A model generated the notes under the pieces. That model saw only the letters and a program-made list of their open reading frames with translations, was not told the origin of the DNA and did not search any database. From NCBI GenBank assembly GCA_041242255.1, contig JBESAV010000001.1, forward strand, positions 224,001 through 288,000: 64,000 bases of DNA, in the 5' to 3' direction. This stretch comes from Candidatus Altimarinota bacterium (GTDB lineage: Bacteria; Patescibacteriota; Gracilibacteria; UBA1369; GCA-2718715). Both the position numbers and the translations under genes were made by a program. Position 1 is the first letter of the stretch. Every line of letters begins with the position of its first letter. Below are positions 1 to 64,000 of the stretch, piece by piece.

Positions 1-74
1 TCTTCAGCAGGTGTACATCCAGTTAGTGCAACTAGACCTACAAGCATAAGAGCAGCAAGTAATCTTTTACTCAT
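1..74 (-). CDS. Partial gene (5' end) for a predicted lipoprotein
   Basis: Manual translation from ATG at 74 gives MSKRLLAALMLVGLVALTGCTPAE..., with a basic N-terminus, hydrophobic stretch and LTGC lipobox. It runs off the window edge. Confidence 0.7.
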   Translation of the reverse strand, partial: MSKRLLAALMLVGLVALTGCTPAE

Positions 75-171
75 TTTTAATTTGGTTAAATTTATTTTTT
101 TAATAACTAGATTAGTCATCTCTAGCAAGCTCTATTATTGTATAAACAGCTGATAAATCAACTTTTATTGG

Positions 172-729
172 TTATACTCTCTCGACATACTCGCCAGATT
201 CTGTGTTAACTCTAATTGAATCTCCCTTCTTTATAAACAATGGTACCTGTAAAACATACCCAGTATTCATAGTTGCTGGTTTACTTCCTCCAGCTGCAGT
301 ATCCCCTTTTACTCCCGGTTCTGTGTATTCTACAGTCAGCTCAACCTTTGGAGGAAGCATTACTCCAATTGGCTTATCTTCGAATGTTAAGACATCAACC
401 TCAGTATCATCTACTAAAAAGTTAACCTGATCTTCTAAGTCCTCGGCTGTAAAACTAAATTGTACAAAAGTTTCATTATCCATAAAGTGGTAAGATTCAC
501 CATCATTATAAAGGTACTGAGCTTTTTTATAACCAGTATCTGCCGGGGCAATCTTATCATTTCCTTGAAAAGTCTTAGGAATAATAACTCCAGTTATCAA
601 ATTTTTAAGTTTAGTTCTACAAACACCCCCAGCTCTTGCTTTTTTTGAGTGTTGTGCGTAGGTTATCAAATACGGTTCATCATCCAGTATTATCGCTTTA
701 CCTACTCTTAATTCACCTATTGAGTACAT
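172..729 (-). CDS. efp: Translation elongation factor P
   Basis: 185 aa with EF-P motifs TEPGVKGDTA, KPATMNTG, VPLFIKKG and GEYVER. Confidence 0.95.
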   Translation of the reverse strand: MYSIGELRVGKAIILDDEPYLITYAQHSKKARAGGVCRTKLKNLITGVIIPKTFQGNDKIAPADTGYKKAQYLYNDGESYHFMDNETFVQFSFTAEDLEDQVNFLVDDTEVDVLTFEDKPIGVMLPPKVELTVEYTEPGVKGDTAAGGSKPATMNTGYVLQVPLFIKKGDSIRVNTESGEYVERV

Positions 730-793
730 AAATAAAGTTTAAATTTCTTTAATACACAGGCATCATAATAATAACCCCAATTTAAAGCAAACA

Positions 794-2641
794 ATGTCCT
801 CAAAAATCCTTCAACTAAAACAAATACTCAAAACTCCCAATAACCAACTACTCATATTGTTATTTTTACTAAATCTAACAGTAGTTTTTGGTATAGGGTT
901 TAAAAATAGCGTAATTTCTTCAGTACTAATTCTAGTTTTTCTTCTTTCTCATAATCAAAAGTTTGAGTATAAAAAAGCCTTACCGTCATACTTACTGGTT
1001 GGTTTTCTAACAACCTTTATAATCAGCTTATTTTTCAGACAAACTCCATATGGATTCTTAGAGTTTTCCACTCTCGGATTAGGAGCACTCTTGTCTCTAT
1101 CTTTATCAAACTTTCAATTAATCACCAAAAAACTAACTAGCTTTTTATCGAATCTAACAGCACTTATCTCTATATATGCTACGACTACACTAGTTTTGCA
1201 AAGTCACGATAGAACTTTTGGGTTATTCCATGGAGCAGAGCAATTCACTTATTACCCAAATGCATTTGCAGATTTATTAATAGTGAGCATAACTCTCTCT
1301 GTCATTCATCTATTTCAGTCAAAAGCCAACTTAAAATACAATAAGCTACCTATTCTAGTGCTGTTTATAAACCTTATTGCCTTTTGGCTAACTTTTTCTA
1401 GATCAGCTTATTTAAGTTTAGCAGTTGCACTATTTTTTGGCTTCTTTGTATTGTTATTCCAAAAGAAAGAAACATTAATAAGTCTTTTGAAGAAAGGTGC
1501 TATGCTTTTATTGGTTTCACTTTTTGCTCTTTCAGCTTCTATGGTAGTAAGCCTAAATTCTGAATACTCATCAGATTTTATAGATAGAGTTCAAACCTCT
1601 GATCCAAGCTCTATCCAGTCGGCAACAGAAAGACCAAATATCTGGTCTGGAGCTATCTCAATCTTCCAAGGTTACCCAATCTTCGGTTCTGGTGCAGGAA
1701 GCTTTGAATACATGTATCCTCAATACCAAAAAGAGCTTTTAGCTAAAGCTCCACATGCACACAATCTATTCCTAAAGATATTATCAGAAAATGGATTAAT
1801 CACCTTTATCCCTTTCTTGTTACTTCTACTGGCAGCCTTTCACCCCAAAAATCTCAAGACTAGTTTACCAGTTTACATAGCATTTCTATCTTTAAATATA
1901 CATTTTCTGTTCGATTACAATCTAGACTTTCCCCTACTTGCCTCACTTTACTTCATATTGCTAGGACAACTTCTATATGATCAATCAAACATAAAATTTC
2001 AAAAAGACAAACTCTTAAAAATCACTGGTTTCTTACTGACAATAATCTTTATAGTGGTAACCATCTTACAAGCCTACGGCTACTACTATATTAAAAAAAT
2101 CGAAACAAGTTCCAGCCCAACTCCAACTTACTTAACTTTGGCTCAAATAGCACCTTTTAAGCATCAACTATACTCGTTAGATCATTACCCAGTAAAAACC
2201 ACAAAGTACCCAAATTTCCACCCTCAAAAATTCCTTCAAATATCTACCAGTTCATTATCAGATGTAACAATTGAGGATTACGAAAGTCTTCTAAACCTTG
2301 ACCCAAAAAACAACCTTAAATACTACCTATCATTCCTAAAATACTTACAATCTAACGATTCAACTGTTCTCATACAAAAAGAACCAGAGATATATGATCT
2401 TATTCAAAACTATATCACGCTACTTAACGTAAACGCCCATAACACCGTTGCAACTCAACAGCCCCAATTTGCCTACCAAATCACTGAGCTATACATAAAC
2501 CAAAATACACAAAACAATTGGCAAGATTTACAAAATCAATTAGTTTCTATTTATCAAGCTGAAAAAAATAAATTTCAAACCAGATTCAACTATCCCCTAC
2601 CAGAAATAAATGACCCAATTCAAAACACTACAGCAAGTTAG
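794..2641 (+). CDS. O-antigen ligase/Wzy_C family oligosaccharyltransferase-like membrane protein
   Basis: Many TM segments, with YPNAFA, TFSRSA, R-x-x-IW...PIFGSGAGSF and HAHNLFL motifs typical of the O-antigen ligase family. Confidence 0.8.
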   Translation: MSSKILQLKQILKTPNNQLLILLFLLNLTVVFGIGFKNSVISSVLILVFLLSHNQKFEYKKALPSYLLVGFLTTFIISLFFRQTPYGFLEFSTLGLGALLSLSLSNFQLITKKLTSFLSNLTALISIYATTTLVLQSHDRTFGLFHGAEQFTYYPNAFADLLIVSITLSVIHLFQSKANLKYNKLPILVLFINLIAFWLTFSRSAYLSLAVALFFGFFVLLFQKKETLISLLKKGAMLLLVSLFALSASMVVSLNSEYSSDFIDRVQTSDPSSIQSATERPNIWSGAISIFQGYPIFGSGAGSFEYMYPQYQKELLAKAPHAHNLFLKILSENGLITFIPFLLLLLAAFHPKNLKTSLPVYIAFLSLNIHFLFDYNLDFPLLASLYFILLGQLLYDQSNIKFQKDKLLKITGFLLTIIFIVVTILQAYGYYYIKKIETSSSPTPTYLTLAQIAPFKHQLYSLDHYPVKTTKYPNFHPQKFLQISTSSLSDVTIEDYESLLNLDPKNNLKYYLSFLKYLQSNDSTVLIQKEPEIYDLIQNYITLLNVNAHNTVATQQPQFAYQITELYINQNTQNNWQDLQNQLVSIYQAEKNKFQTRFNYPLPEINDPIQNTTAS

Positions 2642-3182
2642 ACAAGAAATGCTCCGGTTACCTCAGGAAAATTTTTGGCCAGTCGGACCAGAATCAGGGC
2701 AATTTCTAAAAGAAAAAGTAAAAATAGTTAAACCAAGAAAAGTCCTAGAGCTAGGTACATCATCAGGGTACTCGACTACATGGTTAATCGAAGCTATCCA
2801 AGAACTTAAGCCTCAACAACCCACCAATTTAATCACTATAGAGTCAAACCAAGCTCGGTATGACCTAGCTCAAAAGTATTTTTCACAAATAGACCTATCA
2901 CATATAAAGTTAAATCAGATCAGGCATCATGCTCCAGAGGTATTTGAAGAGATTGATTTATCTAACCTTGATTTCATATTTTGTGATGCCATCAAAAAAC
3001 AAACCTTAGACTTGTATCAAACCTTAAGGCCAAATATGACCCCAGGGTCTTTGTTTATAGCTGATAACGTTATCTCACATAGAGATAGTATGTTAGATCT
3101 ATTCACATATCTTGAAGAAAACCAAATAGAACACAAGGTTCATGACATTGGTGCTGGGTTAATAGTCATCCCCTATCAGTAA
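2610..3182 (+). CDS. Class I SAM-dependent O-methyltransferase
   Basis: VLELGTSSGYST SAM-binding motif, DFIFCDA and ADNV. Confidence 0.85.
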   Translation: MTQFKTLQQVRQEMLRLPQENFWPVGPESGQFLKEKVKIVKPRKVLELGTSSGYSTTWLIEAIQELKPQQPTNLITIESNQARYDLAQKYFSQIDLSHIKLNQIRHHAPEVFEEIDLSNLDFIFCDAIKKQTLDLYQTLRPNMTPGSLFIADNVISHRDSMLDLFTYLEENQIEHKVHDIGAGLIVIPYQ

Positions 3183-4315
3183 GTCCATTCATAGAAGTAC
3201 TCTCCATCTACACTCCCTCCTATCGACCTAGTTGCATATTGTTCTAGCCATGGCCTGTATTCTTCTTCACCTAAGAAGTAAGGCTGGCTTGAGTTTGATC
3301 TTAGAGGCAGCAAGCGCACTCCAAGCCTATCTAACTCATACTTTCCACCTAAAAGGGCATATGGGTCAGCTGAGAACTTAAATTCACTATCAAAATCTTT
3401 AAACTCTAAAACAAGCTCAACCGCCAAGCCCTCTTGTGTATCTTGTGAAAAATACTGATCAAACACAAAATTACCTAAAGAATAAAAAATTGGCTTTCCT
3501 TTATAAACCTCCATCTCTTGTACCACATGAGGGTGATGTCCTATTACCAAGTCAGCACCTGCGTCAATTGCAGCCCTAGCAATTTCTTTCTGAATAGCAC
3601 TACTTGTAAGTATATATTCAGGGCCAAAGTGAAAGTTAGCAATATTCACTGCATTTGGCATAGCCTCAACCACTGAACTAACACTATCCTTCATAGCTTC
3701 TATATCAAAATTAGGGTTAGTCGCCTGATGATAACCCAAAAGGTTAATATCTACGCCGTCAGCATTAATAGTGTGAATATACTTATTATCATACTCTTGA
3801 GGGTGACCAAACCATTCAATCCCATTCTCAGATAAGATATTGGTCATCCCCATAAATCGATCACTTCCCTTATCGTATGTATGATTATTTGATAAGTTTA
3901 CAATTCCAATATTATGGCGATCAAAAGTACTCAAGACTTTCTCATCAAAAGAAAAGTTAGTCGTGTTATCAGGTGTTTGAACGTGTTCAGCACTCCTTAA
4001 GACTGGACCTTCCAAATTAATAATAACCTCATCCGCAAGATTTAATCTTCCAGATACACTTTCAAATGGATAATCAAGCCCATTTCGATTCATTAGTGTC
4101 TCCACATATCTTCCCAGCATAACATCACCTGTAAAAATGATATTAATATCTTTCCTATTTCGCTTCCAAACAGGAACATCCACTTCTACACTTGAGGCTG
4201 TAAGGTCATCTATTCTTGTACTATTTATATCTTCACTTATAACATCAGAAGAACCATAGCAGCCAGTCAGTAAAACGATACCAAGCATAGCCACTACAAT
4301 TCTTCCAATTTTCAT
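3176..4315 (-). CDS. CapA-family metallophosphoesterase lipoprotein (PGA_cap)
   Basis: GDVMLGR, NLEG, NNHTYD, GHHPHV and YSLGNFVFDQ motifs, with an LLTGC lipobox. Confidence 0.9.
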   Translation of the reverse strand: MKIGRIVVAMLGIVLLTGCYGSSDVISEDINSTRIDDLTASSVEVDVPVWKRNRKDINIIFTGDVMLGRYVETLMNRNGLDYPFESVSGRLNLADEVIINLEGPVLRSAEHVQTPDNTTNFSFDEKVLSTFDRHNIGIVNLSNNHTYDKGSDRFMGMTNILSENGIEWFGHPQEYDNKYIHTINADGVDINLLGYHQATNPNFDIEAMKDSVSSVVEAMPNAVNIANFHFGPEYILTSSAIQKEIARAAIDAGADLVIGHHPHVVQEMEVYKGKPIFYSLGNFVFDQYFSQDTQEGLAVELVLEFKDFDSEFKFSADPYALLGGKYELDRLGVRLLPLRSNSSQPYFLGEEEYRPWLEQYATRSIGGSVDGEYFYEWTY

Positions 4316-4323
4316 ATAAAATA

Positions 4324-7281
4324 TTATTCAATAACTATCGAACCAGGACTTTGATCAAAATCAATAATTGGATCTACCCCACTAGTGATATCATCACTAA
4401 CCTGTTGGTCTTCATCGTTTGAATCTTCAGAGTTATTACCCCCACCAGTAGTGTCCAAGAAGTCAGACAATGAAGGTTTATTTTTACCTTCACCAACATA
4501 AACCTGGATACTATCTTCTTCTACATAACCATATTTATCGTAAAGCACTACTCGAATAGTCAACTCTCTTCCTTCAGGGAAAGCCGGAGATATTCTTACA
4601 TTACCATTGTAGCTTCCTCCTACAGATTCCTGGTAAGTATACTGAACACTGTCATTTAGGTAGTATTCAATTTTCTCAATTCCAGATGCAGCGCTTGCTG
4701 AAACCTCAACTGGCTGGGCTCCAGTTGGAACACCATCACCGTCGCTTAAGTTTGTAATTTCAATAGATCTAGATCTTTCATATAAACTTCTCTTACAATT
4801 ATCACTTAACTCATCAATAGGGAATCCTATCACTACATTCTCCCCTAGGTTCAATTCATTTCTACCAGCTTCATCAAGACCATTAAACCAAGCCAGAATT
4901 TCATTATGCCTTTGGCTTTGAATTCCTTCAGGTGAATACTTTTCAGATTCGGTATGCTTCCAGAAAGTAACTTCTTTTACATATAGTGTCGGACAGTATT
5001 GATTAGTAGATTTATTATTTCTGACATCAACTGTTGCCTTAAAATAAGAACTATCCACTGTAGTCGGTTCCGCGTTAGGCATAAAGAAGTCTTCAGCTGT
5101 CATGTTAGCTGGAGTGCTTGATGATGGAAGGTCTCCTGATAATTTACTAAACCTGTAACTCTGTATAGTTGCCGGCTTCTCAAATCCTACTACAGAATCA
5201 TCTTTAGTAGCTTCAACCATGAATGAATTCCAAATAGGCATTGCAGCTCCATAACCAGTCCCGTTAGCTGCGATTTCATCACCATTAGTGTTACCTACCC
5301 ATACAGCTGTCAGCTTTTGCTTTGTGTATCCAACAGTCCATAGGTCTGACGGGTTTCCGTTAGACTTAGTACTTGTACCAGTTTTTGTTGCAACAGGTCT
5401 GTTTCCAGGTAAAGCTTGTAAGTCTCCAAAGTTAACACTTTGGTCAGATAAAATATTATTTATCATAAACGCCTCTTCAGGGGTAATAACTTCCTCCGCG
5501 TTAGCAAGTAAGTTATTACGTTCAGTATTATCTTCTAGAACTTCTCCACTACTAGTTTCAACTTTCAGTATAGGGTTAATTTCCACAAGTTTACCTTCAT
5601 TTGGGAAAACTGAGTACGCTTGTACCAATTCGATCATAGGTATAGACGCTGAACCAAGAGCTAAAGAATCACCATAGTCATAATCTGGATCTAGTGAAGT
5701 TATACCCATCTTTTCAACATACTCAATAATCTGTTCTTGCCCTCCAGCTACTGTATACATTTTTAGCGCAGGAATGTTTCTAGATTGAGCTAATGCAGTT
5801 CTTATCGAGATTGGCCCCATAAACTTTCCATCAAAGTTATTTCTAAACTTACCTCCTACTGCTTTCATTGGGACATCAAATATAGTACTTCCAGGAGAAG
5901 GTAGTCCATTCGCAAATCCAGCAGAATAAACCAGTGGCTTCATTGTAGAACCAACTTGCTTTGGGCTAGTCGTAATATTGTTATAATCAGTCAGAACCCC
6001 ATCTTTTTGTGAGTTACCTACCATCGCTAGGACTTCACCAGTAGTTGGGTCAACAGTAAGTAGAGATGCATTATTAGCTGAGAATCTTGATTCGTAAGTA
6101 GCACTCCTTTCATTTACAATATTCTGAGCAGTGCTCTGTAGCCCACTATTAAGAGTTGTTGTTACTTTCAACCCTCCATTCTCAACTAAATCTTTACCAT
6201 ACTTTTCTTCTAGTAATCCTTTCACATACATTACAAAGTGATACGAGTCTTTCAAAGGTGGCGTATATTCATGAAATTCATAATTCATAGCTTGGGCAAC
6301 TGCCTCATCTTTTTCTTCTTCGGTTATAAAATTCAAGTTTTCCATTCTAACCAAAACACTATCAACTCTCCCGGGAATGTATAAAGTGCTTCCATCAGCT
6401 AGTGTGAACTCTTTTCCAAGCAACCCAATTGTGTATTCAGAATCTTCTAAGTCCCCTGCATCATCTATCTTTTCAGCCTCCTCAGGTGTAAACTCTACAT
6501 TTAAAGATGAATGTTTATTATCTCCATATGGAGAGTAAAAAGTCGGTGCATTTGGAAGACTCGCCAGAATTGCAGCTTCAACAGTACCTAATTCAGTAGT
6601 TTCTTTATTAAAGAAAATATTCGAAGCTTTTTGAATTCCATAGGCAGTACCACCATAAGGAACTCTATTCAAATACATTGTTATAATCTGGTCTTTATTA
6701 TAATGCTTTTCAAGTTGTACAGCTAATACCAGCTCTTGAAGTTTACGAGTATAAGTTCTTTGTGAGCTAAGAACCGCGTTTTTTATAAACTGTTGTGTGA
6801 TAGTAGATCCACCTCTTCTTTTACCTATACCAACCTCTGAAAGCACAGCTTTTACAAGAGCTGGCACATCAAAACCATTATGGCTATAAAACTTATCATC
6901 CTCGATAGCCACTGTTGCTAGTTTTACAACGTCAGGAATATTCTCACTCTTAACCACCTCTCTATCCTCTTCGGCATACACTGTATGTAGAACTTTACCA
7001 TCTCTATCGTATATAACAGTCGATTCCGTTCCAGTAATATTCTCTGCATCGCTAACATCTGGCAAAGTTAATGAGAAAATTACAGCAAAAAACACAATTA
7101 CTGCCACACCTATAGTCCCAATAGCAAAAGCGCTCAGGATAATTCTCTCTCTCAATGTTCTTGTGTGTAATTCTAATATCTCAATAAAGCTTTTCTTTCT
7201 TCGGCTTGATCTTGAAGGTTTCTTGTAGCTTCCTCCAAAATTACTTCTAATTTTATTGTTTCTTTTTTTTCTTCTGCCCAT
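4324..7281 (-). CDS. Class A penicillin-binding protein (transglycosylase/transpeptidase) with C-terminal Ig-like domain
   Basis: Transglycosylase motifs EDDKFYSH, GGSTITQQ and RKLQE; transpeptidase motifs STMK, SRN and KTGT. The start is more likely ATG at 7281 (MGRRKK) than the ORF-track start at 7365. Confidence 0.92.
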   Translation of the reverse strand: MGRRKKRNNKIRSNFGGSYKKPSRSSRRKKSFIEILELHTRTLRERIILSAFAIGTIGVAVIVFFAVIFSLTLPDVSDAENITGTESTVIYDRDGKVLHTVYAEEDREVVKSENIPDVVKLATVAIEDDKFYSHNGFDVPALVKAVLSEVGIGKRRGGSTITQQFIKNAVLSSQRTYTRKLQELVLAVQLEKHYNKDQIITMYLNRVPYGGTAYGIQKASNIFFNKETTELGTVEAAILASLPNAPTFYSPYGDNKHSSLNVEFTPEEAEKIDDAGDLEDSEYTIGLLGKEFTLADGSTLYIPGRVDSVLVRMENLNFITEEEKDEAVAQAMNYEFHEYTPPLKDSYHFVMYVKGLLEEKYGKDLVENGGLKVTTTLNSGLQSTAQNIVNERSATYESRFSANNASLLTVDPTTGEVLAMVGNSQKDGVLTDYNNITTSPKQVGSTMKPLVYSAGFANGLPSPGSTIFDVPMKAVGGKFRNNFDGKFMGPISIRTALAQSRNIPALKMYTVAGGQEQIIEYVEKMGITSLDPDYDYGDSLALGSASIPMIELVQAYSVFPNEGKLVEINPILKVETSSGEVLEDNTERNNLLANAEEVITPEEAFMINNILSDQSVNFGDLQALPGNRPVATKTGTSTKSNGNPSDLWTVGYTKQKLTAVWVGNTNGDEIAANGTGYGAAMPIWNSFMVEATKDDSVVGFEKPATIQSYRFSKLSGDLPSSSTPANMTAEDFFMPNAEPTTVDSSYFKATVDVRNNKSTNQYCPTLYVKEVTFWKHTESEKYSPEGIQSQRHNEILAWFNGLDEAGRNELNLGENVVIGFPIDELSDNCKRSLYERSRSIEITNLSDGDGVPTGAQPVEVSASAASGIEKIEYYLNDSVQYTYQESVGGSYNGNVRISPAFPEGRELTIRVVLYDKYGYVEEDSIQVYVGEGKNKPSLSDFLDTTGGGNNSEDSNDEDQQVSDDITSGVDPIIDFDQSPGSIVIE

Positions 7282-7414
7282 ATAAAAATTTAAATCATTG
7301 GACGCGAAAATTTTACATAAATAAGCGAAAAATGCAAATTTCGCACCCTCTTCAGATATTGTCAATTGCCTCTATTTTGATATCATTACGCTACAAACTT
7401 TCAATGAAACCGTA

Positions 7415-8086
7415 ATGCAATCAATTTTATTCATTATATCAATACTTTGTTTTTTACTTTCTCTGTATGCTCAGCAGCGAGTAGGTAAGGTTATTCAAAA
7501 GAACCACAGTGCTGTCTCATCCTCTAGCCTAAGCGGAGCAGAGGTAGCCAGACAAATCCTAAATGCCAATAACATTGCAGGTGTACCAGTTAAACAAACC
7601 CCTGGAAATCTAACTGACAACTACAATCCTCTTTCCAAAGAGGTGTCTTTGTCTACTCATATATACTCCCGAAATAGTATTTCTGCGATTGCAGTGGCTG
7701 CTCATGAAGTAGGACACGCTATTCAACACAATCAAAGCTATCCTTTCTTAGTCATGAGAACAGCTCTATATCCACTTATGAGTTTCACCTCCAAAGCTTT
7801 CCCAGTTCTACTTATATTATCTTTGATTTTTCAGTTAACATCCTTATTTCAAGTAGCAATAGGCTTTTACGCAGTTTCGGTTTTCTTTGCGATAGTCACT
7901 CTGCCAGTTGAGTTTGATGCATCTAAAAGAGCCTTAGTTCAATTGCAACAATTAGATATAGTAACTGCATCAGAATTACCTCAAGTGAAAAAAGTCTTAA
8001 ACGCCGCTGCAATGACCTACGTTGCTGCTGCCTTAATATCTATAGTGGAATTATTAAGGTTTATAATGTATTTTAGATCCGAATAA
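7415..8086 (+). CDS. Membrane zinc metallopeptidase (YugP/Zn_peptidase_2 family)
   Basis: LTDNYNP, AAHEVGHAIQ, TLPVEFDASKRA and AAMTYVAA motifs. Confidence 0.9.
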   Translation: MQSILFIISILCFLLSLYAQQRVGKVIQKNHSAVSSSSLSGAEVARQILNANNIAGVPVKQTPGNLTDNYNPLSKEVSLSTHIYSRNSISAIAVAAHEVGHAIQHNQSYPFLVMRTALYPLMSFTSKAFPVLLILSLIFQLTSLFQVAIGFYAVSVFFAIVTLPVEFDASKRALVQLQQLDIVTASELPQVKKVLNAAAMTYVAAALISIVELLRFIMYFRSE

Positions 8087-8093
8087 ACTACCT

Positions 8094-9614
8094 ATGACTA
8101 CATATATATCAATAATTATTTTCGGAATTTTGTTTGGAGGCCTTGGGTCTTACTTTGTAGTAAAGTCAGCCAAGAATAAGTTAAACAAACAAAAAGAAAG
8201 CATACTTCAAAAAGCTAAGACACAGGTATCAGAAATAAAAAATGAAGCCCAATCAGACATAAAATATCAAGAGTCAGTTATAGCTGATCTAGATAAGGAG
8301 TTTCAGTCTTTTATCCCAGTCCTAGAGGACAAGATTGATAAAAAACAAAACTTCCTTAAAAAAAGAGAGTCTAAGCTTTCCCAGATAAATCACAAAATTT
8401 CAGAATCTAAAGACTCAATATCCAAAACAGAGGAAAGTCTAAAAGACATAACCTCAGATACTTTAAGTAAATTAAGTCAAAAAGCAGAGAAGTCCGTAGA
8501 TGAAACAAAGGAATCTATAAAGTCAGATTTAAAAAATGAATTTCAAAAGTTTTATGCCAAAGAAATTCAATCCTATGCAAATCACATTTCTGATATATCT
8601 GTAAAAAAAGCTCAGGAGGACTTAAAGGTAATTATGCAAAAGTACACTGAACCATCTTCCACAGATCGTTTAGATAAGCATTTCGAGTTACTAAGCCCAA
8701 AAGAAGCCTTGAGATTAGCTGGACCTGACTCAACTAACTTTAAATACATTAAAGACAAGTTAGATGTAGATATTGAGATAGATGAGGTGGAGCCTAATGT
8801 TGTCAGAGTATCTGGTTTCATTCTATGGAAACAAGAGATCGCTAAGTTGACACTCGATAAGCTTACTAAGCTATCTCACATAGATCAGCCAATCATAGAT
8901 AAAGTCATCCAACAGTCTACCGACGAAATGAACCAGCACCTCGAGTCCATTGGTAAAGATGTTGCTAAAGAGATACAGTTAGAGAGTCCATCAAAAGAGT
9001 TATTGAATATTCTAGGGAGATTGCAATACAGAACCAGTTACGGTCAAAATATACTTTTCCATTCTTTCGAAGTAGCTTACTTCTCTCAAATCATTGCCAA
9101 CATGCTAGGTGAAGATCCAAGAGTAGCTTTCCTTGCAGGTTTCTTTCATGACGTAGGAAAAGCAATAGATCAAGAACAAGAAGGAACACATGACTTACTA
9201 GGTAAAGAATTCTTAGAGTCTCAAGGGTTTGACTATGAGATATACCACCCTGCTCACTCACATCACTACTTAGTACCAGTAGAAACAACTATTGGAGAAA
9301 TAGTAATTATAGCCGATAAAATCTCTGCAGGAAGACCAGGAGCTCGTGCCGAATCAGCTGAAATGTATTATGAAAGAGTTAAAGGTCTAGAGAGAATTGC
9401 TGCAGAGTACGAAGGAGTCAAAAAAGCTTATGCTATTTCAGCAGGACGTGAGATCAGAACTTTCTTAGATGAAAACAAAGTTTCTGACAAGGATATGGAT
9501 AAATTAGCTCAAACTATAGCTCATCAAGTTGAATCCGAGTTAACCTACCCAGGTCAAATCAAGGTAAACCTCATCCGCACAGTCCAATCATCAGATTACG
9601 CCAATAAAAAATAA
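8094..9614 (+). CDS. rny: RNase Y family endoribonuclease (TM, coiled coil, KH-like, HD)
   Basis: GRLQYRTSYGQN, HDVGKA, ADKISAGRPGAR, AISAGREIR and YPGQIKV motifs. Confidence 0.88.
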   Translation: MTTYISIIIFGILFGGLGSYFVVKSAKNKLNKQKESILQKAKTQVSEIKNEAQSDIKYQESVIADLDKEFQSFIPVLEDKIDKKQNFLKKRESKLSQINHKISESKDSISKTEESLKDITSDTLSKLSQKAEKSVDETKESIKSDLKNEFQKFYAKEIQSYANHISDISVKKAQEDLKVIMQKYTEPSSTDRLDKHFELLSPKEALRLAGPDSTNFKYIKDKLDVDIEIDEVEPNVVRVSGFILWKQEIAKLTLDKLTKLSHIDQPIIDKVIQQSTDEMNQHLESIGKDVAKEIQLESPSKELLNILGRLQYRTSYGQNILFHSFEVAYFSQIIANMLGEDPRVAFLAGFFHDVGKAIDQEQEGTHDLLGKEFLESQGFDYEIYHPAHSHHYLVPVETTIGEIVIIADKISAGRPGARAESAEMYYERVKGLERIAAEYEGVKKAYAISAGREIRTFLDENKVSDKDMDKLAQTIAHQVESELTYPGQIKVNLIRTVQSSDYANKK

Positions 9615-9615
9615 T

Positions 9616-9774
9616 ATGTTCAAACGAAAAAAGAAAAAACGTATCATAGAAAAAATCCTTATGGGGGCAGTTCTAGGTGCAGCTGTTGGATCAGTTGTAG
9701 GAGCAACTTCTAAAAGAAAAGAGAAAGAAAAACAAAAAAAGAAGTCTTTTTTCTCTAGAATATTTAAACGATAG
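9616..9774 (+). CDS. Small basic membrane protein (52 aa, glycine-zipper/YtxH-like), absent from the ORF track
   Basis: MFKRKKKKRIIEKILMGAVLGAAVGSVVGATSKRKEKEKQKKKSFFSRIFKR*. It starts 1 nt after the rny stop and has a GxxxGxxxG helix. Confidence 0.7.
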   Translation: MFKRKKKKRIIEKILMGAVLGAAVGSVVGATSKRKEKEKQKKKSFFSRIFKR

Positions 9775-9827
9775 TTGACGATTTTCTATCTTTGTTTTAT
9801 AAATAGCTAAAATAAATAGTAAGCAAA

Positions 9828-11606
9828 ATGACTAAGAAAAACCAAATCTTGCTAATCTTAGCAATAACATTGTCTGTACCACTTTTAATCGTAGCAACTC
9901 TCTTTGCTGCTACTTTCCATTTCAACGGTAAAACAATCCCCTCTCAAAAATATTTAGATAAAAATATTTCGGGACTATCATATCAAGAGCTAAATTCTAA
10001 ACTTTCATTATTAGATAATAAGCTTAACCAAACTCAAGCAACTTTAGTTCATGAAGATGAAAGTACTAAAGTATTTCTAGAGGAACTTATTCAAGACCCT
10101 TCACACGAAGAAGTTTTAAAATCAACATTATTCTATAAAGGTAGACCAACTATAGCTCAGCTCCTTAAAGACTCATTCAATTCCCAAAAATATTATCCAA
10201 ATATTGAGCTCGACCAGTCACAGGCCACAGAGGCTATCTCTAGCAAGCTACAAAACCTAACACCGACACTTAACGCATCTATTGATAAAAATGGGCAGAT
10301 AATTGATTCTCAGGATGGTTTATCCATCGATATGGAAAATTTACAAAACCAACTAGAAAATTATCTTACAAAAAAAGATATTATCAACGTTGATACAATT
10401 AGTACCCAAGCAGAAGTTACATCAAAAGACTTGTCTCCTTTTCAAGCAAACATAGATTATCTTAAAGAAAATTCTCTCACACTTCTCATATCAGACAAAG
10501 AATATGAGCTATCTCTATTCGACAATCTAGATCAAATAGAATTTTCCAGAGACGAAAATGAGTCGATCCAAGTAAATCTATCTACAGATTTCATTACTAA
10601 CTACTTAAATAGAGTTGTAAGACCTGACATAAAAATAGAACCAGGAAAATTAACTCTTACTTATAACGAAGAGACTGAGAAAGTAGACTTTGAATCCGAT
10701 TCAACCAAGGGTGTAGATTTAAATGTCGAAGGAAGCATTGATGCAGTTAATCTAGCAATCCAAAGCCAAATCTTCTCCGCCCAGCAAAATCCAATATACC
10801 TATCGACAATTGATCTTGAGCCAACTCTTGAAATTGACCCAGTCTTAAAAGAGCAAGGAGTAACAGAGCTAATCGAAACTGGTTATACGACTTTTAGAGG
10901 ATCAACTTACAATAGGATTACCAACATAAATGTAGGGATGGCTACCTTCAACGGGCTAATTATTCAGCCAGACGAAGAGTTCTCTTTCAATGAAAACCTT
11001 GGTCCTGTAGATGCATCGACTGGATACGTTCCTGAACTAGTAATCAAATCAATTGGAACAATCCCTGAGTACGGGGGAGGTTTATGCCAAGTATCAAGCA
11101 CAATGTATAGAGCTGCCTTAATGTCAGGTCTTGAGATAACTGAACGCGACAACCATTCTTATGCAGTAAGTTATTATGCTCAAGTTCTAGGTCATGGGTT
11201 AGACGCTACAATCTATCCAGGAGTTAAAGATCTTAAATTTATAAACAACACTGGCTACCCAATTGTTGTTCAAGCTTATGCAGAAGGGACATCCGCTTAC
11301 TTTAAATTCTATGGAACTAAACACATTGATAGAGTAGAGCTAGTTGGTCCAGTTAATTCTAATTATAGAAGTCCAGGTCCTCAAAGTGTTACAGTAAATC
11401 CAAATCTGCCTGCAGGAACAGTAAAAGTTATGGATAACCCAGTAACAGGATTCGACTCATACTGGCAAAGAATCATCTACGATAAAGACAACAATAAAAC
11501 AACTGAAGATATATTCTCTGACTACAGAGCAGTAAATAGCAAGTTAGTAGTCAGCCCTGACTATTACGATACTAAAGAAGAACCAAGTACACCAGAATCT
11601 ATCTAG
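9828..11606 (+). CDS. VanW family protein with N-terminal anchor and peptidoglycan-binding-like region
   Basis: FSFNENLG, GGGLCQVSSTMY, ERDNHS, GLDATI and DLKFIN motifs. Confidence 0.9.
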   Translation: MTKKNQILLILAITLSVPLLIVATLFAATFHFNGKTIPSQKYLDKNISGLSYQELNSKLSLLDNKLNQTQATLVHEDESTKVFLEELIQDPSHEEVLKSTLFYKGRPTIAQLLKDSFNSQKYYPNIELDQSQATEAISSKLQNLTPTLNASIDKNGQIIDSQDGLSIDMENLQNQLENYLTKKDIINVDTISTQAEVTSKDLSPFQANIDYLKENSLTLLISDKEYELSLFDNLDQIEFSRDENESIQVNLSTDFITNYLNRVVRPDIKIEPGKLTLTYNEETEKVDFESDSTKGVDLNVEGSIDAVNLAIQSQIFSAQQNPIYLSTIDLEPTLEIDPVLKEQGVTELIETGYTTFRGSTYNRITNINVGMATFNGLIIQPDEEFSFNENLGPVDASTGYVPELVIKSIGTIPEYGGGLCQVSSTMYRAALMSGLEITERDNHSYAVSYYAQVLGHGLDATIYPGVKDLKFINNTGYPIVVQAYAEGTSAYFKFYGTKHIDRVELVGPVNSNYRSPGPQSVTVNPNLPAGTVKVMDNPVTGFDSYWQRIIYDKDNNKTTEDIFSDYRAVNSKLVVSPDYYDTKEEPSTPESI

Positions 11607-12378
11607 ATTGGTAAAGGGGGTCCTCCCCTTTTTTTCTTTTTATATCAACAATTTTCTGTTTAGCCTCCTCATTATATGGGTTACTGTCTAGGTAAGCTTG
11701 CATGAAAGCAATTCCTTCATCCCAAGCTTTAACTTCCATAAGTAAGTTAGTTATATAAAAATACATATCATCATTCTCAGGGTTTATTTCTAGCGCCCTC
11801 GAGAAGTTATTTATAGCTTCTCTATAATCTTTCGTATCAACACAAATCTGACCAAGGCTAACATATCTACTCTCTTTAGGATCAATATTCAAAGCTTTAC
11901 GGTAATAAACTTTAGCTTCCTCCAAGAAGTTTTGATTATACAAACTCAAAGCCAAGTTACTAAAGTAAACTGCGTTTCTAGGTTTAAGTTTAGTTAAAAG
12001 CCTATAAATAGCCTCTGCTTTAGAAGGCATATCTTTCTTCAAATAGATAAGTCCAAGTTTATTATTAGCTACCTCGTGATCCGGATCAATCGCCAAAGCT
12101 TGAACATAAATTTTACTCGCTTCGTCCAATAAATCTTTACTATACAGTATTTCCGCCTGACTAATAAGCTTGTTTAGTTTTGCATAGTCAATCGCACTCT
12201 TCCTTATGTTAGAAGGAGTGTAGTCATCTTCATTATTCATAACATCCTCTTTGAAAGTTGATGCAGTTTTCCGCTCTGCTCTAACCTTTATCTTGTTTTT
12301 TTGTTGTTGTTCTTTAAATCTAATCACAAAAATCCCTACTATCCCAATCACTGATCCGATTATTAGTACCCAAAGCAT
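11599..12378 (-). CDS. Membrane-anchored tetratricopeptide-repeat protein
   Basis: N-terminal TM followed by TPR-like units (ALAIDP, ALNIDP, ALEINP). Confidence 0.85.
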   Translation of the reverse strand: MLWVLIIGSVIGIVGIFVIRFKEQQQKNKIKVRAERKTASTFKEDVMNNEDDYTPSNIRKSAIDYAKLNKLISQAEILYSKDLLDEASKIYVQALAIDPDHEVANNKLGLIYLKKDMPSKAEAIYRLLTKLKPRNAVYFSNLALSLYNQNFLEEAKVYYRKALNIDPKESRYVSLGQICVDTKDYREAINNFSRALEINPENDDMYFYITNLLMEVKAWDEGIAFMQAYLDSNPYNEEAKQKIVDIKRKKGEDPLYQSR

Positions 12379-12387
12379 GTGTATATA

Positions 12388-13107
12388 TTAATTAGAGACC
12401 ATATTACTGACTAGTCGAATCACACGCAAGAGTAAAACCTCTATAGCCAGCTTAAAATTAACATTTGCCTTCACATCATCCAAGCACCTCTGCGCCAATA
12501 TAACTACATCAGCATATTCACTCTCACCTTTTATCAATTTTTCCCTACTAAATATTATAAGTTCGTCCAAAATCTCCACTGCTTCTTCCCTATTCTCAAT
12601 CCTACCTGCAAAGTCTATAACCTCAGCTTCATTCGCAATCGAGCCTAAGATTTCCTCAATCCTATCTGTGTTCTTCAATGTCTCTGACTTAATCTCAAAA
12701 CCTCTACATCTAGATATAATAGTATCCAATACATTATTCTTATTCCTACATCCCAAAAAAAATACAACTCCTCTGGGAGGCTCCTCTAATATTTTAAGCA
12801 TTGAGTTAACAGCTGGTATGCTAAGTCTCTCTATATTTTCGATATAACAGGTTTTATAAATAGACTGGCTACTCAGCATCATCTGATTTTGGATTAGTCG
12901 AAGTTCTTTTACTCCAAACTTATCACCTTCATCTAGGCATTCAATATTATCAGTTACATCAATTTTTCCATTCTGCAAAACCTTCACTGCTTTTCTAACA
13001 GTCTCCCTTACTTCATCTTTTTGCCCTGATATCAAATAAGCATGACTACTCTGATCAGACTTTACTTCAAGTGTAAATCTCTTTAAGACTGTATCAGTTG
13101 TGGACAT
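12388..13107 (-). CDS. holB: DNA polymerase III delta-prime-like subunit
   Basis: SHAYLISG, NSMLKILEEPP and TIISRC motifs. Likely start is MSTTD at 13107. Confidence 0.8.
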   Translation of the reverse strand: MSTTDTVLKRFTLEVKSDQSSHAYLISGQKDEVRETVRKAVKVLQNGKIDVTDNIECLDEGDKFGVKELRLIQNQMMLSSQSIYKTCYIENIERLSIPAVNSMLKILEEPPRGVVFFLGCRNKNNVLDTIISRCRGFEIKSETLKNTDRIEEILGSIANEAEVIDFAGRIENREEAVEILDELIIFSREKLIKGESEYADVVILAQRCLDDVKANVNFKLAIEVLLLRVIRLVSNMVSN

Positions 13108-13155
13108 TTCAGATTTGATTATAATACGTATATATATGATATAACCTTTCAGAAA

Positions 13156-13833
13156 ATGAACAATCAAAAGGTGTTTACATTGTTTCTGATAGCTTCTCTA
13201 CTAACCCTTACAGGTTGCCAGATGGAAAAGACTATACAGAATTATGACAGTGATCAACCCGCTAGCCAACCAGTAGAAACTAACCTAACCACAATGGAAA
13301 GAGCAGAACAAATGATGCAACTTGAGCCAACTGCATACGCAACAATCAAAACCAATAAAGGTGATATGAAGTTCAAACTATTCGGCGAACAAACTCCAGA
13401 ACTAACCAAAAACTTCATAGAACTAGCTAAGGAAGGTAAATATGAAAATGTCCCTTTTCATAGAGTTATGAAGGATTTCATGGTTCAAACAGGTGATTTC
13501 GAAAGAAAAGACGGTACCGGTGGACACTCATATAAAGGAGAAGGAACAACACTCGGTGATGAGTATCACGAAAGCCTAGTTCATGTTTACGGAGCATTAG
13601 CTAATGCTAAAAGCTTCCTACCAAACTCAATTGGAAGCCAATTTTATATCGTTAACAATGAAGATGGAGCCCACATGTTAGATGATAGATACAGCGTTTT
13701 CGGACTTCTAATGGAAGGAGAAGACGTTCTTGAAGAGATATCAAACGTAGAAGTTACCTCAAACAGTGGAGGAGAAATGTCACGTCCAACTGAAGAGATT
13801 ATTATGGAGTCAGTAGAAATAGAAGAACTATAA
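13156..13833 (+). CDS. Cyclophilin-type peptidyl-prolyl isomerase, lipoprotein
   Basis: FHRVMKDFMVQTGD, GSQFYI and YSVFG motifs, with an LTGC lipobox. Confidence 0.92.
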   Translation: MNNQKVFTLFLIASLLTLTGCQMEKTIQNYDSDQPASQPVETNLTTMERAEQMMQLEPTAYATIKTNKGDMKFKLFGEQTPELTKNFIELAKEGKYENVPFHRVMKDFMVQTGDFERKDGTGGHSYKGEGTTLGDEYHESLVHVYGALANAKSFLPNSIGSQFYIVNNEDGAHMLDDRYSVFGLLMEGEDVLEEISNVEVTSNSGGEMSRPTEEIIMESVEIEEL

Positions 13834-13841
13834 TAAAAATT

Positions 13842-13875
13842 AAAGCACTGAACAAATGAAGTTTAGTGCTTTTTT
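13842..13875 (+). terminator. Intrinsic terminator after the cyclophilin gene
   Basis: AAAGCACTGAAC..GTTTAGTGCTTT stem followed by a T-run. Confidence 0.6.
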
Positions 13876-13955
13876 GATATAAATAAAAAACGTCCAGTAT
13901 AACCCGGACGTTCTAACCCAACAAACATGTGCCTATAAAAGGCTACACGAGTATA

Positions 13956-14309
13956 CTATTTTAAAGTATCTTTTGCTAGTTTTTCGAAAGCAGCATTATG
14001 ATTCAATGCAAGATCAGCTAAAACTTTTCTGTTCAAAGTAATACCTTCTTTCTTTAGGCCATTCATAAACCTACTGTAGCTAAACTTAGCATCGATTTGC
14101 TTCAAACCAGCAGAGATTCTAGAAATCCAAAGTTGTCTGAAATCTCTCTTTTTTAGTTTTCTACCTTTGTAAGCATTTTGACCAGCTTTCATCCATGCTT
14201 GTACAGCTTGATTATAAACCTTCGATCTAAGACCTCTATATCCTTTGGTCTGCTTTAGTATTTTTTTATGTCTTCTTCTGGTTGTAAAACCACCTTTTAC
14301 TCTAGTCAT
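13956..14309 (-). CDS. rplT: 50S ribosomal protein L20
   Basis: [19 protein letters not shown] and [10 protein letters not shown] motifs; lies in the infC-rpmI-rplT operon. Confidence 0.97.
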
Positions 14310-14328
14310 TTTTCTTTGTATTTAATTA

Positions 14329-14523
14329 TTATCCGTGAGGTAGTGATCTTTTTAAGCTTTTCAGTCTTCCTTTGAAAGCTTCCATGTAACCTCTATTTTT
14401 TGATCTTTTAGACTTGTTTTTTAATAGATGATGATTGTTTGCATTATCAAACATCTTTTTTCCTTTACCGCCTTTAGTAGTCTTAACTCTTTTAGCAACG
14501 GCTTTTCTTGTTTTTTGCTTCAT
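14329..14523 (-). CDS. rpmI: 50S ribosomal protein L35
   Basis: MKQKTRKAVAKR..HLLKNKSKR; sits between infC and rplT. Confidence 0.9.
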   Translation of the reverse strand: MKQKTRKAVAKRVKTTKGGKGKKMFDNANNHHLLKNKSKRSKNRGYMEAFKGRLKSLKRSLPHG

Positions 14524-14544
14524 TTTATCAAATTTAACTTAGTT

Positions 14545-15051
14545 TTATTTAGGTGCCATTATCATCATCAACTTGCTCCCTTGTTTCTTTGGAGCGGTGT
14601 CAATTGTAGCAACATCCTTTAATTCGTCAACAAATTTATCAAACTTCTCGTATCCAAGCTCAGTGTGAGCATGCTCTCTTCCTTTGAAGATTAATGAGAA
14701 TTTCACTAGGTTTCCATCCTCCAAAAATTTCTTAGCTTGCTTAATCTTCGTTTGCATATCATGCTCCCCTATTCTTAAAGAAATTCTAATCCCTTTTACT
14801 TCTGTCTGCTTTTGAGCTTTCTTTTGTTTTTTCTCAGCTTTCTTCTGCTCGTACAAATGCTTACCATAGTCCATAATTCTACAAACTGGTGGTTTCGCTT
14901 TTGGAGATACTTCTACTAGATCTAAACCAGCTTCTTCAGCCAATTCTCTAGCTTTATCTATCCCAACAATTCCTAACTGTTCTCCTTCTACATCTATAAG
15001 TCTAACAGCAGGCGCTTTAGTAATTTCTTCATTGATCCTGAATTCTTTAAT
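14545..15051 (-). CDS. infC: Translation initiation factor IF-3 (ATT start)
   Basis: The frame extends upstream of the ORF-track start through IKEFRINEEI..VRLID.EGEQLG to ATT at 15051, with an in-frame TAA six codons further upstream. Contains LDLVEVSP..PPVCRIMDYGK. Confidence 0.93.
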   Translation of the reverse strand: MKEFRINEEITKAPAVRLIDVEGEQLGIVGIDKARELAEEAGLDLVEVSPKAKPPVCRIMDYGKHLYEQKKAEKKQKKAQKQTEVKGIRISLRIGEHDMQTKIKQAKKFLEDGNLVKFSLIFKGREHAHTELGYEKFDKFVDELKDVATIDTAPKKQGSKLMMIMAPK

Positions 15052-15101
15052 ACTTAAAGGGTTATATTATAATTTAAAAACGGGTTGCTTAAGGCATCCG
15101 A

Positions 15102-15130
15102 ATAATACGTTTAAGAGCTAAAAGTGTCAA
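15102..15130 (-). promoter_or_regulatory. Sigma70-type promoter of infC-rpmI-rplT
   Basis: Minus strand reads TTGACA, 17 bp spacer, TATTAT. Confidence 0.65.
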
Positions 15131-15161
15131 CTTTCTTTTGACTTCATAAATCTACTGTTAA

Positions 15162-15779
15162 TTAGTACCCAACTCTACCAACTAAAGCTCTTTTCAGAGT
15201 TAATTCATCCGTGTAGTCAAGATTTCCACCAACAGGAAGACCACTTGCAATTCTAGATATTTTTACATGATCATCATTCTTGAACATTTCTGATATATAT
15301 ACAGCGGTTGCCTCCCCTTCACTACTGGTACTTGTTGCAAGTATTATTTCACTATCTTCAATTCTTTCACTCAAGCGTTTTTTAAGCTCTTTTAGTTTAA
15401 TCTCATTTGGACCAACTCCATCTAAAGGTGAAAGCGCTCCATGTAAGACATGATAAACACCATTGAATTCATTAGTATTCTCAATCGCGATTAAGTCTAA
15501 TACTTCCTCTACAACACATACTAAATTTTCATTACGATTCGGATTTGCACATACTTTACACAAACTTTCCTCACAAAGGTTAAAGCAGCTTTTGCAAAAT
15601 TTAATGTTTTCAACAATTCCAGATATTGATTTTGATAGTCTGTTTACGTCATCAGGATCTTGTCTAAGTAGATGAAAAGCTAGTCTTTGTGCTGACTTTC
15701 TCCCTATTGTCGGCAGCTTATTCAAATCGTCAATTAAGCTTACAATCGCCTCTGGCAAAAACCTATCATTTAAGCTCAT
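15162..15779 (-). CDS. recR: Recombination mediator RecR
   Basis: LPTIGRKSAQRLAF, a C4 zinc finger, CVVEE, YHVLHG and RIASGLPVG. Confidence 0.97.
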   Translation of the reverse strand: MSLNDRFLPEAIVSLIDDLNKLPTIGRKSAQRLAFHLLRQDPDDVNRLSKSISGIVENIKFCKSCFNLCEESLCKVCANPNRNENLVCVVEEVLDLIAIENTNEFNGVYHVLHGALSPLDGVGPNEIKLKELKKRLSERIEDSEIILATSTSSEGEATAVYISEMFKNDDHVKISRIASGLPVGGNLDYTDELTLKRALVGRVGY

Positions 15780-15886
15780 AAAGTAATTTTAAGTAATCAA
15801 ATTCTACATCTCTAAATTTTAAACTCAAAACTTTTTAATTTCTATTAAACCAAATTATATAAATTATTATTATCTAACCAAGTATC

Positions 15887-17320
15887 ATGCTCCGATCTTT
15901 AGCTATGCAAGATAATAAATATAAAGTCATACATATAGATTTTAATACTCTAAAAGGTTTTCCAGATTTTAATATAGCTGGACTAAAGACATCGCTTGCA
16001 AATGAGATTAAATATAAGTTTAAATCCCAAATAATATCTGCTGGTTTCAAGTACCCACCCATACGAAAAATAGCAAGTTTCCATCCCTCTAGTTTATCCG
16101 CTCAAGCTCAACTACTAGAGGTATCAGCGCTTTTAGGGTTCTTGATTAAAACAAATCAAATTAAATATAAGCCACAGCAGGACACTCTATTTGTAGGAAG
16201 TCTAGATTTACATGGCCGTTCCTTAAAAGCACATTTAGATGAAAAGCTTCTCAGCTCTGCAAAAGAACATGGGTTTAAAAATCTGTTCATGCCCAAAGCA
16301 AATCTTTCTGATTGGATTACATATAAAGGGTTAAATATTATAGCTTATAGCTCACTGAAGGATCTGATCGTTAAATTAGAAAAATACAATTATCAAATAC
16401 CAATCGAAAAATTATCCAGCAAGGAACAAAATAGTTTTGATCAAATAGTTAATAACTACTTCGCCAAAAAATTAATTGTTCTAGGAGTCGGTTCATTCTC
16501 AAATACTTTAGTAGTAGGCGAACCTGGTGTTGGAAAGACTTTATTACTAGATTCTATTCGAGAAATACTTCCTATTCCTACAAGTTTTTACAAGAGACAG
16601 ATCATGACAGACAAGAGTCAACATCCCTTCTATCAGTTCGATAGTGCCATGACAAAGACTGACATACTTGCGTCAAAAGAAGGGCTGTCTTTGTACGAAA
16701 AAGCTAATGTCGGAGTAGTAGGGGTGAATGAATTTAATCAACTTTCCAAGAAAGTTTTAGAGCTTTTTAAGTCTTCCCTCGACGATAAAAGTATTAACTA
16801 TAAAGGTAACAAGTTATCTAGCTTGCATGCCTTTGTAGCTACAATGAATCCTTGCAAATGTGGCTATTCAAACTCTAAAAATTATAAATGTATCTGTAAT
16901 GATTATTCCAAAAAACAGTTTATTCAAAAGTTAGGGTTGCCATTACTAGACAGATTCGACTTGTTCATCGATTTCAATTCAACCTCTAACCCCTATGCTC
17001 TTTCAAAAACCAAACAAGAGTCATCCTCAGCCACAAACCAGATAGCTAAACTCTTCGATTGGCAGTCCAAAAATGGATTCATTACTAAAAAAACATACCA
17101 AGACCTTTCAGGTCTACTTACTGAGAAATCACGCACACTTCTTGAGTTTAGTGCAGGTAAACTTTCGATGAGCATGCGTCGCAAAGTTAAAACTATGAGG
17201 TTGTCTCTAGCCATATCAATTCTTCAAGACAAAGAGGTAATTTTACCTGAACATATTTATGAAGCTTTAACCTATCAAAAATTCTACTATGACCTACTTG
17301 AGAAAAAAGATGCTAGGTAG
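15887..17320 (+). CDS. comM: Divergent ComM/YifB (Mg-chelatase-like AAA+) helicase
   Basis: G-x-P-x-F-x-I-x-GL N-terminus, Walker A GEPGVGKT, ATMNPCKCG..CIC and PLLDRFD; adjacent to yraN. Confidence 0.75.
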   Translation: MLRSLAMQDNKYKVIHIDFNTLKGFPDFNIAGLKTSLANEIKYKFKSQIISAGFKYPPIRKIASFHPSSLSAQAQLLEVSALLGFLIKTNQIKYKPQQDTLFVGSLDLHGRSLKAHLDEKLLSSAKEHGFKNLFMPKANLSDWITYKGLNIIAYSSLKDLIVKLEKYNYQIPIEKLSSKEQNSFDQIVNNYFAKKLIVLGVGSFSNTLVVGEPGVGKTLLLDSIREILPIPTSFYKRQIMTDKSQHPFYQFDSAMTKTDILASKEGLSLYEKANVGVVGVNEFNQLSKKVLELFKSSLDDKSINYKGNKLSSLHAFVATMNPCKCGYSNSKNYKCICNDYSKKQFIQKLGLPLLDRFDLFIDFNSTSNPYALSKTKQESSSATNQIAKLFDWQSKNGFITKKTYQDLSGLLTEKSRTLLEFSAGKLSMSMRRKVKTMRLSLAISILQDKEVILPEHIYEALTYQKFYYDLLEKKDAR

Positions 17321-17678
17321 TTTAGGAGAATTCATCTTAAAAAAGTATTTTATTTCAAAGGGGTTCAGCCTCATATACCAAGGTTATCAAACTAAGTTCG
17401 GTGAAATAGATTTAATATTCTCATCATCTCAAACACTATACTTCGTAGAATCCAAGTTAACTACTAGTTCACTAAGCTCGAGTTATTCAGCCTGGCATAA
17501 AAAACAATCACAAAATTTGTATAAGGCAGCTCAATTATTTCTTAAAAAAGAACAAATCTACAGAAATAACAGCATTCAAGTTTTATTCTCAGAGCTAAAT
17601 TTCTCTCAAAAAGATTACATAACTTGGAACATCTATCCTGTAGATATAAATAAAAAATTTTTAAAAAGAGCGATTTGA
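17289..17678 (+). CDS. yraN: YraN family PD-(D/E)xK nuclease
   Basis: G-x-x-GE, GEIDLI and YFVESK motifs. Confidence 0.75.
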   Translation: MTYLRKKMLGSLGEFILKKYFISKGFSLIYQGYQTKFGEIDLIFSSSQTLYFVESKLTTSSLSSSYSAWHKKQSQNLYKAAQLFLKKEQIYRNNSIQVLFSELNFSQKDYITWNIYPVDINKKFLKRAI

Positions 17679-17762
17679 ACACACTTTCCTTTCGATTCAA
17701 CAATATATAAATCCATACTTTTTCAATCAGACTAAATTTATGTTATCTTACAGAAAAAATAA

Positions 17763-19229
17763 ATGTCTCAACTTAAGATACCACCACATTCAGTCGAGGC
17801 TGAAAAGTCTACCTTAGGATCAATATTAGTTGATCAAGATTCTTTAATTAAAGTAGTAGACCTAGTTGCAGCTGACGATTTTTATGATAAATCAAATGCC
17901 GCCATTTACGAGGCCATAGTAGATCTTTTCAACAAAAGAACTACTATCGATATTATTACGATAAGTACTCTCCTATCCGATCAAGGGAAGCTAGATCAAA
18001 TTGGAGGGACAGCTTATATTGCCAGCTTGGCAGATGAAGTTCCGACTTCCTCACACATTTTTCAGTACGCAACAATTGTTAAGAGAAAAGCTACTCTCCG
18101 AAAGCTACTTAAGGCCGGGCACAGCATCACAAGCCTAGGTTATGATGAGGCTTCAGACGTTGAAGACCTATTAGAAGAAGCTGAGAAGTCACTTTTTTCA
18201 GTATCACAGACTTTTGTAAAAGATAAGTTCGTTCACATTAAAGATGTCCTAACTTCTACATACGAAAAGATTGCTGACCTCCATGATCCAGAAAACAAGG
18301 ATAATTATGCGGGTATACCAACCGGTTTTGCCGGATTAGACAAAATAACAACAGGATTACATCCATCAGATTTAATTATTCTAGCGGCTAGACCTGCCAT
18401 GGGTAAAACATCCTTTGCTCTAAACATTGCGCAAAACATAGCCAAGCAAAACAAGTCAGTTGGTATTATTTCCCTAGAGATGTCAAAAGAGCAATTAGTT
18501 GAAAGGTTGTTCTGTTCACTTCTAGAAGTAGATTCATGGAAGATAAAAACAGGTAAACTCGCAGAGAATGATTTTGCTAGAATTGGTCCAGTAATGGATC
18601 AGCTTAATAATTTAAAGATTTTCATTGATGACTCCCTTGGGAATTCAATTGTAGAGCTGCGTGCAAAGACAAGAAGACTTCAAATGGAGCATGGATTAGA
18701 TGTTTTAGTTATTGACTACCTGCAGCTTATGCAAGGTTCTAAAGCCAATTTCGGTAACAGGGTTCAAGAAATATCTGAGATTTCTAGATCTTTAAAGTCA
18801 TTAGCTCGTGAAATGCATATCCCAATAATTGCACTTTCACAGCTTTCTCGTGCTGTTGAGTCCCGTCCAGAAAAAATCCCACAACTTTCTGATCTTCGTG
18901 AATCTGGTGCGATCGAGCAGGATGCAGATATTGTAATGATGCTTTACCGTGAAGATTACTACGACGAAAGCACTGACCGGAAAGGTATCACTGATTTGTT
19001 TATCCGAAAGCACAGGCATGGTCCGGTTGGTCAGGTCGAGTTAAGGTTTGATATGGCTAAGATGAGGTTTTACGATCTAATAACCAACAGACAAGCTCCA
19101 CCTGGTATTCCAAACAACCCAATCCAAAGGCCATCTCAGCCTATTTCTGCACCTAGTCCGGCTAGTCACAATCAACCACAGCCAGCCCAGTCTAAAGGAC
19201 CATCCAAAACCTTTATGCCAGACTTCTAA
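17763..19229 (+). CDS. dnaB: Replicative DNA helicase
   Basis: PPHSVEAE, AARPAMGKT, IDYLQLM, LSQLSR and DLRESGAIEQDAD. No intein. Confidence 0.98.
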   Translation: MSQLKIPPHSVEAEKSTLGSILVDQDSLIKVVDLVAADDFYDKSNAAIYEAIVDLFNKRTTIDIITISTLLSDQGKLDQIGGTAYIASLADEVPTSSHIFQYATIVKRKATLRKLLKAGHSITSLGYDEASDVEDLLEEAEKSLFSVSQTFVKDKFVHIKDVLTSTYEKIADLHDPENKDNYAGIPTGFAGLDKITTGLHPSDLIILAARPAMGKTSFALNIAQNIAKQNKSVGIISLEMSKEQLVERLFCSLLEVDSWKIKTGKLAENDFARIGPVMDQLNNLKIFIDDSLGNSIVELRAKTRRLQMEHGLDVLVIDYLQLMQGSKANFGNRVQEISEISRSLKSLAREMHIPIIALSQLSRAVESRPEKIPQLSDLRESGAIEQDADIVMMLYREDYYDESTDRKGITDLFIRKHRHGPVGQVELRFDMAKMRFYDLITNRQAPPGIPNNPIQRPSQPISAPSPASHNQPQPAQSKGPSKTFMPDF

Positions 19230-19296
19230 AAAAGCAAAAATCATTTTGACTTTTACCAAAGTTTTTCATATATTTATGCCACTTTGACATACAGAA

Positions 19297-19372
19297 GCCA
19301 CCTTAGCTCAGCTGGTAGAGCAACGGTTTTGTAAACCGTGGGTCATCGGTTCGACTCCGATAGGTGGCTCCA
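19297..19372 (+). tRNA. tRNA-Thr(TGT)
   Basis: GCCACCT/AGGTGGC acceptor stem, ACGGT-TTTGTAA-ACCGT anticodon arm, TTCGA T-loop and encoded CCA. Confidence 0.95.
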
Positions 19373-19379
19373 TTTATAT

Positions 19380-19464
19380 GGGTAGGTAGCGAAGTGGTCA
19401 AACGCATCGGACTGTAAATCCGCCGGCTACGCCTTCGGGGGTTCGAATCCCTCCCTGCCCACCA
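19380..19464 (+). tRNA. tRNA-Tyr(GTA)
   Basis: GGGTAGG/CCTGCCC acceptor stem, CTGTAAA anticodon loop, long variable arm and CCA. Confidence 0.95.
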
Positions 19465-19560
19465 TTTTCTACTCTTAAAGTAGGTTTTTTGTCGTGCCCT
19501 TCCCAAAAATATTGATTATTTCTTACTTTAGCATTAAAATTTCTGCAAATAATTCAATAT

Positions 19561-19899
19561 ATGTCATATCTAATCCGCTTAGTTCTATTTGGATCACTAC
19601 TAGCAGCAATCTTTCTAATTGTTTCATCTTTTGAAGATCAAAATTCAATCTTCGTTGAGAATACAAGTGAGTCTGGAGTGCTATTTATGAATGGACTATA
19701 TCAACCAGGTGATAGCTACTGTTTCACTCCTGAAAATGGACAAAGCTACAACATAGCTTTAAGCCGCGATAACACCAGGCAAAACATTCAAGTATCCAAA
19801 AATACCGAAATCACAATAAGCTCTTCAGAAGGAGAAGATCTTGGTCTTAGAGTAAGAACCATTTCAGACAAAGACTTAGAAAGTAATCTTTGTAACTAG
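19561..19899 (+). CDS. Hypothetical exported or membrane-anchored protein
   Basis: N-terminal hydrophobic helix and two Cys; no family recognised. Confidence 0.6.
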   Translation: MSYLIRLVLFGSLLAAIFLIVSSFEDQNSIFVENTSESGVLFMNGLYQPGDSYCFTPENGQSYNIALSRDNTRQNIQVSKNTEITISSSEGEDLGLRVRTISDKDLESNLCN

Positions 19900-19900
19900 T

Positions 19901-22495
19901 CTAGTTCAACAATCTATCCAAATAAGCTTGAGCTGCTAAGACCTTAGTTCTCAGGCTATTTGTTTTAGTAATATATATAGTATCAAATCCAGCTTCTTCA
20001 AAGAAATCTACGCTAGATGCATTGATTGCAAATCTACCTTTTACTGAAACTTTAGATTTAGAAACTTCTTTATAGTTTCTGATAGCATTGATAATTCCAT
20101 CCCCCATCGTTTCAAAGTCCAATCTATCAAATGGGTTATACTCATAAGTTCTAGAGAACTCTCCGATATTATCTTCTTCAGAGAGACCATATAGGCTTGA
20201 AGTTATTCGATCTAGGTTAAAGCATAGTTCATCAAAGTACTCAGCCATACTAGCTGTCTTTAGGGTAAAGCTGAAATTGTCTACTTCAGCTTTGAAACCA
20301 ATCTTAACATCAAGCTTATCTGAATATTCATTAAGTATTGAATCAAATTTAGTTCTTAGCTTTTTCGCTTCCTCAGACCTAGTAAATCCATTTATCAAAA
20401 CCCCAACCATGCCGCCATTAGCAAAGCTAGCTTTCCTAGAGTCAATCACGGCTTCAATAATAGCTCTCACTTGGATCTCATAAAGAATAGCATATTTTAA
20501 GTAGAGCCTTGCTCCTTTAATTCCAAACTCAGGGTTTTCGTCTTTAAACTGTCTCAGGTACCCAAGAAGATCATTTTCATCAACGTTAAGCTGATTTGCA
20601 ATGTCTATTACTTCATTATACTCAGGTATAAGGCTACCAATTCCCTCATGGAATAATGCAAAGTTAATATAATTATCTCCTGTGGCAGACAGTACATTTA
20701 ACACATAATTTTTAAGGTTTTTTGTAAGCTCTGCAGTTACATCTCCATATTTACTTATTCCAATCTTTAAAACAGCATCTAAAACAAGGTCTCTATTTTC
20801 AGGCTCAAAAAAGAAACTATCAAGCCTAAACTCACCTACATTGGATAAGTTAACTAATTTACCAGCTTGAACTGTATCAATATTTTCAGCGATCAAGGCT
20901 GTCTCCATTCTAGAAGTTTGATCAGCATTAGAGATCATATACTTCAGATTGGTTCCAATGTCGGGGTTTAGCAAGAAAACTTCTCCAACTAAAACCTCGC
21001 AACTGTCAGCGTCAATTGTAACAACACTTCTTTCCTTGAGTTTCAAGCCATTAGAGGTGCTGATCTCACGACCATTCCAATTCACAATTACATCAGGACA
21101 GTTGATTAGACATGGTTTACCATTTATTCTCGCATACTTCGCTAGTCTTCCATTTATTGATCCACGTAAACAAATAAATCCATCAAAATTATCTAGTACA
21201 GCTTCAGGGTGAATCTCTTCAGAAGACCTTATGATCAACAGTCTATTATTTTTATCTTTTTCTGTGATTCTTGTTGGATCAAAAAATAGTTCACCTTGAA
21301 CTACACCAACTGAACCATGCTTTGATTTAAAAGCTATTTCTCTTCTGCTTCTTTCATCAATTTCAGGATAAAAGACCTCATCCATTCTCTCACCCTCTAG
21401 TCCACAGATAGCTTCTTCAAGACTAATTATCTCATTTCTAAGCATGTCAGCTGCTACACTAACAGATGACTTAGCTGATAAGGCTGGTCTATCAATCTGA
21501 GTAATCCACAGTTGTCCATCTTCAATTACAAAATCTAATTCAACTGGATTCTTATTTACTATTTCAAGCCCAGTACAAATCTCAGACAGTCTTTTATAAG
21601 CATCTGCAAATCTTTCTTCTAATATATTTATCTCTAAAATCTCTCCCATTGACTGATCAAGTTGAGGGCCTTGAGCTTCATGCATAAATTCTCCAAATAT
21701 CCCTTTCTCACCTGTTTTCGAGCTTCTTGATTCAATATTTCCTACTCCAGATCCAACTCCAAGGTTACCAAATACCATTCTTTGAATAATCACAGATGTC
21801 CCTTTATCTTGAATGTTCTTATACTTTCTATAAGTCCTAGCTATCTTTGACTCCCAAGAGTCATACATAGCATCAATTGCATACTTGAGTTGATCAATCG
21901 GATCCTCTGGGAACCTCTGTCCAGTTTCTTTGAAAACCACTGATTTGTAGAGTACTACCAGTTCTTTCAGATGTTTCTCATTTAGAAATTTATAATCAGC
22001 TAGTTTCTCAGAGTTTAAAATAGCTTCCTTTTGTGCATCCAAAGACCTTTTTTGTACACCAAGTACTCTAATTGAATAGTCATATACAAATTCACAATAA
22101 GTCCAATATGCAAACCGCTGCCTTCCATATAGTTCAATGAGGCCTTCAACAACTATATCATTCAGACCAATATTCAAAATTGCATTTTTAACTCCATCAG
22201 ATTTATTATTTTCACTTATTCTTAATGCTAAAAGTAATGGAGCTTTGTCATCGTTCAAATATGTTTTACTTCTTTTTTCAATTCCATTAATAGCCTTAGA
22301 TATCTCTTTGTCTAATCCCTTCGGGTATTCTCCGGCAGTTTCGTAGTAATACTCTGATACTTCAGAATCAATAACATAAGCTTCCGGTATTAACTGGTCA
22401 TCTCTATTACGAAGAACAGCCAGTTGCAAAGCTTTCGTTCCAACTCTTTCTGAAGGCATTCCTTCAACCTCACTAAGATTATAAATGTATTTCAT
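19901..22495 (-). CDS. Pyruvate,phosphate dikinase-like protein with degenerate catalytic motifs
   Basis: Colinear with PpdK (ILNIGLND, FPEDPIDQL, QRMVFGN, TGEKGIFGEF..AQG, ENPEFGIKGAR), but the phospho-His and catalytic Cys motifs are substituted. Confidence 0.85.
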   Translation of the reverse strand: MKYIYNLSEVEGMPSERVGTKALQLAVLRNRDDQLIPEAYVIDSEVSEYYYETAGEYPKGLDKEISKAINGIEKRSKTYLNDDKAPLLLALRISENNKSDGVKNAILNIGLNDIVVEGLIELYGRQRFAYWTYCEFVYDYSIRVLGVQKRSLDAQKEAILNSEKLADYKFLNEKHLKELVVLYKSVVFKETGQRFPEDPIDQLKYAIDAMYDSWESKIARTYRKYKNIQDKGTSVIIQRMVFGNLGVGSGVGNIESRSSKTGEKGIFGEFMHEAQGPQLDQSMGEILEINILEERFADAYKRLSEICTGLEIVNKNPVELDFVIEDGQLWITQIDRPALSAKSSVSVAADMLRNEIISLEEAICGLEGERMDEVFYPEIDERSRREIAFKSKHGSVGVVQGELFFDPTRITEKDKNNRLLIIRSSEEIHPEAVLDNFDGFICLRGSINGRLAKYARINGKPCLINCPDVIVNWNGREISTSNGLKLKERSVVTIDADSCEVLVGEVFLLNPDIGTNLKYMISNADQTSRMETALIAENIDTVQAGKLVNLSNVGEFRLDSFFFEPENRDLVLDAVLKIGISKYGDVTAELTKNLKNYVLNVLSATGDNYINFALFHEGIGSLIPEYNEVIDIANQLNVDENDLLGYLRQFKDENPEFGIKGARLYLKYAILYEIQVRAIIEAVIDSRKASFANGGMVGVLINGFTRSEEAKKLRTKFDSILNEYSDKLDVKIGFKAEVDNFSFTLKTASMAEYFDELCFNLDRITSSLYGLSEEDNIGEFSRTYEYNPFDRLDFETMGDGIINAIRNYKEVSKSKVSVKGRFAINASSVDFFEEAGFDTIYITKTNSLRTKVLAAQAYLDRLLN

Positions 22496-22573
22496 AGTCC
22501 AAATTTAGTACAACAAAAATACCTCAATCTCACCAAATTTCAATATCAGTCTAAATTTCAACTTTCCGTCAAG

Positions 22574-23800
22574 CTACATCGATGATCTAATCTCAAATTT
22601 TTCTTCAAGTCTTTTCATAGCAACAATAAAAGCTGCCTCACGATATGAGCATTTATAATCATCATGCGTAGACCTAACATCTGCATAAGCATCACTCATT
22701 ATTTTTTGAAGCTTTTCTTTAGTCTCTTCAGCGCTCCAATAGTTATTTTGCTTATTTTGAACCATTTCAAAGTAACTAACCGTCACTCCACCAGCATTAA
22801 CCAAAATATCAGGGATAACTTCAATCTTACGTTCTTCAAGTATGTCATCAGCATCACTACTTACAGGGCCATTTGCTAGCTCAAAGATTATGTCAGCTTT
22901 TATATTTTTAGCATTTTTCTCAGTGATAACATTCTCCAGTGCTGCCAAGCATAAAACATCAACCTCTAGTTCTAATAAAGCTTCGTTAGTAATAGTCTCA
23001 TAATCTTTCATATCTACTAGTCTCCCACCATTTTCTTTAAATTCATCTACAAGTCCAATATCCAAGCCATCTTTGCTATAAACCCCACCTGACGAGTCTG
23101 ATACGGCATGTATCTTAACACCAGCATCATCCAATAATTTAGCTAAGACACTCCCTGCATTTCCGAACCCTTGTATAGCCACACTTTTATCAACTAGTGA
23201 GTCTCCAATTTTATCTTTCATCACAAAATAAGCTCCGTCAGCAGTAGCGGTAGAACGACCCATAGCACCACCAAATTCAACAGGTTTCCCAGTAAATGTA
23301 CCAAGACCTTTCCCATCATTTAATTTCATATATTCATCAGTCGCCCAAGCCATTATCTGAGGATTAGTATACATGTCAGGAGCTGGCACATCAGTGCTTG
23401 GACCTATGAATTTATATATACTTCCCACGAATCCTCTTGTCAGTCTTTCTAATTCAGAGTCAGATAGCTTTTTTGTATCAACTTTAACTCCACCTTTACC
23501 TCCACCAAGTGGTATACCTACTACGGAGCATTTTATACTCATCCAGGCTGCCAGAGCCATAACCTCATCTTCATCTACATTTTCGCTGTACCTTAGGCCT
23601 CCTTTATAAGGACCTGCTAAGCTATTGTGCTGCACTCGATAACCTTCAAATCTTTTCAACTCACCACTATCCATCCTTACATTGAAATTAACCTTATGAA
23701 TAGCCTCAGGTGACCTCATAGTCATGAGTAGGTCTTGGTTTATATTCGCAATCTCTCCCGCTTTCTTAATCTGCTGTAGTGTGTTCTCAAATAAGCTCAT
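22574..23800 (-). CDS. Glu/Leu/Phe/Val dehydrogenase (probably glutamate dehydrogenase)
   Basis: GPYKGGLR, GGGKGG, DVPAPD, QGFGNAG and NAGGVTVSYFE motifs. Confidence 0.93.
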   Translation of the reverse strand: MSLFENTLQQIKKAGEIANINQDLLMTMRSPEAIHKVNFNVRMDSGELKRFEGYRVQHNSLAGPYKGGLRYSENVDEDEVMALAAWMSIKCSVVGIPLGGGKGGVKVDTKKLSDSELERLTRGFVGSIYKFIGPSTDVPAPDMYTNPQIMAWATDEYMKLNDGKGLGTFTGKPVEFGGAMGRSTATADGAYFVMKDKIGDSLVDKSVAIQGFGNAGSVLAKLLDDAGVKIHAVSDSSGGVYSKDGLDIGLVDEFKENGGRLVDMKDYETITNEALLELEVDVLCLAALENVITEKNAKNIKADIIFELANGPVSSDADDILEERKIEVIPDILVNAGGVTVSYFEMVQNKQNNYWSAEETKEKLQKIMSDAYADVRSTHDDYKCSYREAAFIVAMKRLEEKFEIRSSM

Positions 23801-23815
23801 AGTTTTAGGTTAATT

Positions 23816-23836
23816 AAAAAAAGCTCCCGAAGGAGC
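23816..23836 (-). terminator. Intrinsic terminator after the HTH gene
   Basis: On the minus strand, GCTCC-TTCG-GGAGC followed by T7. Confidence 0.7.
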
Positions 23837-23842
23837 AAGTCT

Positions 23843-24283
23843 TTACCAGAATTTCCACCATCTTCTGTTTATATTCTCTTCTACCAGTTTCAGTTTGTTT
23901 TCAAGTGATATAACTTTATTTTGAAAAGTTTCGATTAATTTAAATAGATTTTCTTTCTCTTTAGCATGCTGTTCTACCAAAGTTTTCATCGTATCTGAGA
24001 ATTCAGTAAGCTGCTCTTGGAAACCTTCCATTTGTTTATTAGCAAGTTCAACTAATCCTTTGTTTTGACCAGGAACAATTCTTTGCGTAGTAGCTGCTCT
24101 AGCAACATTATACTCTTCACAAAAACTTTCTTTATCAATCAGGTAGTTAAAACCTTGTGGAGTTTTTTGTTTTTTGTAATCAATCTTGTTTGATTTTATC
24201 GCTCTGCGAATAGTCTGAATAGATTTATTGCTCAGTCTTGCAGCCTCTTTTATAGATATGTATTGATCTTGAACAGTGTTCAT
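23843..24283 (-). CDS. HTH (MerR/excisionase-like) plus coiled-coil protein with a C-terminal RRWWKFW amphipathic tail
   Basis: ISIKEAARLSNKSIQTIRRAIK HTH, heptad-rich C-terminal half and aromatic/basic terminal motif. Confidence 0.8.
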   Translation of the reverse strand: MNTVQDQYISIKEAARLSNKSIQTIRRAIKSNKIDYKKQKTPQGFNYLIDKESFCEEYNVARAATTQRIVPGQNKGLVELANKQMEGFQEQLTEFSDTMKTLVEQHAKEKENLFKLIETFQNKVISLENKLKLVEENINRRWWKFW

Positions 24284-24299
24284 AGTGCTAAAAAGTTAT

Positions 24300-24324
24300 A
24301 TTGACTAGTCACAGGGTAGTCAAT
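24300..24324. promoter_or_regulatory. Candidate operator: ATTGACTA-N9-TAGTCAAT containing the palindrome TGACTAGTCA
   Basis: Perfect 8-bp inverted repeat about 17 bp upstream of the HTH start codon. Confidence 0.55.
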
Positions 24325-24453
24325 GTTTAGGCGCTTATCAAGCTCCTGATAGCTACTCTATGTTGCACCAAAAAACATTAATTGTTTACATGTTTTAAAT
24401 TTTTGAGTTCATCCTAAACATCCTTTAAAATCACCCTATGTAAAAAACTAATT

Positions 24454-25029
24454 ATGGAGTTAGCACTAAGTTGGAATTTATTCGTACTAGCAATTTTTGT
24501 TGCTGTGACAGCCTACAGTCTTATCATTGGACTGAACAAAACTATTAAAACAGTTATCACATCATATTTAGCTCTTTTAGCAGCAGATGGATTAGGTAAT
24601 CTCACTCAAGAATATCTATTAGATTCTTCTCAAATCATCAAAGTCTTAGGGATATTTGGTTTAGAGTCAGATAGTACGACTGTTTTAGTAATCAAGTTAA
24701 CAATTTTCCTACTATGTATCGTTCTACTAACAATCAAAGGTGCTTTTGAGGTTCATATGGCTAGCGAGCGCTTTCCCTCACTTAATCCATTTATGACTTT
24801 AATATTCGGAATACTCAACTCTGCTCTTATAGTTAGCACGGGGTTGATCTTTGCAGCAGGATCATCTTTCATACGAGCAAACTTCGTAGAGACTAACATT
24901 GCAGAAGTTTATTCAAGCTCAACCTACATTCAATTACTTGTTGATTATCATAGTATCTGGTTCTCTTTACCGGTCGTTATTTTCATTGCCTGGTGTTTGC
25001 TTGATCACGAAATTGATGAAAACTTATAA
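24454..25029 (+). CDS. Multi-pass membrane protein (CvpA-like)
   Basis: About five hydrophobic segments; the family assignment is tentative. Confidence 0.6.
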   Translation: MELALSWNLFVLAIFVAVTAYSLIIGLNKTIKTVITSYLALLAADGLGNLTQEYLLDSSQIIKVLGIFGLESDSTTVLVIKLTIFLLCIVLLTIKGAFEVHMASERFPSLNPFMTLIFGILNSALIVSTGLIFAAGSSFIRANFVETNIAEVYSSSTYIQLLVDYHSIWFSLPVVIFIAWCLLDHEIDENL

Positions 25030-25074
25030 AATCAGTTGATTTTCAAACAAAAATATATAATATGCCACCATATC

Positions 25075-25150
25075 GGGTTAATAGCTCAGTCGGTAGAGCA
25101 ACGGCCTTTTAAGCCGCGGGTCCTGGGTTCGAATCCCAGTTAACCCACCA
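25075..25150 (+). tRNA. tRNA-Lys(TTT)
   Basis: GGGTTAA/TTAACCC acceptor stem, CTTTTAA anticodon loop, GTTCGAATC and CCA. Confidence 0.93.
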
Positions 25151-25208
25151 TTTATTCAAAAAACACCCATTACAAGAATAGGTGCTTTTTTGTTTTGTAT
25201 CCCTAGTT

Positions 25209-25625
25209 TTACTGTGTAATAACTGAAGAGGAGCTAGAGTTGTTTGCTGTACCATCAGTAATGTTAAAAGCAAAGTTAACAATCGCAAATGATGCAATGA
25301 TTATTATAATACCAATAATTGCATTTTTAATGATGTTTTTAGCTTTCTCAAGGTTATCACCACCTCCACCATCAGTAACGTATAGAATACCTGCGTAAAT
25401 CACAAATATTACAGCAACGAAACCAAGTAGTCCAAGCACAGTATTAATTATGCTTTGGATAACTGTTTTAATATCTCCAGATGTCCCAGACAGGGCACTT
25501 GGCAGATCACTTTGGTCTACTCCAAGTGATGCAATAGCAGCACCAGGCACCATGTTGAATACCATTAGTGCAACCGTCATCATAAGGAAGGCAAATATAG
25601 CCTTTTTCATACTAGTTTTTCTCAT
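25209..25625 (-). CDS. CPR-type pilin (TrbC/VirB2-like)
   Basis: Signal helix followed by ..AVIFVIYAGILYVT.GG...EKAKNII.NAIIGIIII.. pattern typical of Patescibacteria pilins. Confidence 0.8.
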   Translation of the reverse strand: MRKTSMKKAIFAFLMMTVALMVFNMVPGAAIASLGVDQSDLPSALSGTSGDIKTVIQSIINTVLGLLGFVAVIFVIYAGILYVTDGGGGDNLEKAKNIIKNAIIGIIIIIASFAIVNFAFNITDGTANNSSSSSVITQ

Positions 25626-25655
25626 AATTTTAATTAAATTTATCTAAATATTATA

Positions 25656-28640
25656 CTATTTTTCTTCTGTTATTTCAATTTCCGCCTTGTCAGATTCCAT
25701 TACATCTTTGATTCCTTTCTTTTTGTTATAAAGATACCAAGCAGTAAACAGTAGTATTAGAGCTAGTATTACAAGAGCAGGAGTAAATCCAGTAGGAAGT
25801 ACAATATATTCAACTACAACTGGCACACTGTTCGCGTTAGCTTTCTCTGCAAGTATCGTTACTTTATGACGGCTAAATGGCTCAATCTCAGCCACAGTCT
25901 CGTCAGGTGCGTATAGAACAGTCTCATCAGAGTTTGAACCAGTTATCGCTGAAGATCCAAACATAATACTCTGCCATAATGCTTTATGGTTAGTATTCAA
26001 CTCACTCTTAACACGTGCGCTTAAGCCACCGTTGTTGATCGTATTCATACTTACAAATGTCCAATAGTTAACACCATCTTCATTTGATTCGTATAGTCTG
26101 TTCACATCTTTCTCAGCAAAGCTAATCAAATTAGCTTCAATTAGTCGAACGCTATTTGATATCGCTAGTCCGTAATCTGGTGATTGTGTAGGAGTAGCAA
26201 CATCCCTACCATATACCAAGATATCATCACTTAAAGGTAAGCTTGTTCTGTTTCTTAAAAGGAATTTACCTGCCTCATCTACAGCTGCTATACCAAGTGA
26301 GTATTCACTATCAGCAATTACTGCAATAACCTCAACATTTTCAATAGATGAATCAGATACTTTACCGGCAATAACTATATCATCACTTCCATATCTAGAT
26401 TGTCTGTCTCTAGGTAGGTTAAGTTGGATAGTCGGTGCATCTTCATCTTCTTCAATAAACTCTTCACTTGGGTCACAGTCATATGACTTAGACTCTTCGT
26501 ACTCAATTTCAGAGTTATAATCTCCACATTCTTCAACTTCTTGAGATTGGTTCACTCTACCACCAGATCCATTTCCAGTAGTTAGGCTACCATTAAAGCT
26601 GATCTCTGCCTCTTCCTCTTCAGGTTGCTCTTCAGCAGTTTCTTCTTCAACAGGCTCCTCAGTAACTTGTTGTTCTTGAGGTTGTTCTTCCTCAACAGGT
26701 TGTGGTTCAGGCTCAGGAGTAACTATAGGCTGTTCTTCAGCAGTTTCTTCTTCAACGGGCTCTACTGTAACTTGTTCTTCTTGAGTTTGCTCTTCCTCAA
26801 CAGGTTCCTCAGTAACTTCTTGTTCTTCAGCAGTTTCTTCTTCAACAGGCTCTACTTCAGGGGTAGTATTTGATGCGCCAAAAGGATTTGATCCACCGCT
26901 TCCACTTGAAGATGATCCACTTCCACCAGAGCTAGGTGCAGGTTCCTCTACAACACCTACCAGATCATTTGGTAAGTTAAAAGATAAGTGTGTGAAGTCA
27001 TCCATTGAGTTATTTGCAAGATCCTGGAATACATCCGCATTTGGTGTAAATGAATCTGCTACTATATCCACACCATCCTCATCTATAAGACCAGCTGTAA
27101 CAACGTACGTAAATCCAAGTTCGTTATCTAGCAAAGTAGTATTAAGAGGGAAGTCATAGTCGGCTGTTACTATCACGCCACCAATGTCTAGGTCGATAGT
27201 TGATGTTCCATCTAGGGTCGCTTTGTTAACATCTTCATTCAGCTCTAGAATAGCCTCAATAGTATCACCTTCTTGGTGATTAGTTTCAACGTCCGCACCT
27301 CTACCATTATTTATGAATGGCCTTATACCATCAATTACAATATCTTTTGCAAATGAAAGTGATCCTACAATACCAGGTTCAGGTAAGTCTGTTGGAATAA
27401 CGGGTTGTCCTGGTCCAGTTTCAAAATAATAATCACCAACAAAGTTATCAGGTGCAAAGTCTTGATCTTTAAATTCAGCAGTACCAAGGTCAATAGCATC
27501 AGTTCCCGTATAGGATAGGTCAGATGATGAATCTCCTTCTGTTACTGTATATAAAAATCTCAGGAATGTTACAGGGCTACCTGGTCCAGTTCCTGCGAAA
27601 TTTTCATCAGTTCCTGTTGCCAGGTTGATTCCTCCTCCAGTAAAGGTGTCATCAGGTAGATTTTCAAGTGTTGCTTGTGATGTACCTGAATCAAGTTGTA
27701 ATTCTAAAGTAGGGTCCACTGTAGGCAATGGATCAAAAAACTCATCTCTAGGTTGATTGTAGTAAAAAAGCGTATCCGAATCAGATAAATTAACATCAAT
27801 GTTAATTTGATCACCAATACCATAAGTTTGGTCGGCATCTAGAGATGTTACATCTTCAGTCTCTCCAATATTAGTATTAGTAATTCTATATGTCTCAGTG
27901 CTTGATAGACCTCCGTCATCAGTGGCTTGAAGCGTTATATCATAAAAATCCACTCCGCCTCTATCTTCATAGTCGTAATCAGGTTGGAAGATTGTTAACC
28001 TAAAGTAAGTTCCCCCAAAACCATCGTCATATTCTTCAATAGATGGAGTAAATAAACCTGAACAGTCATCTGTGTTATTGTCTACACAGCTTACTTCTGC
28101 CACAGTTAGTGTGTCTGTAGTATCATCAGCATCAGGATCAAATAACATAGTCGTATTTTCAGAATAGAAGACTTGCCCATTATCACCTTGTTCTTCAAAT
28201 CTTAGTAATACAAAGTTTGCAGGGTTTTCAAAAGTAGGTGGCTCTGGTACGTCAGTAATATTAATTGTTATATCCTGAAAGATTGTAACTCCACCTGCTT
28301 CTTGTGCCTCAACACCTAGGGTGTATGATGCTCCAGCGTTAATGAGGTCATCTCTAACCAGCAAGATATCTCCGTTTGTATCAACATCAAATCTGAAGTT
28401 ACCAGGGCTAGATCCATCTGCTCCAGTCTCAAAAAATGTTATGTCTCCTGGGTCAGCATCAGTTTCTAGTGTTCCAACCACGCCATTAGTGGCGTTTTCA
28501 GGAACATCTAATATCGTGTCTCCAGGTGTCCCATCAACATATATTTGTGTTGGCGAGTCAGCACTAGCAACCATAGAGAAAGACATTGTCATCACTACAG
28601 TCAATAAAAAGCTAGTGCATTTCCTCAATAATTTTTTCAT
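25656..28640 (-). CDS. Acidic surface protein: cadherin/Ig-like domains, Glu-rich repeat stalk, conserved C-terminal module and TM anchor
   Basis: Signal peptide, VPEN..VGTL and ITDVPEPP/DYDYE cadherin-like motifs, then LPTG-TM-KKK. Confidence 0.8.
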   Translation of the reverse strand: MKKLLRKCTSFLLTVVMTMSFSMVASADSPTQIYVDGTPGDTILDVPENATNGVVGTLETDADPGDITFFETGADGSSPGNFRFDVDTNGDILLVRDDLINAGASYTLGVEAQEAGGVTIFQDITINITDVPEPPTFENPANFVLLRFEEQGDNGQVFYSENTTMLFDPDADDTTDTLTVAEVSCVDNNTDDCSGLFTPSIEEYDDGFGGTYFRLTIFQPDYDYEDRGGVDFYDITLQATDDGGLSSTETYRITNTNIGETEDVTSLDADQTYGIGDQINIDVNLSDSDTLFYYNQPRDEFFDPLPTVDPTLELQLDSGTSQATLENLPDDTFTGGGINLATGTDENFAGTGPGSPVTFLRFLYTVTEGDSSSDLSYTGTDAIDLGTAEFKDQDFAPDNFVGDYYFETGPGQPVIPTDLPEPGIVGSLSFAKDIVIDGIRPFINNGRGADVETNHQEGDTIEAILELNEDVNKATLDGTSTIDLDIGGVIVTADYDFPLNTTLLDNELGFTYVVTAGLIDEDGVDIVADSFTPNADVFQDLANNSMDDFTHLSFNLPNDLVGVVEEPAPSSGGSGSSSSGSGGSNPFGASNTTPEVEPVEEETAEEQEVTEEPVEEEQTQEEQVTVEPVEEETAEEQPIVTPEPEPQPVEEEQPQEQQVTEEPVEEETAEEQPEEEEAEISFNGSLTTGNGSGGRVNQSQEVEECGDYNSEIEYEESKSYDCDPSEEFIEEDEDAPTIQLNLPRDRQSRYGSDDIVIAGKVSDSSIENVEVIAVIADSEYSLGIAAVDEAGKFLLRNRTSLPLSDDILVYGRDVATPTQSPDYGLAISNSVRLIEANLISFAEKDVNRLYESNEDGVNYWTFVSMNTINNGGLSARVKSELNTNHKALWQSIMFGSSAITGSNSDETVLYAPDETVAEIEPFSRHKVTILAEKANANSVPVVVEYIVLPTGFTPALVILALILLFTAWYLYNKKKGIKDVMESDKAEIEITEEK
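26625..26856 (-). repeat. Intragenic imperfect tandem repeats (EPVEEETAEEQ / VTEEPVEEE)
   Basis: TCTTCAGCAGTTTCTTCTTCAAC recurs three times, with related CCTCAACAGG units. Confidence 0.85.
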
Positions 28641-28706
28641 AAATTAAAATTAACTAATCTATGAATTATAACAAAAAAAACACTTTTTTAAAAGTGTCAA
28701 ATTTGA

Positions 28707-28783
28707 TGGTCGGGGTAGCAGGACTCGAACCTGCGACCTCACGCTCCCAAAGCGCGCGCGCTAGCCAACTGCGCCATACCCCG
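28707..28783 (-). tRNA. tRNA-Pro(TGG)
   Basis: Minus strand reads CGGGGTATGGCGCAG...TTTGGGA...GTTCGAGTC...ACCCCGACCA. Confidence 0.95.
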
Positions 28784-28805
28784 ATGTCAAAATAACATGA
28801 GGATC

Positions 28806-29288
28806 TTATATTATGTCTTCGTAATAATCAATATCTAATTTCTTCAATATGTAATCAGTTTCCTTATTCATAAGCTCTTCTTCTGTATCATTTTCATGTG
28901 TATATCCACAAATATGTAAAAAACCATGTGTGATTAGGAATAAGACTTCTTGTCTTAAATCTTTAGATTTTTTATTAGCCTTCGCTACAACGTAATCATC
29001 TGATAGATAAATCTCACCAAAAATCTTATTGTCCTGAATGTCAGTTTCGTACATTTCCCATGATAGTACGTCTGTTACCATGTCTTTTCCACGCCTTGCA
29101 GAGTTTATCCCTTTTATCTGTAAGTCTGTTATGAAGTAAATCTCCAGAATAGCGTTAGTTGTCACTCTTGATAGATGAGGCTTGTATTCTGATAGGTACT
29201 TGTTAAGTGTTGTTTCAAATTCTATTAGAGTAAACTGATCCAACAGAGTTTCTAACGACTGAGACTCAAAATGTAAGTTTAGTTTCAT
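28806..29288 (-). CDS. ybeY: rRNA maturation endoribonuclease YbeY
   Basis: TDVLSW, GEIYL and HGFLHICGYTH motifs. Confidence 0.92.
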   Translation of the reverse strand: MKLNLHFESQSLETLLDQFTLIEFETTLNKYLSEYKPHLSRVTTNAILEIYFITDLQIKGINSARRGKDMVTDVLSWEMYETDIQDNKIFGEIYLSDDYVVAKANKKSKDLRQEVLFLITHGFLHICGYTHENDTEEELMNKETDYILKKLDIDYYEDII

Positions 29289-29340
29289 GTCTTATTTGAT
29301 GTGTTTAGTTAAATATTACCCTATATATGTAAAAAGTGAA

Positions 29341-29800
29341 GTTGTCAGACGTGTCTGCGCCATGTCTTTTGTTTTAAGTCTTGTTTTTAAGGCATTTTTA
29401 TTTTGTCTGTCAGACAAAGTCGCGTCTGGCATTGACATGGCGCAGTCAATATAAGACAATAGCCTTAGTTTAAAGACATATGTCATGACAAGTCTCTACA
29501 GTATAGACAGGCAGAACGCTGCACGGATCCTTGGTGTGTCAGTCAGGACAGTCGACAGGTATATATCATCTGGTAAGATCAGAAAGGTCAAAAATCAAGG
29601 TAGGACATGGTTGTCTAATGAAGACATTAAGTCTATGGTTTCTGACAACGTTCAGACAGGTGCTGACAATGTCGCGTCAGAGTTCTTTTCGCAGACAGAT
29701 AAAGCACAAAGACAGTCAGATCATGTCTCAAATAACAATAACTCAGATAGCTTTTCTCAAGAGTCAGCATACAGAAGGCAAGAACCTCCAAGAGACAGTC
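29341..29800. repeat. Dense array of short GAC(A)/(T)GTC motifs with nested inverted repeats
   Basis: About 40 GAC/GTC triplets in 460 bp by hand count. Inverted repeats at 29355-66/29434-45, 29402-18, 29431-50 and 29481-90. Confidence 0.75.
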
Positions 29801-30159
29801 AGATGAATTACAAATCATTGTATGAAGAAGCAAAAGACGAGTTAGAAGAAAAAAATAAAAAACTGCAACAAGCCACTTACAGAATCGGACAACTAGAGTC
29901 ACAAGTGAAATCAATGATTCCTCAAATTGAATATGAAAAAACGCAAAAGTTGTTAAGTCAGAAGGTACAAAATGCAGAAATTATGCTTAGTCAAGAAGTT
30001 CAAAAAAGAGAAACTGCAACAAAAAAACTACTTGGAGAGCTTAAAATAAAAGAAAGTGAACTTGAAAGTGAAAAGTTCAACAAAGCTATTTTTGCTATTC
30101 TTCTGTTTTTAATAACCTTCACTTTAATTTTTGTTATCTTTCTTAATTACTTAAGTTAA
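29485..30159 (+). CDS. HTH (excisionase/HTH_17-like) plus linker, coiled coil and C-terminal TM helix
   Basis: AARILGVSVRTVDRYISSGKI HTH, a long coiled coil (YKSLYEE..ATYRIGQLE) and a hydrophobic C-terminus AIFAILLFLITFTLIFVIFL. Confidence 0.85.
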   Translation: MTSLYSIDRQNAARILGVSVRTVDRYISSGKIRKVKNQGRTWLSNEDIKSMVSDNVQTGADNVASEFFSQTDKAQRQSDHVSNNNNSDSFSQESAYRRQEPPRDSQMNYKSLYEEAKDELEEKNKKLQQATYRIGQLESQVKSMIPQIEYEKTQKLLSQKVQNAEIMLSQEVQKRETATKKLLGELKIKESELESEKFNKAIFAILLFLITFTLIFVIFLNYLS

Positions 30160-30338
30160 AAAGCTTCTCTGTTTTTTGTAAAGATCTCGAGTGTTGAATA
30201 AAAATAGTGTACAGATTTCAAGCTAACCTCAACAATAGGGGCTTTTTGTCATTCGCTTAATTAGTTTTCACATAGTCTATGCAATTCAAATAGATTTACA
30301 TTCATGGTAAAATCATATGATTTAATTAAATAAATTGT

Positions 30339-33300
30339 ATGTTTGCCCGCATATCAAAACCCAAAAACAAGCTGCAGAAGGTCCAGCTCAAAGCTTTAAT
30401 AGCACTGATATTTAGTTTTTGCCTACTTTCAGTAATTGACCTTCAAAGTAATAACTACGATGATTTATTAATATTCAAGTCAGAAGTAGCTTTTGCCGAT
30501 GTAAACGTAACTTCCTGTGAGCAGTTTCAAGGTACTGCTGCAGCAGGGACAAATCTTATCGATAACCCAGGTGAGACTTTTTTACTACAAAACGATATAG
30601 ATTGTGCTGGTGCTTCAATATCACCAATATTCCCAAGCAACAACAAGTTCACTGGTATTTTCGAAGGTAATGGTTTCACATTATCAAACTTCATTGTTCC
30701 ATCTTCATCAAGAGCCTCTTTATTTGGATATACAAGTAGTTCTACAATTCAAAATCTAACAATTAGAGACGCAGGTGTTACCTGTGATACAGGTGGTTAT
30801 TGTGCGGTCTTAATCGGGGATGATACTGAGTCAACAATTGATAACATAACCTTAATCAATACAACTTTAACCCAAAATGGAGGTAACGACCGTATGGGTT
30901 CTGTAATCGGTTCAGGTTTAGGTTCTCAGGTATCAAACGTAACTGTTGATGATTTTCAACTGACTTGTGATCAACTTTTTAGTGGATCCTGTCAGTATCT
31001 AGGAGGGGCTCTAGGGTTCATCAGTGACAATGCCACAGTTCAAGCATTTATTCAAAACGTAAGCGTAAACAACGCTACTATTTATGGACACGATAACATT
31101 GGTGGGGTTATAGGTTACATAAGTGAATCAAATGCTGATAATCTTACTGCTACAAACATCACCCTAGGGGGGCTAACAAATGTAGGTGGTGTAGTAGGTC
31201 AGCTTTTAGGTACAAATGGGTTAGAAGCTTATTTAGACAACTCTAGCGCTACAAACGTTACTCATGATCCTCAGGCTTACCTAACAGCAACTGGAAATAG
31301 TTCTACTAGTGTAACAGCTGTAGGAGGGTTGATAGGTACTGCCTCAAACTATACAAGTGTAAACTGTGGAGGAGAAACCACTAATTTCTACAACTCATCT
31401 TTGGCTAGTACAGTTAAGGTCGGAGGATTGATAGGTGATGCTAACTTTTTAGCTGCTACAGCCTCTGATGCTGTTAACTACACAGTAGAAAATTGTACAA
31501 CTTCTGGTTCTATCGAAGGGCGTACCTATCTTGGTGGAGTTATCGGTGAAGCTGCTGAAGGTAGATACAACAACCTTAACTCTACAGTAAACATTAAATT
31601 CACAGGTTCATCTCCTAATATTGGTGGTGGTATAATGGGGTGGTTTGATTTTTTAAACCCAGTAGAACCTGTTGGTTTAAGTAATTGTAGTTATACAGGT
31701 CAGATTAGTCTGGGTGACTATACAGGTACTACACCAAGTTACCTTGGAGGTATAGCTGGAGACTTAGATCACGCTTCTATAGATAATTGTACAGTTGATG
31801 TTTCCATACTTTCGCCAGAATCCATTTACATAGGTGGAGCAGTTGGAGCAGCTGGTGGGTCAACTACTGACTTAAATAATGTTATTTCAAATATTACTGC
31901 TAATGTTGAATTACAAGGTGAGCAATATGTTGGTGGTATAGTCGGACAGGCTACTGGTTACCTTCTCGATAATAATTCTGCTTCAGGAACGATAGATGGT
32001 AACCCAAATGATCTAACTAGATATTTCGGAGGAATTGTCGGACAATTAAATGGTACCTCATCTGGAGTATATGCAAGAGTTACAAATAGTAATTCCTCAG
32101 TCCTAATTAGAAAAGTAGTACTTTATGCTGGTGGTATAGTCGGTTTTGGTACCTATTCTCCTATTCTACAGTCATACAACACTGGTGATATCGAAGTTTT
32201 CCAAGGTTACGCCGGAGGTATAGCTGGGTCATTACAAAATGGTAATGCAACTTTCCCAATTGAAGAAGTTTACAATACCGGTGATATATATGGGCAGTTG
32301 GACTACATTGGTGGTTTAATTGGTAATATGACTGCTGCTATTCCTATCAATAACTCTTATTCAAGGGGTAACGTAACAGGTGGTGAAAGAATAGGGGGGT
32401 TGATTGGTAATGGTTCAAATGCTCTGATTACAAATTCTTATTCAGCAGGGAGAGTAATAGGGGCTGACAATTTCGGTGGTTTTGTTGGAGCTGGTAATGC
32501 TTCTACACTATCAACAGATTCGTATTGGGACATTGAAACTTCAAAGCAAATAAATTCTTACGTTGGTACTCCAAAAACAACGGAAGAAATGTACACACCA
32601 GCTACCTATTCAACTTGGGATTCAGATACAATCTGGAATATATGTACCGAAAATTATCCAGTTCTACAGTCAGTAGGGGAATCCTGTCCAGTACTAGAGC
32701 CTGTAGTTTTTGAAGTTAACACCAATCAAGATACTTCAGACACAAACCTTGGAGATAACTTATGTGAGGATAGTAACGGGAAATGTTCATTAAGGGCAGC
32801 CATGGAGGAGTTTGATAGTTTAAACCTAGCTGGAAGAGAAAACAGAATTATATTTAACTTACCAAGTGATCAACTAACTATCCAACTAGATTCGTCATTG
32901 CCTACAGTCAACAATCTCCAGATGAACATTAATGCAACCACTCAGTCGGGGTATTTAGGAGCACCAATTGTTGAGATCGATGCCTCTTTAGTTACAGGGT
33001 CTGATCCAATATTCGATTATTCAAACGCAGACTCATCTATTTTACAAGGTTTATCAATATTTGGTTCAACACACGGTGCTAGTGCGATGATTTCTGTATT
33101 AAATTCGGACGACATAATCTTCAAAAATAACTACTTTGGTTTAGATTCACTAGGGCAAGATGGGGGTACAACTTTACCGCTAGCTTTAGAAATAGACAAT
33201 TCTGATCGAACTCTAGTTAAAGATAATATTTTTGCACATCCAGTAGATATTATTGATTCAAACAATATTGAGGCTTCAGACAATATTTTTGAGTTAATAA

Positions 33301-36300
33301 ATACAATCTCAAATGACTTCGGTCTACAATTCAGAGATGGAGCCAATGCGTTTATATTTAGAAATGATTTTTATGACATTGCTCGGGCGATTGTCATTCG
33401 AGATGACTCAGCGTCTTTGCCAGTTATTGAAAACAACATCAAAGAAAATGAAGGTACAAACATAACCTTGATGATTGATCTTATTGATGATTCAAATGCC
33501 GACACAATTGGTAAAAATACAAATGACTTAGACGATGCCGATGATGGACCAAATAAGCTTATCAATTCCCCAGAGTTAAGTCAGGTAAGTTATGACAATG
33601 CTACTAGAACTTTAACAATAAACGGTGATTTCAATTCAGAAGATGGAAATTACAGATTTGATTTCTATACCAGTGATGGTAATGACGAATCAAGAAAATA
33701 CATCAATTTCTTTATCGACTCAGTCTTAAACAACAACGTTACTTTCACTAATCAAACCTTACTAATCCCAAGAAGGGATGTGGTTCCAAGTTATATATCA
33801 GCTACAGCTCAAGATACTGATGGTAACACTTCTGAGCACAGTCAGCTTCTAGCTGTAGATTCTATCTTAATTACATCATGTGATCAGTTGGCCGGAGGTA
33901 ATCCTGCTGCTGTCGCAAATCATATTGAAGACGACTACTCAGCTTTTTATAGACTGGCAAACGATATTGATTGTTCTGCTTACACAGGTGGGACTACTTT
34001 TGATCCAATCGGCTCCAACACTTCTGCAGAATACTTCAAAGGAGTTCTAGTAGGTGACGGTTATACTATTTCAAATCTTGAAATTTCAGATGCTGGAACC
34101 TACATCGGTCTATTCGCAAGAACTGAGACAGCAATTATACAAGATGTAAATTTTGAAAATGTAAGTATAAACTGTACCACTAATTCTTCAAACTACTGTG
34201 GTTTAATTACAGGTTATGCCGACCAAACATCAGTAGAAGACATAAATGTCACACAAGGAATAGCACCAGGTGCAAACCCAGTAGGTTTAACAGGTCTTGG
34301 AACATACACAGGTGGTCTTGTTGGTTATACAAGAGCAAGTAATTTCTTAAATATTAATTCTGATCTAGATGTGATCGGTAACACTGCTTCAGATTCATAC
34401 TTTGGAGGTATTGCAGGTTACACATCATATTACAAGCCAACCAACAGAGGTTATATTCCAAATGAATTCCAAAATGTGCATGTAACAGGTGACGTAACTG
34501 GATTTTCATACGTTGGTGGTATAACTGGTAAAGGTGAAGATATAGATATGTTAGATGTTTCATACTCTGGAACAGTTACAGGTTACAGTAGTTATGTCGG
34601 AGGTATATCAGGTTCAGTAAATAGTAGTTCTTTAAGTACTGTTTTAGCTAAGGCTAAGAATGCAACTGTAAATGCAAATATAGTTTCTGGTCCTGGTGGA
34701 AGCGGAAACAGTTACGGTGGAGCCTTCGGTATAGTAAATAATGGTATTTTTGAAAACATTATGGTGACTGGTACGGTTGACGTGGAAGCTCAGACAAGAG
34801 TCGGTGGAGCTTTCGGTAGTTTAAATGGTAATTCTGCCTATGCTGTAAACGATACAATGAGTGCCTCACATCCTTTTTACGCCAAAAATATTACAGCCAA
34901 TGTTGATATTTCAAACTCAAACGGAGATGTAGGTGGTATTGCAGGTTACACAGGATATATGAACTTATCCAACATTAACTACAGCGGTACAATTTCTCAT
35001 GATTCCCCAGGTGCAAATCATTCAAATATTGCTGGTCTCATAGGTAATGGTACGTATGTTGTAGTAGATGGTGGTTCAGCGACCAGTCCAAATCCAATCA
35101 GCTATGCGACAAATAACTCCGGGGGAGCCTTCGGTAATATACCAAGGTTAGATATTGATGGTATCTCTTCAGATATTTCCCTTCCAAACATCAAATCAAA
35201 TGGTGGTGGTTTAGTCGGTTTAGCTACCTACTTAAATATTTCAAATTCATACGCTACAGGAGATATAGGTGATTCAGCTCTTCAGTCTAGTACAACACGT
35301 TTAGGAGGTCTAGTCGGAGGCTGTACTTCTGCTTTCTGTTATATTACAGATTCATATTCTACAGGTACAGTAGATGCAGACGGTTCCCGAAATGGTGGTA
35401 TTGCAGGAGATTTATCTGCCCCAGATATAGTTATGACAAATGTTTATTCAACTAGTGATATAACAGCTACAGGATTATCTGTAGGTGGTTTAGTCGGTTA
35501 TCTTTCATCAAGCGGTGGAACTGCTACCCTTACCGACACATATGCCACAGGTACTGTAGTCAGTACAATTCAAAATAACATAGGTGCTCTTATAGGGCAG
35601 CATGCAGCTGGTCAGTTAGATATCACAGAGTCTTACACCTCAGGAAATATATCAACCGGTGACTCAAATGGAGTCTCTCATTGTGGAGGTTTAGTTGGTC
35701 TATCTGCAGGAACTTTAAATGTTACAAGGTCATATTCATACGGTTCTTATAGTTGTCAGTCCCTAGGTTCTACTGGAAGTCCACATGGTTTCGGTGGTTT
35801 AGTAGGGGAGATGGCTACAGGTAGCATTCTGGATTCATATTCTCATGCAAATATTACAGCCAATTACGACAGTGGTTTCACAAGTGATGATAGTTATCTA
35901 GGTGGACTAGTTGGTAACATTACAGGTGCTACTACAGTAACAGATTCATATTCTACCGGTTCAATCACTTCCCTTTACTCTCCACCAGATCCAGCCGATG
36001 ATCCTGTTATTGGTGGATTAGTTGGTAACGCTCCATCCACTACATTTACAGATTCTTTCTGGGATACTCAAACTTCAGGAATTCTAACCTCAGCCGGAGG
36101 GACCGGTAAGTTAACGTCTGAAATGCAAGATCAAGACACCTTTACTACAGGGGGGCCTGATTGGGACTTTACGACTACTTGGGAGATGTGTGCCGGTGGT
36201 GGATACCCAACTCATCAATGGATGAATTATTGTCCACTCGACAACCCATATACTTTCGAAGTAAATACAACTAATGATACAGAAGACTCAGAACTTGGTG

Positions 36301-39300
36301 ACAGGACATGTCTCGACATCGCAGGGAACTGTTCATTAAGGGCTGCATTACAAGAAATGGCATTCATGCAAGCCAACGAACAAGAGTCTGTCAGTTATGA
36401 AATAAACTTTAACATCCCAGGTGTTGGACCGCACAATATTCAGCTGGATTCAACATTAGGTTACTTAGATACATTGAGTGGATTAACAAACCTCACAATC
36501 AATGGTGAGTCTGAACCAGACTTTACTTCTTCTCCAGTTGTTTATATTGATTCAACCGAGGTCAATTCTCCTGGTTCAAGTATCTTAAGCCTTGATGAGA
36601 CAACTAATACTGTCATCCAGGGGCTTGGGTTCATAAACTTCAACGAATCTTCAGATTCAATCCTAAATATAGCAAATTCAAACAATATAACTTTGGATAA
36701 TCTTCGCCTTGGTATCAATAGCTCAGGTCAAGACGACGGAGTCACAAGCGGAAGTGCAAGATCTATTTTATTCTCAAATACGAGTGGGTCTACCTTACAA
36801 GATTCTAGCCTTTCTAGATCGATCAGTATCGAGTCAGCTTCGGCAAACAATACTATTCAAAATAATAGTCTAAATCTAACTAATTCTACACAACCAGAAG
36901 GAGTTTATGTCTTAAATTCAAGCAATAACACTGTTTTCTCTAACACCTTCAGCTCTGTAAGTAAAGCAATGGTAGTAAACGAGGAGACAGGACAGTCAGC
37001 CATAAATAACACTCTTTCACAAAATACAGCTCAAGGAGTCACTACAAGAGTAATCGAGCTTCAAGTTGATGGCTCACCAGCAGCTAATACAAATGACATT
37101 GCTCAAGATCTTGATAACGGAGCTAACACTCTTCTAAATTTCCCTGTTATTTCAGACTCAACCTACAACGGTGTAGCAGACACCCTAAACATACAAGGTA
37201 CAGTAGAGACCGCTAATGCGGCTGACTACTACATTGAGTTTTATGAGTCAGATGGTGATACAGACGAAGCTCTTTCTTATCTAGGCGCTTCAGCTCCATT
37301 CACAGTATCAGGTAATCTATATAACTTTGATGTAACTCTTAATGGAATAACTTCAATTCCTTTAAATGTAACCTCAATCTTAATCGACTCATCAGGTAAT
37401 ACTTCACAACACAGTGCTGATATTAGCCTAAATGAGCCTCCAACCGATATTCAGATATCAAATGACACAGTTGATGAAACACCAGAAGGTGGTCCTTTCG
37501 ACACTGCAACAGTTGGAGTACTTACAACAACTGATGCTGATGTAGATGCTACTCATACCTACGAAGTCATTTCTGTTGACGGTGATACTGAATCAACAAT
37601 CTTCTCAATAGGAGGTCTAGGTGATTCGCTTATCCAGAACGTACCTTTTGATTATGAAACTAAGACTTCATACAGTGTTCTAATCAGAACAACTGACAAC
37701 AACGGAGTTTCATACCAAGAGTCTCTGACTATTCAGGTCAATGACTTAAATGATGTCTCTCCTGATCTTACTCCTGAAAACTTCAGCGTAAACGAAGACA
37801 ATGCTGATCCTCAAGCTACATTAACCGTAACAGACCCAGACACAGTCGGGACAGTCTCACTGACAATAACCGGTGGTGCCGATCAAGATGACTTTGAGTT
37901 AACCGATAATACATTAAGCTTCAAAGCAGCATCCTTGCCTTTAGATTTCGAAACAAAGTCATCTTATACCGTACAAGTTACTGCTTCTGACGGAGTTAAC
38001 ACTGACGATACGGAATCATTCACCTTCAATATTCAAGATGTTAACGAAGCTCCAACTGTCGTTAGTCCAGTTGGTGACTTCGCAGTTGATCAAGGTTCTC
38101 CTATCGCAGCAGTAGACGCTTCATCAATATTCGATGATCAAGACGCAGGTGCAAATGGTACTCTTACTTACACAGCTACACTTGCTGATACAAATCCGTT
38201 ACCAGATTGGTTGTCCTTTGATGGTACGACCTTAACAGGTGCTCCAGCCAACCAAGACGTAGGGATAACATCAATAAGGATTACAGCTCAGGACACAGGT
38301 GGATTATCCATAAGCGATACCTTTGATATAACAGTCAATAACATTAATGACGCACCTGTTGTAGAGGATCAAAACTTAGGTTCCATCCCTGAAAACACAG
38401 CTGTTTCGACAGTAGTTGGTACAGTCACAGCACTAGACCCAGATACTCCATACGGTGATACAATTTCATTCTCTATCACAGGTGGAAACACAGATTTAAA
38501 TGCTAACGAAACTTTCCCGTTCTCGATCGATTCAAGTTCAGGTGTTATTACGGTCGCTGATCCTGACGATCTAGATTTCGAAACTCAAGCAACATTCTTA
38601 CTAACAGTTACTGTTACTGATGATGGTGCAGGAAATCTATCTGATTCAGCAACTATTACCATAACCATAACTGATGCTGATGACGAAGCTCCAGTGTTTA
38701 CAACACCAGCTACATTGTCTATTCAAGAAAATGAAACTTCTATAGCAACTATTGAGTCAACAGACGTAGATACTATTGGGACAGTTCCGACATACTCAAT
38801 AACTGGTGGGCCAGATCAAGATCTGTTTACTCTAAACGAAGCCACAAACGAGTTAAGCTTTATCACAGCTCCGGATTTTGAAATCCCAACCGATGCAAAT
38901 TCCGACAGTATTTACCAAGTTGAAATAACAGCTGAAGATATAAGCGAAAATCAATCAACTCAACTCTTCTCAATCCAGGTGTCAGACCTTGAAGAGACAA
39001 CTCCTTCAAGCTCCGGTTCAGCAGGTGGAACAGGTTCAACTTCATCTCCTTTCGGAGGTTCAGATTCAGGTGATGGATCTGATTCAGGGGTGGACCAGTC
39101 TGATGACTCACAGGAAGAGTCGACTGAAGACGCTACTGACGAGCAAACTCCAGAAGAAATAGACGAAGATACGCCTGAAGACGAAACCGTAGAGGGTGAT
39201 CAAGAAGAGTCAGAAGATTCCTCTCCAGACAATGTCCAAGAGGCAGTTGATGAAGGTCAGGACGAGTCTGCCGATGACTCTAGCAGTCAAACTTCAGACA

Positions 39301-40394
39301 GTAGTTCTTCTGATGATTCAAACCAAGATCAAGATGATGAAAACGATCAAGAGACACCTGAAGACGACAATGAGTCTGACCAAGATTCAGACCAAGGCGA
39401 CGATGATGACAGTGATGATGAATCAAATCAACAGCAGCAACAACAAAACAATTCATCAGGAGGTGGATCAAGTTCCTCAGGTGGAGGAGGTGGAAGACCA
39501 GCTTACGTTAGGCCTCCAGTTCAAAGGTTCTCATGTGATGACATTGATTCAATCAATTTCGATGAGTTTGACTTTGCTGAGCTAGACTGTGATCCATTAC
39601 TAGCAAATCTTCCTGAGCCAGAATCCGATGAATCTAGAATTTCCCTAAATCTTGCTCAATCAAGCCCTACCAGCTTCCCAGATGAAAACTTCTACATCAC
39701 AGGTAAGGTCTTCAATGTTGAAGATGTTTCAGAGGTAGAGGTGTACGCTGAGGTAAATGAAGGCAATAACATTATCCTCGGTCAGGCAGAAGTAGATGAT
39801 TTCGGTAACTTCTCATTACTAAATAGAACTCCAGTTCCAAAAGATACTGACTTCCAGATTAAGGCTAGAGCAATAGTACAAAACCAACAAGTTGAATCAG
39901 ACGAGTACTCTGTTCGATTATCAGGTGATCAACTCCCTCCAATCCCAACAGAGCTTATAACCTTTACCAATAAATCAGCAGAAAGCTTGATTCAAAACGA
40001 AGACGGTTACTTCACCTTTGTAAATACTGAAGAGTTACTAAATGGCTTAGAGGTTAGAGTCGAGTCAAAATTCAGAACTAAACATAACGTTTACTGGAAT
40101 AGTATACTTATAGGATCAACAGCAATCACTGGTTCCAACTCAAATCAAACCACAATCTACGCTCCAGAGTCAGTTGTAGAAAGCATTGAGCCTTTCAGCA
40201 GGCATAAGGTAACTATCGTAGCAGAAAGCTTAGATAATCCTGATCAAAAAGGTACACCATTAGTTATAAACTATATATACGTACCTACTGGCGCTTACTA
40301 CACAGCTTACATACTTATAGCTCTTGTTCTCTTCATATCATTAGCTAGAAGATTGAAGAAGAAAAAAGACAAACCCGAGTTAGATCAAATCTAA
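30339..40394 (+). CDS. Giant 3351-aa surface adhesin: 2x (GLUG beta-helix, CSLREA, beta-helix), cadherin and putative-Ig repeats, acidic stalk, C-terminal module and TM
   Basis: Many GGLVG/GGIAG GLUG motifs, two CSLRAA motifs, DYETK/DFET and D-x-N-x-P cadherin motifs, LPDWLSFD putative Ig, then VPTG-TM-RRLKKKK. Confidence 0.9.
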   Translation: MFARISKPKNKLQKVQLKALIALIFSFCLLSVIDLQSNNYDDLLIFKSEVAFADVNVTSCEQFQGTAAAGTNLIDNPGETFLLQNDIDCAGASISPIFPSNNKFTGIFEGNGFTLSNFIVPSSSRASLFGYTSSSTIQNLTIRDAGVTCDTGGYCAVLIGDDTESTIDNITLINTTLTQNGGNDRMGSVIGSGLGSQVSNVTVDDFQLTCDQLFSGSCQYLGGALGFISDNATVQAFIQNVSVNNATIYGHDNIGGVIGYISESNADNLTATNITLGGLTNVGGVVGQLLGTNGLEAYLDNSSATNVTHDPQAYLTATGNSSTSVTAVGGLIGTASNYTSVNCGGETTNFYNSSLASTVKVGGLIGDANFLAATASDAVNYTVENCTTSGSIEGRTYLGGVIGEAAEGRYNNLNSTVNIKFTGSSPNIGGGIMGWFDFLNPVEPVGLSNCSYTGQISLGDYTGTTPSYLGGIAGDLDHASIDNCTVDVSILSPESIYIGGAVGAAGGSTTDLNNVISNITANVELQGEQYVGGIVGQATGYLLDNNSASGTIDGNPNDLTRYFGGIVGQLNGTSSGVYARVTNSNSSVLIRKVVLYAGGIVGFGTYSPILQSYNTGDIEVFQGYAGGIAGSLQNGNATFPIEEVYNTGDIYGQLDYIGGLIGNMTAAIPINNSYSRGNVTGGERIGGLIGNGSNALITNSYSAGRVIGADNFGGFVGAGNASTLSTDSYWDIETSKQINSYVGTPKTTEEMYTPATYSTWDSDTIWNICTENYPVLQSVGESCPVLEPVVFEVNTNQDTSDTNLGDNLCEDSNGKCSLRAAMEEFDSLNLAGRENRIIFNLPSDQLTIQLDSSLPTVNNLQMNINATTQSGYLGAPIVEIDASLVTGSDPIFDYSNADSSILQGLSIFGSTHGASAMISVLNSDDIIFKNNYFGLDSLGQDGGTTLPLALEIDNSDRTLVKDNIFAHPVDIIDSNNIEASDNIFELINTISNDFGLQFRDGANAFIFRNDFYDIARAIVIRDDSASLPVIENNIKENEGTNITLMIDLIDDSNADTIGKNTNDLDDADDGPNKLINSPELSQVSYDNATRTLTINGDFNSEDGNYRFDFYTSDGNDESRKYINFFIDSVLNNNVTFTNQTLLIPRRDVVPSYISATAQDTDGNTSEHSQLLAVDSILITSCDQLAGGNPAAVANHIEDDYSAFYRLANDIDCSAYTGGTTFDPIGSNTSAEYFKGVLVGDGYTISNLEISDAGTYIGLFARTETAIIQDVNFENVSINCTTNSSNYCGLITGYADQTSVEDINVTQGIAPGANPVGLTGLGTYTGGLVGYTRASNFLNINSDLDVIGNTASDSYFGGIAGYTSYYKPTNRGYIPNEFQNVHVTGDVTGFSYVGGITGKGEDIDMLDVSYSGTVTGYSSYVGGISGSVNSSSLSTVLAKAKNATVNANIVSGPGGSGNSYGGAFGIVNNGIFENIMVTGTVDVEAQTRVGGAFGSLNGNSAYAVNDTMSASHPFYAKNITANVDISNSNGDVGGIAGYTGYMNLSNINYSGTISHDSPGANHSNIAGLIGNGTYVVVDGGSATSPNPISYATNNSGGAFGNIPRLDIDGISSDISLPNIKSNGGGLVGLATYLNISNSYATGDIGDSALQSSTTRLGGLVGGCTSAFCYITDSYSTGTVDADGSRNGGIAGDLSAPDIVMTNVYSTSDITATGLSVGGLVGYLSSSGGTATLTDTYATGTVVSTIQNNIGALIGQHAAGQLDITESYTSGNISTGDSNGVSHCGGLVGLSAGTLNVTRSYSYGSYSCQSLGSTGSPHGFGGLVGEMATGSILDSYSHANITANYDSGFTSDDSYLGGLVGNITGATTVTDSYSTGSITSLYSPPDPADDPVIGGLVGNAPSTTFTDSFWDTQTSGILTSAGGTGKLTSEMQDQDTFTTGGPDWDFTTTWEMCAGGGYPTHQWMNYCPLDNPYTFEVNTTNDTEDSELGDRTCLDIAGNCSLRAALQEMAFMQANEQESVSYEINFNIPGVGPHNIQLDSTLGYLDTLSGLTNLTINGESEPDFTSSPVVYIDSTEVNSPGSSILSLDETTNTVIQGLGFINFNESSDSILNIANSNNITLDNLRLGINSSGQDDGVTSGSARSILFSNTSGSTLQDSSLSRSISIESASANNTIQNNSLNLTNSTQPEGVYVLNSSNNTVFSNTFSSVSKAMVVNEETGQSAINNTLSQNTAQGVTTRVIELQVDGSPAANTNDIAQDLDNGANTLLNFPVISDSTYNGVADTLNIQGTVETANAADYYIEFYESDGDTDEALSYLGASAPFTVSGNLYNFDVTLNGITSIPLNVTSILIDSSGNTSQHSADISLNEPPTDIQISNDTVDETPEGGPFDTATVGVLTTTDADVDATHTYEVISVDGDTESTIFSIGGLGDSLIQNVPFDYETKTSYSVLIRTTDNNGVSYQESLTIQVNDLNDVSPDLTPENFSVNEDNADPQATLTVTDPDTVGTVSLTITGGADQDDFELTDNTLSFKAASLPLDFETKSSYTVQVTASDGVNTDDTESFTFNIQDVNEAPTVVSPVGDFAVDQGSPIAAVDASSIFDDQDAGANGTLTYTATLADTNPLPDWLSFDGTTLTGAPANQDVGITSIRITAQDTGGLSISDTFDITVNNINDAPVVEDQNLGSIPENTAVSTVVGTVTALDPDTPYGDTISFSITGGNTDLNANETFPFSIDSSSGVITVADPDDLDFETQATFLLTVTVTDDGAGNLSDSATITITITDADDEAPVFTTPATLSIQENETSIATIESTDVDTIGTVPTYSITGGPDQDLFTLNEATNELSFITAPDFEIPTDANSDSIYQVEITAEDISENQSTQLFSIQVSDLEETTPSSSGSAGGTGSTSSPFGGSDSGDGSDSGVDQSDDSQEESTEDATDEQTPEEIDEDTPEDETVEGDQEESEDSSPDNVQEAVDEGQDESADDSSSQTSDSSSSDDSNQDQDDENDQETPEDDNESDQDSDQGDDDDSDDESNQQQQQQNNSSGGGSSSSGGGGGRPAYVRPPVQRFSCDDIDSINFDEFDFAELDCDPLLANLPEPESDESRISLNLAQSSPTSFPDENFYITGKVFNVEDVSEVEVYAEVNEGNNIILGQAEVDDFGNFSLLNRTPVPKDTDFQIKARAIVQNQQVESDEYSVRLSGDQLPPIPTELITFTNKSAESLIQNEDGYFTFVNTEELLNGLEVRVESKFRTKHNVYWNSILIGSTAITGSNSNQTTIYAPESVVESIEPFSRHKVTIVAESLDNPDQKGTPLVINYIYVPTGAYYTAYILIALVLFISLARRLKKKKDKPELDQI

Positions 40395-40398
40395 TCAC

Positions 40399-40423
40399 AA
40401 GGACCTCTCCGGAGGTCCTTTTT
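40399..40423 (+). terminator. Intrinsic terminator after the giant adhesin gene
   Basis: AAGGACCTC-TCCG-GAGGTCCTT followed by TTT. Confidence 0.8.
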
Positions 40424-40450
40424 CTTGATATTTACAGTCATATACATACA

Positions 40451-40477
40451 ATAGCACTCAGTAAATATAAGTGCCAA
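40451..40477 (+). promoter_or_regulatory. CIRCE element (HrcA operator) upstream of dnaJ
   Basis: ATAGCACTC-N9-AAGTGCCAA versus consensus TTAGCACTC-N9-GAGTGCTAA, directly after a TTGATA-16-TACAAT promoter. Confidence 0.8.
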
Positions 40478-40479
40478 AA

Positions 40480-41598
40480 ATGTCACAAGACTTTTATAAA
40501 CAACTCGGTGTAGAAAAAGGCGCCTCTCAAGACCAGATCAAAAAAGCCTATCGAAGAATGGCCAACAAATACCATCCCGATAAAAATAAAGGTGACAAGT
40601 CAGCCGAAGAAAAATTCAAAAAGGTATCAGAAGCCTACGAAACTCTTTCAGATCCTCAAAAAAGAAAGATGTATGATCAGTTCGGTTCAGCTGGAGCCCA
40701 AGGTCAAAGAGGTGGTTTTGGAGGTTTTAATGCCCAAGACTTTGCCAGTCAGTTTAATGGCGCGGAGAACTTCGCCGATATATTTGAAAGTTTTTTTGGA
40801 GGTGGTTTTTCTGGGTCAAGAAGAGCTGGTAAAAAGAAAGACCCACGCATACCCGGTGAAGATATAGAGAAGGTTATTCAGGTTGATTTTAAAGACTCTA
40901 TTTTCGGAATTGAAAAAGAGATCAAATATCGCAAGATCATTAAGTGCGAACTTTGCCATGGTAGTGGTGTAGAGCCAGGTCACAAGTTAAACACTTGTGA
41001 GACCTGCTCAGGACAAGGGGTTATTCAAGAAGTTAAAAGGAGCCTACTCGGTCAGGTTATGTCTACTAGAACCTGCCCGACTTGTAATGGGTCCGGACAA
41101 GTCCCAGAGAAAAAATGCACCAAGTGTAATGGGCATAAGAGACATGCTATCGATAAAAAGATGAAAGTGAAAATCCCTAAGGGAATATACGATGGAGCAG
41201 TTATGAGAATAGCCTCAGCCGGAAACGAAGGGGTTGATGCTCCTAATGGAGATTTGTTTATTAAAGTACAGGTTAAACCCCACAAAGTGTTTACTCGCCA
41301 AGGTAATGACATACATTCTGAGTTGGCAGTTCCATATTGGCTGGCAGTGCTCGGTGGTGAGATAGAATCAGAGTCCGTTTATGGTAAAGAGTCTGTTAAA
41401 ATTCCGTCAGGTACACAAGATGGTTTTCAGATTAATCTTAAAGATAAAGGAGCTCCAAGTTTAAACAACGACTCAAAGGGCAGCCATGTTTTTAATGTAA
41501 AAATCGAAATCCCCAAAAAAGTATCTTCCAAAGAGAAAAAGTTACTCAAAGAAATACAGGAACTCAATGGAGGAAAGGCTAAAGGTCTCTGGGGGTAG
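40480..41598 (+). CDS. dnaJ: Chaperone DnaJ
   Basis: HPD J-domain, G/F region and four CxxCxGxG-type repeats. ATG at 40480 is preferred over GTG at 40471. Confidence 0.97.
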   Translation: MSQDFYKQLGVEKGASQDQIKKAYRRMANKYHPDKNKGDKSAEEKFKKVSEAYETLSDPQKRKMYDQFGSAGAQGQRGGFGGFNAQDFASQFNGAENFADIFESFFGGGFSGSRRAGKKKDPRIPGEDIEKVIQVDFKDSIFGIEKEIKYRKIIKCELCHGSGVEPGHKLNTCETCSGQGVIQEVKRSLLGQVMSTRTCPTCNGSGQVPEKKCTKCNGHKRHAIDKKMKVKIPKGIYDGAVMRIASAGNEGVDAPNGDLFIKVQVKPHKVFTRQGNDIHSELAVPYWLAVLGGEIESESVYGKESVKIPSGTQDGFQINLKDKGAPSLNNDSKGSHVFNVKIEIPKKVSSKEKKLLKEIQELNGGKAKGLWG

Positions 41599-41733
41599 TT
41601 TGGTTAGTCAGTTTAAAAGTTTTTTTGTAACAAATTATCAAAAAACTCGTATAACATGGTGACAAGCCAAAAAAGCTTTGCTAAGATTGACTAGTCAGTT
41701 TCCGGTAATTGTTGTGGAGTAAGATCCATTGCT

Positions 41734-41762
41734 TTGACACTCTCTGATCGCATTGATAGATT
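41734..41762 (+). promoter_or_regulatory. Sigma70 promoter of the S-layer gene
   Basis: TTGACA-17bp-TAGATT, implying a leader of about 210 nt. Confidence 0.6.
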
Positions 41763-41981
41763 CGAATCACTTAAAAATCAGCAGAGATACAAAAACGCAT
41801 TAAGACTTGATACTTCCGTTCATTGAAATATAGATAAAAAGAGAGAATCAAACTCTCCCAAAAATAAACTATTTCAAAAAAGTTTTGTCATGGTTGGGCA
41901 ATTGCCCAAGTCTAGTTACCAAGACAAAATTCTGATTATACAAAACTAAGACAAATATAATTTAATATATAAGAGTCAATT

Positions 41982-44900
41982 ATGAGTACTCTAAAACTAC
42001 GCAAAATGTTTGCGGCGTTTACTCTTACTACTCTTGTAGCTTCTCTTTTCGTAGTAGCACCTGCTACTCAAGCTGCTCCTCCATCTTGGTGGACAGAAGG
42101 GACTGAACTATTAGATCAAGTTGATCCAATGTTCGGTGACGAGAATCAAGTAGAAGCTGACAAATGTAGAGTATCTGCTGTTCTTACAGTTGCACTTGGG
42201 CTTGAAGAAAACCCAGCTGCAGCAGCTAGCTTCACTGACATCCCTGCTGGGTGTGAAGGTGTAGCTGGAGCAATGGTTTCTGCGGGAATCATTATGGGTG
42301 AAGGAAACGATGGTGTAACCTTCGGTTCTGACGTTCAAATTAATCGTGCTGTATTCGCGACTATGCTATCAAGAGCTTTCAATCTTGATGAAGCTTACCC
42401 AGACGCAACTTTAACTAGTGCTGCTGAAGCTGCATTAGCTGATGCTGACTGGGCTAAACCTGCATTCGCACAAGTACAAGCTGCTGGAATTTACAAACAG
42501 TTGAGACCAGCTGACACGATCAACATCTACGAAATCACTACAGCGGTTTCTAGAGCTATGAATCCAGGTGAACCTACGGATCCTACTGATCCTACAAACC
42601 CTACTCCAGGAAACGGTGGAGATCTAGAGATTACTATCTCTGATAACACTCCTGAAAGTAGAACTGTACCAGGTGGAGTTCAAAATGCACACATTGCAAC
42701 TTTTGAACTAGAAGCTGGATCTGATGACGTTCTTCTAAGCTCTATTAGATTCGTTAAAGGTGGTATTGCTGATGACGACGCATTAGATAATATCGCTCTA
42801 TTCACAGAAGCTGGACAAAGAGTTTCTAAGGCAAAAGCTTTCAGAACTTCTGACGATTCTGCTAACGTAAACTTCCTAAGCGGAGGATTTACTGTTGAAG
42901 CTGGTGAGTCTGTTGACCTACTAGTATTCGGTGAAGTTGGATCTGTTGTTGCCAACTCTGCCTTGATTTCTGATGAATTCTTCATTCAGATTCCTTCAAG
43001 TGCTGACGTTGCTTCAAACGCTAGCTCAACTACAGTTACTAACGCTAGAAGTAACACTATGAGAATTGGTTCTGCTGACGCTGCTGAACTAGCACTAAGT
43101 GATGGTTCAACTTCTCCAAACGTTAATGTCGGAGAAAGAGCTGTTGAAGTTTACGAATTCGAAATGGAAAACAACGCTACTGATGAAACAGATATCATTT
43201 TCTATGGTATTACATTAGAAGCTGAAGGATCTTTCGACGAGGAAGACGACCTTATGAACTACGAACTTCATATTGACGGTGAACTAGTAGCTTCAACTGA
43301 AATGGGGAATGACGGTTTCGTTTCTTTCCTACTTGATGATGAAGACGGTTACGTAATTGAAGACGGAAAAACTGTTGATGCAGTTGTAAAAGCTGACATC
43401 ATGAGTGGTGCAAGTGAAACAATTGCATTCGGAATTGATTCTGAACTAGATGTTCTTGCAGCTGATGCAAGTTTCGGAACTGGTGCTAAAATCACTGGGA
43501 ACATCAACTTAACTGGAAACCTTACAAACATCGAAGCTGGAGAAATTACTCTAGTTGCTATCGATGCTGAACAAGATGAATTCACTGAAGATACAGAAGA
43601 ATTCGTACTTGGTACTGTTAGAGTAACTTCTAACGCTGGTAGAAACCTTGAACTACAAGAGTTCAGAGTTGACATCACTGAAACTGGATCATTCGCAAAT
43701 GTTTCTGCAATGATCGATCAAGTTGAAGTTGTAACTCCATTCGGAACTTACGACCTAGACCTTGATGCAAGTGGAGTTGGATCTACTGAAACTTACGAAG
43801 ACGATGCAATTGATATCCTTCTTCCAGAAGGTGAAACTTTTGACATGGTTGTAACTGTAGACATTAAATCTACTATCGCTCTAGATGGAGAAACTCTTGA
43901 AATGAGTATGCCAACTATTGATGGTACTACTGGTTCAAACTTCTACGTTGAAGAACTAGATGATGATGAAGCTGTAACTGATATTACTCCTTCTTCTCTA
44001 AGCTTCAATTCTGTAACAGGAATCGACGCTGCTCTAGACATCAGAGCTCTTACTCAATCTGACAAAACAGTTGTAGTAGGTTCTGACAACGTAATCGCTA
44101 TGAACTTCGAACTAGAAGCTAGTGATACTGAAGACATTACTGTAAATGACATTGAAGTAGAAATCGCTTCTGTTGTTGGTCCTGCGACTAATGATAATGG
44201 TACTGTTTCAAGCCTATCTCTGTACATGGGTGATACTGACGCTGCTAACCTACTAGATTCACAATCTGGATCTCAGTTAAATGGTGGTAAAGTAGAATTC
44301 GATAGCCTTGACGCTATTATCCCTGCTGGAGACACTGTTGAATTCTTCGTTCTAGTAAACGTTGTAAATGACGATACTCTAGACGGTGGACAATTCGCGA
44401 TTCAAATCGAAGATATTGACGCTGAAGACGAAGGTAACGACGACGTAACTACTACTAACTCTTCAGGAGCTGATTTAGCTGATGGAGATGAAGAAGTATC
44501 TACAAGAACTATCACTCTTGCTGGAACTGGAACATTAGAAATTACTAATGACCCAAGTGACGAAAGAGCTGACAGAAATAAACACGTACTAGGTGGTACA
44601 ACATCTGATCTAGTTGCTTCTTACGAACTAACTGCTGATAACGAAAGCATTCTTATCGAAGATCTTAACGTTGTAGTTTACTCTGCTGATGGTACATCTG
44701 CAGGTAACGCTGTTGACTACATTTCTACAGTTGAACTTATCGGAGACGATGGTGTAACTGTACTTGCTACTGAAAACGTAACAAGCGATACTGTAGTATT
44801 TGAAGACCTAGACCATGTTGTATCAGAAACTCAATCTGAAAACATGTACGTAAGAGTTAAAGCTCACGCTATCGGTGATGAGAAAGAAGGGACTCAATCT

Positions 44901-45632
44901 CTTGACTTCGGTGCTACCGGAGACAACCTAAGATTCGGTCTACAAGTTACTCAAGCTGAAGGTGTAAGCTCAGGTGATAACCTAACAGTAGGTGTTGATG
45001 GATCTGGATCTGATGTTGAATACCCAACTTCTCCAAATTCAAGACTACTAGGAGTATTGGCAGTAAGAATTACTGACATCTCTCTAGACCTTGCTGAATA
45101 CGATGGTTACACTGTAGAAGACCCTCTACAAAACGGTAGAAGAACACTTGCTATCTTGAAAATAGATACTCAAGCGTTTGGAGCTGTTCCAAATACATTC
45201 GCAGCTTCTTCAACTCAACTACAAGTTCTTGTTGAAAACCTAGCTGTAACTATTGATGGTGATTCTGACGGTATGACTGGTACAACTTTTGATACTCTTG
45301 TTCTTACAAGACTAGATAAAGGTGATGAGACTGAATATACTGTAGTCCCTTCAGCTACTAATTACGCTGATGGTACAGTTTACGCTCTTGATTTATCAGG
45401 AGTAGACCAAGGTGACCTAGAGATAACTGCAGGATCTTCTGCTTACTTCGCAATCGAAGCTACAGGAGTTTCAGCTGTTGACGGTGGATACATTCAATTA
45501 TCAATTGAAGATCTAAACACTGGTGGTGCTGGTCTTGTTTACAACACTGATGATTCAACAGGAAGCGTAGGCGTTCTAAGAATCGGAAGAAACGTAGAAA
45601 GAGGTATCGAACTTAACGAACCACAAAACTAA
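41982..45632 (+). CDS. Probable S-layer protein (SLH-like N-terminus, repeated acidic beta-sandwich modules)
   Basis: Signal peptide; FTDIP..GII.G...F....INRA.FA and WAK..AGI SLH-like motifs; PTDPT linker; strongly biased codon use; own promoter and terminator. Confidence 0.75.
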   Translation: MSTLKLRKMFAAFTLTTLVASLFVVAPATQAAPPSWWTEGTELLDQVDPMFGDENQVEADKCRVSAVLTVALGLEENPAAAASFTDIPAGCEGVAGAMVSAGIIMGEGNDGVTFGSDVQINRAVFATMLSRAFNLDEAYPDATLTSAAEAALADADWAKPAFAQVQAAGIYKQLRPADTINIYEITTAVSRAMNPGEPTDPTDPTNPTPGNGGDLEITISDNTPESRTVPGGVQNAHIATFELEAGSDDVLLSSIRFVKGGIADDDALDNIALFTEAGQRVSKAKAFRTSDDSANVNFLSGGFTVEAGESVDLLVFGEVGSVVANSALISDEFFIQIPSSADVASNASSTTVTNARSNTMRIGSADAAELALSDGSTSPNVNVGERAVEVYEFEMENNATDETDIIFYGITLEAEGSFDEEDDLMNYELHIDGELVASTEMGNDGFVSFLLDDEDGYVIEDGKTVDAVVKADIMSGASETIAFGIDSELDVLAADASFGTGAKITGNINLTGNLTNIEAGEITLVAIDAEQDEFTEDTEEFVLGTVRVTSNAGRNLELQEFRVDITETGSFANVSAMIDQVEVVTPFGTYDLDLDASGVGSTETYEDDAIDILLPEGETFDMVVTVDIKSTIALDGETLEMSMPTIDGTTGSNFYVEELDDDEAVTDITPSSLSFNSVTGIDAALDIRALTQSDKTVVVGSDNVIAMNFELEASDTEDITVNDIEVEIASVVGPATNDNGTVSSLSLYMGDTDAANLLDSQSGSQLNGGKVEFDSLDAIIPAGDTVEFFVLVNVVNDDTLDGGQFAIQIEDIDAEDEGNDDVTTTNSSGADLADGDEEVSTRTITLAGTGTLEITNDPSDERADRNKHVLGGTTSDLVASYELTADNESILIEDLNVVVYSADGTSAGNAVDYISTVELIGDDGVTVLATENVTSDTVVFEDLDHVVSETQSENMYVRVKAHAIGDEKEGTQSLDFGATGDNLRFGLQVTQAEGVSSGDNLTVGVDGSGSDVEYPTSPNSRLLGVLAVRITDISLDLAEYDGYTVEDPLQNGRRTLAILKIDTQAFGAVPNTFAASSTQLQVLVENLAVTIDGDSDGMTGTTFDTLVLTRLDKGDETEYTVVPSATNYADGTVYALDLSGVDQGDLEITAGSSAYFAIEATGVSAVDGGYIQLSIEDLNTGGAGLVYNTDDSTGSVGVLRIGRNVERGIELNEPQN

Positions 45633-45653
45633 TAATTAGTTTTCTTTCTATGG

Positions 45654-45681
45654 AAACCCCTCCTCGTGAGGGGTTTTTTTT
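45654..45681 (+). terminator. Intrinsic terminator after the S-layer gene
   Basis: AAACCCCTC-CTCGT-GAGGGGTTT followed by a T-run. Confidence 0.85.
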
Positions 45682-45691
45682 ATACTTAAAT

Positions 45692-45879
45692 TTATAAACA
45701 TATACACAAGTTATACACAAATCTTTACCATTAGAGATTTCTAATGCCTCATGACGGCTTCACATAATAGCTATACATTTTGTCGAGCCAGCTCCAAGAA
45801 CCTCTCCAAATAAAGCAAATCTAAAGCCTATACACTTCTAATAGCCAAATTAATCAAAAACTTTTACACTATTTGCACA
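45692..45879 (+). promoter_or_regulatory. Cluster of DnaA-box-like 9-mers
   Basis: TTATACACA (45711, matches TTATNCACA), TTATAAACA (45692), ATATACACA (45700), and weaker CTATACACT (45828), TTTTACACT (45862) and ATTTGCACA (45871), all in the same orientation. Confidence 0.45.
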
Positions 45880-45906
45880 ATTAATTGTTCAAAACTTATT
45901 TAAAAC

Positions 45907-46926
45907 ATGCCAACTACTCATAATAGTTTAGTCCAAAAGCTAAAAATCAACACCGATCAAAAGAACATACTTTTTATAGGTGGACCAACTGCAAGCGGTA
46001 AAACCTCACTTGCAGTCCAAATTGCACAGGAATTTAAATCATCACTAAAAACAGACTGTTCAATTATATCTGCCGATTCAAGACAGATTTATATTGGTAT
46101 GACTATATGTACTGCCAAGCCACTTGAAAGACAAACTCTTAATACAGATTTCTTAAAACCTTTAAGTTACCAAGGTGTAGATCATTACCTTTTAGACTTC
46201 GTTGAGCCAGACCAAAGATACACCTTATTTGACTTCAAAGAGCAAGCTGAACAACTCATAAAAAAACTTCACACTAAAAACCACAAAGTAATCATCGCAG
46301 GAGGAACAGGACTTTACATTGATGCTTTGATTAACAACTATCAACACCAAGCAGAGTCCACAGAAGATCCAATCTTTAGAAAGCAAATAGAAGCTGAGTA
46401 TCAACAAATAAGACATAATTTTTCTCAAGAAAAAGCAAATAAGTTTTTTTGGGAAAGATTAAAGTCCATTTCAGCTAAAGAAGCTCAAAATACGCCTGAG
46501 AATAACTGGCAAGGAGTCTTAAGGGCTATTGAGGTTATTCATACTACCGGAGAAGCAAAATCTTCTCTAAGCTCAAAATCAGAGCCAAACTTTAACTACC
46601 AGCTACTTGTTCTAAATCCACCTCGCCAAAAACTATATGACCACATAAACAAAAGATGTTTAGAGATGTTCCAGAGCGGATTGATCCAAGAAACGAAAAC
46701 TCTCCTACAAAAATTCCCTACTGATCACCCATCTATGACTAGTATCGGTTACAGAGAAGTTAACGCATATTTAGAAGGAGAAATAACAAGGGAAGAGGCT
46801 ATTCAAAAGTTTCAAAAATCCACCAGAAACTACGCCAAAAGACAACTAACATGGTTCAGAAGATACAAAGACCATCCTCATACCCAGTTCATAGATTCTT
46901 ATAAAATCCTCACTAGCAAAGCTTAA
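45907..46926 (+). CDS. miaA: tRNA dimethylallyltransferase
   Basis: GPTASGKT, ISADSRQIY, GGTGLY, IGYRE and TRNYAKRQLTWF motifs. Confidence 0.97.
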   Translation: MPTTHNSLVQKLKINTDQKNILFIGGPTASGKTSLAVQIAQEFKSSLKTDCSIISADSRQIYIGMTICTAKPLERQTLNTDFLKPLSYQGVDHYLLDFVEPDQRYTLFDFKEQAEQLIKKLHTKNHKVIIAGGTGLYIDALINNYQHQAESTEDPIFRKQIEAEYQQIRHNFSQEKANKFFWERLKSISAKEAQNTPENNWQGVLRAIEVIHTTGEAKSSLSSKSEPNFNYQLLVLNPPRQKLYDHINKRCLEMFQSGLIQETKTLLQKFPTDHPSMTSIGYREVNAYLEGEITREEAIQKFQKSTRNYAKRQLTWFRRYKDHPHTQFIDSYKILTSKA

Positions 46927-46997
46927 ATTTCCCATATCCAATTTTGCTTGCCTATTCACCAACCCTACCTATAATGAATTCATAATAAAATAAATGA

Positions 46998-48683
46998 ATG
47001 AATAATGTTTCAGTACTCGGTAGAAAATGGCAATTAGCAAATAAGAATCAGTCAGAAGACATAGTTACGACTCTGTTACACAACCGAGGCATCATAGATG
47101 CAAATTTAGTAGAAAAATATTTAAACCCACAGTTTAACGACTTTCATGACCCTTTCTTGATGGAAGATATGGCGGGTTCAATCGAACGTATCCATGATTC
47201 TATCAAAAAAGGAGAGCGAATAATTGTTTTTGGTGACTACGATGTAGATGGTGTAACAGGTACAGCAATAGTTTACCTAGCCCTTCGTGAACTTGGTGCA
47301 AATGTTAGTTACAGGCTTCCTTCTCGAAACGAAGACGGATATGGCCTCAACGAAAAGCTAATTGATGAAATCCACGATGTTCATGCCAAACTCCTCATCA
47401 CTGTCGATTGTGGTATTTCTTGTAATTCTGAAATCGACTATGCCCAGTCCAAAGGTATTGATGTAATCATCACAGATCATCATACAATCCCTGAAGAAGT
47501 CCCAAAGGCTAACTTCATACTTCATCCTAAACAAGACAAAAACTACCCATTTGATGAGCTTACCGGAGCTGGAGTAGCTCTTAAGTTAGCATCTGCTTTG
47601 CTAAAGGACAAATACGACGAAAAAACTTATGAGAAAAAAATCAAAAAATACTTAGACCTAGCAACCCTCGGAACAATCGCCGATCTAGGACCACTTCAAG
47701 ATGAAAACCGTTTAATAGTAAAAACCGGCCTCAAACAAATGCAGATGACTGAATGGGAGGGTTTATACTATTTGTTAGAGATCTGTGGTCTCGACCCAGA
47801 AAGTGAAATCGACGCTAGCCACATAGGTTTCCGAATTGCTCCAAGGATAAACGCCGCTGGAAGACTTGATAGCCCATACTATGCCCTAAAGCTCTTCTTA
47901 AGTGGTGGGGTAAAAGCCAAAAAATTCGCTGAAAAACTAGAGAAAATCAATAAAGAACGCCAACGCCTAACCGAAATCATAATCAATGAAGCCGAAGATA
48001 TTGTAGCCGAACAACTAAGCAAAGAGCGTATCTTAATCGCATATCATCCAAGCTGGAAGTCAGGTCTAGTTGGTATAATTGCAGGAAGACTTTCTTCCAA
48101 TCATGCTATGCCAGTAATAATCATGGAAGAAAGAGACAATAATTATATTGGTTCAGCTAGAGGACCAGAGTACTTCGACATGGTAGAAGCTCTCCGACAT
48201 TGCGAAGATCTTTTAGAAAACTACGGTGGTCATTTGCAAGCTGCTGGTTTCACTCTTCCAAAAAAGAATCTTGATGAGTTTATTCAAAAAATCCAAAGCT
48301 ACGCTCGAGATGAGATAAGCAAGAAAGATCAAATCCCTGTCCTTGAAATAGATTCAACTCTTAAAGGAAATAGAATAACCAGAGGCCTTATCAAGGCAAT
48401 TAGCGAACTTAAACCGTTTGGTCAAAAGAACCCTAAGCCAGTCTTCATGCTGGAAGGTGTATCCTTTAAAAACGTGAAAAGAGTCGGCCAAGATAAAAAA
48501 CATGCATTAGGAAAGATAAAAGACGGCGAGCAAGAGTTCAGTTTCATAGCTTTTGGACTAGCCGATCAAATACAAGAGATAGATGCCTACAAAAACGTAA
48601 ACATTGCCTTCCACCTAGGATTAAACACATTTAGAGGGAGAACAAGCATTCAGCTTCAAGTAATAGATATCCAAATCACCTAG
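46998..48683 (+). CDS. recJ: ssDNA exonuclease RecJ
   Basis: GDYDVDG, ITVDCG, TDHH, PRINAAGR and GGHLQAAG motifs. Confidence 0.97.
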   Translation: MNNVSVLGRKWQLANKNQSEDIVTTLLHNRGIIDANLVEKYLNPQFNDFHDPFLMEDMAGSIERIHDSIKKGERIIVFGDYDVDGVTGTAIVYLALRELGANVSYRLPSRNEDGYGLNEKLIDEIHDVHAKLLITVDCGISCNSEIDYAQSKGIDVIITDHHTIPEEVPKANFILHPKQDKNYPFDELTGAGVALKLASALLKDKYDEKTYEKKIKKYLDLATLGTIADLGPLQDENRLIVKTGLKQMQMTEWEGLYYLLEICGLDPESEIDASHIGFRIAPRINAAGRLDSPYYALKLFLSGGVKAKKFAEKLEKINKERQRLTEIIINEAEDIVAEQLSKERILIAYHPSWKSGLVGIIAGRLSSNHAMPVIIMEERDNNYIGSARGPEYFDMVEALRHCEDLLENYGGHLQAAGFTLPKKNLDEFIQKIQSYARDEISKKDQIPVLEIDSTLKGNRITRGLIKAISELKPFGQKNPKPVFMLEGVSFKNVKRVGQDKKHALGKIKDGEQEFSFIAFGLADQIQEIDAYKNVNIAFHLGLNTFRGRTSIQLQVIDIQIT

Positions 48684-48790
48684 TCGTTGACTACTCAAAC
48701 TTGATCATATAGTATCAAATCTTACTTGTTACGTGTTTGACAAAAAAGTCGAATTACAATACAATTAATAGATTATGTTAATACTTTCTA

Positions 48791-50488
48791 ATGGTCGATT
48801 TTCAAAAAGCAACTGAAGCTATCAAACACCACGAAAACATTTTAATTCTACCTTCTAGTCCTGTTGATGGGGATAGTATAGGTAGTGCTTTAGCAGTTTA
48901 TTCTTTGCTCCAAGCAATGGGCAAAAATGCAACTGTGGTTTTAACTTCAGAGATACCAGATATATATAGGTTTTTACCAAATATTGATTCAGTACAAAAG
49001 ACCGCACAATTATATTCTGACTTTATGATTACAATTGATCTAAAAAACCAGAAATTAGAAAACATCAAACATGAAATCGTAGACAATAAAGTGAATATTA
49101 TTGTTACTCCTGAACATGGTACTTTCTCACAAGACCAAGTAGCTTTCCCAGAACCTAAAAAATATTTTGATCTACTAATAACTGTAGACTGTGCTGATCT
49201 TACTCAGCTTGGATCATTTTATAAGCAAAATTACGCAGTTTTTTCTGACATTCCATCAATAAATATTGATCATCATGTTTCCAATAAACAGTTTGGATCA
49301 CTTAATCTAGTAGACACTGCAGTATCTTCAACAACTCAGCTACTTTTCTCATGGTTTAAGTCCATGAATGCTCAGATTGATGAAGATATAGCTACATTAC
49401 TTTTAGCAGGTATCATCACGGACACTGGAAGTTTCCAAAACGCCAACACTACCCCAGAATGTTTCGATGCCGCTGCAGAATTAATCGATTTAGGTGGACG
49501 TCAGCAGGAAATCATAAGACACGTATACAAAACTAAACAGCTAAATAGCTTGAAGCTTTGGGGGAAAATTCTTTCCAAAATTCAAGTCAATGAAACCTAC
49601 AGATACCTTTGGTCATCTGCTACACAATCTGATTTCCAACAAACCGGAACTATATCTTCAGACAAAGGTGACATAATCGATGAGCTTATGTCTAACGCTC
49701 AAGAAGCAGATGTAATTCTTCTTCTCGAGGAAAAACCAGACGGAAGCCTGCACGGAAGTCTTAGATCAACTTCAGAAGCAATTGATATATCTCCAATTGC
49801 AGAAAAATACAATGGCGGAGGTCATACCATGGCTAGTGGATTCACTATTCCAAATGCAACAGTAGATACTCACCAAAACCAGATTCTAGCTGCAATTGAA
49901 GAGTTCCAAAAACAAAGAATGAATAGTCCACAAACCGAGCAAGCACCTTCAGGTGAACTAAAACCAGAACCAAATCCAAAGTCCCCAAGTCCAATATTTG
50001 AACCAACAGTTCCTGCCCAAGCAGAACTTACCTCAGATAACTCACCGACTCCTTCTACAAATACTAAAACTCAAGAAGAAGAATCTTTACCACAAGAATC
50101 TAAGCCAACAGAAACTGAAGAGCCACAAGCAAGCTATGATATTGATGTACCAAAATCGGAGTCCAATAAACTAGAACAAGATCAATCAATCAAAACTAAT
50201 CAACAAGATCAAGAAGACCTAGATAACTTACCTTCTGTTGATCAAATAATTGGTGGTAGCGACAGCGAAACACCTCAAGCTGAGTCAGTAGGCGACTCGC
50301 AGTTGCAAGACCCTTCAGAGGAGAATTTTGAGCCTCTAGACCTTGCTGAGGAACTGAATAACTTCAATCAAACTTTCCAATCAGATCCATTACAAGAAAA
50401 TCAAACTCCTAAACCAAAAGAAGAAAACATTGATAAGCTCACAAGAGATTTCGTCTCAAAAGAAGATCAAACTGAAGACTCACAATAA
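48791..50488 (+). CDS. DHH/DHHA1 phosphoesterase (NrnA-like) with long acidic low-complexity C-terminal tail
   Basis: VDGDSIGS, NIDHH, DTGSF, SLRS and GGGH motifs; the last ~190 aa are E/Q/S/P-rich. Confidence 0.85.
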   Translation: MVDFQKATEAIKHHENILILPSSPVDGDSIGSALAVYSLLQAMGKNATVVLTSEIPDIYRFLPNIDSVQKTAQLYSDFMITIDLKNQKLENIKHEIVDNKVNIIVTPEHGTFSQDQVAFPEPKKYFDLLITVDCADLTQLGSFYKQNYAVFSDIPSINIDHHVSNKQFGSLNLVDTAVSSTTQLLFSWFKSMNAQIDEDIATLLLAGIITDTGSFQNANTTPECFDAAAELIDLGGRQQEIIRHVYKTKQLNSLKLWGKILSKIQVNETYRYLWSSATQSDFQQTGTISSDKGDIIDELMSNAQEADVILLLEEKPDGSLHGSLRSTSEAIDISPIAEKYNGGGHTMASGFTIPNATVDTHQNQILAAIEEFQKQRMNSPQTEQAPSGELKPEPNPKSPSPIFEPTVPAQAELTSDNSPTPSTNTKTQEEESLPQESKPTETEEPQASYDIDVPKSESNKLEQDQSIKTNQQDQEDLDNLPSVDQIIGGSDSETPQAESVGDSQLQDPSEENFEPLDLAEELNNFNQTFQSDPLQENQTPKPKEENIDKLTRDFVSKEDQTEDSQ

Positions 50489-50497
50489 AACCGAAAT

Positions 50498-50524
50498 AAA
50501 AGCCCTACTCACTAGGGCTTTTTT
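50498..50524. terminator. Bidirectional terminator between the convergent DHH gene and uvrA
   Basis: AAAAGCCCTA-CTCAC-TAGGGCTTTTTT. Confidence 0.75.
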
Positions 50525-50529
50525 AGTAT

Positions 50530-53418
50530 CTACATTATTTTCTTCAACCATTGAGCTGTATAGGTATCGCTATTCTTTACAACTTCTTCAGGACTACCCT
50601 CAGCAACAATCATTCCTCCATGATCACCACCGTCAGGCCCAAGATCAATAATATGATCTACAGTTTTCACAACATCCAGGTTATGTTCGATAACTAAAAC
50701 AGTATTTCCAAGGTCAGCTAAAGTATGCAAAACCTCCAAGAGTTTAGACACATCTTGAAAGTGCAATCCAGTCGTAGGTTCATCAAGCACGTATAAGGTC
50801 TTACCAGTAGATCTTTTAGAAAGCTCAGTTGCTAGTTTAACCCTTTGCGCTTCACCACCAGATAAAGTATTAGCTTGCTGTCCAAGATGAATGTAATCCA
50901 AACCAACAGATTTAAGAGTTTCTAACTTATTTTTTATTGAAGGGATCGCATTGAAAAACTCATAACCTTCTTCAACTGTCATACTCAAGATATCAGCAAT
51001 ATTTTTACCTCTATAGGTTATCTCTAATGTCTCAGCATTATATCTTTTACCATCACAAACTTCACAAGTAACATGAACATCAGGCAAGAAATGCATCTCA
51101 ATTTTCTTAACTCCATCTCCACTACAAGCTTCACATCTTCCACCTTTTACATTAAAGCTAAATCGACCAATTTTATAACCTCTAAGTTTAGCCTCATTAG
51201 TTTGTGCCATAAGTTTTCTTATGTCAGTAAATACTCCAGTATAAGTTGCTGGATTAGATCTTGGAGTTCTACCGATAGGGGACTGATCAATATTGATAAC
51301 TTTATCGACATGTTCAAGTCCAGATATCTTTTTGTAAGCTCCAGGCCTAGCTTTTGATCTTTTGTTTACACTTTTTGCAGCTGCTTTCAAAAGAATCTCA
51401 TTAACGAGCGTGGATTTTCCAGAACCAGAAACACCAGTCACAGCAATAAACTTACCAAGCGGAAATTTAACCGAAACATCTTTCAGATTATTCTCACTAG
51501 CTTTCTCAATTTCAATAAATTTACCATTACCTTTTCTTCTATCTTCAGGAACTTCAAATTTAAGTCTACCTGAAAGGAAACCTCCCGTTACAGAATTTTC
51601 ATCATCCATTATTTCTTGAGGAGTACCTTCAGATATAACATTTCCTCCATGTTTCCCAGCTCCAGGACCAATATCCAAGATGTGATCCGCGGCCAGCATA
51701 GTATCCATATCATGTTCAACTACTATTACGGTATTACCTAAATCTCTAAGTCCAAGTAGAGTTGTAATTAGTCGGTCATTATCTTTTTGATGTAAACCAA
51801 TAGAAGGTTCATCAAGCACATACAATACTCCTGACAATTTCGAACCAATTTGTGTCGCAAGTCTTATCCTTTGCGCTTCACCACCAGACAGGGTATTTGC
51901 ACTTCTGTTAAGTGATAAGTAACCAAGTCCTACATTCATCAGAAATTCAAGTCGCGACTCAATCTCCATCAAAATCATCTTGGCAATCTCTTGATCAGTT
52001 TTACTCATTTCTAGTGAATCAAAAAACTCAATAGCTTTCTCCACAGAAAGCTCAGTCACATGCATAATCGATTGACCATTAATTAAAACAGACATTACCT
52101 CAGGTCTAAGCCTATTCCCCTTACATACAGGACAAGTCATCTCTTGCATGTAACCTTCAATCTTCCTTCTCGAATATTCACTTTCAGTCTCTCTATATCT
52201 TCTTTCTAGGTTCGGAATAACCCCTTCATAGGTAGTCAGGTAGTCCTGCTGAGTACCTTTAGATGTTATATAATTCACCTCATACTCAATATCATCTGTA
52301 CCATAAAGAACAACTTTTTGTTGTTCAGCAGATAAGCTCTTGAAAGGTTTATCCATAGGAATGTCGTATTTCTCAGCAACTGCTTCAAGTAAGGCAAAGT
52401 ACCATCCACTTCCAGATCCAGACGATGCCCATGGCTGTATAGCCCCCTCCTCTAAAGAAAGTTTAGCATTTGGAACTATCAAGCTTGGTTCAATAACCTG
52501 TTTCGACCCAATCCCATGACACTCAGGACACGCTCCATGTGGCGAGTTAAACGAAAATAGTCTAGGCTCAAGATCTGGAAATTGTATATTCCCTCTGCTT
52601 GAAGAGTAATTCTCTGAAAAATGAATTTCTTCACCTGTGTCATGGTTTTGAATAATCATTCTTCCTTCTCCAAATCTCACTGCAGTCTGAACCGAGTCAG
52701 CCAAACGTGTTCTTTGTGGATTAGGCTCTTGAAGAACCTCTCCATTACTAGTTTTTGTCTCAATGAATTGTTGGAAATTCTTCACAACTAACCTATCAAC
52801 AACAATATCTATCGTATGCTTCTTTTTCTCATCAATCTTCGGTAAATCCACAATGCTATACATCTCACCATCAACTCTTACTCTTATAAAACCTTCACTC
52901 TTAATCTTTTCAAAAAGTCTTTCATGAGAACCTTTTCTATCTTTAATAGCTGGTGCCAATATCAAAATCTTTTGACCTTCAGGCATATCTGCAACAGCAT
53001 CAACCATCTGACTGATAGTTTGCTTAGTTAAAAGCTCACCAGTTTCTGGATCATGTGGCTTACCAACCTTTGCAAATAGAAGCCTCAAATAATCATATAT
53101 TTCAGTTACAGTCCCGACAGTAGAACGAGGATTTCTAGGTGCTGTTTTCTGATCAATCGATATAGCAGGAGACAACCCTTCAATAGCTTCTACATCAGGC
53201 TTTTCAGTGAGTTCCAAAAACTGCCTTGCATAAGTAGAAAGCGATTCAACATATCTCCTCTGACCCTCTGCATAAATAGTATCAAAAGCTAACGTTGACT
53301 TTCCAGAACCAGAAACACCAGTCACAACTGTTAACTTGTTTCTAGGAATAGAAACATCAATGTTTTTTAGATTATGCAATTTCGCACCTTTTACCCTCAA
53401 AAATTTTGGATCACTCAA
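50530..53418 (-). CDS. uvrA: Excinuclease ABC subunit A
   Basis: Two GVSGSGKS Walker A motifs, two LSGGEAQR signatures and zinc fingers. Confidence 0.98.
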
Positions 53419-53551
53419 GACTTCTAAATTAGATTTTAGACTTTCCTTAGCCTATCAGTCCCACACTAAATAATCAAATCAAAATTTATCAAGTCAAACT
53501 TTACTCCCCCCTCTAAAAAGGCTAAGATACGAACTAACTTAACAATTAAAA

Positions 53552-54823
53552 ATGAAGCACTTTCGTATCAAAGGTGGCAGAAAGCTATCAGGAAGTATTA
53601 AAGTAAACGGTTCCAAAAATGCAGTTTTACCAATAATTGCAGCCTCACTTCTAACTAACGAAGTTACAACACTAACAAACGTTCCTCATATTGAAGATGT
53701 CTACAAGATTTGTGAACTTCTGAATTCTCTTGGTGTAAATACAGATCTAAAAGACCACACTTTAAAAATTGACCCAACTCAGTTCAAAAACCCAGGTCAC
53801 ATCACAAAGCACGTCGGAAAGATGAGAGCCTCAATGATACTTGCAGGTCCTCTTCTAGCTAGATTTGGTGAAGTAGAGATGAATCATCCAGGTGGGTGTG
53901 TTCTTGGTAAAAGACCACTAGATACTCACATTCGTGGTTTCGAAGCCTTCGGTGCAATTCACGAAGCCGATGACGATAAGTTTAAGCTTACAATTGACGG
54001 AGATCTTCAAGCCCCAAACCTAACTCTTTCTGAAGCCAGTGTAACAGGAACTGAAAACCTCGTAATCCTTGCAGTAGCAACACCTGGTACGACAACTCTT
54101 AAAAACTGTGCCGTAGAGCCACACGTACAAGATATGTGTAATTTCCTAAATAAAATGGGAGCAGACATATCTGGTATTGGAACTAGTGTTCTGACAATCA
54201 ATGGAGGACAAACCCTAAAAGGTGTAGAGTATAGTGTTGTCCCAGATTATCTAGAAGCAGGTACGTTCCTTTTAGCAGGAGCAGTTACAAACAGCCGATT
54301 GAGAGTCGAGGATTTCAATCCAGCCGATTTAGACCTTTTCATTCAAAAAATGAGAGAAGTCGGGGTTGAGATAGAAGTAGGTGATAACTGGGCTGAAGTG
54401 ATTCAAGCCAATGATCTTAAAGCCATTAGAAATGTTAAGACCGCAGTTCATCCTGGTTTCCCAACTGATCTTCTAGCTCCATTCTCTATATTACTTACTC
54501 AAGCTCATGGAGCTAGTCAAATCTATGAAACTCTTTTTGAGGGAAGATTTAGTTACCTTTTTGAGTTAGAAAAAATGGGTGCAAAAGTTTACCTACAAAA
54601 CCCACATCAAGCCTTGATTATAGGGCCTACCAAACTTAAAGGTATGCCTGTAGCAAGTTGCGATATCCGTGCTGGAGCTGCTGTAGTGCTTGCCGCACTA
54701 GCTGCTGAAGGTGAAAGCTTCGTTACAAATATCAACTACATAGACAGAGGTTACCAAGATCTAGATAAAAGGCTTAAAGCCATAGGTGCAGATATTGAAA
54801 GAATAGAGTCTGACACAATTTAA
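53552..54823 (+). CDS. murA: UDP-N-acetylglucosamine 1-carboxyvinyltransferase
   Basis: GSKNAVLP, MRAS, PGGCVLGKRP (catalytic Cys present) and DIRAGAA. Confidence 0.97.
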   Translation: MKHFRIKGGRKLSGSIKVNGSKNAVLPIIAASLLTNEVTTLTNVPHIEDVYKICELLNSLGVNTDLKDHTLKIDPTQFKNPGHITKHVGKMRASMILAGPLLARFGEVEMNHPGGCVLGKRPLDTHIRGFEAFGAIHEADDDKFKLTIDGDLQAPNLTLSEASVTGTENLVILAVATPGTTTLKNCAVEPHVQDMCNFLNKMGADISGIGTSVLTINGGQTLKGVEYSVVPDYLEAGTFLLAGAVTNSRLRVEDFNPADLDLFIQKMREVGVEIEVGDNWAEVIQANDLKAIRNVKTAVHPGFPTDLLAPFSILLTQAHGASQIYETLFEGRFSYLFELEKMGAKVYLQNPHQALIIGPTKLKGMPVASCDIRAGAAVVLAALAAEGESFVTNINYIDRGYQDLDKRLKAIGADIERIESDTI

Positions 54824-54857
54824 AAATCCCTTAACCAACTAAATTTATCATAATTAT

Positions 54858-55706
54858 ATGAAGAAATTAGTTGGTTTTTATTTATCGTTTATTTTATTTG
54901 TTTTTTGGGCACAGTGGCCTCTTATTCAAGCAATAAATTCCTACAGACTTACCTTCTTAAATATTGGGCAGGGTGACTCTGTCCTTATTCAAACTCCCGA
55001 GAACTGCAGAGTACTTATTGATTCAGGTAAGCCAAATCAACTCAAAGACAATCTAATCAATATCCTCCCCTTCAACACAAGGCATATCGATATGATTATA
55101 ATAACTCACCCAGATCTTGATCATTATGGAGGGTTTATAGATTTACCATCCAAGTACAAAATCAGCCTAGCCCTATTATCTCCTCACCATAAAAGTAATT
55201 CCTCTTATAAAAAGCTAATAAGCCAACTAGAAGAAAATAAGGTTATAACCCATAAAATAACTAATCATTACAGCACAGAATTTTGTAGATTAAAGATAAA
55301 CTTCACCTCATTCTCATCAGACTCTGCTAACGGCGCTTCAATAGTTACACATGTTTATTTCCCAACTGGTCATTCGGTATTTTTAGGTGGAGATATAGAA
55401 AAGGAGCAAGAGCATCAGTTACTATTAAGTAATTTTCCTTTAAATTCAGACATTTACAAGTCCAGTCATCATGGTTCCAGTACAAGTAATTCTCATGAAA
55501 TACTCCAAAAAATAAGACCCAACTATATGGTTATACAGTCAGGTCTTCATAATTCTTATGGTCATCCTCACCTTAGCACTTTAAGAGATGCTTTTCAGGA
55601 AGATATAAAAGTACTTAGGAATGATCTACAAGGCCAAATTGATTTTTTCTTCTCAAACCATAGGCACATCCCAAAGCAAAGGTTAGTACTAGAGCTAAAG
55701 AAGTAG
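54858..55706 (+). CDS. Stand-alone ComEC-type metallo-beta-lactamase-fold domain
   Basis: FLNIGQGDS, THPDLDHYGG, HHGS and NSYGHPH motifs; one N-terminal TM and no Competence channel domain. Confidence 0.85.
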   Translation: MKKLVGFYLSFILFVFWAQWPLIQAINSYRLTFLNIGQGDSVLIQTPENCRVLIDSGKPNQLKDNLINILPFNTRHIDMIIITHPDLDHYGGFIDLPSKYKISLALLSPHHKSNSSYKKLISQLEENKVITHKITNHYSTEFCRLKINFTSFSSDSANGASIVTHVYFPTGHSVFLGGDIEKEQEHQLLLSNFPLNSDIYKSSHHGSSTSNSHEILQKIRPNYMVIQSGLHNSYGHPHLSTLRDAFQEDIKVLRNDLQGQIDFFFSNHRHIPKQRLVLELKK

Positions 55707-57075
55707 CTGGTCCTGTCTCAGCTAGTTCAAATTCAATAACCTGCCCAGCAGTCTCAGATCCATCAGCTACCACACTAATCTTTAGTTGATTATCGGTTCC
55801 AGACTTTAGATCGCTTAAAGTTACAGCGCCATCAGCAGGGTTTACATTGCTTCTGAGAACCGTGAAATTCTCACCATTATCTGTTGAAAGATAAATTCTA
55901 ATCTCACTTACATTCATTTCAGAACTAGGCACGTCCCAAAGAACACGCACTCCGCTCTCTAAGGTTTCAATTCTTAGGTTTTCTAACATAACCATATCCT
56001 GGTCAGGCTCTTCAGTTGTATCATCTTGGGCAACACCCTGGAAGTCTACTATTGAGTTGTCATCAGACATTGTTTGTCCATCAACACTTTCTAAAGCAGT
56101 TAAAATAAGTGAGTAAGTTACAACCTCCTGGCTATCAGTAACCAACAAGTATTTAGATAGGTCTTGGTTGTTTGGTTTAATCTCATTTACTGAAAGGAAT
56201 TGATTTGGATCATTCTTCTTAACAATAGTAAAAGAGCTTAGATCATTTTCATCTAAGTCTAGATCAGCATTAAAGTCTAGTTCAACTGCACTCATACCAT
56301 TTACATTGATCGCTTTAATATTGTCTATTCTCAAACCTGTCATTGCACTGGTAGTATCATCGGAATTAGCCGCATCATACCCGGTGAACTCTTGCGTTCT
56401 TGAGCTCTCTTGGATAGCTTCTCCAGAAGCATTCACAAAAAGCTCACTCAATTCCAATACATACATGCTATTTGGGCTTTGAGCATCAGTATTAACAACT
56501 AGTGTATTATTTTCATTTTCTTTAAGTCTAACCTCAGTTACATTCAAAGTGTTAGATGGCGACTGTAGAAGTCTTATAGTTACTTCCTCTCGTGCATTTT
56601 CAGGTAACACAACTTCTTCAGACATTGTAATCTCAATTCTACCAGCATCAACAACTTCAACTTCATCTACATCAAAGCCTTCTGAAGCAACAGTAGTAGC
56701 ACTTACTTCAGTACTATATTCTTCACTTGCAGATTGGCGGTTTTCACCAAAGGCTATGACAGAGAAGTAATAGGTTGTGTTTGGCGTAAGTCCATCAATT
56801 GTTATCTGGTTCACATCTGTTTCTTCAGGTGGAAGGTTATATGTATCTCCTTGCTGTACAACCGGTTCTGTCCCATATTCCACTGTATATGACTCAGCAA
56901 TTGCAATTTCATCCCATACCAAACTTACAGACTCAGAAGTAGTTTCAGTAACTCCTAGTCCAGTTACATTAAGGTCAGAAGTTTGGGTAACTGATTGAGC
57001 GTTAGCTAAACCAAGACTCATCAAGACTGCCCCAAAAACAAGTCCTGCAGTAGCTTTTTTTACTAATTTATTCAT
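55615..57075 (-). CDS. Fibronectin type III/Ig-like surface protein with LAETG-TM-basic tail
   Basis: Signal peptide, LVWD..YTVEYG..GLTPNTTYYFSV FN3 pattern, and C-terminal LAETGP + TM + RRK. Confidence 0.8.
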   Translation of the reverse strand: MNKLVKKATAGLVFGAVLMSLGLANAQSVTQTSDLNVTGLGVTETTSESVSLVWDEIAIAESYTVEYGTEPVVQQGDTYNLPPEETDVNQITIDGLTPNTTYYFSVIAFGENRQSASEEYSTEVSATTVASEGFDVDEVEVVDAGRIEITMSEEVVLPENAREEVTIRLLQSPSNTLNVTEVRLKENENNTLVVNTDAQSPNSMYVLELSELFVNASGEAIQESSRTQEFTGYDAANSDDTTSAMTGLRIDNIKAINVNGMSAVELDFNADLDLDENDLSSFTIVKKNDPNQFLSVNEIKPNNQDLSKYLLVTDSQEVVTYSLILTALESVDGQTMSDDNSIVDFQGVAQDDTTEEPDQDMVMLENLRIETLESGVRVLWDVPSSEMNVSEIRIYLSTDNGENFTVLRSNVNPADGAVTLSDLKSGTDNQLKISVVADGSETAGQVIEFELAETGPATSLALVLTFALGCAYGLRRKNQFGLVDHS

Positions 57076-57178
57076 TCATCTTTATTAAATCTTTTAATTA
57101 TAACATGAAATGCTACACCTTTAAACCACTTTCTTTACAAATATAAAGATGTATAATCCAGTCAACTAAAGAAAAACA

Positions 57179-58897
57179 ATGCGTTCACCAAAAACAATCA
57201 AAAAACTGATTGCCAGTAGTATTATTGATACCGTAAAAAGCCTTTATCAAATCCAAGTTGACCCCCAAAAAGTCTTTTTCACCTACCCACCAAACTCAGA
57301 TTTAGGTGATTTCTCTTCAAATATTTGTTTACAAATTTCGAAAGAAACTAAGAAAAACCCTGTAGACCTAGCTAATCAACTCTTAGCAAAACTCAGCCTT
57401 CCTGAACAAATCAGAGATGCAGAAGTTGTGAAACCTGGTTTTATAAATTTTAGATACAAAAGTTCCTACTTACAGGAGTATTTATTTCAAAACACTCAGC
57501 TTAAACCAAGGCAAAAGTCCGGCCGAAAAGTCATAGTAGAGTATTCCCAACCAAATATCGCCAAGCCACTTGGAGTTCACCATATTTTATCAACGGTGAT
57601 CGGGGCAACAGTTGCAAATATACTCGAATTCAGAGGTAATGATGTTTTAAGGTATAACTACCTAGGTGACTGGGGAACACAATTCGGAAAAGTCATTGTC
57701 TCTCTCAAAACTTGGGGAGATGTCCAAAAATTAGATTCTTACACAGTTATGGATCTGTTAAATCTATACGTTAAGTTTCACCAAGAAGCAGAATCAAATG
57801 AAGAGCTAAACGATCAGGCTAGACAGGAGCACGTTAAATTAGAAAATAAAGACCCAGAAAATCTTGAGCTTTATCAAAAGATTAAAGAAATATCACTTCG
57901 TGATCTACATAAGGTCTATGAAAAGATTGGAGGTATAGAGTTTGATGTAATGGACAGTGAATATCAACGCCTAGAGGCTCTCCCAGACCTCCTCAAGGAA
58001 GGTAAAAGGCAGAAGATTTTTCAGCCTGGAGAAGGGGACAGCTACATTGTTAAATTTAAAGATGAAAACATTCCACCTCTAGTTGTACAGAAAAGTGATG
58101 GCTCTACACTTTACTCAACCAGGGATATAGCAACAGTGAAGCAAAGAATCCAAGAACATAATCCAGAAAAAATCATTTACATAGTAGACGTAGCTCAGTC
58201 TCTTCACTTTAAACAGTTTTTTGATGCAAGTAAGCGGTTTGATTGGTACAAAGAATCAACTCAGCTTGAGCATTTAGATTTTGGTAGAATGCGCTTCCCT
58301 GACAAAAAAATGAGTACCAGAAAAGGAAATGTTTTAGTACTAGAAGAGGTTTTAGACGAAGCGATTTCTCGATCTCTAGATATAATATCTGAGAAAAACC
58401 CAGACCTTCCAAACAAAGAAGAAGCAGCTCAGAAAATTGGAGTTGGAGCAGTAAAATACTCTATTCTAAGTCAATCCCCTCAGTCTAATGTAGAATTTAC
58501 ATGGCAAAAGATCTTAAGCTTTGACGGTAATTCAGGTCCATATCTTCAATATTCTTACGCACGTACCCAATCAATTTTAAGAAAATTAAAAGAAGATACA
58601 CCAGAAAGCATTGAAAAAGTAAAAATTTCCCAAATTGAAAGAGAGCTTCTTCATAAAATGTTCCAATTCAGAGAGCATTGTCAGGCCGCAGCAGACAAGC
58701 TAAAGCCAAATATCCTTGCAACTTACCTATACGAATTAGCACAAATATTCAGCAAGTTTTATAACGTTTCGCCAATTATCAAAGAAGAAGATAAAAGTCT
58801 AAAAGCATTTAGAATCCAGATTCTAAAACAATACTCAAACACAATCAAAAAAGGACTTCAACTCCTAGGAGGAATCGAAGTCCTGGATGAAATGTAA
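57179..58897 (+). CDS. argS: Arginine--tRNA ligase
   Basis: VEYSQPNIAKP, NYLGDWGTQFG, KSDG, KMSTRKGN and GPYLQYSYAR motifs. Confidence 0.96.
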   Translation: MRSPKTIKKLIASSIIDTVKSLYQIQVDPQKVFFTYPPNSDLGDFSSNICLQISKETKKNPVDLANQLLAKLSLPEQIRDAEVVKPGFINFRYKSSYLQEYLFQNTQLKPRQKSGRKVIVEYSQPNIAKPLGVHHILSTVIGATVANILEFRGNDVLRYNYLGDWGTQFGKVIVSLKTWGDVQKLDSYTVMDLLNLYVKFHQEAESNEELNDQARQEHVKLENKDPENLELYQKIKEISLRDLHKVYEKIGGIEFDVMDSEYQRLEALPDLLKEGKRQKIFQPGEGDSYIVKFKDENIPPLVVQKSDGSTLYSTRDIATVKQRIQEHNPEKIIYIVDVAQSLHFKQFFDASKRFDWYKESTQLEHLDFGRMRFPDKKMSTRKGNVLVLEEVLDEAISRSLDIISEKNPDLPNKEEAAQKIGVGAVKYSILSQSPQSNVEFTWQKILSFDGNSGPYLQYSYARTQSILRKLKEDTPESIEKVKISQIERELLHKMFQFREHCQAAADKLKPNILATYLYELAQIFSKFYNVSPIIKEEDKSLKAFRIQILKQYSNTIKKGLQLLGGIEVLDEM

Positions 58898-58903
58898 TCA
58901 ATA

Positions 58904-59431
58904 TTACTTAGTTGTCTTCAGTCTATAAAGGTTTGCTAATATAATCATAATCCCACATGTCGCAGCCATAGCTGGAATTGTGATATATCCATACATTTTC
59001 ACCCAAACATCTCCACATGATGCATTTTGACCGACAACTCCACATTCTAGCTCTGCACCGCTAAGTTGAGAGTAAGTATGGTAGATAGAAACCAAGAAAG
59101 CTGGAATACTAAGACCAAGATAGTATTTAGGTGCTATCTTATCTTTAGTTAGTAAAGCGATCAAACTCACAATTGCAATCGGATACAAAAATATCCTTTG
59201 AATCCAACATAGTTTGCAAGGTATAAAGTCAAAATATTCTGAATAAGTAAGGCTTCCAGCTATCGCAGCCCAACCAAATGTTGCACAAATCCACTGATAC
59301 TTATCACTAATAAACTGAACTATTTCAGAATTTCTTTTCAATACAATTACACCTATCAATCCAAGGGCAGCAGCTACTTGAGTTATCAGAGCTAAAGTTC
59401 CAATGAAAAGATTATAAAATTCAATATTCAT
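58904..59431 (-). CDS. dsbB: Disulfide bond formation protein DsbB/BdbC family
   Basis: SLTYSE..PCKLCWIQRIFLYP, a second Cys pair and four or more TM segments. Confidence 0.88.
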   Translation of the reverse strand: MNIEFYNLFIGTLALITQVAAALGLIGVIVLKRNSEIVQFISDKYQWICATFGWAAIAGSLTYSEYFDFIPCKLCWIQRIFLYPIAIVSLIALLTKDKIAPKYYLGLSIPAFLVSIYHTYSQLSGAELECGVVGQNASCGDVWVKMYGYITIPAMAATCGIMIILANLYRLKTTK

Positions 59432-59433
59432 GA

Positions 59434-59823
59434 TTATGAGTTAGGTAATTCACAACTTGTTTTTTCAGCCAAAAATTCAAGTTCTTGTACACCTGTAACA
59501 ACAGTACCATCGGTAAACTTCCATGTAGGGTAACTTTCGATATCTTCTTCTTCACAAACAGGATTCAATACACCATTCCCGTTTTCATCAGTTAAATTAC
59601 ATTCAACATAAGGTAGTTTGCTTGCCGATCTACCAAACATAGTCTTCTGCATTGCACAGAACTGACATGTATAGCTCCCATAAAATACAGCCCCTTGTTC
59701 TTCAAGACATACTGCAAATTCATCTAATTCTCCTGGTTGATTGAGCGTATAAGCCGCAAAGCCAGCTACTCCAGCAATAGTAGCAACAATCAGTCCAAGA
59801 ACTAATCCAGTAGTAGAATTCAT
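59434..59823 (-). CDS. Membrane-anchored thioredoxin-like protein
   Basis: FYGSYTCQFC, YVEC, C...IESYPTW and a terminal SC, like the Trx domain linked to VKOR. Confidence 0.82.
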   Translation of the reverse strand: MNSTTGLVLGLIVATIAGVAGFAAYTLNQPGELDEFAVCLEEQGAVFYGSYTCQFCAMQKTMFGRSASKLPYVECNLTDENGNGVLNPVCEEEDIESYPTWKFTDGTVVTGVQELEFLAEKTSCELPNS

Positions 59824-59857
59824 TTTATCCTATTAAAAATTCTACTAAATCTTACAC

Positions 59858-60535
59858 TTACTTAGGCTTATTTGAAATGATTTTTCCATCCTCAAGTATA
59901 ATCCTTCTATCCCCATAACCATAAAATTCTGGCTCATGACTGATAAGAACTATGGTTTGCCCTGAATCATTAAGTTCCTTAAATAAATCCATAACAATTT
60001 TAGAATTCTCACTATCTAGATTAGCCGTAGGCTCATCCGCAAATAAGATTTTTGGCTCATTTACTATAGCTCTAGCCACCCCAACTCTTTGTTTTTCACC
60101 ACCTGAAAGCTGACTCTCTAAGTTGTTACCTTTATCTCCAATCCCAACCTTATCTAGAACTTCTAAGGATCTTTTGTATGCTTCAGTTTTATCAATTCCT
60201 GCCATCAACAACGGAAGTGCTACATTTTCAACTGCCGTAAGTTCTGGTAGCAAAGCATAGTCTTGGAAAACATATCCAAATTCACTTAATCTAAATTTTA
60301 ACTTTTCCTCCTGACTCTTCTTTCCCCATTCTTCTCCCTCAATCAAAATACTTCCTTCATTTGGTGTATCTAGAAGAGCAAGTTGGTACAGTAGGGTGGA
60401 TTTACCCGCCCCTGATTTACCTGTCAGCATCAAAAACTCTCCTTTCTCTACATTAATATCAACACCTTTTAAAACTGGCACATCAATTTCGCCATTGTGA
60501 TACGTCCGAACTACATTTTTTGCTTGTATAATCAT
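59858..60535 (-). CDS. ABC transporter ATP-binding protein (LolD/MacB type)
   Basis: GKSGAGKST, LSGGEKQRV and FADEPTANLD motifs. Confidence 0.93.
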   Translation of the reverse strand: MIIQAKNVVRTYHNGEIDVPVLKGVDINVEKGEFLMLTGKSGAGKSTLLYQLALLDTPNEGSILIEGEEWGKKSQEEKLKFRLSEFGYVFQDYALLPELTAVENVALPLLMAGIDKTEAYKRSLEVLDKVGIGDKGNNLESQLSGGEKQRVGVARAIVNEPKILFADEPTANLDSENSKIVMDLFKELNDSGQTIVLISHEPEFYGYGDRRIILEDGKIISNKPK

Positions 60536-61794
60536 CTTCCTAAAATAGCATTTAAAGTATTCTCCTTCGTAATCATTCGTGCAGGCACATATCCTGCGAT
60601 GATCGTAGTAATAAATAGTAATAACAATCTAACTACAGTACCTTCAACACTTACAGCTAAGATCCCATCTGAGAAAGGGAAGTCGATAGGATTACGATCA
60701 AAATAAGGTTTTAAAAACCCAAAAGTAATCGCTACCCCTATCGAAGAACCAATCACTGCATAGATCATAGATTGCCAAACATAAGCCATTTCTATTGTAA
60801 GCTTGTTAATACCAATACCCTTCATGATACCAATATATCTACGACGAGTAATCGCATTAATGAAAATCACAATAAATGTAGTAATAGCCGCAACTATCAA
60901 AGCGATACTTCCTATCATGTTCCCCAATAATGAAAAAGTACTAGTAATATCTTCAAAGAAAGTCCCAAGTGAATCCTCCCAATCCAAAATCTGTGCCTTT
61001 TCATCAAACCCCATACTACTCAATGTCGCCACAACTTCATCAGGGGTAGTCTTTGAATAATCAATATTAATCGCAATTTCATTAACTTCTTTCTGACGTC
61101 TATTTAAAATATCCTCAGCCTCGTCTTTTGTCATAAAAACCTTAAGAGACAAGGCCTCAATCTTACCACCAATAATCCCTTTAACTGTATACTCTCGCGA
61201 AACATCCCCAACCAATATTCGTATCTTATCACCAACCCCAACCCCAGATACCGTATATCTTTCGGCCTCAGGGATACTCAGGTTTTCTCTGATTAGGTTG
61301 GATCCCATCAACACAAATCTATCATCACCATCCTCTAGGTACTCACCCTCCATCATAAACCTACTGATGTCCATTACCTCATCTTCAATCTCTGGATCAA
61401 TCCCAGCAAACCTCATCCCCGTACTATCTATTGGTTCATATGGGTTCGTTCTATCTCTGTAACCTGCCTGAATAATCCCATCACCAATGTAACGACTAGT
61501 CAAAGCTTCAACCCCGGGTATGCTCAAAGCAGACTGCTGTAACTGATCACTATCTAAGATATACTCTTCTGTGACTAAATTTTTAACAAGCACATCTCCA
61601 GAATAATATTCCCGAACTAATTTCGTAGCACCTTCAATCAATCCAACCAAAACACCACTCACAAAAACCAGGTTCAAGAAGGTCAACATCATAACTGATA
61701 TAATCAAAACGTGAGACCACTTACTGGTCCGCCTTAACTGCCGGTTAGCTAGAAACCATGAGGTAGATAAAGCATTTTTAATCATTTGATCCAT
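60532..61794 (-). CDS. ABC transporter permease (FtsX/MacB/LolE type)
   Basis: One TM, a large extracytoplasmic loop, then three TMs; RRRYIGIMKGIG motif. Confidence 0.9.
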   Translation of the reverse strand: MDQMIKNALSTSWFLANRQLRRTSKWSHVLIISVMMLTFLNLVFVSGVLVGLIEGATKLVREYYSGDVLVKNLVTEEYILDSDQLQQSALSIPGVEALTSRYIGDGIIQAGYRDRTNPYEPIDSTGMRFAGIDPEIEDEVMDISRFMMEGEYLEDGDDRFVLMGSNLIRENLSIPEAERYTVSGVGVGDKIRILVGDVSREYTVKGIIGGKIEALSLKVFMTKDEAEDILNRRQKEVNEIAINIDYSKTTPDEVVATLSSMGFDEKAQILDWEDSLGTFFEDITSTFSLLGNMIGSIALIVAAITTFIVIFINAITRRRYIGIMKGIGINKLTIEMAYVWQSMIYAVIGSSIGVAITFGFLKPYFDRNPIDFPFSDGILAVSVEGTVVRLLLLFITTIIAGYVPARMITKENTLNAILGR

Positions 61795-63508
61795 TTACAA
61801 GAATCTCTTCTCCAGCCGACAACCCCTCTAAAACTTCAACCATTCCATTAGTCCCAACTACTCCAAGTCTCACCTTTCGTTTTTCAATTGTAAAAGGATC
61901 ATAGTCCTTTATCACATTCACAAAGGTCTCTTTGTTTTCACGAATCACATCTATATTATTTATCAATAAACCTTCAGCTTCTTCCAAAGTCAGAACTACA
62001 TCACCGGTCATACCTGATCTCACATCAAGATCACCCGGCTCAAGTTTTATATCTACCTTAAACACAGGTACATTGTCAGTAAGACTAGACTCTTTGTTTA
62101 TACGAACAACTACACCAACTAGTGTGTCACTTGGGTAAGCTTCCAACATAACCTCAACTTCCTGCCCTTCATTTAAAAATCTCAAGTACCTCTCAGGTGA
62201 ATCCACCTCAATCAAAAGGTCATTCTCAGCTTGTAATGTCACTACTCTTTCAGACAAGCTTACTATCTCACCTTCAGCTATTTCCAGATCAACCACAGTT
62301 CCATCAATCGGCGCAGTGATAGACCGTTTTTGAATATCTGCATTTATAGATTGGATCCTTCCATTCTCAAATTGAACTCTAGCTTCTCTTGATTCTAGTA
62401 GAGAGTTTGCTTGTTCGACAGCTATTTCTTGAATTCTTAAGTCATTATCGTCTGCTCCATCACGTACTCTTTTCAGGTCCGCCTCAGCTTGAGCAAGACT
62501 CCTTTCAGCTACCATTACATTTGATCGTAGGTTTGTTTCAGAGGACTGATTGTTTCTCAGCGTATTAAGAAATCTTTGCTCCAAATTATTCAAAGTAGCT
62601 ATCTCACTGGCTACAATGCTTTTCTGACTTTCTATCTGACTTCTAGTAGCTTCTGAAACATCATCATCTAAAGAGAAGTATAAAAATGCATTACTGACCT
62701 CATTCAGTCCTGACTTAAGTTCACGCAGAAGCTCTAAGCTTTGATCACTACTATTTACATCTGTATTCAGCAACTTTTCAACCAATCCTCCCTTAGCTTC
62801 AGAGATAACTTGTGTCCTAAATCTCTCTGAATCTCTTATTCCAACTAGTATCTCAGCAGCCAAAGCCTTATGGTAGCCAACCCTAACTGATTCACTATCC
62901 GCTTGGGGGTAAACAGCAAACTGGATATCAGTAAGATTGTATAGCGAACTTAGCGCTTGGTTTAAGCTTGAATCTAAAGTAATCCTAGTTTCATCTATTA
63001 AACTCTCTAAGGCACGAACATTATCTGCGAGGCCTTCCTCCAAAAGTTTTTCTGCTCTTTCAAGTTCTTCCTTTCGCAGGTCCACAGTTGTCTCAGCTAC
63101 TCTTATTTCCTGACTTGATCCACCAGATTTAAGATCTTCTAGTCTTGTTTTTTCAAGTTCAACTTGTTGAGCCTGCTGTTTAAGAGAGCTTTGGGCTTCT
63201 CTTAAGTTTGCATAAGCTTGAGTCCTCTGGGCTAAAAGATCATTAATGTTTAAACTAATCAACCTAGTACCTTCCTCTACAAATTGATTTTCATTCACCA
63301 ATACCTCAGCAACTTTTCCAGAAACTTCAAAACCAAGGTCTAAATCTTGATTTGCTTTAACGGTTCCAACTAAAGTTGTTTTATTAAAAACTTCTCCATC
63401 AACTACTTCGTAGCTATCAATTGAGTTACTTGACGAGCGATACCAAACCAATCCAGATCCAATAACAACCACTGCAACAATTACACTTCCAATCAGCTTT
63501 TTGCTCAT
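61778..63508 (-). CDS. Membrane-fusion/adaptor protein (HlyD/MacA family) with extended coiled coil
   Basis: FEVSGKV..V.V lipoyl half, ITAPIDGTV, RSGMT and GLSAGE motifs. Confidence 0.9.
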   Translation of the reverse strand: MSKKLIGSVIVAVVVIGSGLVWYRSSSNSIDSYEVVDGEVFNKTTLVGTVKANQDLDLGFEVSGKVAEVLVNENQFVEEGTRLISLNINDLLAQRTQAYANLREAQSSLKQQAQQVELEKTRLEDLKSGGSSQEIRVAETTVDLRKEELERAEKLLEEGLADNVRALESLIDETRITLDSSLNQALSSLYNLTDIQFAVYPQADSESVRVGYHKALAAEILVGIRDSERFRTQVISEAKGGLVEKLLNTDVNSSDQSLELLRELKSGLNEVSNAFLYFSLDDDVSEATRSQIESQKSIVASEIATLNNLEQRFLNTLRNNQSSETNLRSNVMVAERSLAQAEADLKRVRDGADDNDLRIQEIAVEQANSLLESREARVQFENGRIQSINADIQKRSITAPIDGTVVDLEIAEGEIVSLSERVVTLQAENDLLIEVDSPERYLRFLNEGQEVEVMLEAYPSDTLVGVVVRINKESSLTDNVPVFKVDIKLEPGDLDVRSGMTGDVVLTLEEAEGLLINNIDVIRENKETFVNVIKDYDPFTIEKRKVRLGVVGTNGMVEVLEGLSAGEEILVNGSND

Positions 63509-63623
63509 ATATATATTTTTATATCTGATAATTATACCAAAATAAGCCTTTTTATACCAGCCTTAACTCCTTGCAAACTGCTTCTGTACTCACCTATAAT
63601 TTCTTCAAACCTAATCTTAAAAA

Positions 63624-63968
63624 ATGTCTATTATTAAAGAATTCAAAGAGTTCGCCATTAAAGGTGATGTTATTGATCTAGCTGTGGCCGTAGTTATCGG
63701 TACTGCCTTTGGAAAAATTGTTAGTTCACTAGTGGATGACATCATTATGCCACTTGCGGGACTAATCATGGGGAAAGTTGATTTCTCAACTTTGTCTCTA
63801 TCTCTCGGGGGAGACAACGAGCTTCCATACGGATCATTCATCCAAAACATCGTTGAATTTCTGATAATTGCTTTCTCAGTGTTTCTTATGGTCAAGTTTT
63901 TAAATAGCTTCAGAAAAAAGAATGAAGATGAATCAAAAAAGAAAACTAAGAAAAAGTCTAAGAAGTAG
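63624..63968 (+). CDS. mscL: Large-conductance mechanosensitive channel
   Basis: [32 protein letters not shown] motif. Confidence 0.97.
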
Positions 63969-64000
63969 CTGGTTTCTCAACTCCATGCCTTGATCTGACA

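Follow-up and report, generated by a model that had tools for sequence, protein, structure and literature searches.

A phased GACA array within the gene of a predicted tail-anchored winged-helix protein: a candidate DNA-membrane tether in a CPR bacterium

The principle of a DNA-membrane tether has already been described in Firmicutes. As characterised in the accessible parts of the two reports, RocS of S. pneumoniae and RicO of S. aureus combine a MerR-type winged helix-turn-helix (wHTH) with a coiled coil and a membrane-binding helix, and tether (origin) DNA to the membrane (PMC11500499; bioRxiv 10.64898/2026.03.06.710092). The initial annotation of the locus discussed here did not recognise such a system as described, a view that these two reports overturn as far as the principle is concerned. 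RacA, according to the available text, occupies clustered origin-proximal sites with a TGAC half-site in which one conserved arginine reads TpG, and also coats DNA (PMC4914108). Par of plasmid pSK1, again a wHTH with a coiled coil, is portrayed in the available sections of its report as binding plasmid repeats that serve as a centromere (PMC11500499). BldC, in the accessible portion of the corresponding paper, forms cooperative head-to-tail multimers on direct repeats of variable number with a unit of 9 bp (PMC5859096). How far anchors of the RacA/RocS/RicO type reach beyond Firmicutes is left open in the available part of the RicO preprint (bioRxiv 10.64898/2026.03.06.710092). Very little is known of chromosome organisation and segregation in very small, ParB-poor CPR bacteria, and a search of literature that included few subscription journals returned no paper on such a protein or array in CPR.

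Here we highlight a locus in the genome of a Candidatus Altimarinota bacterium (1,000,477 bp, 98.5% complete). The host is uncultivated, and marine metagenomes are its sole source. Positions refer to the window, a stretch of 64,000 nucleotides of this genome, unless genome coordinates are given. Motif scans of the whole source genome used sliding windows of 460 bp, and relatives were represented by 61 Peregrinibacteria-type genomes of the same order. The locus comprises the following features:

28707-28783, minus strand: tRNA-Pro (TGG), given for context only (Rfam)
28806-29288, minus strand: ybeY (endoribonuclease), divergent neighbour that shares the intergenic region with the array (Pfam YbeY, E 7.9e-28)
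29344-29802, no strand: GACA/TGTC (GAC/GTC) array in both orientations, genome-wide density maximum (motif counts, sliding windows)
29344-29484, no strand: upstream sub-array, within the 196 bp that separate the divergent ybeY from the HTH gene (motif counts)
29432-29460, plus strand: promoter-like site TTGACA-17 nt-GACAAT (consensus match only, 10/12)
29485-30159, plus strand: coding sequence of a 224-aa protein, predicted tail-anchored, with a winged HTH and a long helix (open reading frame, Pfam, AF2, hydropathy)
29497-29655, plus strand: winged HTH, residues 5-57, of Pfam HTH_17 or excisionase type (Pfam, AF2, Foldseek)
29662-29799, plus strand: predicted disordered linker, residues 60-105, whose coding DNA is the second sub-array (pLDDT <50 at 67-99)
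29800-30084, plus strand: long alpha-helix, residues 106-200, presumed coiled coil, with no motif enrichment (AF2)
30088-30144, plus strand: C-terminal hydrophobic segment, residues 202-220, predicted tail anchor (Kyte-Doolittle)

The protein opens with a wHTH that is matched by PF12728 (E 1.1e-7, 32.4 bits against a cut-off of 27, residues 11-43). At pLDDT 94-97, the AF2 model of this domain contains strand 5-8, helices 9-16 and 20-29, strands 34-37 and 40-44 and helix 45-57, and has the strand-helix-helix-hairpin wing fold. Beyond the linker the model consists of a single helix, residues 106-223 (pLDDT 93-98), into which the hydrophobic segment falls; its 19 residues average 3.16 on the Kyte-Doolittle scale, and 4 residues remain after it. 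In 30 of 30 orthologues a segment of this kind ends 1-6 residues short of the C terminus, which leaves no room for an extracytoplasmic sensor domain of the ToxR/CadC type. The order of parts proposed at the outset, namely HTH, linker, coiled coil and C-terminal transmembrane segment, is recovered by Pfam, AF2 and hydropathy, the coiled coil being presumed.

In structural comparison, the best Foldseek matches of the wHTH are Pukovnik Xis (4j2n, at the top), RacA-DNA (5i44), BldC-DNA (6ama) and pSK1 Par-centromere (8csh), with target TM-scores of 0.58-0.76, and further matches include GlnR and MerR-family proteins; the E-values, 0.003-0.1, are weak owing to the small size of the domain. When the PDB was searched by sequence, with the profile or with residues 1-60, Pukovnik Xis was the only match, a marginal one (E 0.012-0.015), and RacA, BldC and Par were not found. 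The TIGR01764 'excise' model matches 22 of 29 members of the family, the protein of the source genome scoring 23.1, under the cut-off of 28.8, and a Xer-activation-factor model matches 5 of the 29 weakly. The NCBIfam RacA model NF009649 reaches only 2 of the 29, weakly (best E 0.0014), and DUF536, the family of RocS and Par, gives no match at E up to 1. Judged by these profiles, the protein falls outside the RacA/RocS family at the level of sequence.

The DNA around the 5' half of this gene is exceptional within its genome. About 40 GAC/GTC triplets had been counted by hand between 29341 and 29800, and exactly 40 are present in these 460 bp (GC 41.5%), along with 26 GACA/TGTC motifs. Across the 64-kb window, 460-bp sliding windows hold on average 8.8 GAC/GTC (sd 4.0), and the maximum of 40 falls on the array. 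In the whole source genome the mean is 7.16 (sd 3.0) and the runner-up reaches 29, so that the array stands about 11 sd over the genome mean; for GACA/TGTC the mean is 2.0 (sd 1.57), with a maximum of 26 at the array and a runner-up of 14. This runner-up, at 333 kb of the genome, is an unrelated coding tandem repeat, and neither genome-wide scan found a second array, in agreement with the unique peak that had been named beforehand as support for the proposal. Non-coding DNA ahead of the start codon accounts for fourteen of the 40 triplets. Two other classes of element were considered and rejected: a tandem or mobile repeat, as TRF gives only three short repeats (scores 30-35, 2-4 copies), none of which is the GAC/GTC array, and an RNA-level element, as the motif occurs in both orientations, the array lies partly upstream of the promoter-like site and Rfam matches only the tRNA.

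The motifs are also ordered. TGTC predominates up to 29409 and GACA from 29413 on, and the switch in orientation is centred on the palindrome TTTGTCTG-T-CAGACAAA at 29402-29418. Spacings of 10-11 bp, reported for the runs at 29413/29424/29434/29445/29455 and 29644/29655/29665/29676, are real, with a phasing that is moderate at this locus alone (periodogram power 4.8 at 10.0 bp; jitter test, 10 pairs in phase where 5.6 are expected, p=0.036). Over 88 unique loci the spacings of same-orientation GACA peak at 11 (149), 22 (101) and 33 (68) bp, and of 78 loci put to the jitter test, 37 are significant at p<0.05, the in-phase pairs numbering 726 where 388 would be expected. Inverted GACA pairs occur in the 88 loci too, at offsets of -8, -6 and +4/5. 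The array thus contains direct repeats about one helical turn apart, the arrangement typical of BldC- and Xis-type targets. Both hexamers of the promoter-like site contain the GACA motif; five such sites were found against 3.7±2.0 in shuffled sequence, a number that alone is not significant. A search of the 61 genomes for three phased GACA motifs yielded totals not above those of a reversed-pattern control; by a rough hand count, about 45 of the 150 matches listed lie at the HTH locus, in 16 genomes, and those away from it are mostly coding D/T/S repeats.

In the coding sequence, codons 1-106 carry 25 GAC/GTC against 9.4±2.3 expected, and 0 of 5000 synonymous-codon simulations reach 25, so that amino-acid content, which had been named as a possible trivial cause, is not the explanation. 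The excess is present both in the codons of residues 1-50 (13 against 4.05) and in those of the linker, residues 60-105 (12 against 5.4, reached in 5 of 5000 simulations). It ends at the long helix, since the same simulation expects 4.65 in codons 107-224 and 5 are found, and the fading noticed earlier at the coiled coil is borne out. Even the recognition helix takes part, with V18-R25 encoded as GTG TCA GTC AGG ACA GTC GAC AGG, as had been read at first sight. The 12-mer AGACAGTCAGAT is present twice, at 29710 and again at 29793, with the reading frame differing between the copies. Of 87 orthologues, 56 use GAC for the Asp of this helix and 51 have GACA across the Asp-Arg codons; in the source genome as a whole, GAT makes up 76% of Asp codons. 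Linker peptides vary by lineage (VDMSID..., RQADRQPD...) but encode common TAGACA/GACAG words. Selection acts on the array at the level of DNA.

Conservation in relatives extends to both the gene and its array. The HTH gene is single-copy and core; 58 of the order's 61 genomes contain it at full length. Arrays had been predicted for orthologous loci, and 37 of the 45 scored genomes carry one at the 5' end of the gene, with a core of wrTAGACA and 11-bp phasing, as do 55 of 65 further loci. Motifs of the orthologues fall into two clusters, at -200 to 0 and +150 to +300, of which the -200 to 0 bins are the richest. The array is kept between families whose proteins share 25-43% identity. A further check that had been suggested was for motifs particular to each lineage that co-vary with the recognition helix; what is found instead is one GACA core, mostly TAGACA, retained in about 19 families alongside an invariant helix S-x-R-T-x-D-R-Y, in which R21 and R25 do not vary among orthologues.

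The array is missing, with the protein kept, in 8 of the 45 scored genomes, including all four of one family (f6), and in both gene-bearing genomes outside the order but in the same class. Full-length orthologues that lack it indicate that the array is not indispensable to the protein family; in these lineages, either a cis array is not needed or other sites are used. Within the order, an array accompanies 3 of 8 loci with Thr at helix residue 20 and 34 of 37 loci with another residue, and both same-class outgroup orthologues combine Thr at this residue with no array. The co-variation of array loss with Thr at residue 20 is suggestive, in a pattern that is not clean and among cases that are phylogenetically non-independent.

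The locus lies near the likely origin of replication, not at it. The array is found at 253.4 kb of the genome, about 47 kb from dnaN (205,685-206,815), and after detrending the cumulative GC skew is lowest at 201,955. Directly upstream of dnaN, an intergenic stretch of about 970 bp holds four DnaA-box-like 9-mers and is the better oriC candidate, some 48 kb from the array; dnaA itself is distant, at 828 kb. The array is not supported as oriC, there being no cluster of DnaA boxes at it and no more than two isolated boxes within 3 kb. Of 13 scorable genomes, 10 have the HTH gene and dnaN on a single contig, separated by 37-134 kb, a figure to be read with the fact that multi-contig assemblies allow only short distances to be detected; in the other 3 of 13 the two genes are on different contigs. 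In the four single-contig genomes, the distance amounts to 4.8, 6.9, 7.9 and 9.1% of genome length. The gene is near dnaN in the array-less genome G054 too, which means that the proximity may be plain conserved synteny. In a further relative (G010) the skew is too weak and noisy for a sharp switch at the orthologue, and dnaN, at 1,361 kb, sits at the first skew change. The ParB N-terminal domain (PF02195) has 0 matches in the source genome; it was not found in 53 of the 61 relatives and is matched in 8, all in open frames of 155-498 aa.

We propose, with about even confidence, that the protein is a tether like RacA, RocS, RicO and pSK1 Par, which would hold an origin-proximal site at the membrane and also repress its own promoter. 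Its N-terminal Xis/MerR-type wHTH would bind the GACA (wrTAGACA-like) array of about 460 bp around the 5' half of its own gene, and protomers may load side by side, in the fashion of Xis and BldC, on motifs about one helical turn apart. The long helix would pair or bundle these protomers, the 45-residue disordered linker would supply reach, and the C-terminal transmembrane segment would fix the complex in the cytoplasmic membrane. The product would be one dense nucleoprotein patch by which a site some 47 kb away from dnaN and the probable oriC is kept at the membrane, comparable to RacA-ram, RocS, RicO-ricS and pSK1 Par, in a lineage mostly without ParB. Since the promoter-like hexamers are themselves motifs, binding to the array should repress transcription of the gene. 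The notion of a centromere joined to a membrane tether, put forward in the initial annotation, gains from a location close to dnaN and the probable oriC, from the scarcity of ParB and from the Xis, RacA, BldC and pSK1 Par folds; the novelty of the principle and the lineage-specific motifs did not survive, and some orthologues have no array.

The same locus could be viewed as an oversized autoregulatory operator, on which a membrane-sequestered transcription factor would act at its own and the divergent, ybeY-side promoter, with the array setting a sharp threshold and no positioning of DNA. We consider this unlikely, even though TTGACA and GACAAT lie within the array, the array occupies the intergenic region common to the divergent genes, array-less orthologues imply a protein able to work without it, and centromere-binding and Xis/BldC-type proteins are often repressors (for BldC, in the accessible portion of PMC5859096). 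Repression needs are far exceeded by 26-40 motifs in 460 bp that run 300 bp into the coding sequence; the lack of a second genomic cluster leaves no regulon, and no sensor domain follows the membrane segment. The divergent neighbour, moreover, varies among the 88 loci (YbeY in 32, SpoU in 36, an FG-GAP/SLH protein in 53). The operator reading is compatible with tethering, and the explanation preferred here itself includes autorepression.

That the array is the target of another factor, the gene being only its host, strikes us as quite improbable. Such a factor could act at an origin replication or cohesion element, a loading site of a nucleoid protein, or a recombination site for which the excisionase-like HTH would be the directionality factor. 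The origin-proximal location, the excisionase-type HTH with its occasional weak Xer-activation-factor match, and phased direct repeats, which are excisionase targets, would all suit this idea. It is at odds with the strict co-location of gene and array in about 80% of genomes, with a motif that lies in the protein's own recognition-helix codons and with the missing cluster of DnaA boxes. The 12 neighbour-gene clusters found most widely around the 88 loci, nine of them scanned with Pfam, include no conserved recombinase family, and a single-copy core gene whose product has a long helix and a predicted membrane anchor is unlike directionality factors. Chance, composition or a by-product of the linker has practically no claim left: codons for a peptide rich in D, Q, S, T and R can indeed spell GAC, CAG and ACA, but this reading is refuted by the unique genome-wide maximum, by the codon simulation and by the arrays of orthologues, where differing linker peptides spell a common motif across families, and it does not touch the triplets upstream of the start codon.

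Returning to the tether, we speculate on a stronger version, which we regard as possible and hold only tentatively. In ParB-poor Peregrinibacteria-type CPR, the locus might be a one-gene kinetochore, built from a tail-anchored protein of Xis/MerR-like type that polymerises on a centromere near the origin, a centromere located within the protein's own promoter, recognition-helix and linker codons. The sequence of the linker peptide would in that case chiefly follow from the DNA motif, an instance of dual coding, and the gene would pass to daughter cells as one unit with its centromere. For hosts that are unculturable, the candidate is compact and testable, as one 224-aa protein and one 460-bp DNA fragment are readily synthesised. 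The array is also an unusually clear cis-element over a coding sequence, and has consequences for the reading of disordered linkers and synonymous sites.

Altogether, the locus resembles several known systems in part. A centromere in or beside the gene of its binder is familiar from parS, which lies within parB/spo0J, and from the 11-bp iterons of R1 parC, which flank the autoregulated parMR promoter; these systems have unrelated DNA-binding folds (ParB, RHH) and need a partner NTPase, whereas the array here has an Xis/MerR-type gene. The repeats of pSK1 Par adjoin the par gene, and we know of no report that they extend into coding sequence. Par shares a wHTH on centromere DNA (8csh, target TM-score 0.72), yet it serves a plasmid, carries DUF536 and has a MinD-like amphipathic helix, whereas the present locus is chromosomal. 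BldC resembles the wHTH closely (6ama, target TM-score 0.75, rmsd 1.3 Å), but BldC and lambda-type Xis are small and soluble, lack a coiled coil or anchor, and act at promoters or att sites instead of one 460-bp array. With RacA-ram the protein has in common a MerR-like wHTH and, presumably, a coiled coil (5i44 being among the top Foldseek matches); RacA goes to the pole via DivIVA and has no membrane segment, in contrast to the predicted transmembrane tail here, and ram sites are 14-bp GC-rich palindromes scattered around the origin, not one cluster of 4-6-bp motifs. There is also a likeness to RocS and RicO-ricS, in the order of wHTH, long helix or coiled coil and C-terminal membrane element and in the candidate origin-proximal site. 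The protein described here differs from them in an additional long disordered linker, in an HTH closer by sequence to the Xis/HTH_17 type, and in a predicted transmembrane tail where RicO and RocS use an amphipathic helix. Its candidate site is a single dense cluster, with 26-40 short motifs that lie at its own gene and within it, whereas ricS, in the accessible part of the preprint, consists of nine dispersed 18-bp sites over about 700 kb; its host is a CPR bacterium, whereas the RicO/RocS family, according to the same text, has so far been surveyed in Firmicutes only. What is new here, compared with these tethers, are the predicted membrane tail-anchor, the single dense array inside the gene of its putative binder, and the CPR host.

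The words GAC/GTC and GACA/TGTC pile up at window 29341-29800, over the 5' half of the HTH gene and the intergenic region upstream of it. This interval holds 40 GAC/GTC, in agreement with the hand count of about 40 in the initial annotation, and 26 GACA/TGTC. When density is scored in 460-bp sliding windows over the entire source genome (a single contig of 1,000,477 bp, GC 36.4%, of which the window covers 224,001-288,000), the locus ranks first for both words: GAC/GTC average 7.16 (sd 3.0) with a maximum of 40 here and a runner-up of 29, and for GACA/TGTC the mean is 2.0 (sd 1.57), the peak at this locus 26 and the runner-up 14. Chance is excluded as the origin of the array. TRF detects no tandem repeat in its own sense at the array, and an Rfam search matched no family there. 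The second GACA/TGTC peak (14 motifs, ~333 kb) was ruled out as a related array, being a protein-coding tandem repeat; it spans genome ~333,100-333,560 (outside the window, - strand), has a period of ~96 bp and encodes an Asp/Met/Pro/Gly-rich peptide.

Features of the locus and of the candidate replication origin
Window 29485..30159 (+): HTH gene, 224-aa product
196 bp between the HTH gene and the divergent ybeY: intergenic part of the array, holding 14 of the 40 GAC/GTC
Within the array: putative promoter-like site TTGACA-17-GACAAT, by resemblance to the consensus
Genome 204.7-205.7 kb (within 204,715-206,815, L175:1715-3815, outside the window): candidate oriC, ~970 bp without a long ORF

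The signal of the array is in the DNA rather than in the protein. Upon re-encoding the identical protein 5000 times with the codon usage of the genome, codons 1-106 yield 9.4±2.3 GAC/GTC against the 25 observed, a number reached in none of the 5000 runs, which discards amino-acid content as the source of the motif. Codons 107-224 contain 5 against 4.65 simulated, so that the array indeed fades where the long helix starts. Codon choice is skewed accordingly: Asp is written GAC in 6 of 9 cases (24% across the genome) and Val is written GTC in 5 of 8 (7% across the genome). The 12-mer AGACAGTCAGAT occurs twice within the gene and is translated once as R-Q-S-D and once as (R)D-S-Q-M, and thus in different reading frames. 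Runs spaced 10-11 bp apart had been described, and their positions are borne out; the periodicity of this locus taken alone is present but moderate only, with a periodogram power of 4.8 at 10.0 bp and 10 in-phase pairs observed vs 5.6 expected (p=0.036).

Both the gene and the array are shared among relatives. Of 61 genomes that belong to the order, from 19 families, 58 contain a full-length homologue, mostly in single copy, and the public sequencing runs in which the locus was found are marine metagenomes. Among 301 genomes sampled evenly across the phylum, all six members of the order (the source genome included) have a full-length match, as do 2 of the 11 that belong to the class but not to the order; the remainder of the sample contains HTH-only matches and no full-length homologue. 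Under a fixed definition, which asks for 10 or more motifs per 460 bp and a density no less than 2.5 times that of the flanks, an array of this kind is present in 37 of 45 scored genomes (5 further loci were not scorable), and a similar test is passed by 55 of 65 loci collected via a peptide pattern. The eight array-less exceptions fall into families f6 (4/4 genomes), f9 (2/3 scored) and f19 (2/2 scored), and the two orthologues from elsewhere in the class likewise have no array. Within the order, the array is missing at 5 of 8 loci with Thr at position 20 of the helix, vs 3 of 37 with other residues, although these cases are not independent.

Pooling 88 non-identical loci with 1781 motifs gives the logo w-r-T-A-G-A-C-A, and the words most enriched at orthologous loci are GACA and AGACA, with TAGACA in most families. 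Same-orientation spacings in this set peak at 11, 22 and 33 bp; a per-locus jitter control gives p<0.05 in 37 of 78 loci, with 726 in-phase pairs vs 388 expected. Across 30 oriented loci, GACA/TGTC concentrate at -200..0 and at +150..+300. The latter interval corresponds to the linker, which is without conservation at the protein level and whose lineage-variable peptides, such as VDMSIDKSVD or RQADRQPDRQ, encode TAGACATGTCTA- or GACAGACAG-type DNA. The orthologues share an invariant helix, S19-x-R21-T22-x-D24-R25-Y26, as well as invariant R9 and E196. The motif noticed earlier inside the recognition-helix codons recurs across these orthologues: Asp24 is encoded by GAC in 56 of 87 loci, the Asp-Arg codons spell GACA in 51 of 87; a GTA or CTA codon stands just before Asp24 in 46 of 87 and so yields TAGACA.

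The AlphaFold2 model, for which 29 orthologues were used (mean pLDDT 83.9), matches the architecture proposed in the initial annotation, with a predicted winged HTH at residues 5-57, a disordered stretch at residues 67-99 (pLDDT <50) and a helix without break over 106-223. The final 19-residue window, which ends 4 residues from the C terminus, is strongly hydrophobic, and such a window is common to all 30 orthologues examined. The product matches Pfam HTH_17 above the cut-off. The top Foldseek matches of the HTH are the mycobacteriophage Pukovnik Xis, RacA-DNA, GlnR, BldC-DNA, MerR-family regulators and the DNA-binding domain of pSK1 Par with centromere DNA (target TM-scores 0.58-0.76, E-values 0.003-0.1), while the sequence-level search detected Xis alone, and marginally. 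NCBIfam assigns an excisionase-type domain to 22 of 29 family members and a weak RacA match to 2 of 29; DUF536, the RocS/Par signature, was not detected in the 224-aa product.

The genomic setting places the array ~47 kb to the right of the likely origin. The ~970-bp stretch carries four DnaA-box-like 9-mers, all in one orientation, lies directly upstream of dnaN (Pfam) and is the best candidate for oriC in this genome; dnaA is located at 828 kb, far from the HTH gene. Once a large constant offset is subtracted, the cumulative GC skew bottoms out at 201,955, next to the oriC candidate, and peaks at 776,469. Of 13 scorable genomes, 10 carry the HTH gene and dnaN on one contig, 37-134 kb apart, and three carry them on separate contigs (two further genomes were left out of this count, since their contig names were not equated). 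Expressed as a share of genome length, the separation is 4.8, 6.9, 7.9 and 9.1% in the four single-contig genomes. The genomes compared are relatives and not independent of one another. Proximity is explicable by plain synteny, because the array-less genome G054 keeps it. A search for the N-terminal domain of ParB gave no match in the source genome (98.5% complete) or in 53 of 61 same-order relatives; the other 8 contain 9 matches, whose open frames measure 155-498 aa and mostly exceed a typical chromosomal ParB in length.

The strand disparity of the genome is extreme: the + strand is C-rich throughout (C exceeds G by ~94,600, skew ~-0.26), with skew per 100 kb of -0.14 to -0.37 and a cumulative skew that falls monotonically, without a turn. 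Measured relative to the + strand, skew at third codon positions is ~-0.2 to -0.75 in genes of both orientations, except in a low-count bin at 250 kb; its magnitude drops sharply at ~200-250 kb and then rises again round the circle. The 250-270 kb region has near-zero skew, unlike the remainder of the genome. A monotone skew similar to the present pattern is reported for the Microgenomates order UBA1400, in a paper according to which Peregrinibacteria genomes are normal in this respect (PMC7143001). The complete relative G010 has a weaker form (near 0 vs ~-0.1). Unidirectional or strand-displacement-like replication would fit the disparity, and so would a bidirectional signal over a constant offset.

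Neighbouring genes are partly conserved, namely a convergent DUF881 gene (48/88 loci), glutamate racemase (39/88) and, upstream, SpoU methylase (36/88) and YbeY (32/88). DUF881 and glutamate racemase lie at +900..+2000 from the start of the HTH gene in orthologous loci, an arrangement absent in the source genome. In Firmicutes and Actinobacteria, DUF881 genes occur in gene clusters for division and the cell wall, and a link of the locus to cell division is possible. Two giant predicted surface proteins flank the locus (window 25656-28640, -, 994 aa; 30339-40394, +, 3351 aa); both have acidic stretches of low complexity and a C-terminal membrane segment, and they resemble each other in their C-terminal regions. 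A sub-threshold second HTH_17 match (window 24164-24262, -, 21.4 bits, E 3.4e-4) lies ~5 kb upstream in a 150-aa open frame. In another class of the phylum, the 200-aa product of locus L155 (G298:C1:474,801-475,400) has an HTH_17-like helix (VSIRTIQRY) in its N-terminal part, then a long stretch of low complexity and, at the C-terminal end, a hydrophobic segment; a GACA array is absent at this locus. The like layout suggests a possibly wider occurrence of tail-anchored HTH proteins in Patescibacteria.

The most economical reading would have the HTH protein itself bind the array; proteins of the same fold do likewise. BldC and Xis-type proteins form head-to-tail multimers on direct repeats separated by about one turn (PMC5859096). 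In RacA, which coats DNA as well, a single conserved Arg reads the TpG of the TGAC half-sites (PMC4914108), and specific repeats on the pSK1 plasmid are bound by Par (8csh; PMC11500499). By analogy, the protein would occupy the array around its own gene, the long helix would serve as pairing element and the transmembrane tail would provide membrane fixation, so that a filled array would become a nucleoprotein patch held at the membrane near the origin. Autorepression would arise as a by-product, because the promoter-like site sits within the array. We regard this membrane-fixed patch with autorepression as about evenly poised between right and wrong. That autoregulation is the sole purpose of the array appears unlikely to us, and use of the array by another factor seems decidedly improbable.

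The principle of such anchoring is known from RocS and RicO (PMC11500499; bioRxiv 10.64898/2026.03.06.710092), which contradicts the earlier suggestion of a system not described before. RocS of S. pneumoniae combines a wHTH, a coiled coil, DUF536 and an amphipathic helix and is a proposed DNA-membrane tether (PMC11500499). RicO of S. aureus has nine ricS binding sites in the surroundings of oriC and fastens origins to the membrane; its authors unite RicO, RocS and RacA in one Firmicutes family and leave the wider distribution open (bioRxiv 10.64898/2026.03.06.710092). A literature search for a CPR counterpart of the protein or its array returned nothing relevant. On paper, the HTH protein is similar to RacA, RocS and RicO in working principle, but it falls outside all three in sequence-membership tests. 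It further differs from them in its predicted integral tail anchor, in the concentration of 4-6-bp words in one dense array, in the location of this array inside and next to its own gene, and in its host, a CPR bacterium.
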